Assembly (NCBI GenBank): GCA_039028615.1
Contig: JBCCHT010000001.1
Coordinates: 576,001 to 640,000, forward strand
Reading direction: 5' to 3'
Source of the DNA: Myxococcota bacterium
Lineage (GTDB): Bacteria; Myxococcota_A; Polyangia; Nannocystales; Nannocystaceae
Length of the DNA: 64,000 nt
The notes under the pieces are model-generated. The model worked only from the letters and a program-made list of their open reading frames with translations. It was not told the DNA's origin and did not search any database. Shown piece after piece: positions 1 through 64,000 of this stretch. Each line of letters begins with the position of its first letter. Positions within the stretch are counted from its first letter, which is position 1. The position numbers and the translations under genes are program-made.

Positions 1-782
1 TCGCGATCGAGGAACGCGGTACGCCGCGGCAAGGCAGCGCCCTGCACCAGGCCGCGCTCCCAGTCGTCACAGACCCGCCGATAGCGAGACGGCGTGCCCA
101 TGTCCTTGAGGTACTCCGAGGTCTCGTAGCCGAAGATCGGCTCTCCGTCCCGATGGGCCCGGGCCAAGATGTCGTGCACCAAGTCGAGCTTGCGACCGGT
201 GGGCAGCGCCCGGGTGAGCGCCGCGTCGACCACGAAGACCCCCGCGGTGACCAGGTTTCGGACTTCGAGCCCGAGGGGATGGGGCTTGGTGTGCAGCGCG
301 ACCAGCCGCCCTCGCGGGTCGAGCTCCACCAGGTCGCTGTCGTGGGGGTGATCGTTGGGGTGCACGACCGCGGTCACCCGAGCCTCGTGTCGCCGATGCG
401 CCTGCACCAAGGCGCGCAGGTCCATCTCGAACACCACGTCACCGAACGCCACCACCCGCGGGCCGTGACCGGGGACCAGCGAGAGGCAGCCTCCCGACCC
501 CAGCGGCTGCGACTCGACGACGACCTCGACTCGGCAACGCTCGTCCGACCACCCGCGGGCCTGGACCTCGATCACCTCGGATCGGTGCCCGGCCAGGATC
601 ACGACCCGACCGATACCCGCTCGCCGAAACTGCTCGATCTGACGGGCGATGAGCGGCACGCCGCCGATGGGCAGCATCGGCTTGGGCCGAGCTCGGGCCG
701 CGTCACCCAGGCGAGTCCCCAGGCCTCCGGCCACGATCACCCCGATGGGGGCGTCCTCGAGTGCGTCACGCGTCGTGTTCAT
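1..782 (-). CDS. Bifunctional sugar-phosphate nucleotidyltransferase (HddC-like) fused to GmhB-type HAD phosphatase; 3' partial, runs off the window
   Basis: Not in the ORF track; read by hand from ATG at 782: MNTTRDALEDAPIGVIVAGGLGTRLGDAARARPKPMLPIGG (NTP-transferase motif), EPLGSGG-like, HPNDHPHDSDLV, YLKDMGTP, then AFLDRD at the window edge (start of the FLDRDG HAD motif of GmhB). GAGGA RBS upstream. Confidence 0.85.
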   Translation of the reverse strand, partial: MNTTRDALEDAPIGVIVAGGLGTRLGDAARARPKPMLPIGGVPLIARQIEQFRRAGIGRVVILAGHRSEVIEVQARGWSDERCRVEVVVESQPLGSGGCLSLVPGHGPRVVAFGDVVFEMDLRALVQAHRRHEARVTAVVHPNDHPHDSDLVELDPRGRLVALHTKPHPLGLEVRNLVTAGVFVVDAALTRALPTGRKLDLVHDILARAHRDGEPIFGYETSEYLKDMGTPSRYRRVCDDWERGLVQGAALPRRTAFLDR

Positions 783-791
783 GGCGAGTCC

Positions 792-2471
792 TCAGGCGAC
801 GGCGAAGACCTGCGCTTGGTACAGGCCGGGCTCCGCGTTCTCGTCGCGTAGCGCCATCAAGGCGTCTTCGATGGGGTCTCGGGTGTGCTCGATGAGCAGC
901 AGCATCGCCTTGGCGACATCGGCCGGCGGCGTCTCGTGGGGCACGGCGACCCGCAGGCGACCGCGCCCGCGGCTCCATTGCGGCTGCCAGTCGACATAGA
1001 CCCCGCCGAGAAGCTCGCGCACGGGCTCGACCAACGTGGCGATCGTGGTCCGCAGCGGCCGAACCGCCTCGCTCTCGATGTGGATCTCGAGCGTGAAGAT
1101 GGGCTCGGTGTCACCGTAGTCGAGCAGCTCGTAGTGCAGGGCCTGGGGCCACGTGGCGGGCTTGATGTGACGGAAGTGGTGCCGGAATCCCCGAGGGGCG
1201 AGCTCAGCGGGGGCCTGGGCCGCATACGCCTCGAGCACCGCGGCGAACTCCGGCCGCATCGTCGTGGCCTCGGCCGAGGTGAACGCGTGCAACGAAGCCG
1301 GCTCCACCGTCTCCGTCGGCCCCAGCTTTCGACCGTCGAAATCGATGCAGAACTCGGCCCGCTGCTGCGCCGAGGGCATCCACGCCTGTGGGTACGCGGC
1401 CAGCAATCCGGGCAGCAGCGTCAGCGCCCGACGGTAGTGCCCGTAGAACAAGAACTGCTCGGCGAAGGGGCTGCGGGGCAGCCAAGCCGGCATCGCGCGG
1501 TTGATCGCGTTGGCGATGCGCACCATGGCGTTGCGGTGCAACGGCGAGATTTCGTAGCCCATGCCGCCTGCGAATGCGGCGAGCTCGATGTAGTGCCCGG
1601 CCAGGAACACGTGATCCTCGAAGCGATCCGCCACCGCCAGCGTGTCACGCAGCTCCTTGACCAAGCCGCCGGGCGCGACGTCCCGCTCCACCGTGGACCC
1701 GTCCAGGCGATCGAGCACCAGCGCCAGCAGCAGCATCAGGTCGAGCTGCCCGTCGAGGAAGGCCTGCGCCTGCGCCCGGTGGCGCTTCAGCTGCGGAATC
1801 ATGGCCGCCGCCGCGCAGATCCCCTCGGTGAGGTGGACCTTGCGACACACGCGGAAGTGACCGTGGTGATGGCCATCGATGGCCAAGTCCATGATCCCGG
1901 AGACGTCCATGCTGCGACCGGCGAGTTCGAAGCGGGTGTCCGGCTCGACTCCGAGGTGCGCGAGGGCGAAGAGCATGTGCCCCATCTCCGCGCCGTCGTC
2001 GGTCTGAATGGTGCGGCTGCGATCGTAGAGCTGTCGCAGGGTGCACCCGAGCCCGGGAATCTCGTGGTCGAACCCGATCCCCGCCATCGCGGCGTAGGCC
2101 AGGGTCTGGAACGGGTGAAAGTCACCGTCGCGATCGAACTGAACGAGGTAGGGCTCCCCCACCCGCTCGGCCCGGCAGTAGCTGACGAGGCCTTCGGTCA
2201 GCCGATGCCCCCCGACGACCGCGTCTCCCCAGCCGTTGAGGAGGTGGCAGTAGTGCGAGAGCATCGCGCCGTCCATGATCTCGCCCAGTCGTCGCTGCAT
2301 CGCGTCGACCACCAGCGCGTCGGCCTTGGCCGCGGCGGCTTCGTCGAGCGCGGGGGACTCGGCTTCGAGCTGGTCGTAGAAATCCGAGACGGCGTCGGCC
2401 TCGGCGTCGCTCAGCTCGACGGGCCACCACTCCAGGGCGTCGTGATCGTGCTCGTGGTTCGATGTACACAT
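792..2471 (-). CDS. Hypothetical 559-aa His-rich protein, possible metalloenzyme
   Basis: Long ORF tightly packed between gmhA and the nucleotidyltransferase. Start moved to MCTSNHEHDHD (ATG 2471, GAGGA RBS). Motifs FHPFQTLA, GHML, CRKVHLTE, AGHYIE, YGHYRRAL. Confidence 0.8.
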   Translation of the reverse strand: MCTSNHEHDHDALEWWPVELSDAEADAVSDFYDQLEAESPALDEAAAAKADALVVDAMQRRLGEIMDGAMLSHYCHLLNGWGDAVVGGHRLTEGLVSYCRAERVGEPYLVQFDRDGDFHPFQTLAYAAMAGIGFDHEIPGLGCTLRQLYDRSRTIQTDDGAEMGHMLFALAHLGVEPDTRFELAGRSMDVSGIMDLAIDGHHHGHFRVCRKVHLTEGICAAAAMIPQLKRHRAQAQAFLDGQLDLMLLLALVLDRLDGSTVERDVAPGGLVKELRDTLAVADRFEDHVFLAGHYIELAAFAGGMGYEISPLHRNAMVRIANAINRAMPAWLPRSPFAEQFLFYGHYRRALTLLPGLLAAYPQAWMPSAQQRAEFCIDFDGRKLGPTETVEPASLHAFTSAEATTMRPEFAAVLEAYAAQAPAELAPRGFRHHFRHIKPATWPQALHYELLDYGDTEPIFTLEIHIESEAVRPLRTTIATLVEPVRELLGGVYVDWQPQWSRGRGRLRVAVPHETPPADVAKAMLLLIEHTRDPIEDALMALRDENAEPGLYQAQVFAVA

Positions 2472-2481
2472 GGCGAGTTCC

Positions 2482-3135
2482 TCACTGGGCGGCGTTGGCC
2501 GGGCCCTGGGCCATCGCGTGGGCAATGGCGTGGCAGACCACGCTATGGGCGTCTTCGACGCTGAGATAGTCGTGTTGGGGGACGTGCACGCAGATGTCGC
2601 AGGCGGCCGCGAGACGACCTCCGTCGAAGCCCACGAGGCCGACGGTTCGGGCCCCGCGGTCCCGAGCGAGCTCGATGGCGCGTACGCAGTTCTCCGAGTT
2701 CCCCGAGGCCGAGATGGCCAGCACCACATCGCGTGGCTCGAGCGCGGTGAGCTGGCCGGCGAACACGTTCTCGTAGCCCGTGTCGTTGGCCAGCGCGGAG
2801 AAGGTGCTCATGTTGCCGTTGAGGCAGTGCGTGCGCAGGACGGGCGGCAGCCGAGCCGTCACCGCGCTCAAGTCGTTGGCCAGGTGCAGCGCGGTCGTGC
2901 TGCTACCCCCGTTGCCGAACAGGTGGGCCGTGCCCCCCCGGCGCCGGGTCTCGTCCAGCGCATGCACCGTGGCGGCGACTCGATCGGTGGGAACCCGAGC
3001 CAGGAGCTCGGCCACGCTTCGCAGGTGATCGTCGATGACCGACTCGAGGTCGAAGGCGTCAATGGTGGCGGCGTAGGGTTCCACGGCAGTTTCGATCGTC
3101 GAAGGAGAGGGAGAGGAAGGAAGGGGTGACGACAC
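2482..3135 (-). CDS. gmhA: Sedoheptulose-7-phosphate isomerase (phosphoheptose isomerase, SIS domain)
   Basis: GNGGS, SALANDxGYENVFxxQL, ISASGNSxN and EDAH...H motifs. Start uncertain (GTG 3135 chosen). Confidence 0.9.
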   Translation of the reverse strand: MSSPLPSSPSPSTIETAVEPYAATIDAFDLESVIDDHLRSVAELLARVPTDRVAATVHALDETRRRGGTAHLFGNGGSSTTALHLANDLSAVTARLPPVLRTHCLNGNMSTFSALANDTGYENVFAGQLTALEPRDVVLAISASGNSENCVRAIELARDRGARTVGLVGFDGGRLAAACDICVHVPQHDYLSVEDAHSVVCHAIAHAMAQGPANAAQ

Positions 3136-3194
3136 GGGCCAGCAAGCCAGCCCGCATCGCCACCGATGCCGCACCGAAGCGCGACGATGGGAGC

Positions 3195-3395
3195 TCAGAA
3201 GGGCAGGCCGGGGAGACCGGGGAGGCGACCGATCGGCTGCACGCCGGGCAGGTCGCAGCCAGTGCAGCCCTGCACGCAGCAGCCGGGAACCGGCACGCCA
3301 CGGGCTCCGCCGGTGGCCGACGCCAGGTCGTCCTTGGACAGAGCCTTGCCGGGGGTGCGATTGCGACGCGAGAGAATGCGCTTGCGGTTCTTCAT
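3195..3395 (-). CDS. Putative RiPP precursor peptide (66 aa; double-glycine leader, Cys-rich core)
   Basis: MKNRKRILSRRNRTPGKALSKDDLASATGG|ARGVPVPGCCVQGCTGCDLPGVQPIGRLPGLPGLPF. GAGGAAA RBS precedes the ATG; first gene of the operon. Confidence 0.7.
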   Translation of the reverse strand: MKNRKRILSRRNRTPGKALSKDDLASATGGARGVPVPGCCVQGCTGCDLPGVQPIGRLPGLPGLPF

Positions 3396-3667
3396 GATGA
3401 TGTTTCCTCGTGGGTGGGCCGCGAGCCTCGTGCTCGCGGCGTGCAACGGGCTAGAGCCCCGAGCTCGGGCTCGGATCATTGGAGCCGGGGGAAAGTCGGC
3501 GCGCATTTCTCACATCCCCCGCCGCACTTTTTCGCGATCCGGTTGCGGTCAGGGGGTTCCCCACTACGTTTCCTGCCGGTTTTTTGGGCCCAGGGGCGGC
3601 ACCTGCTAGCGAACAATTCCCGGGCTCCGTCCCGTGTCCGCGCCCTTTCACGCCCTCGCTCGCCGCC

Positions 3668-5173
3668 GTGCCTCGTTCCACCCAACGCCGCAAGAAGCCG
3701 CGAACCGAGCGGATTGCTCGACCCAAGCGCCCGCGCAAGCCCTCGAAGACCTCCAATCGTCGAGTGCGACCGGGAGGCAAGGGTGAGCGACCGGCCGGGC
3801 GTCGACGCGAGCGCAAAGTCCTGAGCGTCGCGGACCGCAAGGCCCGTAACCGCACCATCTTGTTGATGTCGATCCTCGGCCTCATCAACGCGTACGTGTT
3901 CGTGTGGCAAGGCGATGGCCTGGCCGGGCTCGCGGGGGCTCCCTCGGCCGTCATCGGCAAGGGTGGACCGCTGCCGCCGGTCGCCGATCCCCCCGAGCAA
4001 GCGTGCACGGGTGACGCGGTGCGAATCTTCGAAGGCCTCGAAGACCTGGTCCACCTCGACTCCGCCCTCACCCGCGGCTTCACGCTGCGCCTGGCCCTGC
4101 TCCAGATGGGCATCGAGGGCACCGAGATCGACCACATCGAGGCCAGCGTGCGACCCCACGTCGACCTGAGCCTGCTGGGCGGCAGCGGGGCTCCGGTCCG
4201 GGTGGCCATGGATCGCCTGGGTGGAGTACGAGCCCTCGAGATCGAGCTCGCCGAGGGTCATGTCCTGCAGGCCTGCCGCGACAGCGACGAGAAAGATGGC
4301 TACGCCGTCCGCAACCTCCAGCACCCGCTGCGCAGCGACGTGGAGGTCATCGCCCTCAAGCTCGGCCGCGATGCGGACCTCGCCTCCGCCATCGAGCGGG
4401 CCGAAGAAAAGCCCGACCTCGCCCGCATGATCGCGACGCAGCTGGCGGCCGAGGTCGACTTCATGACCGAGGCCCGCCCCGACGACGAGATCACGGTGGT
4501 CGTGGAGAAGCGCTGGCTCGGCCGACACTTCCACCGCTACGGGGCTCTGCTCGCGGTGCGCTTCCGCGGCGTCGCGACTCGAGCCGCGCACTACCTCTAC
4601 AAGCCCGAGGGCGCGCCCGCGGGGTACTTCGACGCCCGGGGCAAGCCGGCTCGTCGCGCCTTGCTGCGCAGCCCGGTCGGCCTCCACCACGTCGCCCCCG
4701 AGGCTCGCGGCATGCTCCCGCCTTCGCTGGAGGTCATCGAGGGCCGCATGGGTGCCTCGTATCGGCTCTCCGAGGGCGCCCCGCTGGTCGCGATCGGCGA
4801 GGGCATCGTGGTCGAGCTCGACGAGGACGGAGAACGCGGCCTGTTCATCGACCTCGAGCTCGACGACGGCACGCTCGTCCGCTACGCCCACATGCTCCGG
4901 GTGCTGGGTAGCATCGAGGTCGGCACCAAGCTTCGCCAGGGGCAGATCATCGGGCTCGCCGGTCACTCCGGCCGCACCCCGCACGACCGGCTCCGGCTCG
5001 AGCTGTGGGAAAAGCTCGACGACGACCGCCAGACGGTCGATCCGATGCTTCTGGCCGCCAAGGGCAGCGCCCGGCCTCAGCGGGTCGGGCCCGGCATCCC
5101 GGCCGAGCAACAGGCGCGCTACGAAGAAGACATCGCCCCGCGTAGGCGTGCGCTCCGGGTCGCCCAGCACTGA
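3668..5173 (+). CDS. Membrane-anchored M23/LytM-family protein with degenerate Zn site
   Basis: Basic N-terminus, one TM helix, Csd3/MepM-like middle region, C-terminal GAPLVAIGEG..YAHM..VGTKLRQGQIIGLAGHSG..VDP. Start uncertain. Confidence 0.8.
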   Translation: MPRSTQRRKKPRTERIARPKRPRKPSKTSNRRVRPGGKGERPAGRRRERKVLSVADRKARNRTILLMSILGLINAYVFVWQGDGLAGLAGAPSAVIGKGGPLPPVADPPEQACTGDAVRIFEGLEDLVHLDSALTRGFTLRLALLQMGIEGTEIDHIEASVRPHVDLSLLGGSGAPVRVAMDRLGGVRALEIELAEGHVLQACRDSDEKDGYAVRNLQHPLRSDVEVIALKLGRDADLASAIERAEEKPDLARMIATQLAAEVDFMTEARPDDEITVVVEKRWLGRHFHRYGALLAVRFRGVATRAAHYLYKPEGAPAGYFDARGKPARRALLRSPVGLHHVAPEARGMLPPSLEVIEGRMGASYRLSEGAPLVAIGEGIVVELDEDGERGLFIDLELDDGTLVRYAHMLRVLGSIEVGTKLRQGQIIGLAGHSGRTPHDRLRLELWEKLDDDRQTVDPMLLAAKGSARPQRVGPGIPAEQQARYEEDIAPRRRALRVAQH

Positions 5174-5232
5174 TTCGGCGAAAAAACGCGGTCCTCGTGA
5201 TCCGGCCCTCGACGGGCGGGCACACAAAGATC

Positions 5233-6447
5233 GTGAACGCCAAAACCGTCGCCACTGCAGTCCTGCTCGGCCTCTCGTCGCTCACGACGGGGTGTGACCC
5301 GCTCGAGGAGGAGCTGGGCGAGGCCACCCAAGAGCTGTCGGACAACGATTTCGAGCTCGTGGAGGCCAACTACCCCTACCGGGACGGGGCGCGAACCGTC
5401 TGCGCCGTGCTCGAGGCCGAGCTCGAAGACGGGCCCCAGAGGGTCACCGAGTACTACTACCTCGACCGGATGAACGCCGAGCTCGAGGCCGAGCCGCAGT
5501 GGCAGGCCTTCTCCGGGTTCTCCAACATCGAGACCTGCGACGACGCCCGGGAGTACCAGCAGCTGCGCCTCGAGTACGAGGAGGACATGGTGCCCGTGCG
5601 CACTCCGGTCCGCGACGAGCTGTTCCCCGAGGAGCCCTACACGGGCGTCCCCGTCGATCCCGACCACGGCCCGCGCGACAACGTGCCCCGAGTCGGTGAA
5701 GCCGACGGGTTCTCCAACAACGACGCGGTCGTGCAGATCACCGCCGCGTCCGGGGGCACCTGCAGCGGGACCCTCATCCACCCCCAGGTGGTCATCACCG
5801 CCGCACACTGCGTCGACGACGAGAACCGTAACGTCGGCCTGGTGCGCGAGGAAAACGGCGTCGTGCAGTCTCAGGTGAACCTCAGCGCAACGACCTACTC
5901 CCACCCCTCGTACCTGGGCGCGGGCGACCACGGTGACGACATCGGCCTGGTCGTGTTCGACAACCCCATCCCGGGCGTCGACGCAGGCGCGGACACCATG
6001 CGCGTCATGACCTCCTCGATCAACGATGGCGACCACGCCGTGTTCTACGGGTGGGGTCGAGCCAACCACGCCGGCACCGGCTCGGGCACGCAGCGCTTCG
6101 GCAACGTCACCATCGACTGGGCCAACTCCAAGTACATGCGCGACTCGGTGTGGTCCGGCGATCCGCGAATGTGCCGAGGCGACTCGGGAGGCACCATTCG
6201 GCTCAACCGCGGCGCCAACAACCTGAGCCACGACCTCGTCGGCGGTGCAGCATCCGAGTACCTGTACGGCAGCTCGAGCTGCCCCTACCCCGGCGGACGT
6301 CAGTGGTGGGCCGCGACCGGCCACAAGATCTCGTGGATCGAAGGCCGCATGCTCGCCGAGGGCATCGACATCACCACCGACGACGGCAACAGCACCGCCT
6401 GCCACCGCTTCTCGCAGTCGGGCCGCAGCTACATGCGCTGCTGGTAG
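5233..6447 (+). CDS. S1 (trypsin-like) serine protease, lipoprotein
   Basis: CSGTLI..VITAAHC, DDIGL and GDSGG triad motifs; lipobox-like LTTGC. Confidence 0.9.
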   Translation: MNAKTVATAVLLGLSSLTTGCDPLEEELGEATQELSDNDFELVEANYPYRDGARTVCAVLEAELEDGPQRVTEYYYLDRMNAELEAEPQWQAFSGFSNIETCDDAREYQQLRLEYEEDMVPVRTPVRDELFPEEPYTGVPVDPDHGPRDNVPRVGEADGFSNNDAVVQITAASGGTCSGTLIHPQVVITAAHCVDDENRNVGLVREENGVVQSQVNLSATTYSHPSYLGAGDHGDDIGLVVFDNPIPGVDAGADTMRVMTSSINDGDHAVFYGWGRANHAGTGSGTQRFGNVTIDWANSKYMRDSVWSGDPRMCRGDSGGTIRLNRGANNLSHDLVGGAASEYLYGSSSCPYPGGRQWWAATGHKISWIEGRMLAEGIDITTDDGNSTACHRFSQSGRSYMRCW

Positions 6448-6463
6448 CGCGCCCGCGCCGGGC

Positions 6464-7567
6464 TCACCGACAGGGGTCGGTGGGCCCGTTGTCGGCGTCC
6501 GTGCCGACGCGACGATTCACCCAGTCGAGCATGCTCCGATAGACCTCCGGCGCCTGGAGCTGGAGGTTGAGCACGTGCCCGGCATTGGCGACCACCTCGG
6601 TCTCGATGCAGGCCTCGGGCGCGAAGCGCTCCGCCTCGTTGGCCACCACCGCGGCCGTGTCGGTGCAGTCGAGCGTCTCGCCCTGCAGGCTGGTGCCGCA
6701 GCCGATGAAGTCCTGGTCGCCCACGATCTCGAACACGGGCACCTTCAGCTGGTCGGCACCTTCGTTGTAGTAGTTGATGATGCCGAAGACCTCGGTCAGC
6801 GAGACCGTCTCCCGCGTGTCGTAGTCGAGCTCGATGACCTCGGCCTCCGCCTGCTCGACCACGTAGAACGCCTCACGCGCCGCTCGACTCGAAGACAGGT
6901 AGCCCTCGCCCACGTCCCGGTCGTCGAAGCGCGAGTCCTCTTCCGCCGGGACCTGGTCGTCGGCGCTCGCCCGCACGTAGTCGCCGTTGACGTGGTGGAC
7001 GAAGCCGGTCAGCACGATGGCGTCGGTGTCCTCGGGGTACTCGATGCCGTGGGCCATGCTGATGACCGACCCCATCGAGTGCCCCACCGTGACCACCGAG
7101 CCGATCGGCTCCTCACGGGCCGCGGACTCGGCGTGCAAGAACTCGATGACCTGGTGCAGCACCCAGGCGTCCGCCTCGATGGTCAGCGCGTCGGCGGGCG
7201 GATAGTCGCTGGTCCCCACCCCCAGTCGCGCGAAGTTGAACACCGCGTAGCCCTCGGCCTGCGCCGCCTCGACGTAGGAGTAGACCTCGGGGCGATAGGT
7301 GAAATCCCAGTAGATGGGGCCGTAGCCTGCGCCGTGGCTGAGCACCTGCGTGGTGCGACCGGTGAGGTCGCCCGTCCAGCACAGCGTGCCTTGCACCTGA
7401 TACTCCGCCTCGGCCTCCGCGCTCAGACTCACGGGAATCGAGTACGCCTCGCAGTGTTCGATATTGGCCTCCGAACCCGTGTCGTCGGCAGAGCCGACCT
7501 CACATCCCAGACCGATCAACAGGCCGACCTGGCAGGTCATGATTCCCAGTAGCTCGAGACGGCGCAT
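6464..7567 (-). CDS. Alpha/beta hydrolase, lipoprotein
   Basis: GHSMG nucleophile elbow, GDQD acid and AGHVLN histidine; GLGC lipobox. Confidence 0.85.
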   Translation of the reverse strand: MRRLELLGIMTCQVGLLIGLGCEVGSADDTGSEANIEHCEAYSIPVSLSAEAEAEYQVQGTLCWTGDLTGRTTQVLSHGAGYGPIYWDFTYRPEVYSYVEAAQAEGYAVFNFARLGVGTSDYPPADALTIEADAWVLHQVIEFLHAESAAREEPIGSVVTVGHSMGSVISMAHGIEYPEDTDAIVLTGFVHHVNGDYVRASADDQVPAEEDSRFDDRDVGEGYLSSSRAAREAFYVVEQAEAEVIELDYDTRETVSLTEVFGIINYYNEGADQLKVPVFEIVGDQDFIGCGTSLQGETLDCTDTAAVVANEAERFAPEACIETEVVANAGHVLNLQLQAPEVYRSMLDWVNRRVGTDADNGPTDPCR

Positions 7568-7736
7568 CGGTGGCGGAACCTACCAGCACTCCGGGGAGCT
7601 GCCAGTCCCCGGCGGCTAGCCGTCGACACACGGCGGTTTTCAACGAGCTATTGAACCCGGTCGCGACAAAGTGGAGCAAGCTCTCGAACGGCTCGCCTCG
7701 ACGCGCCGCCGATCGGCCTTCACCTTTCGGCCCACC

Positions 7737-8573
7737 ATGAAGCCCCGCGAGCTGCCTACCGGTCGAGTTCTTCGCGCGAGCGCCTCCATGCTCCTGCCCT
7801 TGCTCGGGGCCTGCGTGTCCGTGCAAGAGGACGAGGCCGCCACCGACGTCGCCGCCCGACAGTGTGAGGAAGCCGAGCTCCACCTCGAGGCCTGCACGGG
7901 CGAGCCCATCGAGCTTCCCCACTGCGACCCCGAGGATGCTGAGCGCGTGCTCTCGCTCAGCTGCGAAGCCCTGACGGACCCGGGCAAAGCGGACTGGCTC
8001 GGCGACTGGCTGTGCGGGCTGGGATGGCTCCGCCACTGCGCTGCCCCCGACTGCGCGCCGCAGCCCGCGATCCAGGCCGAGATCGACGACGCGAGCAGCT
8101 GCGCCGACTACATCGGCCTCGACGGCTGCGGCGCGTGTGACTACTACCTGTGCCGCGAAGCCGAGCGAGCGCAGCCCTGCGGCGCCGACGGCTACTACGT
8201 GGGCTTTGGTCACAACTACTGCGATCGCTTCAGCGAGCTCACCGCGCCGCGCTTGTCCCCCGCCGGGCAGCAGTGGATCGCCGATGTGCGCGCCTGCCTG
8301 CAGCTCGCCCTCGAGGACGTCCCCCACGACCTCGAGTGCGATGCCCTGCGCGACCATGCCTACGCCACGCACCCCGCCTGCTACGTGGAGACCGGCTTCT
8401 GCCAGCTGCCGATCACCGACCTGTGGACGGTGCTCAACACCGTCGAGCTGCAGGACCTGGGCTTCCGTCAGCCGCTGATGACCGGGGTCTCGTGCCTGGG
8501 TGAGCTGTTCGACCCGCAGACCCTCGAGCTGACCGACGAGGGCCGAAGCCGCTGGCTGGCCGAAGCCCCGTAG
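7737..8573 (+). CDS. Cys-rich lipoprotein with a stanniocalcin-like domain
   Basis: LGAC lipobox; CGxxGYYVGFGxxYCxxF...GQQWIxxVRxCLQ...CxxLxxxAYxTHPxCY..GFC pattern. Confidence 0.7.
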   Translation: MKPRELPTGRVLRASASMLLPLLGACVSVQEDEAATDVAARQCEEAELHLEACTGEPIELPHCDPEDAERVLSLSCEALTDPGKADWLGDWLCGLGWLRHCAAPDCAPQPAIQAEIDDASSCADYIGLDGCGACDYYLCREAERAQPCGADGYYVGFGHNYCDRFSELTAPRLSPAGQQWIADVRACLQLALEDVPHDLECDALRDHAYATHPACYVETGFCQLPITDLWTVLNTVELQDLGFRQPLMTGVSCLGELFDPQTLELTDEGRSRWLAEAP

Positions 8574-8579
8574 TCGCGC

Positions 8580-8993
8580 TCAGGACTTGGTCGCGCCGTA
8601 CTGCTCCTGGATCTCGAACGCATCGTAGAGCAGGCGCCAGGCACCGTCGGCCTCCTCGACCCAGCGCTCGCAGGTGATGATGCCGTGGCCCACGTTCATC
8701 GACCATGACGCGCTCAGCTCGACCGTCTTGGCATCGACGACGTGGAGCTTCACGTCGCGATAGACCAAGTCGGTCGCGCCGCTCGCCATGAAGGGTCGCC
8801 AAAAATCGTCGATCGCCTGGCGGCCCTCGAAGCGCCCCATGGGCTTGGCTTCCATCACCGCGCCCGGCGTATACGCCCGCACGCAGGCGTCGGTGTCGCC
8901 ATCGTTGAAGCTGCGAACCCACGCCACGCTCGTCTCGAGGACGGCCGCCATCACCCGCTGCTCGAATCCGCCTGTCTGGATCTCGGTGTTCAT
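8580..8993 (-). CDS. SnoaL/NTF2-like (YybH/DUF4440) protein
   Basis: W..xFNxGD...Y...A......GRxAIxxFW N-terminal pattern and DGAWRLLYD C-terminus; divergent from the LysR gene. Confidence 0.85.
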   Translation of the reverse strand: MNTEIQTGGFEQRVMAAVLETSVAWVRSFNDGDTDACVRAYTPGAVMEAKPMGRFEGRQAIDDFWRPFMASGATDLVYRDVKLHVVDAKTVELSASWSMNVGHGIITCERWVEEADGAWRLLYDAFEIQEQYGATKS

Positions 8994-9057
8994 GCTCTGA
9001 CCATGCGTGTGCGCCAATGCGCATCAATCTGCGATTTTGAGATACAGTTGTGCACTG

Positions 9058-9951
9058 ATGCACAACGACCTCGACTGGGACGACCTGCGCATGCTCCTGG
9101 CGATCCTTCGCGAGGGCTCGTTCCTCGGAGGCGCACGCACGCTCGAGATCAGCCACACGACGGCCTCGCGCCGGACGGCCGCGCTGGAGCGAGCCCTCGG
9201 CGTGCAGTTGCTCGAGCGGACCCCCGATGGACTGCTACCCACCGCCGCCGGCGAGCACGTACGGGACCTGGCCGAGCGCGCCGAGGCGGACATGCTCGCG
9301 CTGCGCCGCACCATCGCGGGGCAGGACATGCGGCTATTCGGCACCGTCCGCGTCGCGATGCCCTACTTGCTCGCGACCTACCTGCTGATGCCCACGCTGG
9401 CGGACTTCGCCCGGCAGTACCCCGACATCACGCTCGAGCTCGTCGCGAGCTACGAGCACGCGGACCTTCTGCGGCGTGAAGCCGACGTCGCGATCCGAGT
9501 GACCAACGATCCCCCGCAGTCGGCGGTGGGGCGGCGCATTGCGACGCTGGAGACGGGCCTGTACGTCGCCCGCAAGTCCCGGACCTCCACTCCGGCCTAC
9601 GTCGGCCTCGACGACGGTCGGCCCGTGCCTCGCTGGTACCACGCGCGCTACCCCGAGGCGCCGCTGGGTGTGCGGGTCAACGACTACCCGCTCCTGCTCG
9701 AAGCGGTGCGGTCGGGCCTCGGTGCCGCCGCGCTGCCGATGTGCGTGGCCGAGCGCCAGACCGGCCTGCGTCGCGTAGCCCCGTTGCCCGAGCAAGACGT
9801 CGGGCTGTGGGTGCTGACCCACGCCGACCTGCGTCGGACCGCCCGCATCCGCGCCCTGCTCGATTGGCTGGCCGAAGCCCTTCCGCCGCTGCTGGTCACG
9901 CCAGCGCGTCGAGACTCTCGAGGTCGAGGATCGTCACGCGCTGGCGCGTGA
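9058..9951 (+). CDS. LysR-family transcriptional regulator
   Basis: DWDDLR..GSFLGGA..TASRR..LE..LGVQLLERT HTH; LLRREADVAIR substrate-binding domain. Confidence 0.95.
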   Translation: MHNDLDWDDLRMLLAILREGSFLGGARTLEISHTTASRRTAALERALGVQLLERTPDGLLPTAAGEHVRDLAERAEADMLALRRTIAGQDMRLFGTVRVAMPYLLATYLLMPTLADFARQYPDITLELVASYEHADLLRREADVAIRVTNDPPQSAVGRRIATLETGLYVARKSRTSTPAYVGLDDGRPVPRWYHARYPEAPLGVRVNDYPLLLEAVRSGLGAAALPMCVAERQTGLRRVAPLPEQDVGLWVLTHADLRRTARIRALLDWLAEALPPLLVTPARRDSRGRGSSRAGA

Positions 9952-10666
9952 TCTCGACCAGGCCCGCCCGGCGCAGCTTGGCCTGCGCCCGCGTGACCTC
10001 GGCCCGGGTCGTACCCAGAAGCTCGGCCACCGTCTGCACGTCGAGGTCGCGGATGAGCTCGACCCGCTGCTTGCCGCCTTCGGCCCCGTTGCCCCCCTCG
10101 GCCCGCTGCACGTCGCGTCGCGCCAGGAACACCAAGAACGCGGCCAGCCGCTGCTCGACCGAGCGCAGCGACAGGTCGTAGATGAGCTCGAGCATCCGCC
10201 CCTGGCGGTAGCCCAGGGTCTGCACCAAGGCGAGCGCCACCGCCCCGCAGCGCAGCCCCGCCGCGCGAAGATCGGCGTACGACAGCTGCCAGGCGCTCGC
10301 CTCCGAGCGGGCGAAACACGACACGCGGCAGGTCTCGCCCTCGGCGGTGAGCCCCTCGGACACGAGCTTGCCGGCATCGGCCAAGAACACGATCTGCTCG
10401 CGCCCCTCGCTGGAGATCATGCTGACCTGGTACTCGCCGCGGCGCACGAAGAAGAGCCCGGCGCACGGGTCCCCGCGACGGAACAGGGCGCGCTTGGGGG
10501 CCGTCTCGACCAGCCGTGCATGACGACACAGGTCGACCAGCACCTCGTCGGGCACGTGCGGCCAGCCGAAGCCGGCCCCGCTCAACAGGCCGGCCAGCGC
10601 CACTGCGGCCTCTTCGTCCGCCCTCACCCGGAAAGGATAGTGCGCGAGCCCGACCCCGCCAAACAC
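9896..10666 (-). CDS. Crp/Fnr-family transcriptional regulator
   Basis: LFRRGDP..LFFVRRG..SSEGREQI cNMP-like domain; SVEQRLAAFL; VAELLGTTRAEVTR HTH. Start uncertain. Confidence 0.9.
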   Translation of the reverse strand: MFGGVGLAHYPFRVRADEEAAVALAGLLSGAGFGWPHVPDEVLVDLCRHARLVETAPKRALFRRGDPCAGLFFVRRGEYQVSMISSEGREQIVFLADAGKLVSEGLTAEGETCRVSCFARSEASAWQLSYADLRAAGLRCGAVALALVQTLGYRQGRMLELIYDLSLRSVEQRLAAFLVFLARRDVQRAEGGNGAEGGKQRVELIRDLDVQTVAELLGTTRAEVTRAQAKLRRAGLVEITRQRVTILDLESLDALA

Positions 10667-10743
10667 CCGGATGGATCATTCCTCTCATTGTCGCGACGGC
10701 AAAGACGCGGACGCCGGCCCCCCGCCGCCCCGAGACTGCCCCC

Positions 10744-11715
10744 ATGCGATTGGCAACCCTCGACGACGACAGCCGCGACGGCCACCTGGTGGTGGTGGAT
10801 CAGACCGGCGACCGCTACGCCTCCGCCGCCCCCATCGTGCCCACGCTGCAGGCCGCGCTGGACGACTGGTCCACCCACGAGGGTCCGCTGCGAGCCCTCG
10901 CCGCCAAGGTCGAGGCGGGGCTCGTGCCCACCCAGCCCATCGACGCAGACCAACTGCTGGCCCCGCTGCCTCGCGCCTACGAGTGGATCGACGGCTCGGC
11001 GTACATCAACCACATCGTCTTGGTGCGCAAGGCTCGGGGCGCGGAACCTCCCCCCACCCTGCGCACGGAGCCGCTGGTCTACCAGGGCGGTTCCGGCCGC
11101 CTGCTCGGCCCCCGCGCCCCGATCTCCACGTTCGGGGGTGATGCCGGGCTCGATTTCGAGGGTGAGATCTGCGTGGTGCTGGGCGACGTGCCCCAGGGCA
11201 CCCGGGCGCAGGACGCCGAGCAGTACATCCGCCTCGTGCTGCTGTGCAACGACGTGTCGCTGCGCTCGTTGATCCCCGGCGAGCTGTCCAAGGGCTTCGG
11301 GTTCTTCGTCTCCAAGCCCGCCACCGCGTTCTCTCCCCTCGCGGTGACCCCCGACGTGCTGGGCGACGCGTGGCAAGGCGGCCGACTCCACCTGCCCCTC
11401 GAGGTCACGCTCAACGAGCGGCGCATGGGCTTCGCCCACGCTGGCACCGAGATGCACTTTTCCTTCCACGACCTCATCGAGCACGTCACCCGCACGCGCA
11501 GCCTGACCGCGGGGACGATCCTCGGCAGCGGCACCGTCTCCAACGAAGCGCCCGAGACCGGCGTGTCGTGCCTGGCCGAGCGCCGCATGGAGGAGATCAT
11601 CGCTGGGGGCGAGGCCACCACTCCGTTCCTGCAGCACGGCGACCGCGTCCAGATTCGCATGCGCAACGCCGAAGGCACCGACCTGTTCGGCACCATCAGC
11701 CAGGAAGTGCGATGA
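10744..11715 (+). CDS. fahA: Fumarylacetoacetate hydrolase family protein
   Basis: APLPRAYEWIDGSAY, DFEGE, NDVSLR, KGFGFFVSKP, GSGTVSN; first gene of the tyrosine catabolic operon. Confidence 0.9.
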   Translation: MRLATLDDDSRDGHLVVVDQTGDRYASAAPIVPTLQAALDDWSTHEGPLRALAAKVEAGLVPTQPIDADQLLAPLPRAYEWIDGSAYINHIVLVRKARGAEPPPTLRTEPLVYQGGSGRLLGPRAPISTFGGDAGLDFEGEICVVLGDVPQGTRAQDAEQYIRLVLLCNDVSLRSLIPGELSKGFGFFVSKPATAFSPLAVTPDVLGDAWQGGRLHLPLEVTLNERRMGFAHAGTEMHFSFHDLIEHVTRTRSLTAGTILGSGTVSNEAPETGVSCLAERRMEEIIAGGEATTPFLQHGDRVQIRMRNAEGTDLFGTISQEVR

Positions 11716-12362
11716 GCTTGGTGCTCCACGGCTACTGGCGCAGCAGCTGCTCGTGGCGGGTACGAATCGCGCTCGCCCACAAGGGCATCGCCGTCGAGCA
11801 CCACCCCGTGAACCTGCTGCAGGGCGAACACCGTGAGGACTCCTTCCGCGCCCTCACTCCCGCCACGCGGGTGCCCGTGCTGGAAGACCGCGGGTCCGAT
11901 CCCGTCCTGCGCCTGAGCGAGTCGATGGCGATCCTCGAGTGGCTCGAGCAACGGTGGCCGAAGCCGCCGCTGCTGCCCGAGGAGCCCAGCGCTCGAGCCC
12001 GTGTTCGCCAGGTGGCCCTTCATGTCGCCAGTGCGATTCAGCCGCTGCAGAACGTCGGCCTGCTCGCCCAGCTCCGTGAGGTCGGCGTCGATGCTCGGGC
12101 CTTTGCGGCAGCACGGATCGCCGAAGGCCTGACCCGGCTCGAGGCCATGCTCACCGACCACGAGGGCCCCTTTGCCTGCGGGCCCGCCCCGACCTTCGCC
12201 GACGTCTGCCTCGTCCCTCAGCTGTACAACGCGCGCCGCTTCGACGTAGCGCTCGACTGCTTCCCTCGCCTGCTCGCCGCCGAAGCGGCCTGTGAGCGAC
12301 TTCCGGCCTTCGTGAAGGCCCATCCCGACCAACAACCCGATCGTCCGAGGACTGCATCATGA
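11712..12362 (+). CDS. maiA: Maleylacetoacetate isomerase (GST-zeta)
   Basis: YWRSSCSWRVRIAL, IQPLQN, ADVCLVPQLYNARRF; ATGA overlap with fahA. Confidence 0.95.
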   Translation: MSLVLHGYWRSSCSWRVRIALAHKGIAVEHHPVNLLQGEHREDSFRALTPATRVPVLEDRGSDPVLRLSESMAILEWLEQRWPKPPLLPEEPSARARVRQVALHVASAIQPLQNVGLLAQLREVGVDARAFAAARIAEGLTRLEAMLTDHEGPFACGPAPTFADVCLVPQLYNARRFDVALDCFPRLLAAEAACERLPAFVKAHPDQQPDRPRTAS

Positions 12363-13513
12363 ACGACGCCACCGAGTCCCTGGGTCTCAAGGGCATCTAC
12401 GCCCTGCACCTGTACGTCCGTGACCTTCGCCGCTATCGCAGCCTGCTCTGTGACCAGCTCGACTTCGCCGAGATCGGCGTCAGCGGCCCCGAGCTGACCG
12501 AGAAGGGGCGTCAACGCTCCGCGCTATTCGAGGCGGGAGGCTGTCGCCTGCTCGTATGCGAGCCGCAGGGCAAGGGCGGCCGGGCGTGGCGCTTCCTCAA
12601 CAAGCACCCCGAGGGCATCGGCACGATCGCGTTCGAGGTCGAGGACATCGAGCATTGCTTTGCCGTGCTCGAGGCCCGCGGCGCCACCATGATCGACGAG
12701 ATCCAGCGCTGGAGCGACGACACGGGCTCGCTGGCGTCGTTCTCCATCACCACGCCCTTCGGCGACGCCACCTTCCGCTTCGTGGAGCGTCGCGGCAACG
12801 CGCCGCTCATCGTCGGCCTCGACCACTACGAGACCCCGCGTGGCGGCAGCAACCGCCTGGGCTTCCGCGGCATCGACCACATCACGTCCAACTTCCCCAC
12901 CATGAAGCCCGCCCTGCTGTGGATGGAGCACGTGCTCGGCTTCAAGGAGTACTGGAGCGTCGAGTTCCACACCAACGATGTCGCCCAGTCCGCGGACCAC
13001 GGCTCGGGGCTCAAGTCGGTCGTCATGTGGGACCCCCACTCCGGCATCAAGTTCGCGAACAACGAGCCCTCGCGACCGCACTTCCGCTCCTCGCAGATCA
13101 ACGTATTCGCCGAGGAGCACCGTGGCTCGGGCGTGCAGCACTTCGCCCTCGCCTGCCACGACATCCTCTCCACCGTGCGGGCCATGCGAGAGCGCGAGGT
13201 CGAGTTCATGCCGACCCCGGGCACCTACTACGACGCGCTGCCCGAACGACTGCGCACGCTGGGGGTGGAGCGCATCGAGGAAGACATCGAGCAGCTTCGC
13301 GAGCTCCAGATCCTGGTCGACGGAGAAGCCAAGGGCTCCTACCTCCTGCAGATCTTCATGCGGGAGGCGGCAGGCCTGTTCGCGGACGACGATGCCGGTC
13401 CCGCATTCATCGAGATCATCCAGCGCAAGGGCGACGATGGGTTCGGCGCGGGTAACTTCCGCGCGCTCTTCGAGAGCATCGAGCGACAGCAAGTGGAGGA
13501 AGGACGGATCTGA
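12359..13513 (+). CDS. hppD: 4-hydroxyphenylpyruvate dioxygenase
   Basis: IDHI, NEP, SQI, GVQH, YLLQIF, EIIQRKG..GFGAGNFRALFESIE. Confidence 0.97.
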   Translation: MNDATESLGLKGIYALHLYVRDLRRYRSLLCDQLDFAEIGVSGPELTEKGRQRSALFEAGGCRLLVCEPQGKGGRAWRFLNKHPEGIGTIAFEVEDIEHCFAVLEARGATMIDEIQRWSDDTGSLASFSITTPFGDATFRFVERRGNAPLIVGLDHYETPRGGSNRLGFRGIDHITSNFPTMKPALLWMEHVLGFKEYWSVEFHTNDVAQSADHGSGLKSVVMWDPHSGIKFANNEPSRPHFRSSQINVFAEEHRGSGVQHFALACHDILSTVRAMREREVEFMPTPGTYYDALPERLRTLGVERIEEDIEQLRELQILVDGEAKGSYLLQIFMREAAGLFADDDAGPAFIEIIQRKGDDGFGAGNFRALFESIERQQVEEGRI

Positions 13514-14688
13514 TGCTGGAACGCATGCAATGCGGGCAGGTGCCCGACAAGCACCACATCGCCCTGCAGTCGCCCGAGGGCCAGCTGCGCTGGGAAGAGT
13601 GCCTCACTCGCCAGGGGTTCGACGGGCCGTACACCATCCTGTACCGCGAGCACGAGCCGCACCTGCAGAACCCGGCTAGCATCGGCAAGGGCTGGGCGAA
13701 CCCGAGCGCGGAGTCGCGAGCGACCCCGCCGCTGCTGCGGCGGCACTTCCAGACCCCGAAGCTGACCGCCCACTCGGGCGGCCCCATCGAGGCGCGAACG
13801 CCCCTGCTGCACAACGAGGACGTGGTCGTCAGCGTGGTCAAGCCGACGCTCAACGACGCCCGCTACTTCTCGAACGCCGACGGCGACGATCTGTACTTCG
13901 TCCTCGAGGGCGGCGGCACGCTCCGCTCGCCGATGGGTGATCTGCGCTTTGGCACCAACGACTACGTGTTCGTGCCTCGTGGCGTCGCCCACCGCATGAT
14001 CCTCGACGAGGGGCCGCAGTTCTGGCTGTCCATCGAGTGCCACGGCGGCCTGTCGGTGCCGCAGCAGTGGCGCAACGAGGTCGGCCAGCTGCGCATGGAC
14101 GCGCCCTATTGTCATCGCGACTTCGGCCGCCCCGTGTTCGAGGGACCCCGCGACGAGGGCCTGCGCAAGCTGCTGATCAAGCGCGGCGGCCAGTTCCACG
14201 GCTTCGAGCTCGCCAACAACCCGCTCGACGTCGTCGGCTGGGACGGCACCGTCTACCCCTGGACCTTCCCCATCCTCGCGTTCCAACCCCGCGTGGGCAT
14301 GGTGCACTTGCCCCCGAGCTGGCACGGGACCTTCGCCGCCCGCGGGGCGCTGATCTGCAGCTTCGTGCCCCGCCCGGTCGACTTCCACCGCGACGCGATT
14401 CCTTGCCCCTACCCGCACAGCTCGGTCGACGTCGACGAGGTGCTGTTCTACTGCTCGGGCGACTTCACCTCGCGCGAAGGCGTGGGCCCGGGCAGCGTCT
14501 CGTTGCACCCGGCTGGTGTGCCGCACGGGCCCCACGCTGGCGCCTACGAGCGCAGCCGCGGCACCACCCGCACCAACGAGATGGCGGTGATGCTCGACTG
14601 TGCGCGGCCGCTGTATCCGACGGCCGCGGCGAAGGACATCGAGGACGAGGCCTATCACCGCAGCTTCGGGCACGCGCCCAGCCGCTGA
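13513..14688 (+). CDS. hmgA: Homogentisate 1,2-dioxygenase
   Basis: NADGDD, PLDVVGWDG, VHLPP, PYPHSSVDVDEVLFY, SLHPAGVPHGP, EMAVMLD. Confidence 0.95.
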   Translation: MLERMQCGQVPDKHHIALQSPEGQLRWEECLTRQGFDGPYTILYREHEPHLQNPASIGKGWANPSAESRATPPLLRRHFQTPKLTAHSGGPIEARTPLLHNEDVVVSVVKPTLNDARYFSNADGDDLYFVLEGGGTLRSPMGDLRFGTNDYVFVPRGVAHRMILDEGPQFWLSIECHGGLSVPQQWRNEVGQLRMDAPYCHRDFGRPVFEGPRDEGLRKLLIKRGGQFHGFELANNPLDVVGWDGTVYPWTFPILAFQPRVGMVHLPPSWHGTFAARGALICSFVPRPVDFHRDAIPCPYPHSSVDVDEVLFYCSGDFTSREGVGPGSVSLHPAGVPHGPHAGAYERSRGTTRTNEMAVMLDCARPLYPTAAAKDIEDEAYHRSFGHAPSR

Positions 14689-14709
14689 GACACCGCAACG
14701 AGACGAAGA

Positions 14710-14736
14710 CCGCGGCTCCCGAGACGGGACCCGCGG
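14710..14736. terminator. Hairpin between convergent hmgA and lipase chaperone genes
   Basis: ccgcgg-c-tcccg-aga-cggga-c-ccgcgg inverted repeat; no T tract. Confidence 0.4.
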
Positions 14737-14754
14737 CCTCCCACATTGTCCCGC

Positions 14755-15489
14755 CTAGCCCTCGGCGGCGACGCGGCGCCGTTCCTCCAGGGCCAGCCAG
14801 CGCTCGACCGCCTCCGGCTCGACCAGCCCCTCCAGGGCGGCCCGGCGAGCATCCACGTCATCGACTGGGATCTCGGCCAGCGCCTCGTGGATCCGCGTCA
14901 GCACGTGCGACCGAGACTCTTCCTCGGCGGGCCCCTCGACTCGCTGCCGAAGCGCCAACAGCTGCGCCCGCTTGGCCTCGGTGCTCAGCGTGGAGTCCCG
15001 CAGGATGCCCTGGAGACGGACCGACGCGGACAGGCGAGAGCCTTCGTCGGGCACCCCGGCTACGTCGCCGACCGTGCGCATGCGGATCTCGGACAGCGCC
15101 AGCACCATCGCCCGCTCCCCTCCCGCCGCCGCCTCCGGGTCCTGCACCAGCGACGCGGCCTCGCGTCGGTAGTCCAGATAGCCATGGAACGCCTCCCACG
15201 CCTCGCGCTCGGCCTCTCCGGCCATGCGAGCCTCGATCTCCTTCCACACCCGGGCATGCAGGGCGCCGTCGTCGACCTCGCCCTCGGCCGCCAGGAAGTG
15301 GTCGAAGAACGCCCGCGACTGCTCGTCGAACACGAAGTGTCCGTCCTGGTCCACGCTGAGCTGACCGTCGATTTCGACCCCCTCCAGTGAGCGGGGGTAG
15401 GCCGGGTCGGGCAGCTCGACGCCCATGTCGCAGGCCCCACCGAAGGCCATCGTCAGCACCAAGACACTCGCTTTGATCATGTGATTCAT
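14755..15489 (-). CDS. Lipase secretion chaperone (Lif/foldase)
   Basis: PRSLEGVEIDG..RAFFDHFLAAEGE matches the Lif signature RxxFDYFL(S/T)A; lies directly downstream of the lipase. Confidence 0.85.
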   Translation of the reverse strand: MNHMIKASVLVLTMAFGGACDMGVELPDPAYPRSLEGVEIDGQLSVDQDGHFVFDEQSRAFFDHFLAAEGEVDDGALHARVWKEIEARMAGEAEREAWEAFHGYLDYRREAASLVQDPEAAAGGERAMVLALSEIRMRTVGDVAGVPDEGSRLSASVRLQGILRDSTLSTEAKRAQLLALRQRVEGPAEEESRSHVLTRIHEALAEIPVDDVDARRAALEGLVEPEAVERWLALEERRRVAAEG

Positions 15490-15509
15490 CGTCGTCTCCT
15501 TTCCGGCGC

Positions 15510-16439
15510 TTAGAGGCCCAAGTTGCGCAATCGGTTGGCGTGTTGGCGGAACAGAGTCTTGGGACTCGAGGACCACCAGTGCACCATGCCGAACACGTGA
15601 TTGACGGCATCGAGGTGGTTTTGGTCGTAGTCGTCCCGGATCACGGTCCCCAGATGAGCGCTACATTGACCGACCAGGCCATCGTTGGGTTCGTCGTAGA
15701 CGAGCGAGGTAATCCCGAACGCCGCGTCGGAGATGTCGAAGATGTTGGTGACCGCCCGATCACCGGTCCACGAGAAGTAGTGGACCCCGTCCACCACCGG
15801 TTCTCCCTCGCCGCACCATTCCGCAGGCAGCCCCTGCGGGTAGGCGGCATTGAAGGTCGCCATGCCCTCCGTCCCCAGCGAATCCAGGGTTCCGAGCGGG
15901 TCCTGGGGGTTGTACGTGCCCGACAACAGGGCGATGAGCGAGCCCAGCCCCCCCGCCATGCCGGCCAGGACGGTCTCGCCGATCGAGCCCTCCTCGACGT
16001 TGTCGCGCAGGAAGTCGGCGAGCTCCGCCCCCTGGTGCGGGCTGGCCACCGACGTCACCGAAGCCACCAGATCGGGGCGCTGCGCCGCCACCCAGCGGGC
16101 ATCGAGGCCCCCGTGGCTATGCCCGATGATGTTGACTCGAGGCGAGCCGCTCAGTGCGACAATCTCCTCGACTTGTGCCAACAGTTGGGCGCCCCGGTCT
16201 TCGGTGGAGCCGAACTGGCTCACTTGTGTCACGTACACTTCGGCCCCGCTGCGCTCGAGCGCATACTCCAGGCCATTCCAGTAGTCGAACACTCCGAAGA
16301 GTGTGTCGAAGCCAGAAGCACCGTGGGCCAAAACGATGGGATATTCCGTCTCCGTATATCCCGCTGCTCGAACATCACTGGCCATCGTCCCCACCCACAA
16401 TGCGGCGGTGAACGTGGCGACTCGCGTCACCATTCCCAT
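15510..16439 (-). CDS. Secreted triacylglycerol lipase (family I.1/I.2)
   Basis: YPIVLAHG, VNIIGHSHGG, NDGLV..CSAHLG.VIRDDY..NHLD; N-terminal signal peptide. Confidence 0.95.
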   Translation of the reverse strand: MGMVTRVATFTAALWVGTMASDVRAAGYTETEYPIVLAHGASGFDTLFGVFDYWNGLEYALERSGAEVYVTQVSQFGSTEDRGAQLLAQVEEIVALSGSPRVNIIGHSHGGLDARWVAAQRPDLVASVTSVASPHQGAELADFLRDNVEEGSIGETVLAGMAGGLGSLIALLSGTYNPQDPLGTLDSLGTEGMATFNAAYPQGLPAEWCGEGEPVVDGVHYFSWTGDRAVTNIFDISDAAFGITSLVYDEPNDGLVGQCSAHLGTVIRDDYDQNHLDAVNHVFGMVHWWSSSPKTLFRQHANRLRNLGL

Positions 16440-16875
16440 CCTAACTACTCCCCTTCTCGAGTCGCCGTCTCACCAACAGAGATCGACGCCCGTTCCGTCT
16501 TCCATCATCGATATCGTCGTGAGAATGTCAACGACAACTTTTGCCGTCATGCAATCGTCACACAATGCGCTGTTTCGACCGTCCATCGCGAGGTGTTCGA
16601 CACTGTCACAACACGCGGTGTCCGAAACCCGGCCTGAAATCGTGGCCCATGTCCGAAAGACAGGCCGGGACTGGACACCCGTATCGGAGCAACGGCGTGC
16701 CACGATTTGTCGGTTTTTCGTCGCATCCCCGCGACCCGAGTTCGCGCCATACCGCCAAAACCCCTCGTTCCCGGCCTTCAGAGCACCGTAGCGGGTAGAT
16801 TCCGTAAGCAAGCGGTCACCTCTGACAGTGCGACCGAGCCCGAACATGAGTCGACTGCTACGATCGCCGTCGACG

Positions 16876-17511
16876 ATGTCCGACCCCCGCACCGACGAGG
16901 CACTGCTCGAGGCATGGCGCCAGGGTGATCGACCCGCGGGGGCGGCCCTGTTCGCCCGGCACTACGACCTCGTGGTCCGATTCTTCATCAACAAGGTCGG
17001 CCCTCAGGAACAGGCCGACCTGATCCAGCGGACCTTCCTCGCGTGCGTCGAGGGCAAAGAGCGTGTTCGAGGTGACCGCTTTCGCAACTACTTGCTGGGC
17101 ATCGCCTTCCGTCAGCTCTACAAGCACTACGAAAAGCGCCGCGGCGAGCGAGCCCGACTCGACTTCGGCACCCTGAGCGTCGAAGACCTCGATCCTTCCC
17201 CCAGCCAGCTCGCCGCCAAGCAAGACGAGCAACGCCTGCTGCTGGCCGCCCTGCGCAAGATCCCGCTCGAGTATCAGATCGCGCTCGAGCTTTCGTACTG
17301 GGAGGGCTACACCGCGGCGCGCCTGGCCGAGGCGCTCGAGATCCCGCTGGGCACCGCCAAGACCCGAATCCGCCGCGCCCGCCAGCTCGTCGAAGAGCAG
17401 CTGGAGGCCCTGGCCAGCACCCCCTCGCTGCTCGAGAGCACCCGCATGAACCTCGAGCAGTGGGCCCAAGGCCTGCGCGAGCTGGCCACCCCCGAGGGCG
17501 CGGACAAATAG
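16876..17511 (+). CDS. ECF RNA polymerase sigma factor
   Basis: DEALLEAWRQGD, DLIQRTF (region 2) and IPLGTAKTRIRRAR (region 4.2). Confidence 0.95.
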   Translation: MSDPRTDEALLEAWRQGDRPAGAALFARHYDLVVRFFINKVGPQEQADLIQRTFLACVEGKERVRGDRFRNYLLGIAFRQLYKHYEKRRGERARLDFGTLSVEDLDPSPSQLAAKQDEQRLLLAALRKIPLEYQIALELSYWEGYTAARLAEALEIPLGTAKTRIRRARQLVEEQLEALASTPSLLESTRMNLEQWAQGLRELATPEGADK

Positions 17512-17549
17512 GCGGGAATGCGCGGCCGAGGCCAGCGGTACGGGCCTCC

Positions 17550-17768
17550 ATGTCACGGCTTCGGCGCTCGGCGAACAACAGTAGGCTCCTCGGCGTCTGC
17601 GGCGGCCTCGGGGAGACCCTCGGCGTAGACCCCACTCTCGTCCGCATCGGCTTCATCGCCATGGCGCTGCTCGGCGGACCGGGAATCTTGGCGTACGTCA
17701 TCCTCACCCTGCTCATGCCCGCCCCCCGTGCCCTGCCCGGCCCCGCCCGCTGGCAGCTGCCTGGATAG
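17550..17768 (+). CDS. PspC domain protein
   Basis: LRRS...LLGVCGGLGETLGVDPTLVRI...ILAYVILTLLMP. Confidence 0.9.
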   Translation: MSRLRRSANNSRLLGVCGGLGETLGVDPTLVRIGFIAMALLGGPGILAYVILTLLMPAPRALPGPARWQLPG

Positions 17769-17960
17769 AGCCACCGCGAGCCCGCGCAATGGCGCCTGCG
17801 TGAAGGGCAAAAAGACGGGGCGGACCCGCGGCCCCTCGGCGCGGGCCCACCCCGTTGCATGTCCCTCCCCAGGGCCACGCGTCACAAAAATCCGTTCCCC
17901 CTTCGTGCACTCGCCATCGTTCTTTCAAGTACGAGGGAGTCCCCTACGGATTGCGTCACC

Positions 17961-18005
17961 AAAAGAAAGAACAGCCGCATGCCCTCGAGGCATGCGGCTG
18001 TTCTT
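17961..18005 (-). terminator. Intrinsic terminator of the ADYC gene
   Basis: Perfect 17-bp inverted repeat aagaacagccgcatgcc/ggcatgcggctgttctt with 5-nt loop; T-rich tail on the minus strand. Confidence 0.8.
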
Positions 18006-18021
18006 GCGTGCGCGCGAGGGC

Positions 18022-19062
18022 TCAGCTCGCCGTCCAGAACAACGCGCTGGGATCGGAGAACCAACCCGCCGCACCGAACCAGCAGGGCGGAGGCGGGTAG
18101 CCGTTGGCGCAGGCGACCGGGTTGCCGTTGTTGACCCGGCGATAGTCCAGACACACCGCGCCGTTGAGCCCCCAGACCGCCTCGTCGAGCGGCGCCGGGC
18201 CGATGAAGGGCGGCGTGGGGATGAAGTTGTGGCCGAACTTGTCCTCGGCATGAATCGGAGTCCCCGGCAACGTGTACGCATTGCCGTCCCCGCAATAGTC
18301 GGCCCGAATCATGGCGACCGCCGCCTGGAAGACCTGCAGCGGAGTCCCGCCTGCGGCGGCAGGCAGAGTCTCGGGGCGGTAGTTCCACAGCGAGGCCTTG
18401 CCCACCGCGCCCGCGACACAGCCGATGTACAGCAGCGCGGGGTCGTGACTGATGGCACCCGTCTGGTCGTCGACGTTCAGGCCGGCGTACACAGCCGCCG
18501 AGGTCAGGGGCTCCTCGCCTTCCATCAGACACGTGGAGACGCTGCCTTCGCCGTGCCCCAGCGAGTAGGAGAAGTTGTAGAGCGGGGTCGCCGACCCGGG
18601 GTCGTAGCCGGTCTCCACCGTGAGCTGGTGCTGGAACACCCCGCCGGGCTCGAAGCTCTCGAGGTGCCACACGGTGTCGTTGAAGTCGGGGTGGTCGATG
18701 ACGTAGCCGCTCGACAGCGTCGCCCGCAGAGCGCCGTCCACCACTTGAATCGTCCACGGCAAGACCGAGGCGGGGCCCAGCGGACCGTCGTAGTCGATGG
18801 CGACCAGGCGCGTGCCCTCGTGGATCTGACCGTCGATGTTCACCTCGGAAAAGAAGTGATTGCCCGAGTGGTTGGTGTTGAGCCGACGGCCCGTGTTCAT
18901 CCGACCGGTGTAGATCGCGAATCGGTCTTCGTCGTCGGCGTCCTCTTCGGCCTCGAAATCGAACTCACCGTCGAGGTCGTCGGGGTTGGCCTCACAACCG
19001 GTGCTCAGGGTGAGCAGGAGCGAGGACGCGAGGGCGAAGGTGCGAGCAATGGTGTTCAGCAT
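18022..19062 (-). CDS. ADYC domain-containing lipoprotein
   Basis: GAVGKA..WNY.P, AMIRADYCGDG..YT.PGTPI, EAVWGLNGAVCL; STGC lipobox. Confidence 0.85.
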   Translation of the reverse strand: MLNTIARTFALASSLLLTLSTGCEANPDDLDGEFDFEAEEDADDEDRFAIYTGRMNTGRRLNTNHSGNHFFSEVNIDGQIHEGTRLVAIDYDGPLGPASVLPWTIQVVDGALRATLSSGYVIDHPDFNDTVWHLESFEPGGVFQHQLTVETGYDPGSATPLYNFSYSLGHGEGSVSTCLMEGEEPLTSAAVYAGLNVDDQTGAISHDPALLYIGCVAGAVGKASLWNYRPETLPAAAGGTPLQVFQAAVAMIRADYCGDGNAYTLPGTPIHAEDKFGHNFIPTPPFIGPAPLDEAVWGLNGAVCLDYRRVNNGNPVACANGYPPPPCWFGAAGWFSDPSALFWTAS

Positions 19063-19235
19063 GGCGTTTGGGGCCTGCGGGGGAGGGATCGCAGGCGGAC
19101 GAGACGAGAAGTACGAACCGAGCCCCGATGGATTGCGACGATTTGCGGCCAGTGTGATCGACCTACGGGAAATGGCACCCTGTTTCGACATTGGGCGATC
19201 GCCGCGGGCCTGGTACACCGGTTGGGATCCCTCCA

Positions 19236-22200
19236 ATGCCCGAAGACGACCCGCAGGAGGCCGCGCAGCTGCGCACGACGGCGACCGAGCTCGCCGCGAC
19301 GGAGGCTCGCCTGAAGCTCGATCGGGGCGTCGACTACCAGCAGATGCGGGGGATGATCGAATCCTCGCTCTTCGGAGAACCCGCGGCCCCGCTGCTCATC
19401 GGGCGTTTCGCCGTGCTCGACCGCATCGGGGCGGGTGGCATGGGCACGGTGTACGCGGCGTACGACGACACGCTCGACCGCAAGGTCGCGGTGAAGGTGC
19501 TGCACGGCACCGCGAGTGAGGAGGCTCGCGAGCGGATGCTGCGAGAGGCGCGAGCGATGGCCCGCCTGTCGCATCCAAACATCGTCACCGTGCACGAGGT
19601 CGGCGAGCACGAGGGTCGGGTGTTCCTGGCCATGGAGTTCGTCCGCGGTCGCAGCCTCGATCAGTGGATCCATGAGCAGGACGAGCCGCGACCGTGGCGG
19701 GAGACGCTGGAGGTCTTTGCCCGAGCCGGCGAGGGGCTGGTCGCCGCCCACGAAGCGGGCCTGGTGCATCGCGACTTCAAGCCGCACAACGTGGTGCAGG
19801 GCGACGATGGGATGGTCAAGGTCCTCGACTTCGGGGTCGCGTTCCCCACCGCCCCCGCGGGCCCCTCGACGCCGCGCGAAGGGCTCCCGGAGACCTCGAG
19901 CGTGAACGAAGAGCAGTCGCTGACCCGCACGGGGGCGATCGTCGGCACGCCCGCCTATATGGCGCCCGAGCAGCTGATGGCCAAGCCCGCCACCGCGGCC
20001 AGCGATCAGTTCGCGTTTTGTGTCTCGCTCTACGAAGCGCTCCACGGCGAGCGCCCCTTCGCGGGCAAGCGCCTCGAAGCGCTCATCGATGCCGTCTGTG
20101 AAGGGCGGCTCCGGGAACCCCCGCCCGGCTCGACGGTGCCCGCATGGGTTCGCGCCATCGTGCGTCGCGGCTTGTCCACCGACCCCGCCGATCGTTTCGA
20201 ATCGATGCGGGCGTTGCTCGAAGCGCTGGGTCGCGACCCTGCACTGGCCCGTCGTCGCTGGCTGGGTGGTCTCGCGGTGGCCGGCCTGGCGGTGGTCGGC
20301 AGCTTCGGGCTCGCCGCCCTGCAGAAGCAACCGCCGGCCGAGCCCTGCCAGGGCCTCGAGTCGGCGCTGGACGACGTGTGGGGACCCAACCGAGTGACCC
20401 AGGTGCGGCAGGGCTTCTTGGCGAGCGAAGTCCCCTACGCCGATGAGACCTGGGCTCGCATCGAACCGCGCCTCGACGCCTACGCCCAGGAGTGGATCGA
20501 CGGCAGCACCAACGCGTGCCTGGCCCACGAAGCGGGGCGGCAGTCGCCGAAGATCTTCGACCTGCGCACGGTGTGCCTGGAGTCGAGGCGCGCCAGTCTG
20601 CGCGCCGTGGTCGAGCGGCTCGAGCACGCCGACGGCGGGGTCGTCGGCAAGGTCATGGAGATCATGGGCGGCTTGCCTCCGCTGGCGCGCTGCGACGACC
20701 TGGAGGCCCTGACTGCCACCGTGCCTCCGCCGGACGATCCCGAGCAAGCGGAGGCGATCCGCGAAGCCCGGCAACAGCTCGCCACCGCTCGCGTCCAGGA
20801 AGACGCCGGGCATGTCGCGGAAGCCATCGCGCTGGCGACCGAGGCTCGCACCACGGCCGACGCGCTCGAGTACGCGCCCCTGCAGGCCGAAGCCGCGCTA
20901 CGCCTGGGCAGCGCCACGGCCGAAGGCGGCGCGAGCACCCGAGACTTCGAACGCTCCGACGAGGTGCTCAGCGAGGCGATGCACACCGCCATCGGAGCGG
21001 GGCACGTCATCGTGGCCATCGAGGCCCTGGCCCGGCGCGTGTACGTGCGCGCCGAGCTGCTCAACCTGAACCGCGAGCGCATCCAGGAAGACGAGCCCTT
21101 GGTGCGGGCGTTGCTGAAGCAAGACCCGGCCGATGCCCACGTGCGCTGGCTCGTCGCCAACAACCTCGGGATCATGCACGAGCGAGGCGGCGACTGGGCA
21201 GCGGCGACGAAGCTGTACGACGAGGCGCTGGAGCACGCGCGCAGCCGGGGTGAAGGCGGGCTGCAGAACGTCGCGGTGGTGCTGACCAATCGAGCCCTCA
21301 CCGCGATGGACCAGGACGAGCTGGTCGCGGCCGAGACCGACGGTCGCGCGGCGCTAGAGATCGCCGAGCGCATGCTCGGGCCCCGGCATCCCCGTATTCC
21401 GCTGCATCTGTACCCAGTGGCGCACTCGTTGATGGCACGGGGCCGCCACGAAGAAGCACGCACGCTCTTCGAACGCGCGATGACCATCCGCGAGAGTTCC
21501 GGGCTCCCGCTCCCGCCCGATGCAGCGCAGGACCTGCACATGTTGTCGGTGCTGGCGACGACCCGGCGCGAGCACGCTCGAGCCCGCGAGCTGTCCGACC
21601 GGGGCTTGGAGCTGCTCGATGCGGACCACCCCTTCACGATCCGGCTGCTGCACGGTCGAGCGGACGCCAAGATCGGCGAGGGGGACATCGAGGGCGGTCT
21701 CGCCGACCACCGCCGAGCGCTGGCCGTGGTCACCAAGCTCAACGAGCCCGACGCGCTTCCCATCGCCGAGTCGCACGAAGCCCTGGGCGAAGCGCTGACC
21801 CGCACCGGGGATCGTGAGGCCGCCGTCGCCGAGCTCGATCGCGCCGTGACCCTGGTGCCCGCGAAGCTCATCGAGGAGTGGGTGTGGCTCGCGTCCGGTC
21901 GCCGCCGCCGGGCCGCGCTCCACGTCGCCGAGGGAGAGCCCGAGCCCGCGCTCGCACTCATCGAGCCCACGCTCGAGACACTCCGCCGTCGCGCCGCCCC
22001 CGGGCACCCCGAACTCGCCAAGCTGTGGCGACTACGCGGCGACGCCCTGGCTCAGCAAGGTGCCATTCAGGAGGCCCTGGAGGCCTACGAGGCCGCGCTG
22101 GCCGAGTACCAACGCGAGCACGACGAGGACCACCCCGAGCTGGCGGCGTGCCGCTTCGCGTTGGCCCAGACGCTGGCACGCTGCGTCGACGAGGCCGGAT

Positions 22201-22361
22201 GCACCCCCGACGGAGCGACCACGCGGGACCGAGCCTCTTCGCTGGCAGACACGGCCACCCGTGCCTACCGCAAGCTCGGCCCGGCTTTCGCTCCCGAGGC
22301 GGAGGCCATCGCGAAGTGGCGCGAGTCTCAGTACCAGACGTCGACCACGAAGCGCAGGTAG
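19236..22361 (+). CDS. Hanks-type Ser/Thr protein kinase with TM segment and C-terminal TPRs
   Basis: GAGGMG, VAVK, HRDFKPHN, DFG, GTPAYMAPE; long helical TPR-like C-terminus. Confidence 0.95.
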   Translation: MPEDDPQEAAQLRTTATELAATEARLKLDRGVDYQQMRGMIESSLFGEPAAPLLIGRFAVLDRIGAGGMGTVYAAYDDTLDRKVAVKVLHGTASEEARERMLREARAMARLSHPNIVTVHEVGEHEGRVFLAMEFVRGRSLDQWIHEQDEPRPWRETLEVFARAGEGLVAAHEAGLVHRDFKPHNVVQGDDGMVKVLDFGVAFPTAPAGPSTPREGLPETSSVNEEQSLTRTGAIVGTPAYMAPEQLMAKPATAASDQFAFCVSLYEALHGERPFAGKRLEALIDAVCEGRLREPPPGSTVPAWVRAIVRRGLSTDPADRFESMRALLEALGRDPALARRRWLGGLAVAGLAVVGSFGLAALQKQPPAEPCQGLESALDDVWGPNRVTQVRQGFLASEVPYADETWARIEPRLDAYAQEWIDGSTNACLAHEAGRQSPKIFDLRTVCLESRRASLRAVVERLEHADGGVVGKVMEIMGGLPPLARCDDLEALTATVPPPDDPEQAEAIREARQQLATARVQEDAGHVAEAIALATEARTTADALEYAPLQAEAALRLGSATAEGGASTRDFERSDEVLSEAMHTAIGAGHVIVAIEALARRVYVRAELLNLNRERIQEDEPLVRALLKQDPADAHVRWLVANNLGIMHERGGDWAAATKLYDEALEHARSRGEGGLQNVAVVLTNRALTAMDQDELVAAETDGRAALEIAERMLGPRHPRIPLHLYPVAHSLMARGRHEEARTLFERAMTIRESSGLPLPPDAAQDLHMLSVLATTRREHARARELSDRGLELLDADHPFTIRLLHGRADAKIGEGDIEGGLADHRRALAVVTKLNEPDALPIAESHEALGEALTRTGDREAAVAELDRAVTLVPAKLIEEWVWLASGRRRRAALHVAEGEPEPALALIEPTLETLRRRAAPGHPELAKLWRLRGDALAQQGAIQEALEAYEAALAEYQREHDEDHPELAACRFALAQTLARCVDEAGCTPDGATTRDRASSLADTATRAYRKLGPAFAPEAEAIAKWRESQYQTSTTKRR

Positions 22362-24451
22362 CCGCGGGTCCAGTCCTTGATGTCGAGCAGGCCCTCGACG
22401 TCCTCGAGCGCGATGCGCTGGCTGTGCTTCAGATCGAGCTCGAAGAAGCGCTCGCGGAAGCGCTTGGTGTGCGCGGCATCGTGAATGACCGCGGCTAGCT
22501 CATAGTGATTGAAGAAGCTGGCGTGGTTGAGGTTGGCCGACCCGATCCAGGTGTCGTCGTCGATGATCGCCACTTTGGCGTGGGTCATGTGGTTGTCGTA
22601 CTCGTAGACCTCGACCCCGGCCTCGATGAGCGCGGGATACTTGAGACGCGCCGCGTACATGAAATCCCACGAGTCGTTGCTCTCGTCGGGGAAGATGCAG
22701 ATCACCCGAACCCCGCGCTGCGCCGCCTCGCAGAGCAAGCTGAGGACCTCGCGCGACGAGAAGTACGGGTTTTCGATCAGGATCTCGCGCTTGGCCGCCC
22801 GCAGCAGCGTCTGGAGCTGCTCGTGGATCTGCATGCGCGCGCCCGGGGTGGTGTCGAGGATGGACACGGGCACCCCCGCCGGGTGGTCCTCGATGGGCGG
22901 GAAGTACGGGTGGTCGGCGCTCACCGCCTCGGCGGTGCGAGCCCAGGTGCCCAGCTCGAAGGCATCGCCTCCCTCCGCGACCCACCGCTCGCGAAAGCGT
23001 GACTGCAACGAAGCCACCACGGGCCCCTGCAGCTCCACGAAGCAGTCGTGCCACTTGATCCACTCTTCGTCCGCCGCGGGCACGGCCGGATCGAAGGGCC
23101 GCTCGAACAGATACTCGCGCCCGATGTTCGCGCCTCCGGTCAGCGCGTGCGTCCCGTCGACGATGAGCAGCTTGCGATGGTCGATGCGCGCCACGGTGAA
23201 GAAGGGCAGCGCCTTGCGGAGCTCGGCGTAGGCCTCGGGTTCGACGCCGTCCGCCCACGGCGCGACCTCGACGTAGGGGAAGCTCGAGTCCAGCAAGGTC
23301 AGGTTGGGCACCTCTTCCATCCGGCTGCGCAGCTCCGAGGTGTCCCCCCGCAGGCGTTCGGCCTCGCGCTCGACGTCGAGGGCTTCGAGCATCGCGTCTC
23401 GCTGCTCGTCGCTCAGCTCCCGCCCCACCCTCGTCCAGATCTCCTTGAGCGTCGCCAACGAGTGGCTGCTCCCGGTCGTCTTGACGTCGAACATGATCCG
23501 AACCTCGACCCCGTCGCGCGCCCGCGCAATGAGGTGGTCGACGACTTCTCGGCCGCTCGCGTCGTTGAACAGCAGCATCATCTCCATGTGGATGCTGCGC
23601 TGCGCCCCGTCGATGGCCTCGAGCATGGCCCGGCGAATCTCGACCCCGTCGATGAGCGGCTCGGCTCGATTGCCGGGCACCCGGCGAGGCTGGTCTGCCC
23701 GTAGATCGAAGGTGTAGGGGCTGCCCCAGCGGCCGATGCGGGTACCGACGTGGTTTTCCCACAGACCGCGCTCGGTGAGCGAACCGAGCCTGAAGTGATC
23801 GCGCGAACTCCAGGGCGCGCCCGGGCGAGCCAGCTCGATCGAAAGGTCGGGGCGATGCTCGTGGTCATCGCAGAACGACAGCAGTGCTCGCCCCTTGTCG
23901 TCCAGGCGCGAATCGGCCAGCACCTTCCGGTCGAGCAGGCCGTGCTCGACGAGCGTCACCGCCGTGCCTTCCTCCGCCCCGACGAAATCGCCTTGCTCGT
24001 CGTCCCACTCCACGAACCGCACGAAGCAATCGAAGGAGACGCGAAAGCGGACCGGATCCGACACCGTGCCGATCTGCGGACCGACCTCACCCGTCCAGAG
24101 ACCGCGCTGATAGTCCTCGCTGTAGCGATTGCGCGTGGTCCAGACCGACGGCAAGCGCTGCTTCTGTTCGCCGCCTTCACCCCCTTCGACCAGGGTTCCC
24201 GTGGAGGGGTCGAGCCACGCCCCGCCGAAGCGGATCTCGAAGTAGACCTCCGGGCGCCGCTCCCCCGTGTCGGCCACCGCGATGCGGACCTGCCCCTGCC
24301 CTCCGCGGATGCGCCCCGAGCCGATGGTGTCGTCGGGCGTGATGGGGTCCCGCTCGCGTGCGAAGACCTCGACCCCGTCGGGCAAGGGCGCGTAGCGTCG
24401 CTCGCTGCGGTTCCAATACGTGAACGCGAGGTGGCACTCCAAAGCCGACAC
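22328..24451 (-). CDS. Phospholipase D superfamily (cardiolipin synthase-like) protein with N-terminal extension
   Basis: Two HKD motifs: HRKLLIVDG..GGANIG and HAKVAIIDD..GSANL. Confidence 0.9.
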   Translation of the reverse strand: MSALECHLAFTYWNRSERRYAPLPDGVEVFARERDPITPDDTIGSGRIRGGQGQVRIAVADTGERRPEVYFEIRFGGAWLDPSTGTLVEGGEGGEQKQRLPSVWTTRNRYSEDYQRGLWTGEVGPQIGTVSDPVRFRVSFDCFVRFVEWDDEQGDFVGAEEGTAVTLVEHGLLDRKVLADSRLDDKGRALLSFCDDHEHRPDLSIELARPGAPWSSRDHFRLGSLTERGLWENHVGTRIGRWGSPYTFDLRADQPRRVPGNRAEPLIDGVEIRRAMLEAIDGAQRSIHMEMMLLFNDASGREVVDHLIARARDGVEVRIMFDVKTTGSSHSLATLKEIWTRVGRELSDEQRDAMLEALDVEREAERLRGDTSELRSRMEEVPNLTLLDSSFPYVEVAPWADGVEPEAYAELRKALPFFTVARIDHRKLLIVDGTHALTGGANIGREYLFERPFDPAVPAADEEWIKWHDCFVELQGPVVASLQSRFRERWVAEGGDAFELGTWARTAEAVSADHPYFPPIEDHPAGVPVSILDTTPGARMQIHEQLQTLLRAAKREILIENPYFSSREVLSLLCEAAQRGVRVICIFPDESNDSWDFMYAARLKYPALIEAGVEVYEYDNHMTHAKVAIIDDDTWIGSANLNHASFFNHYELAAVIHDAAHTKRFRERFFELDLKHSQRIALEDVEGLLDIKDWTRGYLRFVVDVWY

Positions 24452-24525
24452 CGCCTCAGATTACGTCAGGATCGCCTCGCCTGGCGGGACGAAAAGTGGG
24501 CCGCCCCCGGCCCGATGGCCAAGCG

Positions 24526-26313
24526 CTAGGACGCGCTGCGCTTGCGCTTGGTCGCGGGGCGGGATCGCGAGCTGGCCTTGGCCTTCGCTTTGGTCTTGGC
24601 CTTGGCCTTGGCCTTGGCCTTCGTGGTCTTGACCTTGGCCGCATCGACGAGCAGCTGGCGGGCGTGCTCGCGCGCGCTCTCTCCCACGTCCTCGCCACCG
24701 AGCATGCGGGCGAGTTCTTCGACGCGCTCTTCGTCGGACAGCCGCGTGACCCGAGTGGTGGTGCGCCCACGCTGGGTCCGCTTGTCCACGCGGTAGTGCG
24801 CGTCGGCGAAGGCGGCGATCTGCGGCAGGTGGGTCACGCACAGCACCTGATGCCCGGCCGAGGCCACCTTGAGCCGACGCCCGATCGCCACCGCGACCGC
24901 ACCGCCCACCCCGGCATCGACCTCGTCGAACACGTAGGTGGCCACGCGGTCTTCGTCGGCGAGCGTGTTCTTGATCGCCAGCAACACGCGCGACAGCTCT
25001 CCGCCCGAGGCCACCCGCGACAGCGGAGCCAGGGGCTCGCCGGGGTTGGCACAAAACAGGAACTCGACCCGGTCGACGCCAGTGGGACCGGGCTGCTCCG
25101 GGTTGTCCGCCTCGACCCTCACCGCCAGGCGGGCCCCTGCCATGTGCAGCGTGCGGAGCTCCTTTTCGACGGCGCGGGCCAAGCCCTCTGCCGCGGCCAC
25201 GCGCGCATCGTGCAGGCAACGCGCACTGGTCACACAGTCGGCCAGGCGCTCGGCGACCTCGCCATCCAGCTGCTCGAGCTCTTCTTCGGCCCGGTCGAGC
25301 TGGGCCAGCTCCTCGCGCATCTCGTCGAGCTTGTCCGCCAACGCATCGACCTCGACGCCGTGCTTGCGCCGCAGGCCTTCGAGCAAGTGCACCCGCTCCG
25401 CCACCACGTCGAGCTCGCCCGGCTCGATCTCCAGCTCCCCCGCGAAGCGAGCGGCGCTCTGGGCCGCCTCTTCGCACGCGATCTGAGCCGCGGTGAGCTG
25501 CTCTTGGATCTGCGCCAGAAGCTCCGAGCCTTCGCCGCCCCGCCGCGCTCGATCGAGCAAGGACCCCAAGCGCCCTGCGATGGCGTCATCGGCCTCGTAG
25601 AGCATGGTGTGGGCATCCCGAGCGAACTCCGCCCAGCGCTGCGCGTCGTGCAACAGCGTCAGGCGCCCGCGCAGCGCCTCGAACTCGCCGGGCTCGGGCG
25701 CCACCGCCTCGAGCTCGTCGATCTGAAAGCGCAGGTAGTCCATGCGGGCCCCCGCTTCGCGAGCCCTGGTCTGCAGATCGAGCCGACGCTCATCGACCTC
25801 CCGCCACGCTTGATACGCCGCGCGATGGGTGCTCCGGTCGGCCTCGAGCTTGGCCCAAGCATCGAGCACGTCGAGGTGCCGAGCGGCATGGGTGAGGAAG
25901 TGGTGCTCGTGCTGGCTGCAGATGTCGACCAGGTGCTCGCCAACCCGACCCAGCACCGCCTGCGTGGTGGGGGTCGACTGCACGAAGGACCGCCCTCGTC
26001 CCCCTCGCACGACCATGCGACGCAGCACCACGCCTTCGTCTTCGTCGAGCGGGATGCCGTGCTCGTCGATGGTGGCGCGCAGGCGTCCGAGCAGCAGCGC
26101 CGCCGGATCGAAGCACGCGTCGATGGTCGCGGCCGACTCGCCCTTGCGCACCAGCTCGGCCCGGCCTCGACCCCCGCGGAGCAACGACAGCGCCTCCACG
26201 ATGATCGACTTGCCCGCCCCGGTCTCGCCGGTCAGGACGTTCATGCCCGGCGACAGTTCGAGCGTGACGTCGTCGAGCAGCGCCAGGCCACGAATGCGGA
26301 GGTAGCTGAGCAC
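24526..26313 (-). CDS. recN: DNA repair protein RecN
   Basis: LTGETGAGKS, QHEH, ASGGELSR, FDEVDAGVGG, QVLCVTHLPQIAA, ELARMLGG. Confidence 0.98.
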   Translation of the reverse strand: MLSYLRIRGLALLDDVTLELSPGMNVLTGETGAGKSIIVEALSLLRGGRGRAELVRKGESAATIDACFDPAALLLGRLRATIDEHGIPLDEDEGVVLRRMVVRGGRGRSFVQSTPTTQAVLGRVGEHLVDICSQHEHHFLTHAARHLDVLDAWAKLEADRSTHRAAYQAWREVDERRLDLQTRAREAGARMDYLRFQIDELEAVAPEPGEFEALRGRLTLLHDAQRWAEFARDAHTMLYEADDAIAGRLGSLLDRARRGGEGSELLAQIQEQLTAAQIACEEAAQSAARFAGELEIEPGELDVVAERVHLLEGLRRKHGVEVDALADKLDEMREELAQLDRAEEELEQLDGEVAERLADCVTSARCLHDARVAAAEGLARAVEKELRTLHMAGARLAVRVEADNPEQPGPTGVDRVEFLFCANPGEPLAPLSRVASGGELSRVLLAIKNTLADEDRVATYVFDEVDAGVGGAVAVAIGRRLKVASAGHQVLCVTHLPQIAAFADAHYRVDKRTQRGRTTTRVTRLSDEERVEELARMLGGEDVGESAREHARQLLVDAAKVKTTKAKAKAKAKTKAKAKASSRSRPATKRKRSAS

Positions 26314-26494
26314 GGGTCGCGGAGGCTAGCAGCCCGCGGCTGAGCAGCCATAAGAAACTAATTTCATTGAGTATTGGTCGCAGCGCCGCCGAGTTCGCGA
26401 CGCGAAATGGGCGAAGGGTTCGATGTTCGCTCGACCCCCCGCATGCCGGGCCCCGCCGCCCCCGAGCTTGACCTCGTGGTGCGCGACCACCACG

Positions 26495-27295
26495 ATGCGC
26501 CCAGTGCATCTCGGCCTCGACTCGATCCCGATTCCCCGAGTCGATGCGCCGAGCCCCGAGGTCTTTGTCCGCGACTATGTCCGCCGGTCCCGCCCCGTGG
26601 TCATTCGCGGGGCCATCGACGACTGGCCCGCCCTCGAACGATGGACCCCGCAGGGTTTGGTCGAAGCGTTCCCAGGCCGGTCACTGCCCTCCATTCCGGT
26701 CCGCGACGGCAATGCGGTGTTCGATCCGAACACGGGCATCGACTACGCCCCCGTCGACCTCGCCAACTACGTACGAGACGTCGAGGCCGGCACCGCAGGT
26801 CGCTACGTCGTGTTCCGGGTTCACGAGCATCTGCCCGAGCTCATGAACGACATCCGCACCCCGCGATACCTCGAGCGGGCACGCTGGCGTCGTTCCCGTT
26901 TCTGGTTCGCGCCGCGTGACGTGGGCGGCGTGCTCCACCGCGACCTCCCGCATAACCTCTACGCGCAAGTGCAGGGCCGTAAGCGCTGGATGCTCGTTTC
27001 TCGCCGCGAGTTCACCCGCGTCTATCCGTATCCGCCGTGGTCGGGCGTTCCCAACTACTGCCGCGCCAGCGTCGAGGCGCCCGACCGCGATCGATTTCCT
27101 CGACTGCAGGGCGTGACGGTGCACGACACCACCCTGGCTCCCGGAGAGCTGCTGTACATTCCCAGTCTTTGGTGGCATCAGGCCCGTTCGGTGGACACGA
27201 GCATCTCCATCAACCTGTGGTGGGTGAGACGAAGGCTGCTGCCGCTGGTGCGCATGGCCGAAGCCTTCATGGCCATTCGCCAGCTGCGGCTCTGA
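26495..27295 (+). CDS. JmjC/cupin_8 Fe(II)/2-oxoglutarate oxygenase
   Basis: RPVVIRG..DWPALERW, LHRD..N..QVQGRKRW, PGELLYIPSLWWH. Confidence 0.9.
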   Translation: MRPVHLGLDSIPIPRVDAPSPEVFVRDYVRRSRPVVIRGAIDDWPALERWTPQGLVEAFPGRSLPSIPVRDGNAVFDPNTGIDYAPVDLANYVRDVEAGTAGRYVVFRVHEHLPELMNDIRTPRYLERARWRRSRFWFAPRDVGGVLHRDLPHNLYAQVQGRKRWMLVSRREFTRVYPYPPWSGVPNYCRASVEAPDRDRFPRLQGVTVHDTTLAPGELLYIPSLWWHQARSVDTSISINLWWVRRRLLPLVRMAEAFMAIRQLRL

Positions 27296-27399
27296 GCACC
27301 AGCGCAATTCACGCTCCGCATCGATACCCGCGGGGAAAGAGGCGGTAGACGAGCCGATCGTCGTATCCTCCGCGCGTCCTTTCATGGCGTGAGCGAGCG

Positions 27400-29088
27400 G
27401 TGAACACCCATGACAACGACCCGGCTGCGAAAGCGGACCGAGCCAGCGGCCTCGGTGCGCTTCGGTCACCGCGTCGTATCGTCATGGTGCTGTTGGTCGT
27501 GCTCATCGCGACATGGTCGGTCCGCGAGGTCTGGGCGCCGAGCCAACTCCACAGCGCGTCCCTGGGCGGTGGGTTCTTCGAGGAGCCCCCCGAAGACCCC
27601 ACTGGCGTGAGCATCACCGTCGACCGCTCGTTGGCGCGGACGATGCTGCCGGACGTCGCAGCGATGGACGACGAGTCGCTCAGCGTTCCGTACGGTCACA
27701 TCATCGCGAACATCGGCGAGGGCGACTTCGACTACACAGTGAGTACCGCCGATGAGGGCCGGCTGCCGCTCGTCATCGTTGGGCGGATGACCACCGAGCC
27801 CAACGACGACGACGACATCCCCGACACGATTCGACTGCGCGACCTCGAATCGCTCACGGCCAACCCCGGCGGCGTGGCCTTCGTGCCGTTCACGAGTCGG
27901 CCATGGCGCGACGATGTTGCCCGCTTGGCCAGCCTCGCGAGCGCCTGCCCCGATGCCGAGAGCATGCATGTGCAGCGTCGCGACGGGCAGCTGCAGATCA
28001 CCCTCGGCTCCTGCGAACTCGTGCATCCACGAGCGGGCACCACCGTGGCGTTCGCGGCCGGCCCCCGCTGGCTGAAGCTGACATCGCCCCAAAGACAATG
28101 GGAAGACGAGCGGGTCGCCAAGCCGACCGTCGCCGTGGTGACGTTGGTGCTGTGCCTGCTCGTCACGCTGCTGCTCGCGAGCTGGTTGGGCGCCGGACCC
28201 ACGCTGCTCATGGCAGCGCTCGGCGGCGCGTTGTCCCCCCTGCAGCCATGGCTCGGCGTGGTGTGGTGGATGGGCGGAGCGCTCATCGGGGCGGGGCACA
28301 GCGTGTGGCGGGGGGCTCGGACGCTCGGGCGAGCCCGTAGTGCCGCCATCGTCGCGGGACTGGTCGTCGTCGTCGCCATACTCGTCGCCCTGTCGAACGA
28401 CGAGGCCCCCGATCCGCCCACGGGCGAGTTCTGCCTCGTCACCGGCTACTCCACCGTGGACGGCGAGGGCATGCACAGCCAACACCGCCGACCGCTATCG
28501 GAGGAACTCGGCTCTGTGCCGGGCCCCTGCCACGGCGTCACCTCGGGGCACGGCTTCCGCAGCAAGACGCTGTGGCGAATCCGACGCTTCGCCTGCGGTC
28601 AGTCACCCGACACGCTGCTGCTGTTCTTCGGCGGCAACAACGACGACATCCTGTGGACTCAGAGCCCGGATAACTGGGCCACGATGGCGCTGGTGTGGCT
28701 GCGCTTCGGCGTGTCCGGGCAGCCCCGCGAGAACAACTGGGACGACCTGTTCAGCCGCACCATCTCGACCGGCGAAGCGGGGCTGCCCCAGCAAGAGGCG
28801 TTGATCCACGAGATCGCCACCTGTCGCGGGCGCGACCCGGCGACCTTCGTGTTCGTTCACCACTTCCTGCTCTTCGACCTCGAGGGCCTGCCGCAACGCC
28901 GCCAAACGATGCGTGAGGCCCGGGGTCAGGCCGTCCGAGACGCGGGTGGGATCTATGTCGACGCGTTCGAGCAGCTGGGAGCGGAGGCCTCGGTCACTTG
29001 GTTTTCGGACTTCGTGCACCTGTCTTCGATCGGGCACGCCCGCATGGGCCGGCTGCTCGCAGCCCATGTGCCGACACCGAAGCCGTAG
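27400..29088 (+). CDS. Membrane protein with C-terminal SGNH/GDSL-like domain
   Basis: Several TM helices; GYST (block I-like), GGNND (block III) and DFVHLS (DxxH). Confidence 0.65.
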   Translation: MNTHDNDPAAKADRASGLGALRSPRRIVMVLLVVLIATWSVREVWAPSQLHSASLGGGFFEEPPEDPTGVSITVDRSLARTMLPDVAAMDDESLSVPYGHIIANIGEGDFDYTVSTADEGRLPLVIVGRMTTEPNDDDDIPDTIRLRDLESLTANPGGVAFVPFTSRPWRDDVARLASLASACPDAESMHVQRRDGQLQITLGSCELVHPRAGTTVAFAAGPRWLKLTSPQRQWEDERVAKPTVAVVTLVLCLLVTLLLASWLGAGPTLLMAALGGALSPLQPWLGVVWWMGGALIGAGHSVWRGARTLGRARSAAIVAGLVVVVAILVALSNDEAPDPPTGEFCLVTGYSTVDGEGMHSQHRRPLSEELGSVPGPCHGVTSGHGFRSKTLWRIRRFACGQSPDTLLLFFGGNNDDILWTQSPDNWATMALVWLRFGVSGQPRENNWDDLFSRTISTGEAGLPQQEALIHEIATCRGRDPATFVFVHHFLLFDLEGLPQRRQTMREARGQAVRDAGGIYVDAFEQLGAEASVTWFSDFVHLSSIGHARMGRLLAAHVPTPKP

Positions 29089-29363
29089 AAGCCGCAGTCA
29101 CGCGGCGTCCTGGCGCTGACGCACCCGTCGCCGCGCCGGTTCACACCAGGACACGATCGGCCTTCGTCGGGACGCTGCTGACCACCGGTCGGCCTCGGCG
29201 CGGCGGGCTCGACCGAGCCGAGGGGTTATCCCCACGAAATTCATACAGAATGCGGCATCCCGCCCCCAGATCTGCGCCGAAAAATGTGAGATTTCCGGGT
29301 ACGCATGGGACACAGAACTGAGCCAGAATTGCGGTGCTAACGGTGTCCTATTTGGGGGTGAGC

Positions 29364-31124
29364 ATGATGATGAGCGAACGACGACGTCGACATTGGATTG
29401 GAGTAATCACGAGTACAGGGTGTGCAGCGGCACTCGGCGTGGCCGGCTGTGGTGACGACGGCGGCGGCCGAGACGACGACGGCAACGGACCCGGCGTGGT
29501 CTCCATCGGCGGTGCGACCGACAACGACGACAGCGCCACGGGCGACGACACGGCGGGCGACGAGACCTTCGGCGGTGACGTCGAAGTCCTGTTCCTCGAG
29601 GTGACGCCCGGCGAGACGGTGCTCGAGGTCGACCTGGGCACGCCCGCCAGCCAGCAGTTCCTCGTCAACGCGGTGCTCAGCGACGGCAGTGCGATCGACG
29701 TGACCGCCGACGCGACCTGGGCGGTCTCCGATCCGGTCGTCGGGGCGATGAACGGCAACACGCTCGAGATCCCGGCCTTCGTCGACGCGAGCTTCACGTC
29801 GGCCATCGTCACCGCGGGCGTCGGTAGCCGCACCGGTCAGGCTCAGATCACGATTGCGGCCTACGCCACCGCCGAAGACTTCTTCTTCGTGCTGCCCTTC
29901 AACGATCCGGCGGGCGAGCAGAGCAAGCCGCTGACCTTCAGCACGGAGGTCAAGAGCATGGACGTGTTCGTCAGCATGGACACGACGGGCTCGATGAGCG
30001 GTGCGGTCAACAACCTCCAGCAATCGATGGCCACGACCATCATCCCGGGCATCCAGGCGCTGGTCCCCGACACGCAGTTCGGCGGCGGCACCTTCGAGGA
30101 CTTCCCGGTCTCGCCCTATGGCGCGACGACCGACTCGCCCTTCGAGCTGTTCCAAGAGATCACGGGCGACATCATGGCGGTCCAGAACGCGGTGCTCAGC
30201 TTCTCGCTGGGCAGCGGCGCGGACGGGCCCGAGTCGGGCTACGAGGCGCTCTATCAGATCGCGACGGGTGAAGGCCTGAACTCGCCCGCGCCGACCAACG
30301 TGCCTCCCAACGCCTCGGGTATCGGCGGCGTGGGCTTCCGCGAGGGTGCGCTGCCCATCGTGGTGTCGGTGACCGACGCGGTCAGCCACGACACGGTGGA
30401 TGCCTCGTGCTCCCGGCTCTACGCGGGGGCGGTGGCCGGCGTGGCGCATAGCCAGCAAGAGGCCACGGACGCGCTCAACAACATCTGCGCCCGCGTCGTC
30501 CAGATCGCGCTGGCTCAGGGCACGTGCAGCGCTCTCGCCGACGGCATCGCGCTGGCGGAGGCCACCGGCTCCATCATCCCGCCCGAGGCATGGGACATCG
30601 GAGGTCGCCCCGCAGGGTGTGCGGCCGACCAGTGCTGCACCGGTCAGGCGGGCGCGGGCATGCCGACCAACGCGGACGGCTTGTGCCCCATGGCGTACCT
30701 CGCCCAGTCCAACGGCACGGGCGTCGACACCTCGTTTAGCTCGGCCATCCAGCTGCTGGCCGCCTACGGCTCGTTTGGGGTGACCTCGGTGGTGACCGGG
30801 GGCAACACCGACACCGAGGGCAACCCGCTGCCCGACGGCACCTCCACCGCGGACTTCATCAAGGGCGTCACACCCTCGAGCCACGGCCCGGTGCCGCTGC
30901 CCGGCGTGCCCGACCCGACCATCGGACCCGAGAGCTTCGAAAACGTCATCCCCGATACCGACGTCATCTTCGACGTGCGGGCGTTCAACGACTTCGTGGA
31001 GCAGGGCAACCAGCCGCGGCTGTTCACCGCGAACATCGAGGTGCTCGCCGACACCTGCGGCGAGCTCGACTCGCGCGAGGTGTTCATCCTGGTGCCGCCG
31101 GCCTCCCTGCCCCCGCCAGGCTAG
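29364..31124 (+). CDS. Lipoprotein with Ig-like and vWA domains
   Basis: VAGC lipobox; DVTADATW Big_2-like stretch; MIDAS-like DTTGSM, GADGPES, VTDA. Confidence 0.8.
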   Translation: MMMSERRRRHWIGVITSTGCAAALGVAGCGDDGGGRDDDGNGPGVVSIGGATDNDDSATGDDTAGDETFGGDVEVLFLEVTPGETVLEVDLGTPASQQFLVNAVLSDGSAIDVTADATWAVSDPVVGAMNGNTLEIPAFVDASFTSAIVTAGVGSRTGQAQITIAAYATAEDFFFVLPFNDPAGEQSKPLTFSTEVKSMDVFVSMDTTGSMSGAVNNLQQSMATTIIPGIQALVPDTQFGGGTFEDFPVSPYGATTDSPFELFQEITGDIMAVQNAVLSFSLGSGADGPESGYEALYQIATGEGLNSPAPTNVPPNASGIGGVGFREGALPIVVSVTDAVSHDTVDASCSRLYAGAVAGVAHSQQEATDALNNICARVVQIALAQGTCSALADGIALAEATGSIIPPEAWDIGGRPAGCAADQCCTGQAGAGMPTNADGLCPMAYLAQSNGTGVDTSFSSAIQLLAAYGSFGVTSVVTGGNTDTEGNPLPDGTSTADFIKGVTPSSHGPVPLPGVPDPTIGPESFENVIPDTDVIFDVRAFNDFVEQGNQPRLFTANIEVLADTCGELDSREVFILVPPASLPPPG

Positions 31125-31126
31125 GA

Positions 31127-31153
31127 CCCGCTCGTCCCCAGGGACGAGACGGG
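31127..31153. terminator. Hairpin between convergent genes
   Basis: cccg-ctcgtccc-ca-gggacgag-a-cggg. Confidence 0.45.
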
Positions 31154-31171
31154 CTCACGAGGGCGACCGCG

Positions 31172-32074
31172 TCAGCCCTCGTGGGCCCAGCCGAGCTTGT
31201 GCCGCAGGACCTCGAACACCGAGGCCGAAGGCGGCACGAGCTTGAGCGAGCGCTCGGCTCGGCTCACCGTGATCTCGTCGCCCACGTCGATGAGCGAGCC
31301 CCACAGCCCATCCACCGACAGCGTGGCCGTGCCCGCGTCGCTCGGGCCGCTGTAGACGATGCCGATGGGCTCGTGCGCCGAGGTCACCACCGGGCGGTGC
31401 GTGAGGCTGTGCGGGCAGATCGGCGTGATGGTGAAGGCATCGGTCCCCGCGTTGACGATGGGCCCGCCCGCCGCGAGGTTGTAGGCCGTCGAGCCCATCG
31501 GGGTGCAGACCAGCAAGCCGTCGGCGCGGTAGCGAGCCATCGGCACGCCGCCGACGATGGTGCTCAGCTCGATCATCCGCGGCATCTCACCGTGCTTGAG
31601 GTAGACGTCGTTGCTCGCGGTGCAGTCCCAGGGACCGTTCTTGCGCTGCACCACCACCTGCATGCGCTGCCGGGGAATCCAGCCGAGCTTGCCCCCCAGC
31701 GCGGCATCGAGCGCCTCGTCGAGCTGCCCCGCACCGTAGGCAGCGAGGAAGCCGAGCGTGCCCAGGTTGATGCCCATCAGCGGCACGTCGCGATCGGCCG
31801 CGAGGCGAGCCGCCCGTAACAAGGTCCCGTCGCCACCGAGCGCGATGACGAGGCTGAGCTCACTGGTCCCCTCGTCGTCGTCCGCCTCGAGCACCTCGCA
31901 GCCGGCCGGAACGCGAGCGCCCATGTGTCCCGCGAGCTCGCGGGACAGCACGACACCGACTCCGGCTTCGCGTAGGCGGCTGGCGGAATCGACCGCAGCG
32001 TTCGTCGCCGTCTCGCCCTCTCGGACGATCAGGCGCACCCTACGAACCTCGCCAATGGGATTGCGCGCGATCAC
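31172..32074 (-). CDS. nadK: NAD(+) kinase
   Basis: LGGDGTLL, GINLGTLGFL, ND, ADGLLVCTPMGSTAYNLAAGGP, PICPHSL. Confidence 0.95.
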   Translation of the reverse strand: MIARNPIGEVRRVRLIVREGETATNAAVDSASRLREAGVGVVLSRELAGHMGARVPAGCEVLEADDDEGTSELSLVIALGGDGTLLRAARLAADRDVPLMGINLGTLGFLAAYGAGQLDEALDAALGGKLGWIPRQRMQVVVQRKNGPWDCTASNDVYLKHGEMPRMIELSTIVGGVPMARYRADGLLVCTPMGSTAYNLAAGGPIVNAGTDAFTITPICPHSLTHRPVVTSAHEPIGIVYSGPSDAGTATLSVDGLWGSLIDVGDEITVSRAERSLKLVPPSASVFEVLRHKLGWAHEG

Positions 32075-32126
32075 GGTAGCGGGGCGGAAAACGGGAAGAG
32101 GGTTCTCGAGGACGACGGAGCGGGAC

Positions 32127-33131
32127 TCAGTCCTCGGGTCGGTAGAGGTAGCCTTGGTGCTGATAGAGGCAGACGAAGCCGCCGCCCTCGCCTCGCGCTC
32201 GATCGAGCGCGGCGTCGACCAGCTGCAGGAGGTCTTGGAGCGAGTGCGTGTCTTTGTTCGGGAAGAACGACACGCCGACGCTCACCGACGGACGCAGATC
32301 GGGCAGCTCGGCCACCCGGATCTTGCGAACGTCTCGGGCCACCCGCTCCGCCACCGCCAAGGCGCCGGGGAAGTGGGTATTGGGCAGCACCAGGATGTAG
32401 CCGCGCTCGTCGGCGCGATAGACCAGGTCGATCTTGCGCACGCTGCTGTCGATGACTTCGCGCAGCGCGGCGATGAGCTCGGTGGTGGTCTCGGCCGACG
32501 CTCCCTGGCTCACCTGGTCGTAGCGATCGATCTCGACCCGCAGGCAGGTCAGCGGATCGCTGTAGCGCTCGGCTCGGTCGAACTCTTCTTCGAGGCGACG
32601 GCGGAACGCAGGATCGTTGCGATCGATCTCGCCCCGCGGGCTGGCGTCCCCCGTGGCTCCAGAGCGGGCCCCCGCGGCCGCGGCCTGAACGGGCGAGGCA
32701 CTCGCGGCCGAGTCGGTCCCCGTGCTCGCCACCACCCGACGCGTGCGCAGCAACGCTTCGACGCGGGCTCGCAGCTCGTCGGCGTCGTAGGGCTTGCCGA
32801 GATAGTCGTCCGCCCCCGATCGGAGCCCCTCGACCCGGGCGTTGACCGAGTTGCGAGTGCTCACCATGATCACGGGGAGATACGTGGACTGAGTCTTGGC
32901 CTTGAGGATGCGACACGTCTCGAGCCCGGTGAGGCGAGGCATGACGACATCGAGCAAGACGAGATCGGGTCGCTCACGCGCAAACACTTCGAGCGCGTGC
33001 TGACCGTCGAGAGCTTCGACGACCTCATAGCCGGCCTCCGAGAGCGCTTGGCGCGCGGACGCTCGTTCGGCGTCGGAATCATCGGCAACCAGGACCTTGG
33101 CCGGTACAGTCTGCGGTGGAGACGCGTTCAC
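32127..33131 (-). CDS. Response regulator with degenerate GGDEF domain
   Basis: REC: VLVADD, LLDVVMP, GADDYLGKP. Output domain in GGDEF fold with RKID-LVYR-A-DERGY in place of RxxD-xxxR-x-GGDEF. Confidence 0.85.
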   Translation of the reverse strand: MNASPPQTVPAKVLVADDSDAERASARQALSEAGYEVVEALDGQHALEVFARERPDLVLLDVVMPRLTGLETCRILKAKTQSTYLPVIMVSTRNSVNARVEGLRSGADDYLGKPYDADELRARVEALLRTRRVVASTGTDSAASASPVQAAAAGARSGATGDASPRGEIDRNDPAFRRRLEEEFDRAERYSDPLTCLRVEIDRYDQVSQGASAETTTELIAALREVIDSSVRKIDLVYRADERGYILVLPNTHFPGALAVAERVARDVRKIRVAELPDLRPSVSVGVSFFPNKDTHSLQDLLQLVDAALDRARGEGGGFVCLYQHQGYLYRPED

Positions 33132-33291
33132 GTGTCTGCCGTAGTATGCCCGTTGTCAGCGCCCAGGGGCAGGCACGGCGCGAAGGCGCCTCACGGGCCA
33201 GGATGGGGCGCAGCGGGGCCGCCGCATGCGCAGCCCCACGGGGCAACCGGACGGCAGCAGCGGGGCCTGAATGGGCTCCAGGGGGACCGGC

Positions 33292-33321
33292 TTGACACAC
33301 CATGGGGCCTGGCGTAAGGCT
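33292..33321 (+). promoter_or_regulatory. Putative sigma70-type promoter of rplM-rpsI
   Basis: TTGACA (33292-33297), 17-nt spacer, TAAGGC(T); only about 10 nt before the ATG and no SD visible. Confidence 0.55.
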
Positions 33322-33330
33322 CCCGCCCCC

Positions 33331-33765
33331 ATGGCCACGTCGTACCCAAAGCCCGCCGAAATTGACCGGCAGTGGTGGGTTGTCGATCTCGCGGGAGCCA
33401 CGCTTGGTCGTGCTGCTACCCAGATCGCCACGCTGCTCCGAGGCAAGCACAAGCCCATCTTCACTCCGCACCTGGACGCCGGCGATTTCGTGGTGGTGGT
33501 CAACGCCGACAAGGTCAAGCTGAGCGGCCGCAAGCTCGACCAGAAGGAATACCACCGCTTTACCGGCTTCATCGGCAACATGAAGCACATGACCGCGCGC
33601 GAGCTCCTCGAGAAGAAGCCCGAGGAGATCATCAAGCAGGCGGTTCGTCGCATGCTTCCCCGCAACTCGCTGGGCCGCACCACCTTCAAGAAGCTCAAGG
33701 TCTACGCGGGCGAAGATCACCCGCACAAGGCCCAGAACCCGCAGACCTACGAGCTGCGATCCTGA
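33331..33765 (+). CDS. rplM: 50S ribosomal protein L13
   Basis: WWVVD..LGR.A...[41 protein letters not shown]. Confidence 0.99.
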
Positions 33766-33781
33766 GATCCGGACGTACCCG

Positions 33782-34180
33782 ATGGCCACCGATACGATGA
33801 AGTTCTACGCGACGGGACGCCGCAAGACGGCGGTTGCTCGCATTTGGATGTTTGGCGGTGAAGGCAACATCACCATCAACAAACGCGATGCCGAGCAGTA
33901 CCTCACTCGCGCCACGAACCTGAAGATCGTCGAGCAGCCGCTGATCTCGACCGGCGCGTCCGACAAGTACGACGTGTGGTGCACCGCCCGTGGTGGTGGT
34001 CTGTCGGGCCAGGCGGGTGCCATCCGCTTGGGCATCGCCCGCGCCCTCCTTCGCGTGAGCGAGGAGTACCGTGAGGCCCTCAAGGGCTCCGGCTACCTCA
34101 CCCGCGACGCTCGCAAGAAAGAGCGCAAGAAGTACGGCCGCAAGGGCGCTCGCGCTCGCTTCCAGTTCAGCAAGCGATAG
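33782..34180 (+). CDS. rpsI: 30S ribosomal protein S9
   Basis: ATGRRKTAVAR, GGGLSGQAGAIRLGIARAL, LTRDAR..ERKKYG..QFSKR. Confidence 0.99.
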   Translation: MATDTMKFYATGRRKTAVARIWMFGGEGNITINKRDAEQYLTRATNLKIVEQPLISTGASDKYDVWCTARGGGLSGQAGAIRLGIARALLRVSEEYREALKGSGYLTRDARKKERKKYGRKGARARFQFSKR

Positions 34181-34209
34181 TCGGCTCGCCTCGCATCGAG
34201 GCAGCGAAC

Positions 34210-34247
34210 AAAGAGCGTGGCTCTCCGGTCGGAGGCCACGCTCTTTT
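34210..34247 (+). terminator. Intrinsic terminator after rpsI
   Basis: aaagagcgtggc..gccacgctcttt 12-bp stem extended by ctcc/ggag, ending in a T run. Confidence 0.85.
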
Positions 34248-34360
34248 GCGTGGGGCGGCCCGTGGGCCTCGCACTCCGGCCTCGGAGCGGATCATGCGCC
34301 GGAGCAAAACATGTCAGAAGGGTGCGATCTTCACGCGCATCCTGGTAGTCTTTGTCAGGA

Positions 34361-36319
34361 ATGCAAGCTTGGAGGGGTTTCGTTACGGCGCTGGTCCTGA
34401 CCGCGCTCGCCGGATGTGGCCGCACCGATTTCACCGTGTCCGTGAGCGGAGGCGGCGATGGAGGCACGACCGGGAGTCCTTCGGGGGCCGACGAGACGCT
34501 GACCGAGGGCGCCCCCGTGACCACCGTCCCGCCTCCGACGGCGACGGTCACCATCGGGGACACGGAGACCGAGGGGCTGCCGCCCGATCCCCCTCCCCCG
34601 CCACCCGCCTGCACGATCGATCTCGAGTGCGACACGCCCGATCCCTGCCTGGTCGGCCGCTGTGAAGGGGGTCTGTGCGTCGAGATCCCGCGCGATCTCG
34701 ACGACGACGGCTTCCCGCCCCTGCAGTGCGGCGGCAACGACTGCAACGATCTCAACCCCAATACCTTCCCCGGGGCGACCGAGGACTGCTTCGACGGCGA
34801 CGACAACGACTGCAACGGCGTCGCCGACTGCTTCGACCCCGCCTGCGACGGCGTGCCCGACTGCGGCTGTACGCCCTCTCCCGGCGGCGAGAGCTGCCAA
34901 AACGGGGACGACGACGACTGCGACACCTTCGTCGACTGCAACGATCCCGACTGCATCGGCACCCCGGCGTGCGGCTGCGCGGCGGCGGAAGGGGGCCTGT
35001 GCGTCAACGGCTTCGACGACGACTGCGACGGCGCGATCGACTGTGATGATCCCGACTGCCTGGGCGATCCCACCTGCACGTGCATGGGCGAGGACGAGGT
35101 CTGCGAGGACGGCACGGACAACGACTGCGATCTCCTCGTCGACTGTGCCGATCCCGACTGCGAGGGCATCTTCCCCTGCACCTGCCTGGGCCCACCCACG
35201 GCCGAGATCTGCGACGACGGGATCGACAACGACTGCGACGAGCTCGTCGACTGTGCGGACACCGACTGCCTGCTGTCGGGGGCCTGCGACATGTGCTCGC
35301 CCGAGCAGTGCGCCAACGGGACCGACGACGACTGCGATGGGCTGATCGACTGCGCCGACGATGCCTGCATCTTCGACCCGGGCTGCGCCCCGACCCCCGA
35401 GATCTGCAACAACGGCCTCGACGACGATTTCGACGGGGCGATCGACTGTGATGATTCCGACTGCGTCGCGGTGCCGATCTGCAGCCAGAGCCAGTCCACC
35501 TGCGAGACGGCGGCGTCGATCTTCGGCAGCGGCACCTTCTTCGGCGAGACCACGGGCAACCCCAACAACACCGAGGGCACCTGTGGCGGCGGCGCGGGCG
35601 AGGCCGTGTTCCGGCTCGTCATCAACGAGCCGTCGCTGGTGGTGCTGACCTCGATCGGCACCGCCTTCGACTCGGTGCTCTACGTGCGGCGCGGCTCCTG
35701 TGCCCAGGGGCAGGAGATCGCCTGCGACGACGACAGCGGCGGCATGTGGGCGGCCTTCATCGAGTTCACCCTGCTGCAGCCGGGCAACTACTACGTGTTC
35801 CTCGATGGCTACACCATCGACCCGCTCGGCGGCCCCAACGAGGGTCCGTGGCAGTTCAACGTGGAGATCACGCCGAACCCGCCCGAGATCTGCGACGACG
35901 TCATCGACAACGACGGCGACATCTATGCCGACTGCGGCGACCCGGATTGCGTAGACGCACCCAACTGCGCCGGGTGTGTGGGCGGGGCCGATCCCACCGC
36001 CGAGTTCGGCACCGGTCGCTGCACCGATGGCATCGACAACGACTGCGACGGGACCATCGACTGCGAGGACGAGGACTGCAGCGCGAGTGACTTCTACCTC
36101 ACGGAGTGCTGCAACGCGTTCGACGACAACGGCAACGGGGTCCCCGACGACTTCAACTGTCGCTGCAACAACGACTCCGAGTGCGACGGGGGCCAGATCT
36201 GCTACGGCCACACGTCCAACACCTGCGGACTGCCCTGCAACGCGTTCTTCGGCAACATCTGCCCCTTCGTGGCGGCCGGCTCCGTGTGCAACGCGGCCAC
36301 CGAACAGTGCGAGTTCTAA
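34361..36319 (+). CDS. Cys/Asp-rich repeat lipoprotein (putative metal-binding repeats plus a PPC-like beta domain)
   Basis: LAGC lipobox; many E-x-C-x-[DN]-G-x-D-[ND]-D-C-D-x-x-x-D-C-x-D-P-D-C units; DSVLYVR..EIACDDD segment. Confidence 0.85.
   Translation: MQAWRGFVTALVLTALAGCGRTDFTVSVSGGGDGGTTGSPSGADETLTEGAPVTTVPPPTATVTIGDTETEGLPPDPPPPPPACTIDLECDTPDPCLVGRCEGGLCVEIPRDLDDDGFPPLQCGGNDCNDLNPNTFPGATEDCFDGDDNDCNGVADCFDPACDGVPDCGCTPSPGGESCQNGDDDDCDTFVDCNDPDCIGTPACGCAAAEGGLCVNGFDDDCDGAIDCDDPDCLGDPTCTCMGEDEVCEDGTDNDCDLLVDCADPDCEGIFPCTCLGPPTAEICDDGIDNDCDELVDCADTDCLLSGACDMCSPEQCANGTDDDCDGLIDCADDACIFDPGCAPTPEICNNGLDDDFDGAIDCDDSDCVAVPICSQSQSTCETAASIFGSGTFFGETTGNPNNTEGTCGGGAGEAVFRLVINEPSLVVLTSIGTAFDSVLYVRRGSCAQGQEIACDDDSGGMWAAFIEFTLLQPGNYYVFLDGYTIDPLGGPNEGPWQFNVEITPNPPEICDDVIDNDGDIYADCGDPDCVDAPNCAGCVGGADPTAEFGTGRCTDGIDNDCDGTIDCEDEDCSASDFYLTECCNAFDDNGNGVPDDFNCRCNNDSECDGGQICYGHTSNTCGLPCNAFFGNICPFVAAGSVCNAATEQCEF
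34780..36080 (+). repeat. Intragenic DNDCD-type repeats (about 9 units)
   Basis: Recurring gacaacgactgcgac..gactg units encoding DNDCDxxxDCxDPDC. Confidence 0.8.
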
Positions 36320-36384
36320 CGGACGGGCGCCCCGGCCCCGCTCGCGGCTGACACACAGGCCCGGCCCCGATACCCTCGCGCCGC

Positions 36385-38550
36385 ATGCCCTCCTCCTCGA
36401 CCCGGGCCTCCGCCCCCGCCGTGCTCGCCGCCTTGGTGGGGCTCGTGGCCGTGGCGTGGCTGGTGCCTGGCTTGGGCGACTACGGGCTGTGGAGCGACGT
36501 CGAGCTGCCCGCCATGGACCGAGTCCGGGCCGCGCTCGGGGCAGCCATGAGCGACCTCGAGCGGCACCCCTGGCTGCCCGAGCTGCTGCGCACGAAAAGC
36601 TACGCCCAGTTCGAGGGTGAGTTCGGTCTCCGGCTGCCGCACGCCCTGGCCGCCGCCGCGCTGGTCGCCATGAGCACGGGCCTGGCCCGCGCCCGGGGAG
36701 CCACGCTCGGTGTGTCGCTGCTCGCGGGGGCCTTCGCGCTGGCCTTCCCCGCCGTCGCGGTGGCGGGACGCACCACCCTGGGCAACCCGATCGGCGAGGT
36801 CCTGGCCACGGGCGCGGTGCTCAGCGGCCTGATCGCGCTGCGCACCGACGGCACGGCGCGGGCGCTGAGCTGGGCCGTCGCCTCCGCGAGCCTGCTCGCC
36901 GTGTCGATCGCCAGCGCGGGCCTGGCCATCGGCGGTGCCCTGCCCTTGGCCGTGCTCGCGGCCGCCAGCTCGCTGGGCGAGCCCAGCCGCCGCTCCACCC
37001 GGCTGACGATCCTGCTATCGCTGGCAGCCGCGGTCGCGCTGGGCCTGGCCATTCGACTCTCGCTCGACCAGGGCGACGGCTACATCCCCGTCCTGGGGGC
37101 AGCCAAAGATCTCGACCTCATCGACAAGCCGGAGAACCGTCGCTTCGCCTCGAGCCTCGAGGACCTCGGCTACATCCTCTACCCCTGGGGCCCCGTCGCC
37201 ATCGCGGGCGCCCTGCTCGGTCGTCGCGACCGCCTCCCTGCCCTGTGGATGGGCCTGGGCGTCGTGCTGGTGAGCGGCTGGAGCCTCGTCTACGGCGGAC
37301 CGCAGCCGCTGCCCATCACCGTCCCCGCTGCCCTGTGCTGCGTGGCCTTGGCGGAGTGGATGCTCGACGAACGCACCGATCGCAACGCCCGTCGGGCCGC
37401 GCTGGCGGTGGTGGTGCTCGCGATGCTGGTGATCCGCAAGGACGGCGAGAGCACCCCCGGTCGCGTCTCGGTGCCGCTGCACGCCTTCGAGGGCGAGCAC
37501 ACCTTCCCCGCCGACCGTGTCGAGGCTCCCGAGCGCCTGAAGGCAATCGGCGGCATCGCGCTGCTCGCCCTGCTCGGCGCGGCCCTGCTCACCCCGCCCG
37601 GAGGCCCCCTGCGGCGCCGAGACGAGCTTTTGGCCCGGCTGCCCGAGCGCCTGCGCCAGGGTGCTCCGCTCGGCCTGCTCGCTGCGGCGGCGCTCTTCGG
37701 CGGGCATGGCTACGCGCACCAGCTGATCCCGCAGATCTGCGATTTTCTCTCGCCGCGGGCCCTGCTCGATCACCACCGCGCGCTGGTCGACCAAGGGCAC
37801 GTCATCGCCCAGCTCGGCAACCATCGCGTGCGCGACGAAGGCCTCGCTCAGTACGGCCCCGGCGACGTCATCTCGATCTCCAGCCGCCGCGAGCTGGCCA
37901 AGTACCTGGCCGCCGACGAGGGCCGGGCCGCCATCATCCGCGACCGCGACCTGCCGCCGCTGTTCCAAAACCACCGCCAGAACGACTGGCCGCTGTACGT
38001 GCTGAGCGATCGGCACTCGCACCTCCGCCTCGTCTCCAACCGGCTCCCCGAGGGCGCGCAGAACTTCGACCGCATCCCCGAGGTGCTCTTCGACGAGCCG
38101 CCGCCGCTGGCCCACCCCACGCTGCTGCGCTTCGAGAACTACATCGAGATCATCGGCTGGGAGGTCACCGATCCCATCGTGCGGGGCCAAGAGGTCGAGA
38201 TGCAGCTGGCCATTCGCGTGCTGCGGGCGCTGCCTGGCGGCACCAAGCTGTACGCGCGCTTCCTGATGGACCGGACCAGCCGGCTCAACACCGACCCGCA
38301 CGACCTCACCGACGACGTCTACCCGCCCAACCTGTGGCGCGAGGGCGACTTCATCCTGCACCGCTTCACCTTCAAGGCGCCGCTGCTCGAGATTCAGCCC
38401 GGCCCGCACGAGCTGGTGCTGGGCCTGCGGCGCGGCGAGAAGCAGAACTTCGACATCTCGATCCCCGAGGGCAAGAAGGGCGAGCACGGCGTTCGGGTTC
38501 GGGACAAGAAGCGGAACTTCGCCCGGATCGGCGCGGTCGAGGTCTGGTGA
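36385..38550 (+). CDS. Polytopic membrane protein, ArnT/PMT (GT-C)-like, with extracytoplasmic C-terminal domain
   Basis: LGDYGLWSDVE after TM1, EFGLRLPHAL, YPWG, many TM helices; C-terminal YPPNLWREGD. Confidence 0.65.
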   Translation: MPSSSTRASAPAVLAALVGLVAVAWLVPGLGDYGLWSDVELPAMDRVRAALGAAMSDLERHPWLPELLRTKSYAQFEGEFGLRLPHALAAAALVAMSTGLARARGATLGVSLLAGAFALAFPAVAVAGRTTLGNPIGEVLATGAVLSGLIALRTDGTARALSWAVASASLLAVSIASAGLAIGGALPLAVLAAASSLGEPSRRSTRLTILLSLAAAVALGLAIRLSLDQGDGYIPVLGAAKDLDLIDKPENRRFASSLEDLGYILYPWGPVAIAGALLGRRDRLPALWMGLGVVLVSGWSLVYGGPQPLPITVPAALCCVALAEWMLDERTDRNARRAALAVVVLAMLVIRKDGESTPGRVSVPLHAFEGEHTFPADRVEAPERLKAIGGIALLALLGAALLTPPGGPLRRRDELLARLPERLRQGAPLGLLAAAALFGGHGYAHQLIPQICDFLSPRALLDHHRALVDQGHVIAQLGNHRVRDEGLAQYGPGDVISISSRRELAKYLAADEGRAAIIRDRDLPPLFQNHRQNDWPLYVLSDRHSHLRLVSNRLPEGAQNFDRIPEVLFDEPPPLAHPTLLRFENYIEIIGWEVTDPIVRGQEVEMQLAIRVLRALPGGTKLYARFLMDRTSRLNTDPHDLTDDVYPPNLWREGDFILHRFTFKAPLLEIQPGPHELVLGLRRGEKQNFDISIPEGKKGEHGVRVRDKKRNFARIGAVEVW

Positions 38551-38585
38551 GGCCCGCGCAGCGGTTTTTTTGCTAGGGATCGGGC

Positions 38586-39113
38586 GTGACGTCCCGCCCC
38601 CGGTCCTCGTCTCGTCTGCTCCTGGCCGCCTTCGCGGCGGGCGTCGCTACCCTGGTGGCCGCCTGCAAGCCCGGGCCGCCCCCGCCGACCGCTCCCAGCC
38701 CGCTCGTCCAGAAGGAGCTGCCCAAGTTCTCGCGGGCGCCCCTGGCCGGGCCCAAGGTCGACACCGAGGCCCTGCGCGGGCAGGTGGTCGTCATCAAGTT
38801 CTTCGCCAAGTACTGCGAGCCCTGCAAGCGCACGCTGCCCGCCGCCGAGGCCTTGCACCGCAAGCACCCCGACGTCGCCTTCGTCGGCATCTCCGAGGAC
38901 GAGTACGCCACCGATGCCCAGTCGCTGGTGCAGGCCTACGGCCTGTCGTTCCCCGTCATCCACGACCAGGGCAACGTGCTCGCGGGGCGCTTCCGCGTCA
39001 GTGAGATGCCCGTGACCTTCGTGGTCGACGGCCAGGGCGTCGTGCAGTGGGTCGGCGGACCCGGCCAGGGCGAAAAAGACCTCGAAGCCGCCATCGCGGC
39101 CTTCAGCGGCTAA
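38586..39113 (+). CDS. TlpA/ResA-like thiol-disulfide oxidoreductase, lipoprotein
   Basis: LRGQVVVIKFFAKYCEPC, cis-Pro MPVTFVVD; VAAC lipobox. Confidence 0.9.
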   Translation: MTSRPRSSSRLLLAAFAAGVATLVAACKPGPPPPTAPSPLVQKELPKFSRAPLAGPKVDTEALRGQVVVIKFFAKYCEPCKRTLPAAEALHRKHPDVAFVGISEDEYATDAQSLVQAYGLSFPVIHDQGNVLAGRFRVSEMPVTFVVDGQGVVQWVGGPGQGEKDLEAAIAAFSG

Positions 39114-39958
39114 GCGTCTTCATCCGCGGCCTTGGGCTTGCCCGGCGAGCGAGCGAAGAACTCCCGCAGGATCTTCTGCTCCACTCGCCCGCGCATTCGG
39201 GCGAGCACGACGAAGCGCACCGTCAGCTCGATGCGGTCGGGCGCCACGATCTGGATCCACACCCGAGGCACCGCCGAGGGCGGCTCGATGTGGCGAGCCC
39301 GAGCCATCTCGCCCAGCGCCGCTTCGGCCGGGGCTCGAAACTCCTCCGTCTCCTCCCGCGTCACCGCGAGCAGGCGCTCCTCGGTCGCCTTCACGTCGGC
39401 TTCGTCGCTCACCGGAACCACGAAGGTGTGGAACACGAACTCCTTGGCGAACGACTCGTTGGCGAAGGACTGGGTGAGGAACACGCTATTGGGCAGCACC
39501 ACCACGCGCCCGGTCGCCTGGTGAATCGAGGTGCCGGGTCCGATCTCGAGCAGCGTGGTCGTCAGCGCGCCGATGTCGATCACGTCCCCGCGCACGCCCG
39601 CGATCTCGATGCGGTCCCCGACCTTGAGGTAGCCGTTGCTCGTCCGCAGCACGGAGCCCGTGATGCAGGTGATGAGTTCCTTGGTCGCGAGCACCAACGC
39701 CGCGGCCAGGGCGATCATCGAGACGGCCACGCCTCGGATCTGGTCGGCCCAGATCACGCCCACGCCGGCCAGGAAGATGGCGATGGCGACGTTGCGCAGG
39801 ACGATCCGCCACCGTCGGCGAATCTCCATCGGCAGCTCGGCCGCCCGTAGCTGACGCAGGGCGGTCGCGCGCAGCAGCACGACGAGCAGCAGCAGCGTGG
39901 CCGTGGAGGCCACCGCCGCCAGCGTCGTCCCTTCAAGGTTCTCGAGGAATTGCTGCAC
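39110..39958 (-). CDS. Small-conductance mechanosensitive channel (MscS family)
   Basis: LATKELI, KVGDRIEIAGVRGDVIDIG, LPNS. Confidence 0.9.
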   Translation of the reverse strand: MQQFLENLEGTTLAAVASTATLLLLVVLLRATALRQLRAAELPMEIRRRWRIVLRNVAIAIFLAGVGVIWADQIRGVAVSMIALAAALVLATKELITCITGSVLRTSNGYLKVGDRIEIAGVRGDVIDIGALTTTLLEIGPGTSIHQATGRVVVLPNSVFLTQSFANESFAKEFVFHTFVVPVSDEADVKATEERLLAVTREETEEFRAPAEAALGEMARARHIEPPSAVPRVWIQIVAPDRIELTVRFVVLARMRGRVEQKILREFFARSPGKPKAADEDA

Positions 39959-39997
39959 GGTCGCACTGCGGGCGGCCGGTGTCGACCGCCCGGAGGG

Positions 39998-40771
39998 TCA
40001 GTTGCTCGGAGCGCAGCCGCAGACGCCCGAAGTCACGATGCACTCGGTGTCTTCGAGCTCGGTGCACGGCGTGCCCGAGTCACAGCTGGGGCACTCGACG
40101 CAGGCAGCCGACGACCCGTCGCCCGCCACGGCATACACGTGCACGGAGAAGCCCGACGCCGTCGGTCGCTCACAGCAGAAACTCCGTCCTTCGGCGGTAT
40201 CGACCTGCTCGGTCCCGCTGGAGCAGCCGCCGTCGGTGGTGCACCCCGGCTGCGCGCCGACTGCACATCCCGGGTCGCTGTCGGGACGGCACCAGCCGTC
40301 CTCCTCCTCCTGCTCCTCTTTCCGAGTCTCGGCCTCGGCGCTCTCTGCCTCCTGCTCGAGCGTGCGGGTGCAGGTGAACCCGGCCCCACAGGCCGCGTCG
40401 CCATCGCAAGGTTCGTTCTGGATCTCGTTGCCGATGCACGCCGCCGTGCCCGACGCCGCATCGACGGCGACGAGGTCGGTCCCCGAAGGACAGCAGTAGC
40501 AGTCCTGCGGGTTGTCGAGGCTACACACCGAGGTCAGGAAGTTGTCGCAGGTGCCGTCCCCGTTCGTGGAGCAGCCTTCCTGCTGGCCGACGGCGCACTG
40601 GCCATCGTCACGGCACAGCCCGACCTGCGAGTTGTGCACCGTCTTGACGCAGGTGTAGGCGCCCAAGCAGTCGTCGTTGGATTCGCAAGGCGCGTTGGCC
40701 AGGGCGTCGTCCAGCGAGCAGCTGAACGAAGCGGCCAGCGCGAGTCCGATGAGGGCAACGAAGCGCAACAT
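39998..40771 (-). CDS. Cys-rich lipoprotein of unknown function
   Basis: SFSC lipobox; internally duplicated PCxxxxxC..xTC...GxCR..D..CAVG.Q.GC.T module; GGAGG RBS. Confidence 0.75.
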   Translation of the reverse strand: MLRFVALIGLALAASFSCSLDDALANAPCESNDDCLGAYTCVKTVHNSQVGLCRDDGQCAVGQQEGCSTNGDGTCDNFLTSVCSLDNPQDCYCCPSGTDLVAVDAASGTAACIGNEIQNEPCDGDAACGAGFTCTRTLEQEAESAEAETRKEEQEEEDGWCRPDSDPGCAVGAQPGCTTDGGCSSGTEQVDTAEGRSFCCERPTASGFSVHVYAVAGDGSSAACVECPSCDSGTPCTELEDTECIVTSGVCGCAPSN

Positions 40772-40785
40772 GATCGCAAAGCCTC

Positions 40786-41982
40786 CTAGAATCGCCCCTG
40801 GACGGTGAAGCCGGCCATGCCGGGCAGCCACGCGGGGCCGAAGGCCATGGCGTGGCGCGCCTTGAGGTTCTTGGTCCGAATGCCGCCCCAGATGGCCATA
40901 CCGAGCCCGGCCGCCGCGACCCCGGCCCCGACGTAGGTCAGGGTGAGCCCGGTCCGGGCCCCGCTGATGTTGGACTGTCGATCGGGAGAGACGGTGTCGT
41001 TGCCGACCTCGGCCGACAGCGAGTCTCGGTTCGAGCTGAACATCCGCGCGCCGACGCCCAGGACCCCCAATCCGCCCAGCGCTCCGATGTAGCCGGTATA
41101 GGTGAGGATCTTGGCGTTGCGGAGCTTCTTCTCGTAGTCGGGATCGACGACCACATCGGGGCCGTTGTCCGCGCTGCCCGAAGACCCGTTCGATGCGGTG
41201 GTGCTGGCGGGCGAACTGAAGATGCGATCGATGGGCACGACCTCGACCCGAAGCAGGGCCGCACAGCCCTCGGGCGGAACGTCGTCGGAGGTGCTGGCCC
41301 CGACGCAGGCCTGACCGTCACCATCGGACTTGAGCACCTCTTGCTCGGAGCTCGAAGACGCCCCGACGCCGACGTTGTGCGTCTTGGCGGCGGCCCCGAC
41401 CTCGGCCGCGGCTCCGCTGTAGAACGAGAACGCCCCGACGGTGAGCCCGGTGATCACGTGGGTGGCGTTGTCGCAGCGGCCTTCGAGGTCGCGCTCGTTG
41501 AAGACGTTCTTGTCGGCCTCGCGACGACCGACGATGACCATGTCGACGTTCAGCTCACCCGCGCGCTCGAGCTTGGCCTCGAGGCCCGCGGCACCGACCG
41601 GCAGCTGGGCATAAAGCTCGTCGGCGTTGCTGATCTTCACCCCCTCGCGCTTCTGCGTGAGGCCGACGTATTCGTAAGCGCCGCCCACCGTGCAGGTGGT
41701 GAGCACTTCCATCTCGCAGCCCTGGTAGCGCACGGCGACCAGGCCTCGAGACGACCGTGCCTCGAGGGCAGCGCGCTCGGCGGCTGGCCACTCGACCACG
41801 AGCGGCTTGGCAGTGCTGGAGCGGACGCCGCACTTGGCCTCCCCCGTGGCGGACTCCATGGTGGGGGCCTGCGTGAGTTCGCTGGCCGCGGCGCCGGGCT
41901 TTTTGCATCCCGGTGCCAGCAGCGCGAGACAACAGCTCACGGCGAGGCCGCGACGAGCGGCGGTAGTGATGATGGGCGGCAT
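40786..41982 (-). CDS. Myxobacterial lipoprotein with C-terminal hydrophobic helices and a GRF terminus
   Basis: APGC lipobox; PLVVEW, VAVRYQGC, CDNATHVI; Gly-rich hydrophobic segments. Confidence 0.75.
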   Translation of the reverse strand: MPPIITTAARRGLAVSCCLALLAPGCKKPGAAASELTQAPTMESATGEAKCGVRSSTAKPLVVEWPAAERAALEARSSRGLVAVRYQGCEMEVLTTCTVGGAYEYVGLTQKREGVKISNADELYAQLPVGAAGLEAKLERAGELNVDMVIVGRREADKNVFNERDLEGRCDNATHVITGLTVGAFSFYSGAAAEVGAAAKTHNVGVGASSSSEQEVLKSDGDGQACVGASTSDDVPPEGCAALLRVEVVPIDRIFSSPASTTASNGSSGSADNGPDVVVDPDYEKKLRNAKILTYTGYIGALGGLGVLGVGARMFSSNRDSLSAEVGNDTVSPDRQSNISGARTGLTLTYVGAGVAAAGLGMAIWGGIRTKNLKARHAMAFGPAWLPGMAGFTVQGRF

Positions 41983-42167
41983 TGGGGCGTTGCGAGGATA
42001 GACGCACCTCTGACGGACGACCAAGCCCCGCGTTGCAGCCACAGGGCCGATTTGGTGCCCAATTCGAGCCAACCCGGCCGTGAGCGCACGCAACGCCATT
42101 CGCCGCCGTTCACCGCCCCGTTCGCCAACTTGTGCCGTGCTCGCGCCAGCGAGACCATGCCGCGCAA

Positions 42168-43190
<1,023 letters not shown>

Positions 43191-43221
43191 CGCCTGCCGA
43201 CTTCACGCCTCTTCGAACGAG

Positions 43222-43253
43222 CGACGCCCGAGCCTCACCTGGCCCGGGCGTCG
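43222..43253. terminator. Hairpin between convergent genes
   Basis: cgacgcccg...cgggcgtcg inverted repeat. Confidence 0.45.
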
Positions 43254-43275
43254 TCGCGTTTGCCCTGCGATCGGC

Positions 43276-44184
43276 CTACGGAAGCACGCAGACGCCGACG
43301 TTCTCGAACCCCGGCGGGGCCGCGTCGACCGTGCCGAAGAACGAGATGCACTCGTCTGGGTCCGCGCACTGCGGGTCGCTCAGGTCGCAGTACGGCGTGC
43401 AGCAGTTGACGTCCATGCAGCCCGCGCTGTTGGGGCCGCACCACTGACCGGGATCGCACGAGTTCTCGCCGTGCTCCGGCGGACACGGGTCCCCGTCGAC
43501 CCCCGCGGCCCCAGACGCATCGCTGAAGCAGATGAAGGTCTGGTTGGGGGTGTCGATGCAGGACTGTCCGGCGGGGCAGTCTTGCAGCAAGGGATCACAG
43601 CCCGGCAGACACAGGGGCAGCACGCCATCGTTGTAGACGGCACAGGCGTCCCCGGAGGCGCACTCGAGGTCTTCACCCGAGCAGAAGGCCGTGCACACCC
43701 CGATGTTCTTCTCGTTGGTGTTCAGGCAGATGTGGGCGTGGTCGCAGTCGTCGATACCGCTGACGCCGTTGCCCTCGACCGTGCACGAGTCGCCCGCCAG
43801 CCCGGTGCCGATCACCTCGACGCAGCGGTTGGCGTTCCAGAAGGTGCCGCCATCGTTGGCCCAGCCCGTGCATTTTTCGCCCTTGGGGCAGTCCTGCAGC
43901 GTGGGGTCACACTCGTTGGCGCCACCGCCATCGGGGGTCATGACGAAGCTGCCCTCGTCCGAGCCCTCCCCGGTGTCTACCGGGCCCTCGTCGGCAACGC
44001 CCGTCTCCGCCTCGTTACTACTGGTCGCTCCCGGATTCCCGGACGGGGGGACCAACGTCGTGCCATCACCGCCGCCGCCGGTACTCGCTGCTGCCGTCGT
44101 CGTGGCTTCGTCCGCCGGCGTCCCGCATGCGGCGAGCAGCCCGGCCAACCCCAAAACCCAAGCGCGTTCATGCCATGCCCTCAT
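43276..44184 (-). CDS. Cys-rich myxobacterial lipoprotein (CDPxxQDCP repeat type)
   Basis: LAAC lipobox, Thr/Gly linker, CDPTLQDCPKGEKC and CDPLLQDCPAGQSC, CCTPYCD. Confidence 0.8.
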   Translation of the reverse strand: MRAWHERAWVLGLAGLLAACGTPADEATTTAAASTGGGGDGTTLVPPSGNPGATSSNEAETGVADEGPVDTGEGSDEGSFVMTPDGGGANECDPTLQDCPKGEKCTGWANDGGTFWNANRCVEVIGTGLAGDSCTVEGNGVSGIDDCDHAHICLNTNEKNIGVCTAFCSGEDLECASGDACAVYNDGVLPLCLPGCDPLLQDCPAGQSCIDTPNQTFICFSDASGAAGVDGDPCPPEHGENSCDPGQWCGPNSAGCMDVNCCTPYCDLSDPQCADPDECISFFGTVDAAPPGFENVGVCVLP

Positions 44185-44282
44185 GGCGTCCACTGTCCAA
44201 CACCTGGGGCTGGAGGCCAATTCCCTTTTCGCGCCGACAGGACCTGGCGCGAAGGGCGAGCGCGGGCGCTATGCTCTGCACC

Positions 44283-45956
44283 GTGCCGCGAGCCCCCGCA
44301 TCGGTCCCCGTCCCCACGGGACCGGCTTGGCCCGAGATTCGGGGGCGCCCCATCGACGATGATCGCGGCCTGCAGCGCGTGGTCGACTCGCTCCGCCAAC
44401 TGGCGCCCAAGGCCATTGGGCTGTGGATTGGGCCCGATCCCACCGCGGGTCGTCACGCCGCCGACGACTGGCGATCGGGCAGTCCCGGCTTGCTGGGCTT
44501 GGCCGCGATGCGTAGCGAGCCCGACACTTTCGACAGCTGGGTCCTCGATCCCAAGCGAGACCTCGATGCGCGGATCCTGCTGTCGTGGCTGGCGGAAGAC
44601 ACCGCGCCATATGTGGTGACGCACGGCGCTCAGATCACCGTGCATCGCCTGAAGGACTGGGCCGGCGACTCCGGTGCCCCCATGCCCGCGCGCGTCGGCT
44701 GCACGCAGATCGCCGCGGTACTGCTCGCCGAAGGAGCGCGTCGTCGACCGACCGCGCTCGGTGAATGCGTCAGCCGAGGCCTCGACCGCCCCTGGCCCTT
44801 CGAGGAGCCCAGCTTGCCGCTGGCGGGGCCCGACCAGTCGCTCGTGGCCACGACCTCGGCCGCGGTCCTCGTGCCGCTCATGCGGGCCCTGACGCCCATG
44901 TTGCGCCGTCGCGATCTGGCCCGGGTCTACGACCTCGAGTGTCACCTCGTGCCCGCCGTGGTCGACATGGAGCGGGCGGGCATCGGAGTGGACGCCGAGG
45001 CCTTCCAGCGCATCGCGGACTCGTGGGCGGCGGAGCAGCCCACCGCCACCGATCCCGATCGTCAGGCCCGGCTCGCCAAGCTGCTGTCGACCTACGCCCG
45101 CTGGCCTCGCGACTACATGAACGAGGGCCGGATCCACTGCCGGCTGCACCCGCTCACCACCGACTCGGGGCGCTTTTCGTGCACCGAGCCCAACCTCCAG
45201 CAGGTCCCCGGCCCTCACGTGGCGCCCGGCGTTCGGGCGTGCTTCGGAGCCGCCCCGGGCATGGCGCTCATCATCGCCGACTATTCACAAATCGAGCTAC
45301 GGGTCGCGGCTCACCTCGCGCCGTGTGACGCGATGCGGGCCGTGTTCCGCGAGGGGCGAGACCCCCACCGCGCCACCGCGGCCACCTTGGCGGGCAAGCC
45401 CGAGCCCGAGGTGACCTCCCGCGAGCGCCAGCTGGCCAAGGCGGTCAACTTCGGGTTCCTGTTCGGCATGGGGGCGCCGCGCTTTCGCAGCTACGCGCAC
45501 AGCAGCTACGGCCTCGAGCTCGACATGAACGAGGCCCGGCGCGCTCGCGAAGCATTCCTGCGCACCTTCCCCGGCATTGCGCGGTGGCACGACAAAGTCG
45601 GTCGGCTCGGTCGGGACTCCAGCAAATCGGTCACCGTTCGCACCGTGCTCGGCCGACGCAAGCGCTTCGAGGCGGGCAAGGTCTCGTTCAACGCCGCGCT
45701 CAACATCCCCGTCCAGGGCACGGCCGCCGAGGGCTTCAAGCTCGCGATGACCCGGCTGCCTCCGCGACTGGCGGACATCGGCGGGCGCGGAGTCTTGTGC
45801 GTGCACGACGAATACCTGGCCGAAGTCCCGCTCGCCGCAGCCGAGGACGGGCGACGCATCGTGGAGGAAACCATGCGCGAGGCGATGCAGGAGATCGTCA
45901 CCAGCGTCCCCATCGAGGTCGAGGCCCACATCGCTCGAACCTGGGCCGACAAGTAG
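44283..45956 (+). CDS. Atypical short family A DNA polymerase
   Basis: SGRFSCTEPNLQQVP, motif A ADYSQIELRV, motif B RQLAKAVNFGFLFGMG, NIPVQGTAAE, motif C VHDE. No 5'-3' nuclease domain. Start chosen at GTG 44283. Confidence 0.9.
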   Translation: MPRAPASVPVPTGPAWPEIRGRPIDDDRGLQRVVDSLRQLAPKAIGLWIGPDPTAGRHAADDWRSGSPGLLGLAAMRSEPDTFDSWVLDPKRDLDARILLSWLAEDTAPYVVTHGAQITVHRLKDWAGDSGAPMPARVGCTQIAAVLLAEGARRRPTALGECVSRGLDRPWPFEEPSLPLAGPDQSLVATTSAAVLVPLMRALTPMLRRRDLARVYDLECHLVPAVVDMERAGIGVDAEAFQRIADSWAAEQPTATDPDRQARLAKLLSTYARWPRDYMNEGRIHCRLHPLTTDSGRFSCTEPNLQQVPGPHVAPGVRACFGAAPGMALIIADYSQIELRVAAHLAPCDAMRAVFREGRDPHRATAATLAGKPEPEVTSRERQLAKAVNFGFLFGMGAPRFRSYAHSSYGLELDMNEARRAREAFLRTFPGIARWHDKVGRLGRDSSKSVTVRTVLGRRKRFEAGKVSFNAALNIPVQGTAAEGFKLAMTRLPPRLADIGGRGVLCVHDEYLAEVPLAAAEDGRRIVEETMREAMQEIVTSVPIEVEAHIARTWADK

Positions 45957-46152
45957 TGGCGCTCACGCCGTTTTCACGTTTGGCGCAGAACTTTGAACAA
46001 GCCATGAACAACTCCAATGCGTTGTTCGAGCTGCAATTTCGGCATTTATTGACCAATTGATTGCAGCCTGGAGAACCTGTGCAAAGGGTTTGTCGACTTC
46101 AGGAATCGCGGACCGGGCTCCCCTCCGGCGCACTCCACGAGGACTACGAACC

Positions 46153-47040
46153 ATGCATCTGAAAAGCATCCCCTGCATTGCCCTGGCTCTCCCTCTCGCC
46201 CTCGCCACCGCCTGCGGTGACGACAGCTCGACCACCGACACCGGCAACGACGGCGGCTCGACGACGACCGATACCCCGGGCACCACGACGACGGACGACC
46301 CGGGCACTACGACCACCGACGATCCGCCGGGCACGACGACCACCGACGATCCCACGACCACCGACGATCCGGACTCTTCCTCCGGTGAGCCCCCGGCCGA
46401 CGCCGAGGTCCGCGTCCTGCACCTGGGCGTCAACGCACCCGGCGTAGACATCTTCGCCAACGGCACCGGGCCCGTGTTCGAGAACCTCGAGTTCCGCAAC
46501 AGCACCGACTACGCTCCCGTGCCCGCGGGCGACTACACCTTCGAGGTCTCCGTCACTGGGACGCCGGTCGAGGACGCCGTGCTCGCGCCCGAGCTCACCC
46601 TCGAAGCGGACACGGCCTACACCGCGGTGGCCATCGGCGACCTGAACGAGACCGAGGGTGCGCCGGGCCTGCAGGCCATCGCGCTGGTCGATGACGACGC
46701 CGATCTCGACGCCGCCGACGTGCGCATCACCGTCGTGCACGCCGCCCCGGCCGTCGGTCAGGTCGACATCTGGGAAATCTCGGGCGACCCGATCCCGCTG
46801 ATCGAGGACGTGGACTTCGCCGCGAGCGCGACCCTGGACGACATCCCCGCCGGCCCGCTGGAGATCGGCGTGGACGTCAACGACGACGCCATGCCCGACC
46901 TCACCTTCAGCGTCGACGCGTCCCCGCTGGGCGGCACTCAGCTCAACGTCTTCGCCAACAACGACGAAAACGGCGACGTGGCGCTGGTGATTCAGCTGCC
47001 GGACGGCACCGTGTTGGCCGTCGATCCGAACCCGAGCTGA
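46153..47040 (+). CDS. DUF4397-like lipoprotein
   Basis: ATAC lipobox; VRVLHLGVNAPGVDIFANG and ITVVHAAPAVGQVDI duplicated beta domains. Confidence 0.85.
   Translation: MHLKSIPCIALALPLALATACGDDSSTTDTGNDGGSTTTDTPGTTTTDDPGTTTTDDPPGTTTTDDPTTTDDPDSSSGEPPADAEVRVLHLGVNAPGVDIFANGTGPVFENLEFRNSTDYAPVPAGDYTFEVSVTGTPVEDAVLAPELTLEADTAYTAVAIGDLNETEGAPGLQAIALVDDDADLDAADVRITVVHAAPAVGQVDIWEISGDPIPLIEDVDFAASATLDDIPAGPLEIGVDVNDDAMPDLTFSVDASPLGGTQLNVFANNDENGDVALVIQLPDGTVLAVDPNPS
46261..46371 (+). repeat. Tandem TTT(T)DDP(G) linker repeats
   Basis: Five imperfect acgacgaccgacgatcc units. Confidence 0.8.
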
Positions 47041-47113
47041 CCACTCGGACTCGTCCCTCATCCCACTGCGCCGAGCATGACCCTCTCCTCCCCGGGGTCG
47101 TGCTCGGCGCTGC

Positions 47114-48916
47114 CTATTTCGGGGCCGAAGGCACGGAGGCCACGCCGGGGATGGCCGCCACACCACCAACGGGCGGCAACAAGAAGGGCACGAAGCGACC
47201 CTGCTTCCACACCATCCAGCGCAGCGACGGATCATCCAGTGGAGCTTCGAAGCGCACTCGAACCGAGGTCGGGCGCCCGTGAGCGACGCCCAGAATCTCC
47301 ACGGACCACGTGCTCAGCTCCACCCGGTCCCCGACTCGCAGCGGATGGGCCGGCCCGCGCACCATCGTGGTGAAGGGATCGCCGAAGTAGCCCCCGACCG
47401 GCTGCAGCACCAGCGACTGCGCATCGGGCCGCTGCACGATCACGGGACCAAAGGTCGACCCCAGCGTACGTACGCGACGAGGCAAGCTGCGCCCGTCGTC
47501 GGCGGGGAGAAACCACATCGACGAGGGCACGAAGGTCGGCGGTGCATTGACGAGCACCAGGTCCTGCTGGGCCAGCGCCTCGTCGACCGGCATGCCCTCG
47601 GCGCTGCGTCCCTCGTGGGCATCGATCTCGGCCCCGCGCTCGAGGATCGTGTGCGGCAGGGTCCAGGCGGCCAGACCGAGGTGCACCACGACGACCGGCC
47701 CCGCCAAGACGCTGGCCAACGCCCGGCCCGACCAGCGCAGCTCGGAGTCGACGGCCACCGCCACCACTCCGGCCAGGGCCGCGCTGCTCCCCAGGCCGAC
47801 CAGAAGCAACAACCGGTCGCTCACCGCCGCCGTCGCGGTGGGGAGCAGTGCCGCCGCCGCGCCCAACAGGCACGCCGCCAGCCCCCGATCGCGACGCAGC
47901 CGGGGGCTCAGGGCGAGCACGAGCAACACCACCGCCAGCCCGGCGCCTCGCCGCGCCGAGGTCCACGGCAACGGTAGCGCCGCCCAGGTCTCGGCACTCG
48001 GCCACGCCAGCGTCGCCAGGCACGACGCCGCGAGACGATCGGGCAGCAACGAGACGAAGGTCCCCCACTCGCGCACCGGGTCGACATAGACGCCGGAACC
48101 GTAGGCCCCGTAGCCGAGGCCCTCGTAGGCCAGGCGCCACGCGACGACCACCGACACCAAGGGCCACAGGGCGACCAGGGCTCGACGGACCCGCACGCCC
48201 CGAGAGTCGTCCCCCCCCGCCAGCGAAGGCTCGACGAGCAACGCGTAGGCGCCCAGGTAGCCGAGGGCAGCGATGGCCGACTCGCCCGATGCCAGCGCCA
48301 ACGCCAGCGTCAGCGGCCCCCAGTAGCGCCCCGGTCTCCAGCCGTCGCGCCGCGCCCGGTCGTGCGCCAGCAAAGCGAGCACCACGAACACCGCGCTCAT
48401 CAGCGCGTTGCGTTGGGCGATCCAGCCGACGGTGATCGCATGCGCATCATCGACGGCAAACAGCAGGGTCGCGAGGCCGGCGACCCAACCGCCGCCGAGC
48501 CACCGATGCAGCAATCGACCCACCGCGAAGACCAGTGCCCCGTACCAGGCCAGGTTCTGAGCGTGCATCCACCATGCGGCCTCCGGCCAGACCGCGTAGT
48601 CCAGCCAGTGAGTCGCGGCCGCCAGCGGGCGAAGAAACCGCAGGCGCAGCTCGGGCACCGTCCACCACGGCGAGGCCCCGATCTCCATCGCCGCCCGGTT
48701 GTGGTCCGCGTCGCCCGATGTGATCGCGAACAGATCCCACCATGGTCCACGCGCATGACCATGCAGGCCCGCCTCGACCCACGCCCGGTGCAGGTGGTCG
48801 TCGAGCTCGAGCCCCTGCGTCAGCGCAGGGGTCATGAGCATCACGCCGATCGCAGCGGCGAGCCACGAAAAACGCGGGTCGGCGAGCACCGCAGCGACGC
48901 GTCGCAGCCATGGCAT
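47114..48916 (-). CDS. Polytopic membrane protein, GT-C-like
   Basis: GLELDDH after TM1, FLRPLAA, HAITVGWIAQRN, LASGE; many TM helices. Confidence 0.65.
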   Translation of the reverse strand: MPWLRRVAAVLADPRFSWLAAAIGVMLMTPALTQGLELDDHLHRAWVEAGLHGHARGPWWDLFAITSGDADHNRAAMEIGASPWWTVPELRLRFLRPLAAATHWLDYAVWPEAAWWMHAQNLAWYGALVFAVGRLLHRWLGGGWVAGLATLLFAVDDAHAITVGWIAQRNALMSAVFVVLALLAHDRARRDGWRPGRYWGPLTLALALASGESAIAALGYLGAYALLVEPSLAGGDDSRGVRVRRALVALWPLVSVVVAWRLAYEGLGYGAYGSGVYVDPVREWGTFVSLLPDRLAASCLATLAWPSAETWAALPLPWTSARRGAGLAVVLLVLALSPRLRRDRGLAACLLGAAAALLPTATAAVSDRLLLLVGLGSSAALAGVVAVAVDSELRWSGRALASVLAGPVVVVHLGLAAWTLPHTILERGAEIDAHEGRSAEGMPVDEALAQQDLVLVNAPPTFVPSSMWFLPADDGRSLPRRVRTLGSTFGPVIVQRPDAQSLVLQPVGGYFGDPFTTMVRGPAHPLRVGDRVELSTWSVEILGVAHGRPTSVRVRFEAPLDDPSLRWMVWKQGRFVPFLLPPVGGVAAIPGVASVPSAPK

Positions 48917-49001
48917 GCGTCCGCGAGTCTACTCGCCCGCGCTCGAATTACGCGATATGCCGCGCAGGCGGCCTTCCTTGGCCCCTGCGCCGTAGACCCG
49001 A

Positions 49002-49403
49002 CTAATCGAGTTGGGGAATGATCCCGTGGGTTTGCGAGCGCTCGATCTCATCGAGCAACGCCGCCTGGATGAGGTCCTCCGTGCGGTCCGACTGATGGAC
49101 GAACTCGATCCCCACGTACTGTGCTCCGCCGTCGTGGATGCCCTTGCGCGCGACTCGAGCCAGGACTCGAATGCGAGGGTGCTCGGGAATCTGTAGATCG
49201 ACTTCGACGACGGCGTCGATCGGGAGCGATGGACCTTCGGTCAGCAGCGCGCCGCAAACCGACAGGTTCCGTACGGTGTAAAACTGGTACCCCGCGGAGG
49301 TGCGCAATGTGGCTCGCACTTCGCTCAGCGTTCGCGGGAAACGGCGTCGCTCTTGCGCGCTGATTGCTGGTAACTCTTGCTCGACTACGTTTTGAATCTC
49401 CAT
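49002..49403 (-). CDS. Stand-alone PilZ domain protein
   Basis: ERRRFPR (RxxxR) and NLSVCG ([DN]xSxxG); GIEF. Confidence 0.9.
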   Translation of the reverse strand: MEIQNVVEQELPAISAQERRRFPRTLSEVRATLRTSAGYQFYTVRNLSVCGALLTEGPSLPIDAVVEVDLQIPEHPRIRVLARVARKGIHDGGAQYVGIEFVHQSDRTEDLIQAALLDEIERSQTHGIIPQLD

Positions 49404-49995
49404 TGCTTCATGCCCTTCGTCACACTTTCGAGACGAACAGGGGCCGCAATACGTCGCAAGTACGCGCCACCCACCAAAACCCGGGGGCGCCTACGGGCAT
49501 GACAATCAATCCAAAGTAACGATGCGACGAATCGCTCCGACCACCGGCTCGATCCGGTTTCCAGTGTACGGCAAACACCGGGCTTGAGAACCGCTTTTTT
49601 CGAAGAAATCGGTTCACGTGTATCGGTCGAACGGCGACTCGACTCATCAAAAAGACACGCGTAGAGCGGGTGCCGCAGCGCACTCGGTCATCATGCTTGT
49701 GACACCGAGGCGCGACCGCCGAGCTGTCATGGTCGATCGAGCGGGACCACATTGGTCCCTCCCACTCGCACTATCATTCATTGCTCCGATCGAGAGCATG
49801 TGATGCACGGTCGGTGGCTCGATGCCCGAGACGCCCGAGGCCGCATGAACCGACCCGGGCCCTTGGCTACCGGGGCGGATCGAGTGCTTCCGCATCGCCG
49901 CACACTCGTCGCTCACCGCAGCCAGTGGCGTTCGCAGGCGGGTCGATCCTGACCGCGCAGACGGGCGTGTGTCGTTGCCCTACTCTGAAATCACG

Positions 49996-51309
49996 ATGGC
50001 TGGCTCGACGAAGCTGCGCAACCCGACTCGCTGGGTCCTCACCGCCTACATCGCCGAAGGCGTTCCCTTCGCCATGGTGATCTGGGTGGCGGGCACCCTG
50101 TTCAAGGACTTGGGGCACTCGGACAGCGAGATCACGATCGCGACGGCCAGCGTCGGAATCGCGTGGTCGCTCAAGCCGCTATGGGCGGCCTTCCTCGACA
50201 TGTTCCGCACGAAGAAGTTCTTCGTGCTGGCCATGGAGGTGCTGATGGCCGCGACCCTGGTCGGCATCGCGTTCGCCCTGCCCATGGCGAACTACTTCCA
50301 GATCATCATCGCGCTCCTATGGGTGCTGGCCTTTGCGTCGGCCACCCAAGACATCTGCGTCGACGGCATCTACATCACCGCGCTCGACAAGGACAAGCAG
50401 GCCGCGTTCATCGGCGTGCAGGGCATGGCGTGGAACCTGGGGCGGGTCTTCGCGACCGCGCTCATCGTGGGCATCGCCGGCTACCTGCAGAGCAACGGCG
50501 GACAGGACGTCCAGACCGCGTGGACCTGGGCCATCTTGGCCTGCGCGGCCACCATGGCCGCCATGGCGACGTATCACTGGCTCGTGCTGCCCACGGGCTC
50601 GGTGGCGCGTCGCCCCGACGACGCCAAGGAGGTCGTGTTCACGTTCGGCCGAACCATCCTCGCCTTCTTCCAGAAGAAGTCGATCGTCGGGATGCTGGTC
50701 TTCGTGTTCTTGTTCCGCAGCGCCGAGGGCTTGCTGCTGGTCGAGGCCCCGCTGTTCTTGCAGGCACCCATCTCCGAGGGCGGCATCGGACTATCGCTGC
50801 TCGACAAGGGCATCATCGACGGCGGCATCTCGACCGGGGTCACCATCATCGGCGGCCTGCTGGGCGGGGTGTTCGTCTCCCGCTACGGGCTGCCGCGCAC
50901 GCTGTTCTTCCTCGCGCTGTGCATCAACATTCCCAACCTGACTTACGTGTACCTGAGTCAGGTCGCGGAGCCCGGCGTGCAGGTCTCGTTCACCACCGTC
51001 GCGGTGATGGCTGCCATCGAGAAGTTCGGCTACAGCTTCGGCTTCGTGGGCAACATGCTGTACATGATGCAGCAGATCGCGCCGGGCAAATACACGATGA
51101 CCCACTACGCGTTCGCGACGGCGCTGATGAACCTGGTGCTCGTGCCCACCCAGATGGCCAGCGGCCCGCTCGCGGACTGGCTGGGCTACCGGCACTTTTT
51201 CATCTTCGTGATGGTCGCCACCATCCCGTCGCTCATCGCCGCCTGGTTTGCGCCCTTCCCCAACCCGCAGAGCAGCGACGAGGCCGACGCCGAGCCGCCC
51301 CCCGACTGA
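49996..51309 (+). CDS. AmpG-like MFS permease
   Basis: YIAEGVPF, WSLKPLWA, SATQDICVDG, THYAFATALM; about 12 TM helices. Confidence 0.9.
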   Translation: MAGSTKLRNPTRWVLTAYIAEGVPFAMVIWVAGTLFKDLGHSDSEITIATASVGIAWSLKPLWAAFLDMFRTKKFFVLAMEVLMAATLVGIAFALPMANYFQIIIALLWVLAFASATQDICVDGIYITALDKDKQAAFIGVQGMAWNLGRVFATALIVGIAGYLQSNGGQDVQTAWTWAILACAATMAAMATYHWLVLPTGSVARRPDDAKEVVFTFGRTILAFFQKKSIVGMLVFVFLFRSAEGLLLVEAPLFLQAPISEGGIGLSLLDKGIIDGGISTGVTIIGGLLGGVFVSRYGLPRTLFFLALCINIPNLTYVYLSQVAEPGVQVSFTTVAVMAAIEKFGYSFGFVGNMLYMMQQIAPGKYTMTHYAFATALMNLVLVPTQMASGPLADWLGYRHFFIFVMVATIPSLIAAWFAPFPNPQSSDEADAEPPPD

Positions 51310-51535
51310 GCGGCTCAGACATGACCGCCGGTCTCGGGTTGAGCCGGCCACACCTCGGGGCTCGGAATCCATGCGGATTCCGGGCCCTGCTCGCGTTCGC
51401 GTCGGGAGCGCAAAAACCGACACCGAGCGTCGAAAAAGAATCATCAATTGCCCCGACATGTCGCCTCTATGGCTCCGGGGCGGCTCGCTGCCACCACTGG
51501 TTTTGGCTTTCGCGAGCCTCTGAAGGCACCACTGC

Positions 51536-52909
51536 ATGGAACTCGACCAACCCTCCCGCCCTCATCTTCGCGCCTTGGTAGCCGGGGCCGCCCTACTGTC
51601 GTGGGCCTCTGGCTGCACCGAATCGCCGGAGTTCGGGACGTTCGGCACTCAGGGCGACGGCGGCGTGTCCATCGGCGACACGACCCCCACCGGGACGGCG
51701 GCGACCGAGGCGGACGATGGCGAGGACGAGACCGGCGAGAAGCTGGACGCGGGCAGCAGCAACACGGGCCAGCCCCCCAACTGCGGTGAGGGCGGAGGCG
51801 GCATGGGCCTCCAAGAGGTCGAGTTCAGCAACATCTGGGTCGCCAACAGCCCCCAGGGCACCGTCTCCCGCATCGACACCCGCACGGGCGAAGAGATCGG
51901 CCGCTATGCGACCGGCCCCACCACGGGCTCCGACCCCTCGCGCACCACGGTGAACCTCGTCGGTGACATCGCGGCCCTCAACCGCGGCGACGGTGGCTCG
52001 GTCATCAAGATCGCGGCCGAGGAGGAGCGCTGCATCGACCGCAACGGCGACGGCACCATCCAGACCTCGACCGGCCCCGATAACGTCCTGCCCTGGGACG
52101 AGGACGAGTGCGTGGTGTGGAGCAAGACGCTGCACGCCGGGGCTCGAGCGGCCGCCTGGGACTCGGGCAACGACCCCGAGCAAGAAGATTGCGTGGGTGA
52201 GCCGAGCCTGTGGGTGAGCGCGCTCGATACCGGTTCCACCGTGCACGTCTGGCGCCTGGCCGGCGAGACCGGCGACGAAGAAGGCACCGCCACCATCTCC
52301 GGCTGGGACGGCTCGGCCGAGTGGGGTGGGCTCTACGGGGGCGCCGTGGACCAGGGGCGCAACTTCTGGGCCATCGGCAAGACCAACGCCGCCTTGTTCC
52401 GCGTCGACTTCGAGACGATGGACGTCCAGCGCTGGGATGCGCCGGGTGTCGATCGGCTCTACGGCATCGCGATGGACAAAGAGGGCAACCCCTACGTCAC
52501 CGCCGAGTTCAACAACCAGCTGCTGCGCTTCGACGTGGCCTCCGAGAGCTGGGAGACGCTCGCCACCGTCGACGGGATCCTCCGGGGTCTGGCCGTCGAC
52601 GGGGATGGCGATGCATGGATCGCGACCAACCAAACTTGTGGCATGGCTCGTTACCACCACAATGACGGAAGTGTCGACTTGATCAACCTACCGGAGTGCA
52701 ACATCCCGGTAGGAGTGAGTATCGACATCGACGGATTCGTATGGGTCGTCGACCAATGGGCGGGTGCGCCTCCCTTCGGTCGAGCCCACAAAGTCGATGC
52801 AGAAACCTATGGCATCGAGCTCACGGTCATGGGGCTCGACACACCCTATACCTATTCCGACATGACCGGTGCGGGGCTGAATTTGGTCTCCCACCCGCCT
52901 CAGGGCTAG
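51536..52909 (+). CDS. Beta-propeller (Vgb/NHL-like) lipoprotein, paralog 1
   Basis: ASGC lipobox; IWVANS..TVSRIDT, PSRTTV, DRNGDGTIQTS, DECV.W, C-terminal PYTYSDMTG. Confidence 0.8.
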   Translation: MELDQPSRPHLRALVAGAALLSWASGCTESPEFGTFGTQGDGGVSIGDTTPTGTAATEADDGEDETGEKLDAGSSNTGQPPNCGEGGGGMGLQEVEFSNIWVANSPQGTVSRIDTRTGEEIGRYATGPTTGSDPSRTTVNLVGDIAALNRGDGGSVIKIAAEEERCIDRNGDGTIQTSTGPDNVLPWDEDECVVWSKTLHAGARAAAWDSGNDPEQEDCVGEPSLWVSALDTGSTVHVWRLAGETGDEEGTATISGWDGSAEWGGLYGGAVDQGRNFWAIGKTNAALFRVDFETMDVQRWDAPGVDRLYGIAMDKEGNPYVTAEFNNQLLRFDVASESWETLATVDGILRGLAVDGDGDAWIATNQTCGMARYHHNDGSVDLINLPECNIPVGVSIDIDGFVWVVDQWAGAPPFGRAHKVDAETYGIELTVMGLDTPYTYSDMTGAGLNLVSHPPQG

Positions 52910-53125
52910 TTTTTCGTCAACGTCCACAAGTCCGCGCGCCTCGCCGGCACCACCTCGTGGGGTGGGCCGGACGAGGCGTCGTCTTTTGTGGCACTTCGCC
53001 GATCTCGCACGACCTCGGAAGGGACTATTCCGTTCCAAATCGAGTCCTGCAAAATTGGCCGATCTCATGACTCGATGTGACGATCATCGTTGTATTCCGC
53101 CCACACATCTGCATATGCTCCCACC

Positions 53126-54601
53126 ATGGGATGGAGATGGTGGGCCGCAACGGCGGCGGGGGTTTGTAGTGTGCTTTCGACCGGCGCGTGCACCAATGAC
53201 GTGCCCTTCGATGGCTTCACGAACGGTACGGCAGGCACGCCTACGATAACCGCTGCCGACGGCACCGCCGACGCTACGGCGACCGCCGCCGCCGACGGCA
53301 CGGCCGACGGCTCCGGCGGCGGCGAGCTGCTCGATGCCGGCGGTGGCACGGCCGGCATTCCCTGCAAGGGCGGTGGCCCCAGCGGCGAGGTCGAGTTCAG
53401 CTACGCCTGGATCGCCAACTCGCCCGATAGCACGATTTCCAAGATCGATACCTACACCGCCACCGAGGTCGCCCGCTACAGTGTCTCGGCCGTGCCCGCG
53501 GGTACCGTGCTGGTGGGCCCCTCGCGCACCTCGGTGGGCATCTACGGCGACATGGTCGTGGCCGACCGCAGCGGCGGCCTGGCCAAGATCTACGCCCGCA
53601 CCGACGAAGACTGCGTCGACCTCGACGGCAACGGGGTCATCGATACCTCGCAGGGCTCCACCGCCCTGCCCTATGGCGCCGACGAGTGCCTCGCCTGGCA
53701 CATCGAGATTCCCCGCGCCGAAGGCATCTACGAGGACCGCCGCGGGCCTCGAGCCGTGCAGTGGACGGGCCCGCGCTCGTGCGACTTCGCCGATGCCGAC
53801 GTCTGGGTCGCGTTCTGCAACGAGACCGACGACGACGTCACCGTATGGCTGGTCGACGGCGAGACCGGCTTCATCGACGTCGAGATCCCCATCCCCAACT
53901 TCAACTGCGAGATGATGGGTCCCTACGGTGGTGCGCTCGACCCCGACAACAACTTCTGGTTCGTCGACGGCGACACCGAGCACAACCTTTATCGCGCCGA
54001 CATCGACTGCCAGCCGAGCGCCGACAACCCCTGCTATGAGCGCTTCGTCCCGCCCGACGCCAACATGGACGCGTATGGCATCACCGCCGACCGCTACGGT
54101 CGCGTGTGGATGGCGGGCGTGAACAACAGCCTCTACTACTACGACATCGACAGCGGGCAATGGTTCAACTTCAAGGCCGAGGTCGACGCGTTCTTCAACG
54201 GCCTGGCCGACTCCCTCGGGGGTGATGCCGACGCCCTGCGGGTCAACATCCTGCGCGGCCTGATGATGGACGCCGACGACACCCTTTGGATCGCCACCGT
54301 GCAGGCCTTCGGCGGCGGGCCCTACCCCGGCGTGCTGCGAGTGGACACCACCACGTCGCCGTTCACCTATCAGTACTACAGCAATGAGACGCTCGGCCCC
54401 GAGCTCCAACATGCGGCCGGCATCAGCATCGACGTCGAGGGCAGCGTGTGGCTGGTCGACACCTTCAGCAACGCCGCCTACAAGATCCCGCCCGAGGCTC
54501 CGTCCAACTACATTCGCGTGGGTGGGCTCAACCAGCCCTATACGTACAGCGACATGACCGGCTTCGGGCTCCTCCAGATCGCCACCACGCCGACCGGCTA
54601 A
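53126..54601 (+). CDS. Beta-propeller (Vgb/NHL-like) lipoprotein, paralog 2
   Basis: TGAC lipobox; AWIANS..TISKIDT, PSRTSV, DLDGNGVIDTS, DECL.W, PYTYSDMTG. Confidence 0.8.
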   Translation: MGWRWWAATAAGVCSVLSTGACTNDVPFDGFTNGTAGTPTITAADGTADATATAAADGTADGSGGGELLDAGGGTAGIPCKGGGPSGEVEFSYAWIANSPDSTISKIDTYTATEVARYSVSAVPAGTVLVGPSRTSVGIYGDMVVADRSGGLAKIYARTDEDCVDLDGNGVIDTSQGSTALPYGADECLAWHIEIPRAEGIYEDRRGPRAVQWTGPRSCDFADADVWVAFCNETDDDVTVWLVDGETGFIDVEIPIPNFNCEMMGPYGGALDPDNNFWFVDGDTEHNLYRADIDCQPSADNPCYERFVPPDANMDAYGITADRYGRVWMAGVNNSLYYYDIDSGQWFNFKAEVDAFFNGLADSLGGDADALRVNILRGLMMDADDTLWIATVQAFGGGPYPGVLRVDTTTSPFTYQYYSNETLGPELQHAAGISIDVEGSVWLVDTFSNAAYKIPPEAPSNYIRVGGLNQPYTYSDMTGFGLLQIATTPTG

Positions 54602-54625
54602 GCCGGATCCAATCGGTCTCCAGCA

Positions 54626-54655
54626 ACGCCACGCGCCCGGCCGGTCGCGTGGCGT
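54626..54655 (+). terminator. Hairpin after the second propeller gene
   Basis: acgccacgcg...cgcgtggcgt 10-bp inverted repeat; no T tract. Confidence 0.45.
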
Positions 54656-54797
54656 CGTGCGTTCGGGCGTGACCGCGCTTGGCAGTCGCGCCAACCTGGT
54701 TGGCGTCCGAGGTTCCCGTCATGGGCCCGAATCAACGTTCCTCGGGCGAATCAGGCCGGGACAGGGCTGGCATGTCGTTTGCTGTCATCTTGGGTCG

Positions 54798-56492
54798 ATG
54801 GGGTCTCGGTGCACTCGCTCGCTCCTGTTGAGCACGGCCGGCGTTCTGCTCGGCTGTGGGGACCCAGTGGCGATCGAGCCCGAGCCGGCCCCCACCAGCG
54901 TGCACGGTGAGCCCTGCGACGAAGCGCCGGTGCCTCCCACCTACGAGGTCATCGACGAGCACTGCAATGCGTGCCAGTGCCTGGACGGCGCGTGGAGCTG
55001 CTTCGACGCGGGCGACAGCTGCATCCAAGCAGCGCTGGCCGATCGTCGGGCCGAGGTCCTCGTCGTGGTGGACGACTCCTCCTCCATGGGTGCGCAGCGC
55101 CAGGCTCGGCTCGCGCGGGGCTTGTCGTCGCTGACGCAGGCGCTCGCCACTGTGGCCGATCCGGTGCGGCTGCGGGTCGGCATCACCACCACCGATCTCG
55201 GCAACCCGGTCTGCGATCCGGCGACCGCCAAGGACGGCGAGCTGCTCGTGCGCAGCTGTCAGGAACATCTCGACGACTTCGCCCCGCCGGTCGGCCTCAC
55301 CGAAGTCTCGATCCCGGACGACGCGGCCCAGCTCGCCTGCGAGGCCCACTGCGAGCTCCCCGAGCTTCGCACCACGCCGACCCCGACCGCTGTCGATCCC
55401 ACCGCGCGAGCCCGCCCCTGGCTCGAGCGCTACGGCGAGACCACCAACATCGAAGGCGACGCCAGCTTCGACCAGGCGCTGGCCTGTGCGCTCCCCCAGG
55501 GCCTGCGAGGCTGCGACTTCGAGTCACCGCTCGAGGCCACCCGACGAGCCCTCGAGCGCTCCCAGGACCCCAGCGACCCGATGTACGGCTTCGCGAGCGA
55601 GGACTCGTCGCTCACCGTGCTGGTGGTCACCGACGAAGTCGATTGCTCGTCCAACGAGCCGTGGGACACCGTGTTCGATCCCGAGGGCACGCGACGGTTC
55701 TGGAGCGACCCCGAGGCGGACGCACCGACCTCGGCGGTGTGCTGGAAGACCGGAGTGCAGTGCAGCGGAGGCCCGGGCGTCTACGATGGCTGTGAGGCGG
55801 TCAACATCGACACCGCCGAGCACGTCGGCATCCCCAACGACAACGCCGTGCTCGTCCCCATGGATTGGATCGTGCGCGACATCTCGCGCAGCGGCCCGCG
55901 CGACATCAACTTCAACGTCATCGGCGGGGTCCCGATCGGCTACTCCACGGGCGAGGCCGAGCTTCAGTACAGCGATGCGCTCGACGATCCCGCGCAGGCG
56001 CAGCAGTACGGCGTGGGGCCGGGCTGCGTCGAGCAAGCGGGCCAAGCCATGCCCCCGGTACGCATGCTCGCCGCCGCCTCGCGCCTCGGTAGCCGCGGCC
56101 GCTCGGGCGTGTACTCGGCCTGCGCCGACGACTATGGCCCCGCGCTCGCGCAGGTCGGGCAGACCATCGCCGACGACCTCGACCCCGGTTGCTATTCGGC
56201 CTGCGCGGCGCTCGACCCGGAGCCCGAGTGCGTCGTGTGGAGCGAGGTCCCCCAGCCCGACGGGACCATCGACCACGTCGAGCTGCCGGCCTGCGAGGGC
56301 GATCGGCCGCCGCAAGGACACGGCCAGTGCTACGTGACCCGCCACGGCGACACGCTCACCGACGAGTGCCGAGCGTGGGGGTACAACCTGGAGCTGGCCC
56401 TACGCCACGATCCCACCGCGGTGCCCGCGGGCGGCCCCGCGCTGGCCGTTTGCCGCGCTTCGGAGTCCCCTGGCACCGACTGCGGCGGTTGA
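54798..56492 (+). CDS. Cys-rich vWA-domain lipoprotein
   Basis: LLGC lipobox; VVVDDSSSM MIDAS, GITTTDLGNP, GCDFESPLE, VTDEVDCS. Confidence 0.8.
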   Translation: MGSRCTRSLLLSTAGVLLGCGDPVAIEPEPAPTSVHGEPCDEAPVPPTYEVIDEHCNACQCLDGAWSCFDAGDSCIQAALADRRAEVLVVVDDSSSMGAQRQARLARGLSSLTQALATVADPVRLRVGITTTDLGNPVCDPATAKDGELLVRSCQEHLDDFAPPVGLTEVSIPDDAAQLACEAHCELPELRTTPTPTAVDPTARARPWLERYGETTNIEGDASFDQALACALPQGLRGCDFESPLEATRRALERSQDPSDPMYGFASEDSSLTVLVVTDEVDCSSNEPWDTVFDPEGTRRFWSDPEADAPTSAVCWKTGVQCSGGPGVYDGCEAVNIDTAEHVGIPNDNAVLVPMDWIVRDISRSGPRDINFNVIGGVPIGYSTGEAELQYSDALDDPAQAQQYGVGPGCVEQAGQAMPPVRMLAAASRLGSRGRSGVYSACADDYGPALAQVGQTIADDLDPGCYSACAALDPEPECVVWSEVPQPDGTIDHVELPACEGDRPPQGHGQCYVTRHGDTLTDECRAWGYNLELALRHDPTAVPAGGPALAVCRASESPGTDCGG

Positions 56493-56505
56493 GCGCGACG
56501 GCAGC

Positions 56506-57603
56506 TCAGGGTGGTGAGCGCAGAGAGTGCAGGTCCTCCGGGTCGAAGCACAGCGTGATCGCGGACTCGGCCGTGTGCTGGCAGACGGTACGGCCCCGCG
56601 GGTCGAAGTCGAAACAAAAGCGGCTCCCCTCGGTCCGACGACGATGGTCGTGGAGCAGGAGACGGTGGGCACCGACGTCCCCCGCGGGCGTACCATCGGA
56701 AAACCAGATCGGCGTGTGGGCGTGCGCCACGAGATCGCGCGGACCGAAGCCGCCACAGGTCGTACCCTTCCCGATGAGCGGCGGTGCCACGCTGTATTCG
56801 ACCCCCTCGGTCTCGCCCCTCACCCGTGCACAGGGAGCCCTCAGCTCCACCTGCGTATCCATCACGCGCCGGGCGCGGGTGTGTTTGTGGAGCGTGACCG
56901 AGACCTCGTCGTTGCCGGGCAGGTCGCACGCATCGCCGCAGTCCGGGTCGACGAAGCGCTGGACCTCACCGACAGAGGAGTAGATCGGTCGATACACCCA
57001 GCCGATGGAGTCCGCGGCGATCGGCACGGTGATGGTCATCGTGTCCGTCGTCACCTCGACGCGCTCGTCGCTGGGCTCGGGGGACGACGAGACGGGCAAG
57101 CCCGGCCACAGCTCGACCCACATCGTGCCGAACCGCGCCCGGAAGCGCTCCGTGAGCACGGGCTGGAGCTCGTCTCGGTGGACCCACAACGAGACGTCGA
57201 CGCCGCGCAACAGCGAGCTGTGCCCCGCGTGGCAACCCGTGGACTCGTAGTTCTGTGGCCCGCTGAGGATGCCGTAGTAGTCACCCCGTCGACGGGTGGC
57301 TCGAACGACGACGAGGTTCCGCTGCGGCTGCAGGTGCTCGGCCGCGTCGGGTGGACGCAGGGGGCTGGACTGCGCCGTCTCGTTGGGAGCGATCCGCACT
57401 CTGGCATCGGGCCGAAGGAGGACGAAGCCGAGCAAGGGCTCGTCGACGCTCGCGGGCGCGGTGACCGAAGGCGCGGACGATGGCTCCGCGACCGGAGCGC
57501 AGGCCCACCCGAGGGCCACGGCCCCCCACAGGGACCGGGCAAGGCATCGACCCGCAGCGGCGGGCGAGCGGGGGCGAGCGATGGAGGCTGAGGGCCGGGG
57601 CAT
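56506..57603 (-). CDS. Hypothetical lipoprotein
   Basis: ORF fills the gap between neighbours; GWAC lipobox-like; start uncertain. Confidence 0.55.
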   Translation of the reverse strand: MPRPSASIARPRSPAAAGRCLARSLWGAVALGWACAPVAEPSSAPSVTAPASVDEPLLGFVLLRPDARVRIAPNETAQSSPLRPPDAAEHLQPQRNLVVVRATRRRGDYYGILSGPQNYESTGCHAGHSSLLRGVDVSLWVHRDELQPVLTERFRARFGTMWVELWPGLPVSSSPEPSDERVEVTTDTMTITVPIAADSIGWVYRPIYSSVGEVQRFVDPDCGDACDLPGNDEVSVTLHKHTRARRVMDTQVELRAPCARVRGETEGVEYSVAPPLIGKGTTCGGFGPRDLVAHAHTPIWFSDGTPAGDVGAHRLLLHDHRRRTEGSRFCFDFDPRGRTVCQHTAESAITLCFDPEDLHSLRSPP

Positions 57604-57722
57604 GGGAACGCGGCGACGGGCATGGACAACCTGCCGCGCTCGAGGTTCCCACGGAGGCGCAGACGCAACAACGCCGCGCGAACCGAGTCGGCTCGCGCGG
57701 CGCAGTGAACGAGAGGCGGCGA

Positions 57723-58559
57723 CTAGTAGAAGCCGACCTGGTCGATCGCGTAGTCGAAGTCCATCCCGGCGCCGACCTGGAACTGGACCGACATCAGCGT
57801 GGCGGGATCGAAGGTCGCCTCGAGGCCCCAGCCCTCTTGGAAGGCCTCGGCGAAGTCGACGGTGTACTGCGTCCACTCGTCGGTGAGCGGGACGATCTTG
57901 CCGTGGGCGTCGTCGCACTCGTCCTCGCAGGTACCACCCGCGTCCACGGCCACGACGCCCTCGACGAGGAGCTTGACGCGAATGGGCACGGTGCCGCGAG
58001 CATGGAACACGATGCCTTGGTGCGCGCTGGCATCGTAGGGCATGCGGATGCCGTCGCCGCCATCGGGATCACCCTCGTTGTTGAGGTCGACGCCCACGCC
58101 CGCGCCCCACGTGGTGAAGCCGGTGCCGCTGGTCTGCGCTTGGAACAGGCTGGTGCCCGGGCCGCCCGCGGTGGGCTCGAAGGGCGTGGGCGGCAGCTGC
58201 TCGGAGCCCTTGGTCTCGTCGTTGTAGGTGTACCAGGCGCCCTGGCGACCGTTGGCGGCCAGGATGAGCGGGTCGCCGTCCTCGAGGTCGTCGATCATGT
58301 TGCCGGGCTCGATCTCGATGTCGTTGGAGCCGGAGCCCGTCTCGCCGCCGCCGCTGCCGTCGTCGCTGCCGTCGGCGCCATCGGTCGCGCCGTCGGTGGC
58401 TCCGTCGTCGCCGTCGGTGGCTCCGTCGTCACCCGTACCGCTCGGGTCCACGCCGCTGGCGTTGGTCGTGCTGCTCGACTCGCTCGAGTCACACGCGACG
58501 GACACGAAGCCCATGCTCAAAGCACACAGCATCCCCATGAAAACTTTCGTATTGGACAT
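57723..58559 (-). CDS. Carbohydrate-binding (CBM11/galactose-binding-like) lipoprotein
   Basis: SVAC lipobox; IDDLEDGD, GAWYTYND, WGAGVG, YDASAHQGIVFHARG, WTQYTVDF, IDQVGFY. Confidence 0.75.
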   Translation of the reverse strand: MSNTKVFMGMLCALSMGFVSVACDSSESSSTTNASGVDPSGTGDDGATDGDDGATDGATDGADGSDDGSGGGETGSGSNDIEIEPGNMIDDLEDGDPLILAANGRQGAWYTYNDETKGSEQLPPTPFEPTAGGPGTSLFQAQTSGTGFTTWGAGVGVDLNNEGDPDGGDGIRMPYDASAHQGIVFHARGTVPIRVKLLVEGVVAVDAGGTCEDECDDAHGKIVPLTDEWTQYTVDFAEAFQEGWGLEATFDPATLMSVQFQVGAGMDFDYAIDQVGFY

Positions 58560-58614
58560 TTGCCTTCCAGACCTTTCTCGTCGATCGTTGAGTATTCACG
58601 AAGCGGGCCCGAAC

Positions 58615-59790
58615 CTAGCCCGCCATCAAAGCGGTACGAACGATTTGTCCGGCCGCACTGGGCGTACCCGCCCAGTCGTTGATCAGCGAGGGGAAGTCAC
58701 ACCCCCCCGGGTACCAAGCCCACGCGGTCCACGACAGATCGCGCTGGGCCGCGTAGGAAATTAGCTGGGACAGATATTCGGTCGAACAATCGAAGGTGCC
58801 GAACTCGGTGATGAGCACGGGATGGTCCGCCGTCAGGTTGCCCCAGTCGCCATCCCAGTCGCTCGGGCCCTTGCCCGGCAAGTCGTAGGGATGCGTGGCG
58901 TAGGTGATGTTGTAGCCGCTGAGCGGAGTGCCGGGCACTCCCGACAGGTCGTAGCCATAGTCGAGGCCGCCGAGCACCACCAGGTTGTCGGCCCCCGAGT
59001 TACGCACGGTATCGTAGAGGGTCTGCATGCCCACGGCCATGAAGCCGTCGCCGCTGTCTCCTCCGTCGCGCCAGACCTGCCAGGTGACGTCGTGGGGCTC
59101 GTTGTACAGCTCGAAGATCACCCGGCCGTCATCCGCGTAGCGCTGCGCGACCTGAGACCAGAACAACACCGAGTGGTTGTCGGCCATGCGTTGCTGACCG
59201 GGCGTGACGCCCCAGTCGCCGCGGTCGGACCAATGAAGATCGAGGATGACGTCCATCCCGGCCGCGTGGGCCCACTCGATCTGCTGGTCGATGCGCTCGG
59301 GGTAGCCGGGGGCGTACACGACTGATCCCTCCAGCCAAAAGCCTTGGTTGAGCGCGATGCGGACGGCGTTGGATCCCCAGCTCGCCATCAGCTGATAGTC
59401 CTGGGGACTGAGGTCCTCCCCCATGTCGTTCCACTCGAGCGAGGGTCGGTCGACACCGCGAAACACATGGGGCGTGCCCGACTCGTGATAGATGGTGTTG
59501 CCGAGGACGTAGTAGCCGTCCGGTGCGGTCGGCGGCTGCTCTTGCCCGCCCGTGCTCTCGTCCCCGGTGCCCGTCTCGTCGTTACCGTCGGTAGCTTCGG
59601 CCGCGTCGTCATCACTCGCAGCCGTGTCCTCGACCCCCTGAGTCCCTTGTCCGGAGTCCGTCGCGACGTCCGTGCCGAAGGCTCCGTCGTCGCTGCTCCC
59701 GACCGTGCACGCCAGCGGGAGCGCCGCGACTACGAGGCTCCACGCGGTGGACCGGCGTCGCGCTGGCCCCTGGTCAATGCCCGATTGCAC
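58615..59790 (-). CDS. GH5 endoglucanase-like glycoside hydrolase, lipoprotein
   Basis: NAVRIAL, VILDLHW, FELYNEP (acid/base), THPY, ITEFG (nucleophile), WTAWAW; PLAC lipobox. Start uncertain. Confidence 0.9.
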   Translation of the reverse strand: MQSGIDQGPARRRSTAWSLVVAALPLACTVGSSDDGAFGTDVATDSGQGTQGVEDTAASDDDAAEATDGNDETGTGDESTGGQEQPPTAPDGYYVLGNTIYHESGTPHVFRGVDRPSLEWNDMGEDLSPQDYQLMASWGSNAVRIALNQGFWLEGSVVYAPGYPERIDQQIEWAHAAGMDVILDLHWSDRGDWGVTPGQQRMADNHSVLFWSQVAQRYADDGRVIFELYNEPHDVTWQVWRDGGDSGDGFMAVGMQTLYDTVRNSGADNLVVLGGLDYGYDLSGVPGTPLSGYNITYATHPYDLPGKGPSDWDGDWGNLTADHPVLITEFGTFDCSTEYLSQLISYAAQRDLSWTAWAWYPGGCDFPSLINDWAGTPSAAGQIVRTALMAG

Positions 59791-59827
59791 TGGGGTCGAA
59801 GTGGCGACACGCCACCGAAATCGATGA

Positions 59828-61210
59828 CTATTTTCCACTTTGTCCTTCCGGCACGGCATTTTCGGCGATGATCTGCCGATAGAAGAGCGCGCTGTCCTTC
59901 AGGCGACGCTCCTGCGTCTCGTAGTCGACCCAGACGATCCCGAACCGTTGCGAGTAGCCGAATTGCCACTCGAAATTATCCATTAGCGACCAGACGAAGT
60001 ACCCACGCAGTGGTACGCCATCTTCAATCGCACGATGCGCTTGCTGTAAGTGGCCTCTGAGGAAGCTCAGGCGGCGCATATCCGGGATCGAGCCATCCTC
60101 GGCTGGGCCCGTATCGTAGCTGGCGCCGTTCTCCGTCACGAACAGCGCGTTGGGCTGGTAATCGAGATGAACCCGCAGCAAGGTCTCCCAAAGCCCCTCG
60201 GGATAGCTCTCCCAGCCCATTGCGGTGATCTCGTCGCGGAGCCCGGGTTGCTCCCACGCTCCTTCGTCCTCTTCGGGCTCGGGGAAGCGCACCGATCGCA
60301 CGATGTTGCGTCGGTAGTAGTTGATGCCGAGAAAATCGATAGGTGCCGCGATGGCGGCTTCATCCCCCGACTGGACCTGCGGCAAGCCGGAGGCCGGCAC
60401 GACTTCCTTGTCCCTAAAGTAGTCGAGCATGTCCTCGGGGTAGCCACGGCCGAAGACCGGGTCGAGGAACCACCGGTTGAAAAGGCCGTCGTGCAGCCGA
60501 CGCGCGCGGCGAACTTCGGGCTCCTCGGACGCGCCGTGCATCGGAGCCAGATCGAGCGTGATGCCCACCTGCGCCCCGGAAACGTGGCTGCGAATGGCCG
60601 GCACCGCCCAGCCGTGCGACAGCAGCATGTGGTGCGCGGCAGCCAGAGCCGCCCCCGCATCGCGCACGCCCGGCGCGTGCGCCCCGACGTGGTAGCCGAT
60701 CATGCTGGCGACTCGCGGCTCGTTGTGGGTGACCCAGTGGGCGACGCGATCGCCCAGGCGTCGGGCCACGATCTCCGCGTAGTCGGCGAAGGCCTGCGCG
60801 GTCTCCCGCTTCGGCCAGCCGCCCTCGCGATGGAGCGCCAGCGGCAGATCCCAGTGATAGAGGGTGACGTACGGGGTGATGCCCGCCTCGAGCAGGCCGT
60901 CGACCAGCCGCGAATAGAAGTCCAGACCCGCTTCGTCGACGGCGCCTCGCCCCTGCGGCAGCACGCGCGGCCAGCTGATGGAGAAGCGGTACGCGTGAAG
61001 GCCGAGCTCGCGCATCAGCGCGATGTCCTGCGAAAATCGCTGCACGTGGTCGCACGCGACGCGACCGTCAGTGCCGTCGCTGATCGCTCCGGGCTGCCGA
61101 CAAAAATCGTCCCAGATGGAATCGCCCCGGGAATCTGCCGCCCCTTCGATCTGAAAACAGGAGGTCGCGGCTCCCCAAATGAAGTCGCGCGGGAAGGCGA
61201 GGTCGGCCAT
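59828..61210 (-). CDS. GH1 beta-glucosidase
   Basis: FIWGAATSCFQIEG, YRFSISWPR, TLYHWDLP, THNEP, VTENG, WSLMDNFEW; GGAGG RBS. Confidence 0.97.
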   Translation of the reverse strand: MADLAFPRDFIWGAATSCFQIEGAADSRGDSIWDDFCRQPGAISDGTDGRVACDHVQRFSQDIALMRELGLHAYRFSISWPRVLPQGRGAVDEAGLDFYSRLVDGLLEAGITPYVTLYHWDLPLALHREGGWPKRETAQAFADYAEIVARRLGDRVAHWVTHNEPRVASMIGYHVGAHAPGVRDAGAALAAAHHMLLSHGWAVPAIRSHVSGAQVGITLDLAPMHGASEEPEVRRARRLHDGLFNRWFLDPVFGRGYPEDMLDYFRDKEVVPASGLPQVQSGDEAAIAAPIDFLGINYYRRNIVRSVRFPEPEEDEGAWEQPGLRDEITAMGWESYPEGLWETLLRVHLDYQPNALFVTENGASYDTGPAEDGSIPDMRRLSFLRGHLQQAHRAIEDGVPLRGYFVWSLMDNFEWQFGYSQRFGIVWVDYETQERRLKDSALFYRQIIAENAVPEGQSGK

Positions 61211-61545
61211 CGCTCCCCCTCCAGAGCAAGAACCGTGCGCGCCCACGAACCCAGTAATTTGGCTGGGATTGGTCCGCTGGCCCAGGTCGGCACGGATCAT
61301 TCCCTTCCTGTTTTCAGGCCGGTCGGACCACTGTGCTCCGCCACCTACACACCGGACCAACGTTCGGAATGAACGAAGCCGTGCGGAAAAGAATCATCAA
61401 TTGTTTTGGGGTCTCACCACAACAGAACACGAGGACGGAGCAGGCCACGGCCGCGATTCAAAGCGGCTCCGGGTGGAAGAGTCGCCGCGACATGAGTTGC
61501 AGGCCTGAAGCCGATCAAACCACGCAGGCAGACGGGAACGGGGAC

Positions 61546-62706
<1,161 letters not shown>

Positions 62707-62859
62707 CCGACCGACCAACGTTGGCCGCGTCCCAGCGCGGCCCGGGACCCCGAGTGCAAGAGAGTGCATTCGGGGTTCTTTGCGTTCGGATACACGACGA
62801 TACACAAACGCCTCGGATTGAAATGGCGGCGCCGGGGCGACCTGGTCATGATCAGAGGC

Positions 62860-64000
62860 ATGACTCGCAAGGACTTCCTCCGGCTGTGCTCGATCCTGGG
62901 CGTGGGCATACCCGGACTCCCGTGGCTCGGTGGCTGTGGCGACGAAACCGGCGAGGGCGACGGCGGCTTCAGCGGTGGCGGCAGCGGCAGCGGCAGTGGT
63001 GGTGACGCGAACGTCGAGGGTCGCGGACACGTGCTGATCCTCGGCGCGGGCGTGGGCGGCCTGTCCGCGGCCTACACTCTGCAGCGCATGGGCGTCGATT
63101 TCACCATCCTCGAGGCGTCGAATACCTACGGCGGCCGGGTCAAGATCGATCGCGACTTCGCAGACTTCCCGATCCCGCTGGGCGCCGAGTGGATCGAGAC
63201 CGGCACGGGCTTCCTCGAAGAGCTCGTGGACGATCCCGGCGTGGAGGTCGACGTCGCGACGTTTCCCGATGGCCAGGACCACAAGTTCCGCGGCTCCTCG
63301 TGGCTCCAGTTCTTCGAGCAATTCATCCTGCCCTCCGTCGACGATCGCATTCGGTACGGCGAGCGCGTCACCTCGGTGAACTACGAGGGCGACATCGTCG
63401 AGGTGACCACCGACCAGGGCGTGCACCTCGCGGAGCGCGTGATCGTCTCGGTTCCGCTGCGCATCCTCCAGGTGGGCGACATCGGTTTCCAGCCCGCCCT
63501 CCCCTCGTGGAAGCGCGAGGCGATCGATGGCGTGCCCGTGTGGGATGGCTTCAAGGCGTTCTTCGAGTTCTCCGAGAACTTCTACGAGTCCGGCCCGGGG
63601 GTGGTCGATCCCGTCGCCGATGCAGGAGGCCAGAAGCTCTACTACGACGCAGCTTGGGGTCAGAATTCCTCCCGCCACGTCCTCGGCCTGTTCACGGTGG
63701 GCGAGCCCGCTCGCGACTACACCGAGCGATCGGGCGACGAGCTGCGTGACTTCATCCTCGCCGAGCTCGACGCAGCCTTCGAGGGTCGTGCGACCGCCAC
63801 CTATCTGAACCACGTCGTCCAAGACTGGGGTGACGAGCCGCTGGCCAAGGGTGCCTATCTCGCCGACAACGCCGACTACGAGGTCGTTCAGCAGCTCGGT
63901 CGGCCGGTGGCCAACAAGCTGTTCTTCGGCGGGGGCGCATACACCGACGGCGAAGACTGGGTCTCGGTGCACGTGGCCGCGCGCTCGGGCCGAGACGCCG
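62860..64000 (+). CDS. Flavin monoamine oxidase family lipoprotein with Tat-like signal; 3' partial
   Basis: Not in the ORF track; read by hand: MTRKDFLRLCSILG..LGGC, then ILGAGVGGLSAA..LEAS..GGRV, LGAEWI, W..EP..KGAY, LFFGG. Confidence 0.9.
   Translation, partial: MTRKDFLRLCSILGVGIPGLPWLGGCGDETGEGDGGFSGGGSGSGSGGDANVEGRGHVLILGAGVGGLSAAYTLQRMGVDFTILEASNTYGGRVKIDRDFADFPIPLGAEWIETGTGFLEELVDDPGVEVDVATFPDGQDHKFRGSSWLQFFEQFILPSVDDRIRYGERVTSVNYEGDIVEVTTDQGVHLAERVIVSVPLRILQVGDIGFQPALPSWKREAIDGVPVWDGFKAFFEFSENFYESGPGVVDPVADAGGQKLYYDAAWGQNSSRHVLGLFTVGEPARDYTERSGDELRDFILAELDAAFEGRATATYLNHVVQDWGDEPLAKGAYLADNADYEVVQQLGRPVANKLFFGGGAYTDGEDWVSVHVAARSGRDA

Follow-up and report, generated by a model that had tools for sequence, protein, structure and literature searches.

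Does a bacterial operon that pairs a gene for a small cysteine-rich peptide with genes for an activated heptose make a heptose-bearing ribosomal peptide? The question was raised by a window of 64,000 nucleotides (the whole stretch of DNA analysed) from a Myxococcota bacterium. Window position 1 is G000:C1:576001, where G000 is the source genome (12.27 Mb, 96.7% complete). As the original prediction had stated, the four genes inside the window are co-oriented, in the order 66-aa peptide, gmhA-like gene, 559-aa ORF and nucleotidyltransferase-GmhB fusion; all are on the minus strand and uninterrupted by LPS, capsule or S-layer genes. The fusion protein has 440 aa in full (G000:C1:575460-576782), with 540 bases beyond the left window edge. 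The features, with the evidence for each, are as follows.

3195..3395, minus strand: precursor peptide, 66 aa (homologous precursors at other loci)
3085..3197, minus strand: stem-loops between the precursor and gmhA (folding energy against shuffles)
2482..3084 (start approximate), minus strand: GmhA-like sedoheptulose-7-phosphate isomerase (Pfam SIS_2)
792..2471, minus strand: 559-aa family-defining protein (no Pfam or NCBIfam family match)
1..782, minus strand: in-window part of the fusion of an HddC-like nucleotidyltransferase and a GmhB-like phosphatase (profile matches)
C1:574462-575466, left of the window, minus strand: HddA-like GHMP kinase (best NCBIfam model NF049969 HddA)
C1:572974-574449, left of the window, minus strand: GT4, 491 aa (PF00534, E 4e-23)
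C1:572144-572977, left of the window, minus strand: GT2/GT7C-like transferase, 277 aa (DxD and WGWED motifs)
C1:571117-572190, left of the window, minus strand: polysaccharide-deacetylase-family protein (PF01522, E 2e-16)

The kinase missing from the window had been expected to its left; it lies directly there, is of the HddA type, and its start overlaps the gmhB stop. The GDP-heptose (Hdd) route is therefore complete in the operon, with the GmhA, GHMP-type kinase, GmhB and nucleotidyltransferase types all present. The GDP-D-glycero-alpha-D-manno-heptose pathway (GmhA, HddA, GmhB, HddC) serves S-layer, capsule and flagellar glycans. The source operon has all four of its enzyme types, HddC being fused to GmhB, but differs from the known loci in being a peptide operon, in its sub-cut-off scores and in having no polysaccharide assembly genes. 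The GmhA-like protein matches Pfam SIS_2 (E 1e-18), and its best PDB matches are phosphoheptose isomerases (E 7e-22); it has D/E where these have E/Q. Its translation would probably begin with the GTG at 3084 or, possibly, with the upstream GTG at 3174. Its best NCBIfam model, gmhA, gives 100.5 bits against a cut-off of 209, while the kinase matches HddA with E 6e-31 and 108 bits against a cut-off of 600; none of the 162 genomes searched reached this cut-off. The HddC-like domain obtains 44.5 bits (NCBIfam cut-off 300) and the GmhB-like domain 124 bits on GmhB_yaeD (cut-off 149.6). Since GmhA, HddA and the nucleotidyltransferase fall below their NCBIfam equivalog cut-offs, we infer the exact sugar and nucleotide: the four enzymes would yield GDP-D-glycero-alpha-D-manno-heptose, and the low scores together with D/E for E/Q in GmhA make another higher-carbon sugar or nucleotide possible.

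The heptose pathway had been predicted to be the cluster's own, and it does appear as a dedicated route: gmhA, hddA and the fusion gene are single-copy, and no HldE, no GT9 and no other heptose pathway were found in the source genome at 96.7% completeness. The locus is in this respect unlike the LPS ADP-heptose system, with its HldE kinase and GT9 heptosyltransferase. GmhA, HddA, HddC, GmhB, GT2, GT4 and WecB are typical genes of polysaccharide loci, and Chitinophaga has a separate locus of such type. That the source operon is simply a locus for surface polysaccharide or LPS in which a small ORF occurs by chance is nonetheless highly improbable and largely refuted by the absence of GT9 and HldE from the genome and of a flippase, polymerase or capsule exporter from the operon genes, by a precursor conserved across phyla and by an RRE-like domain on the GT4. 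A dehydratase was not found among the operon genes either. Where we looked for the findings that the original prediction had named as contrary to it, such as ordinary polysaccharide genes next to the four, none turned up.

The 559-aa protein marks a family of loci across Myxococcota, Bacteroidota, Proteobacteria and Acidobacteria, with Pseudoalteromonas luteoviolacea DSM 6061, Enhygromyxa salina DSM 15201, Corallococcus, Chitinophaga, Kordia and Fulvivirga as cultured carriers. The neighbourhoods of its homologues, which the original prediction had singled out for comparison, bear out the grouping, in that a conserved-core precursor travels with three core enzymes: a His-rich barrel (the 559-aa protein), a GT4 with an RRE-like domain and a GT2. 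GT4 and GT2 each occur in 30 of the 33 genome loci, and so does the precursor motif, which was also found in 32 of 41 metagenome loci. Altogether the family core, G-C-x-x-Q-x-C and mostly GCCTQGCC, was present at 62 of 74 loci, compared with 4 matches in 222 shuffled loci. Within the source genome the strict core motif has a single occurrence, at the precursor locus, and a looser rule gives 3 matches.

The source precursor consists of a basic leader that contains RTPGK and a double-glycine motif, the core GCCVQGC at residues 38-44 and a Pro/Gly-rich follower. Its gene has a GAGGA ribosome site and is, judging from its third-position GC (0.85) and the synonymous excess in its leader, a real gene; 18 leader codons compared in four relatives have 6-7 synonymous and 1-3 non-synonymous changes. 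The conserved unit is not the 36 residues after GG but a core of 7-8 residues; the follower is unconserved, and some precursors stop immediately after GCCTQGCC. The double-glycine leader is present in the source precursor as predicted but is not a family trait, and we rejected GG as a universal cleavage site because 25 of the 72 distinct precursors have no GG/GA within 30 residues upstream of the core. The first core Cys, which was built into the motif search rule, was rejected as invariant because variants with Thr or Ser exist; the divergent cores GTTFQTCC and GSTSQECC retain only Gln+4 and Cys+6. In Pseudoalteromonas the precursor is found in 2-3 tandem copies. An NCBIfam search with 12 family precursors matched no model, and the GCxxQ core may resemble the thioester motif of alpha-2-macroglobulin. 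As is typical of RiPP loci, a short conserved precursor with leader/core layout stands beside modifying enzymes, and assignment of the source cluster to the RiPP type is supported by the conserved precursor family together with the RRE-like domain.

The transferases lie directly left of the window, as had been anticipated, but their types are GT4 and GT2 and not GT9 or AAH. Homologues of the GT4 numbered 112 at E<=1e-30, and one GT4 is fused to a GT2 (P0289). The C-terminal domain of the source GT4 (residues 384-491) has an RRE-like fold, with RiPP proteins making up 13 of the best 21 structural matches. It aligns with MibB (Z 6.4, rmsd 3.0, 74 aligned), the PbtF RRE (Z 5.7, rmsd 3.1, 73 of 86 aligned) and PqqD (Z 4.8), all RRE matches lying at Z<8 and non-RiPP winged-helix domains tying with them (CmlS Z 6.2, MINA53 5.6). 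Foldseek returned no match for this tail at E<=0.001. The GT4 is like that of the GG-Bacteroidales system TIGR04157 (model name glyco_rSAM_CFB), presumably linked to a double-glycine precursor system; however, it scores 42.6 bits against a cut-off of 400, and the radical SAM enzyme that had been sought is absent from the source locus. The best NCBIfam models of the GT4 include MshA and BshA, which are UDP-GlcNAc users, and the nearest solved relatives listed for it are other GT4s, among them enzymes of the mycothiol, bacillithiol and GDP-mannose types, and do not include LmbT. At E<=0.1 the 277-aa GT2 matched 9 NCBIfam models; a SunS-type model, which the library presumably contains, was not among them.

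Across the family the heptose genes vary. Of the 33 loci, 22 have HddA and 14 have the full set of four heptose genes, against an HddA background of 11 in 80 random same-phylum genomes and 6 in 80 of the Pseudoalteromonas class (kin not being independent). The cluster HddAs do not form a single clade (AU p 0.000125), so by this phylogeny HddA was recruited to family loci at least twice. Proteobacterial loci mostly retain HddA and HddC alone, and 5 of 5 genomes of this kind that were tested have gmhA-like genes elsewhere; these score below cut-off and may include DiaA genes. In 8 loci gmhA, hddA and gmhB are all absent from the fetched flanks; gmhA, HddA and HldE were not found in one member genome, the Flavobacterium MAG G123, which may be incomplete, and two Fulvivirga genomes lack HddA and have the ADP-heptose route only. 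As judged from these gene contents, heptose is frequent but variable in the family and not universal. HddA distances correlate (Spearman) at 0.71 with GT2 and at 0.49 with GT4, which is a lead only.

This variability would suit a peptide glycosylated with common sugars (GlcNAc/ManNAc or a hexose), with heptose genes that are passengers or serve another acceptor. Heptose genes missing at the 8 loci and in G123, the MshA-type models on which the GT4 scores best and the moderate tracking of the barrel by HddA distances (0.52) are all consistent with such a product. We nevertheless consider it quite unlikely, as the single-copy heptose genes are interleaved and closely coupled with the core genes at the source operon, HddA is above background and was recruited repeatedly, and the operon has no GT besides GT4 and GT2 and no other acceptor.

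For the 559-aa protein an (alpha/alpha)6 barrel is predicted at about residues 39-373 (pLDDT 94.6), with a C-terminal alpha/beta domain of DUF4268/type III chaperone-like fold at about residues 400-545. Some proteins sharing the latter domain have weak NucS/PD-(D/E)XK nuclease matches, and one barrel homologue is fused to a SIS domain (P0094). Pfam assigned no family to the barrel in a search of 41 distant homologues, the profile of the barrel family found nothing significant among PDB sequences, and Foldseek gave no match at E<=0.001. The best fold matches listed are mostly carbohydrate enzymes, for instance GH 3k11 (Z 14.0, rmsd 4.8, 279 aligned), cellobiose 2-epimerase 5zig (Z 13.0, rmsd 4.2, 275 aligned) and AprG (Z 12.5), with which terpene cyclases and transcobalamin tie. 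The fold resembles that of the (alpha/alpha)6 enzymes AGE/cellobiose 2-epimerase, GH76/GH88/GH105 and AprG, at a sequence identity of about 10%, and the HxxE and HxxR motifs resemble those of the epimerase. Unlike those enzymes, the protein has six invariant His and the extra C-terminal domain; its invariant residues are H76, H119, H165, C209, H213, E216, H293, E296, H345 and R348. By hhalign the probability is <=0.5% for AGE (3-4 template sequences) and 0.2% for LanC (3 sequences), both comparisons being too shallow to exclude homology. Pfam LANC_like was not matched, and LanC does not occur among the 50 structural matches listed, which likewise does not exclude homology.

Even among distant barrel-only homologues, 15 of 15 retain the six His, one Cys and two Glu, which raises the idea that what defines the class is a cross-linking or oxidation step catalysed by the barrel (e.g. 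Cys-to-Gln or Cys-to-Cys/Thr), with glycosylation as a transient activation or secondary decoration. The two residues kept in the divergent cores agree with this, as do barrel-only homologues without GTs or precursor at two loci (L034, L100). We regard it as very doubtful, because the two GTs vary no more than the barrel does, no profile similarity links the barrel to LanC (only 3 LanC sequences), and LanB-containing members carry their own LanC; for the last reason the barrel was also rejected as a substitute LanC.

We come back to glycosylation, and consider it fairly probable, from gene content and conservation, that the locus represents a new glyco-RiPP class, heptose-bearing at the source. 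GmhA, HddA, GmhB and HddC are the only dedicated sugar supply there, from which we infer heptose attachment to the source peptide. The GT4 would grip the precursor via its RRE and put the first sugar on a core Cys; the first core position can be occupied by Thr or Ser in part of the family, a parallel to S/O-glycocins. The GT2 would add a second sugar, one of the two enzymes transferring heptose. Slightly favoured over direct S-heptosylation by GT4 is a scheme in which GT4 would draw on primary metabolism for HexNAc and GT2 would transfer heptose, so that Hep-HexN(Ac)-S-Cys results. The deacetylase has an apparent lipoprotein signal (judged by eye) and, once exported, might trim an N-acetyl group. 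The barrel may be a metal-binding or acid-base enzyme acting on the glycosylated core by sugar epimerisation or by cross-linking via the invariant Gln and second Cys. A more far-reaching version, which we put forward tentatively, is that RRE-guided GT4 and GT2 build a heptose glycan on a minimal GCxxQxC core, that the six-histidine barrel of a new family carries out an unprecedented step (e.g. a ring via Gln, the second Cys or the sugar), and that lineages have replaced one sugar set by another (GDP-heptose, which was recruited at least twice, ManNAc, heptose by GT9, carbamoyl or sulfate decorations).

The variable neighbours of family loci are mostly sugar-tailoring genes, including a deacetylase in 17 of 33 loci, a WecB-like epimerase in 12, carbamoyl-, methyl- and sulfotransferases, GT9, GT11 and GT25. 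A C39 exporter had been predicted and is lacking from the source cluster, which has neither peptidase nor exporter; leader removal and export would occur in trans. The source genome has 3 PF03412 genes, none near the operon. Its most similar C39 transporter adjoins a different precursor type, and the C18 transporter was rejected as the dedicated exporter because it adjoins an ATP-grasp-like gene and a repeat precursor.

The peptide might also serve as a scaffold or sulfur donor, its core Cys being S-heptosylated and the barrel and proteases releasing a small thio-heptose or sugar-amino-acid metabolite, by analogy with the thio-octose logic of lincomycin. The tailoring genes, S9 peptidases at 5 scanned loci (L012, L025, L074, L080, L085), the short core with its unconserved follower and the carbohydrate enzymes among the barrel's best listed matches would agree with this. 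According to PMC12945683, LmbT/CcbT of lincomycin biosynthesis is likewise a GT-B S-glycosyltransferase with a GDP-linked higher-carbon sugar (C8 for LmbT). The acceptor of LmbT is ergothioneine and not a ribosomal peptide. We find such a role unlikely: several Cys, Gln and Gly are conserved jointly, in keeping with a structured peptide as the product, 9 of 33 loci have C39 peptidase-exporters, and LanB/LanC or radical SAM enzymes, which act on peptide cores, occur in hybrid members of the family.

Among RiPPs the glyco-RiPP proposed here is closest in outline to the glycocins (sublancin/SunS, thurandacin, glycocin F), with which it shares a ribosomal precursor rich in Cys, a cluster-encoded GT2, probably S- (or O-) linked sugars and, in many members, a double-glycine-type leader. 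It differs from them in having two GTs (one of them a GT4 bearing an RRE-like domain), a constant novel barrel enzyme and, commonly, a dedicated heptose route, and the source cluster has no C39 exporter or thiol-disulfide oxidoreductase. The glycocin core is conserved, disulfide-stabilised and 35-45 residues long, against 7-8 conserved residues here, at which some precursors end. We do not regard the cluster as a glycocin: its GT2 matched no SunS-type NCBIfam model, the cluster has no C39, and no core of that length is conserved. In PMC11912497, glycosylation is described as rare in RiPPs and glycocins, with GT2 enzymes, as the sole class defined by it.

If correct, the proposal would add a second RiPP class centred on glycosylation, a peptide glycosyltransferase of GT4-RRE type, a new family of His-rich enzymes covered by neither Pfam nor NCBIfam models, and probably the first heptose on a RiPP; our literature search found no description of the precursor/barrel/GT4/GT2 family and no report of heptose on any ribosomal peptide product. 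The system is experimentally tractable, given the short core, a minimal set of four genes plus sugar supply and the cultured carriers, and a leader-directed heptosyl- or HexNAc-transferase would serve site-specific peptide glycosylation.

A search for sigma-70 promoters found none. The stem-loop region between precursor and gmhA (3085..3197) folds at -47.1 kcal/mol (z -3.5), a stability equalled in 0 of 200 shuffles, and would probably stabilise the precursor message or attenuate read-through.

The candidate heptosylated RiPP operon belongs to a genome of 12.27 Mb (68% GC), in which the window spans G000:C1:576001-640000 and whose nearest homologues come from Nannocystaceae-type myxobacteria. 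The original prediction placed four co-oriented genes at the left edge of the window and expected a kinase, a glycosyltransferase and a C39 exporter left of position 1. The gene positions agree with the first part, and a kinase and two glycosyltransferases were indeed found to the left:

3195-3395, minus strand: precursor peptide gene, first gene of the operon
2482 to about 3084, minus strand: gmhA-like gene, second
792-2471, minus strand: gene for the 559-aa protein, third
after the 559-aa gene, minus strand: HddC-GmhB fusion (440 aa), fourth
left of the window, after the fusion: HddA-like GHMP kinase, same operon
left of the window, after the kinase: GT4 glycosyltransferase (491 aa), same operon
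left of the window, after GT4: GT2/GT7C-like protein (277 aa), same operon
left of the window, last operon gene: polysaccharide deacetylase with an apparent lipoprotein signal

The final five genes overlap or almost abut. The C39 exporter is absent from the cluster, all three C39 genes of the genome lying elsewhere; the one nearest (50-57%) to exporters beside homologous clusters adjoins an ATP-grasp-like gene and a repeat precursor. The gmhA, hddA and HddC-GmhB genes occur in one copy each, and neither GT9 nor HldE was found in the genome (96.7% complete), which argues that the heptose route does not serve an LPS core. That this is an ordinary polysaccharide locus is, in our estimate, very improbable.

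Neither Pfam nor NCBIfam has a family that matches the 559-aa protein. One search returned 79 matches, and a profile search 473 cluster representatives at E<=0.001, many of them matching a single domain only, and 111 at 1e-30. We fetched 32 genome and 41 metagenome loci and tallied 33 (the 32 plus the operon's own locus), several of which are cut by contig ends. GT4 and GT2 were each found in 30/33 loci, hddC in 23, hddA in 22, gmhA and gmhB in 16 each, and the complete heptose set in 14; a deacetylase occurs in 17, a WecB-like epimerase in 12 and a C39 exporter in 9. The loci represent a real, widespread and apparently undescribed glyco-RiPP family, which may be a new class of RiPP.

Short ORFs that contain G-C-x-x-Q-x-C and stop within 45 codons accompany 30/33 genome and 32/41 metagenome loci, compared with 4 matches in 222 shuffled loci; this rule was set after the first matches had been seen, and its letters are therefore invariant partly by construction. 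Among 72 distinct precursors, 38 carry GCCTQGCC. Two of the three genome loci lacking a precursor are truncated upstream and the third is an archaeal barrel-only homologue, while three more loci have the first Cys shifted or replaced by Thr/Ser and keep the Gln and later Cys. The core forms the very end of some precursors, and follower sequences are unconserved. Synonymous changes outnumber non-synonymous ones in the leader, and Pseudoalteromonas carries the precursor in 2-3 tandem copies. The proposed double-glycine leader holds at this locus and fails as a family trait: 25/72 precursors have no such motif near the core, and the cleavage site is therefore not fixed as double-glycine.

HddA-like genes occur in 22/33 loci versus 11/80 random genomes of the phylum and 6/80 of the Pseudoalteromonas class, a background that excludes centre genomes and in which related genomes do not count as independent. 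In a tree built from 22 kinases of the clusters and 18 from outside them (three further non-cluster loci with no frame found were left out; one long branch and compositional bias were flagged), cluster kinases fall on either side of a 100/100 branch and a single clade is rejected (AU p 0.000125), so the kinase was recruited or replaced at least twice. Of the proteobacterial loci, most retain just HddA and HddC; gmhA-like genes lie elsewhere in 5/5 such genomes, as would be required to branch off from the host's LPS route towards GDP-heptose. All four heptose genes sit at another locus in two Chitinophaga genomes. In two Fulvivirga genomes HddA is missing, gmhA and HldE are present, and the clusters include a GT9. 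No gmhA, HddA or HldE was seen in a Flavobacterium MAG, which speaks against heptose being universal in the family. At the operon itself, the heptose enzymes all score under equivalog cut-offs, and two positions that are E/Q in solved GmhA are D/E in the GmhA-like isomerase, which makes the exact sugar less certain. Heptosylation at this locus is likely; that the peptide bears common sugars only, the heptose genes being incidental, seems rather unlikely. MshA-type models score best for GT4, and HddA distances are tracked more closely by GT2 (Spearman 0.71) than by GT4 (0.49), the pairs not being independent. These comparisons lean towards HexNAc being added first and heptose second, an order that would account for the presence of WecB and deacetylase genes as well.

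The C-terminal 108 residues of GT4 are predicted to form three strands and a winged helix (28-sequence alignment, pLDDT 87.7). RiPP proteins make up 13 of the best 21 structural matches, including MibB, TbtB, the PbtF precursor-recognition domain (RRE), ThcOx, PqqD, MccB, NisB and two lasso B1 proteins; Z is just 4-6, and winged-helix domains outside RiPPs tie. From this model, GT4 looks peptide-directed. A single homologue (P0289) has GT4 fused to GT2.

The 559-aa protein is modelled (pLDDT 94.6) as an (alpha/alpha)6 barrel, with GH76/88/105, terpene cyclases, cellobiose 2-epimerase and AprG tied at Z 12-14, close to what a common arrangement gives helical proteins; its C-terminal domain weakly resembles DUF4268 and type III chaperones. 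Six His, each on or just ahead of one of six alternate helices, are invariant in 77 homologues together with C209, E216, E296 and R348, and all ten are kept in 15/15 distant barrel-only homologues. The HxxE and HxxR motifs are reminiscent of an epimerase sequence, but profile comparisons gave no signal. We read the barrel as a putative enzyme that binds metal or works by acid-base catalysis, with the glycosylated core as its substrate; a cross-link made by the barrel as the main event is quite improbable. Barrel-only homologues (P0127-P0156, 350-415 aa), which keep all six His, look like a separate enzyme subfamily; in the two loci examined (L034 and L100, of which one carries the label Micrarchaeota) neither a precursor nor a GT lies close by. 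The C-terminal domain also follows NucS/PD-(D/E)XK-like nuclease domains in unrelated proteins about 350 aa long (P0157-P0217). One homologue (P0094; L072:2-2107) fuses a GmhA-like SIS domain to the barrel, possibly by read-through, since its close relative L071 has separate gmhA and barrel ORFs.

In the scheme that we consider reasonably probable, the four heptose enzymes would make GDP-heptose, GT4-RRE and GT2 would glycosylate the precursor core with heptose as one of the sugars, the barrel would then modify the glycosylated product, and processing and export would be supplied in trans. A small thiosugar as the actual product, with the peptide as its scaffold or source of sulfur, is unlikely. 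Glycocins share the Cys-rich precursor, here probably glycosylated, but differ in GT type, core architecture and an exporter within the cluster. In a search of mainly open-access literature, we found no published description of the family, the core motif or heptose on a RiPP; the loci may already appear in some genome-mining table. Passages on glycocins in PMC11912497 do not mention heptose, part of PMC13385065 describes Pseudoalteromonas RiPP clusters as uncharacterised, and part of PMC12945683 treats LmbT.

Several related loci were also noted. In 4/33 loci (L007:8682-9542, L010, L011, L016) the cluster is adjoined by a conserved ORF about 290 aa long; it has no match in Pfam or NCBIfam and, by eye, may be a further GT-A transferase. 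Elsewhere in the source genome, a small operon some 27-31 kb to the left of the window (G000:C1:544977-548977; L002:3977-7977), whose first ORF includes a poly-Cys run, resembles by eye what we take to be a YcaO/SagB-type azole-forming cluster. Another cluster (L056:10227-14717, on G000:C18) combines C39 exporter, HlyD-like and ATP-grasp-like genes with a 74-aa precursor bearing four TTLAIGEE-type repeats, and is presumably a plesiocin-like graspetide cluster. A second C39 exporter, at about 732-737 kb of G000:C1, has its own double-glycine precursor-like ORF nearby, with a CxC core. At L030:1414-9609, a class I lanthipeptide cluster lies immediately upstream of a family locus, and one C39 exporter is apparently common to both. 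Eight loci (L012, L074, L075, L076, L078, L083, L086 and L088) have a Thr-rich core subtype (GCTTQCC and variants, often in 2-3 copies) and hold, between them, LanB, LanC, radical SAM/SPASM, carbamoyltransferase or GT9 genes, making them candidate lanthipeptide-glycopeptide hybrids.
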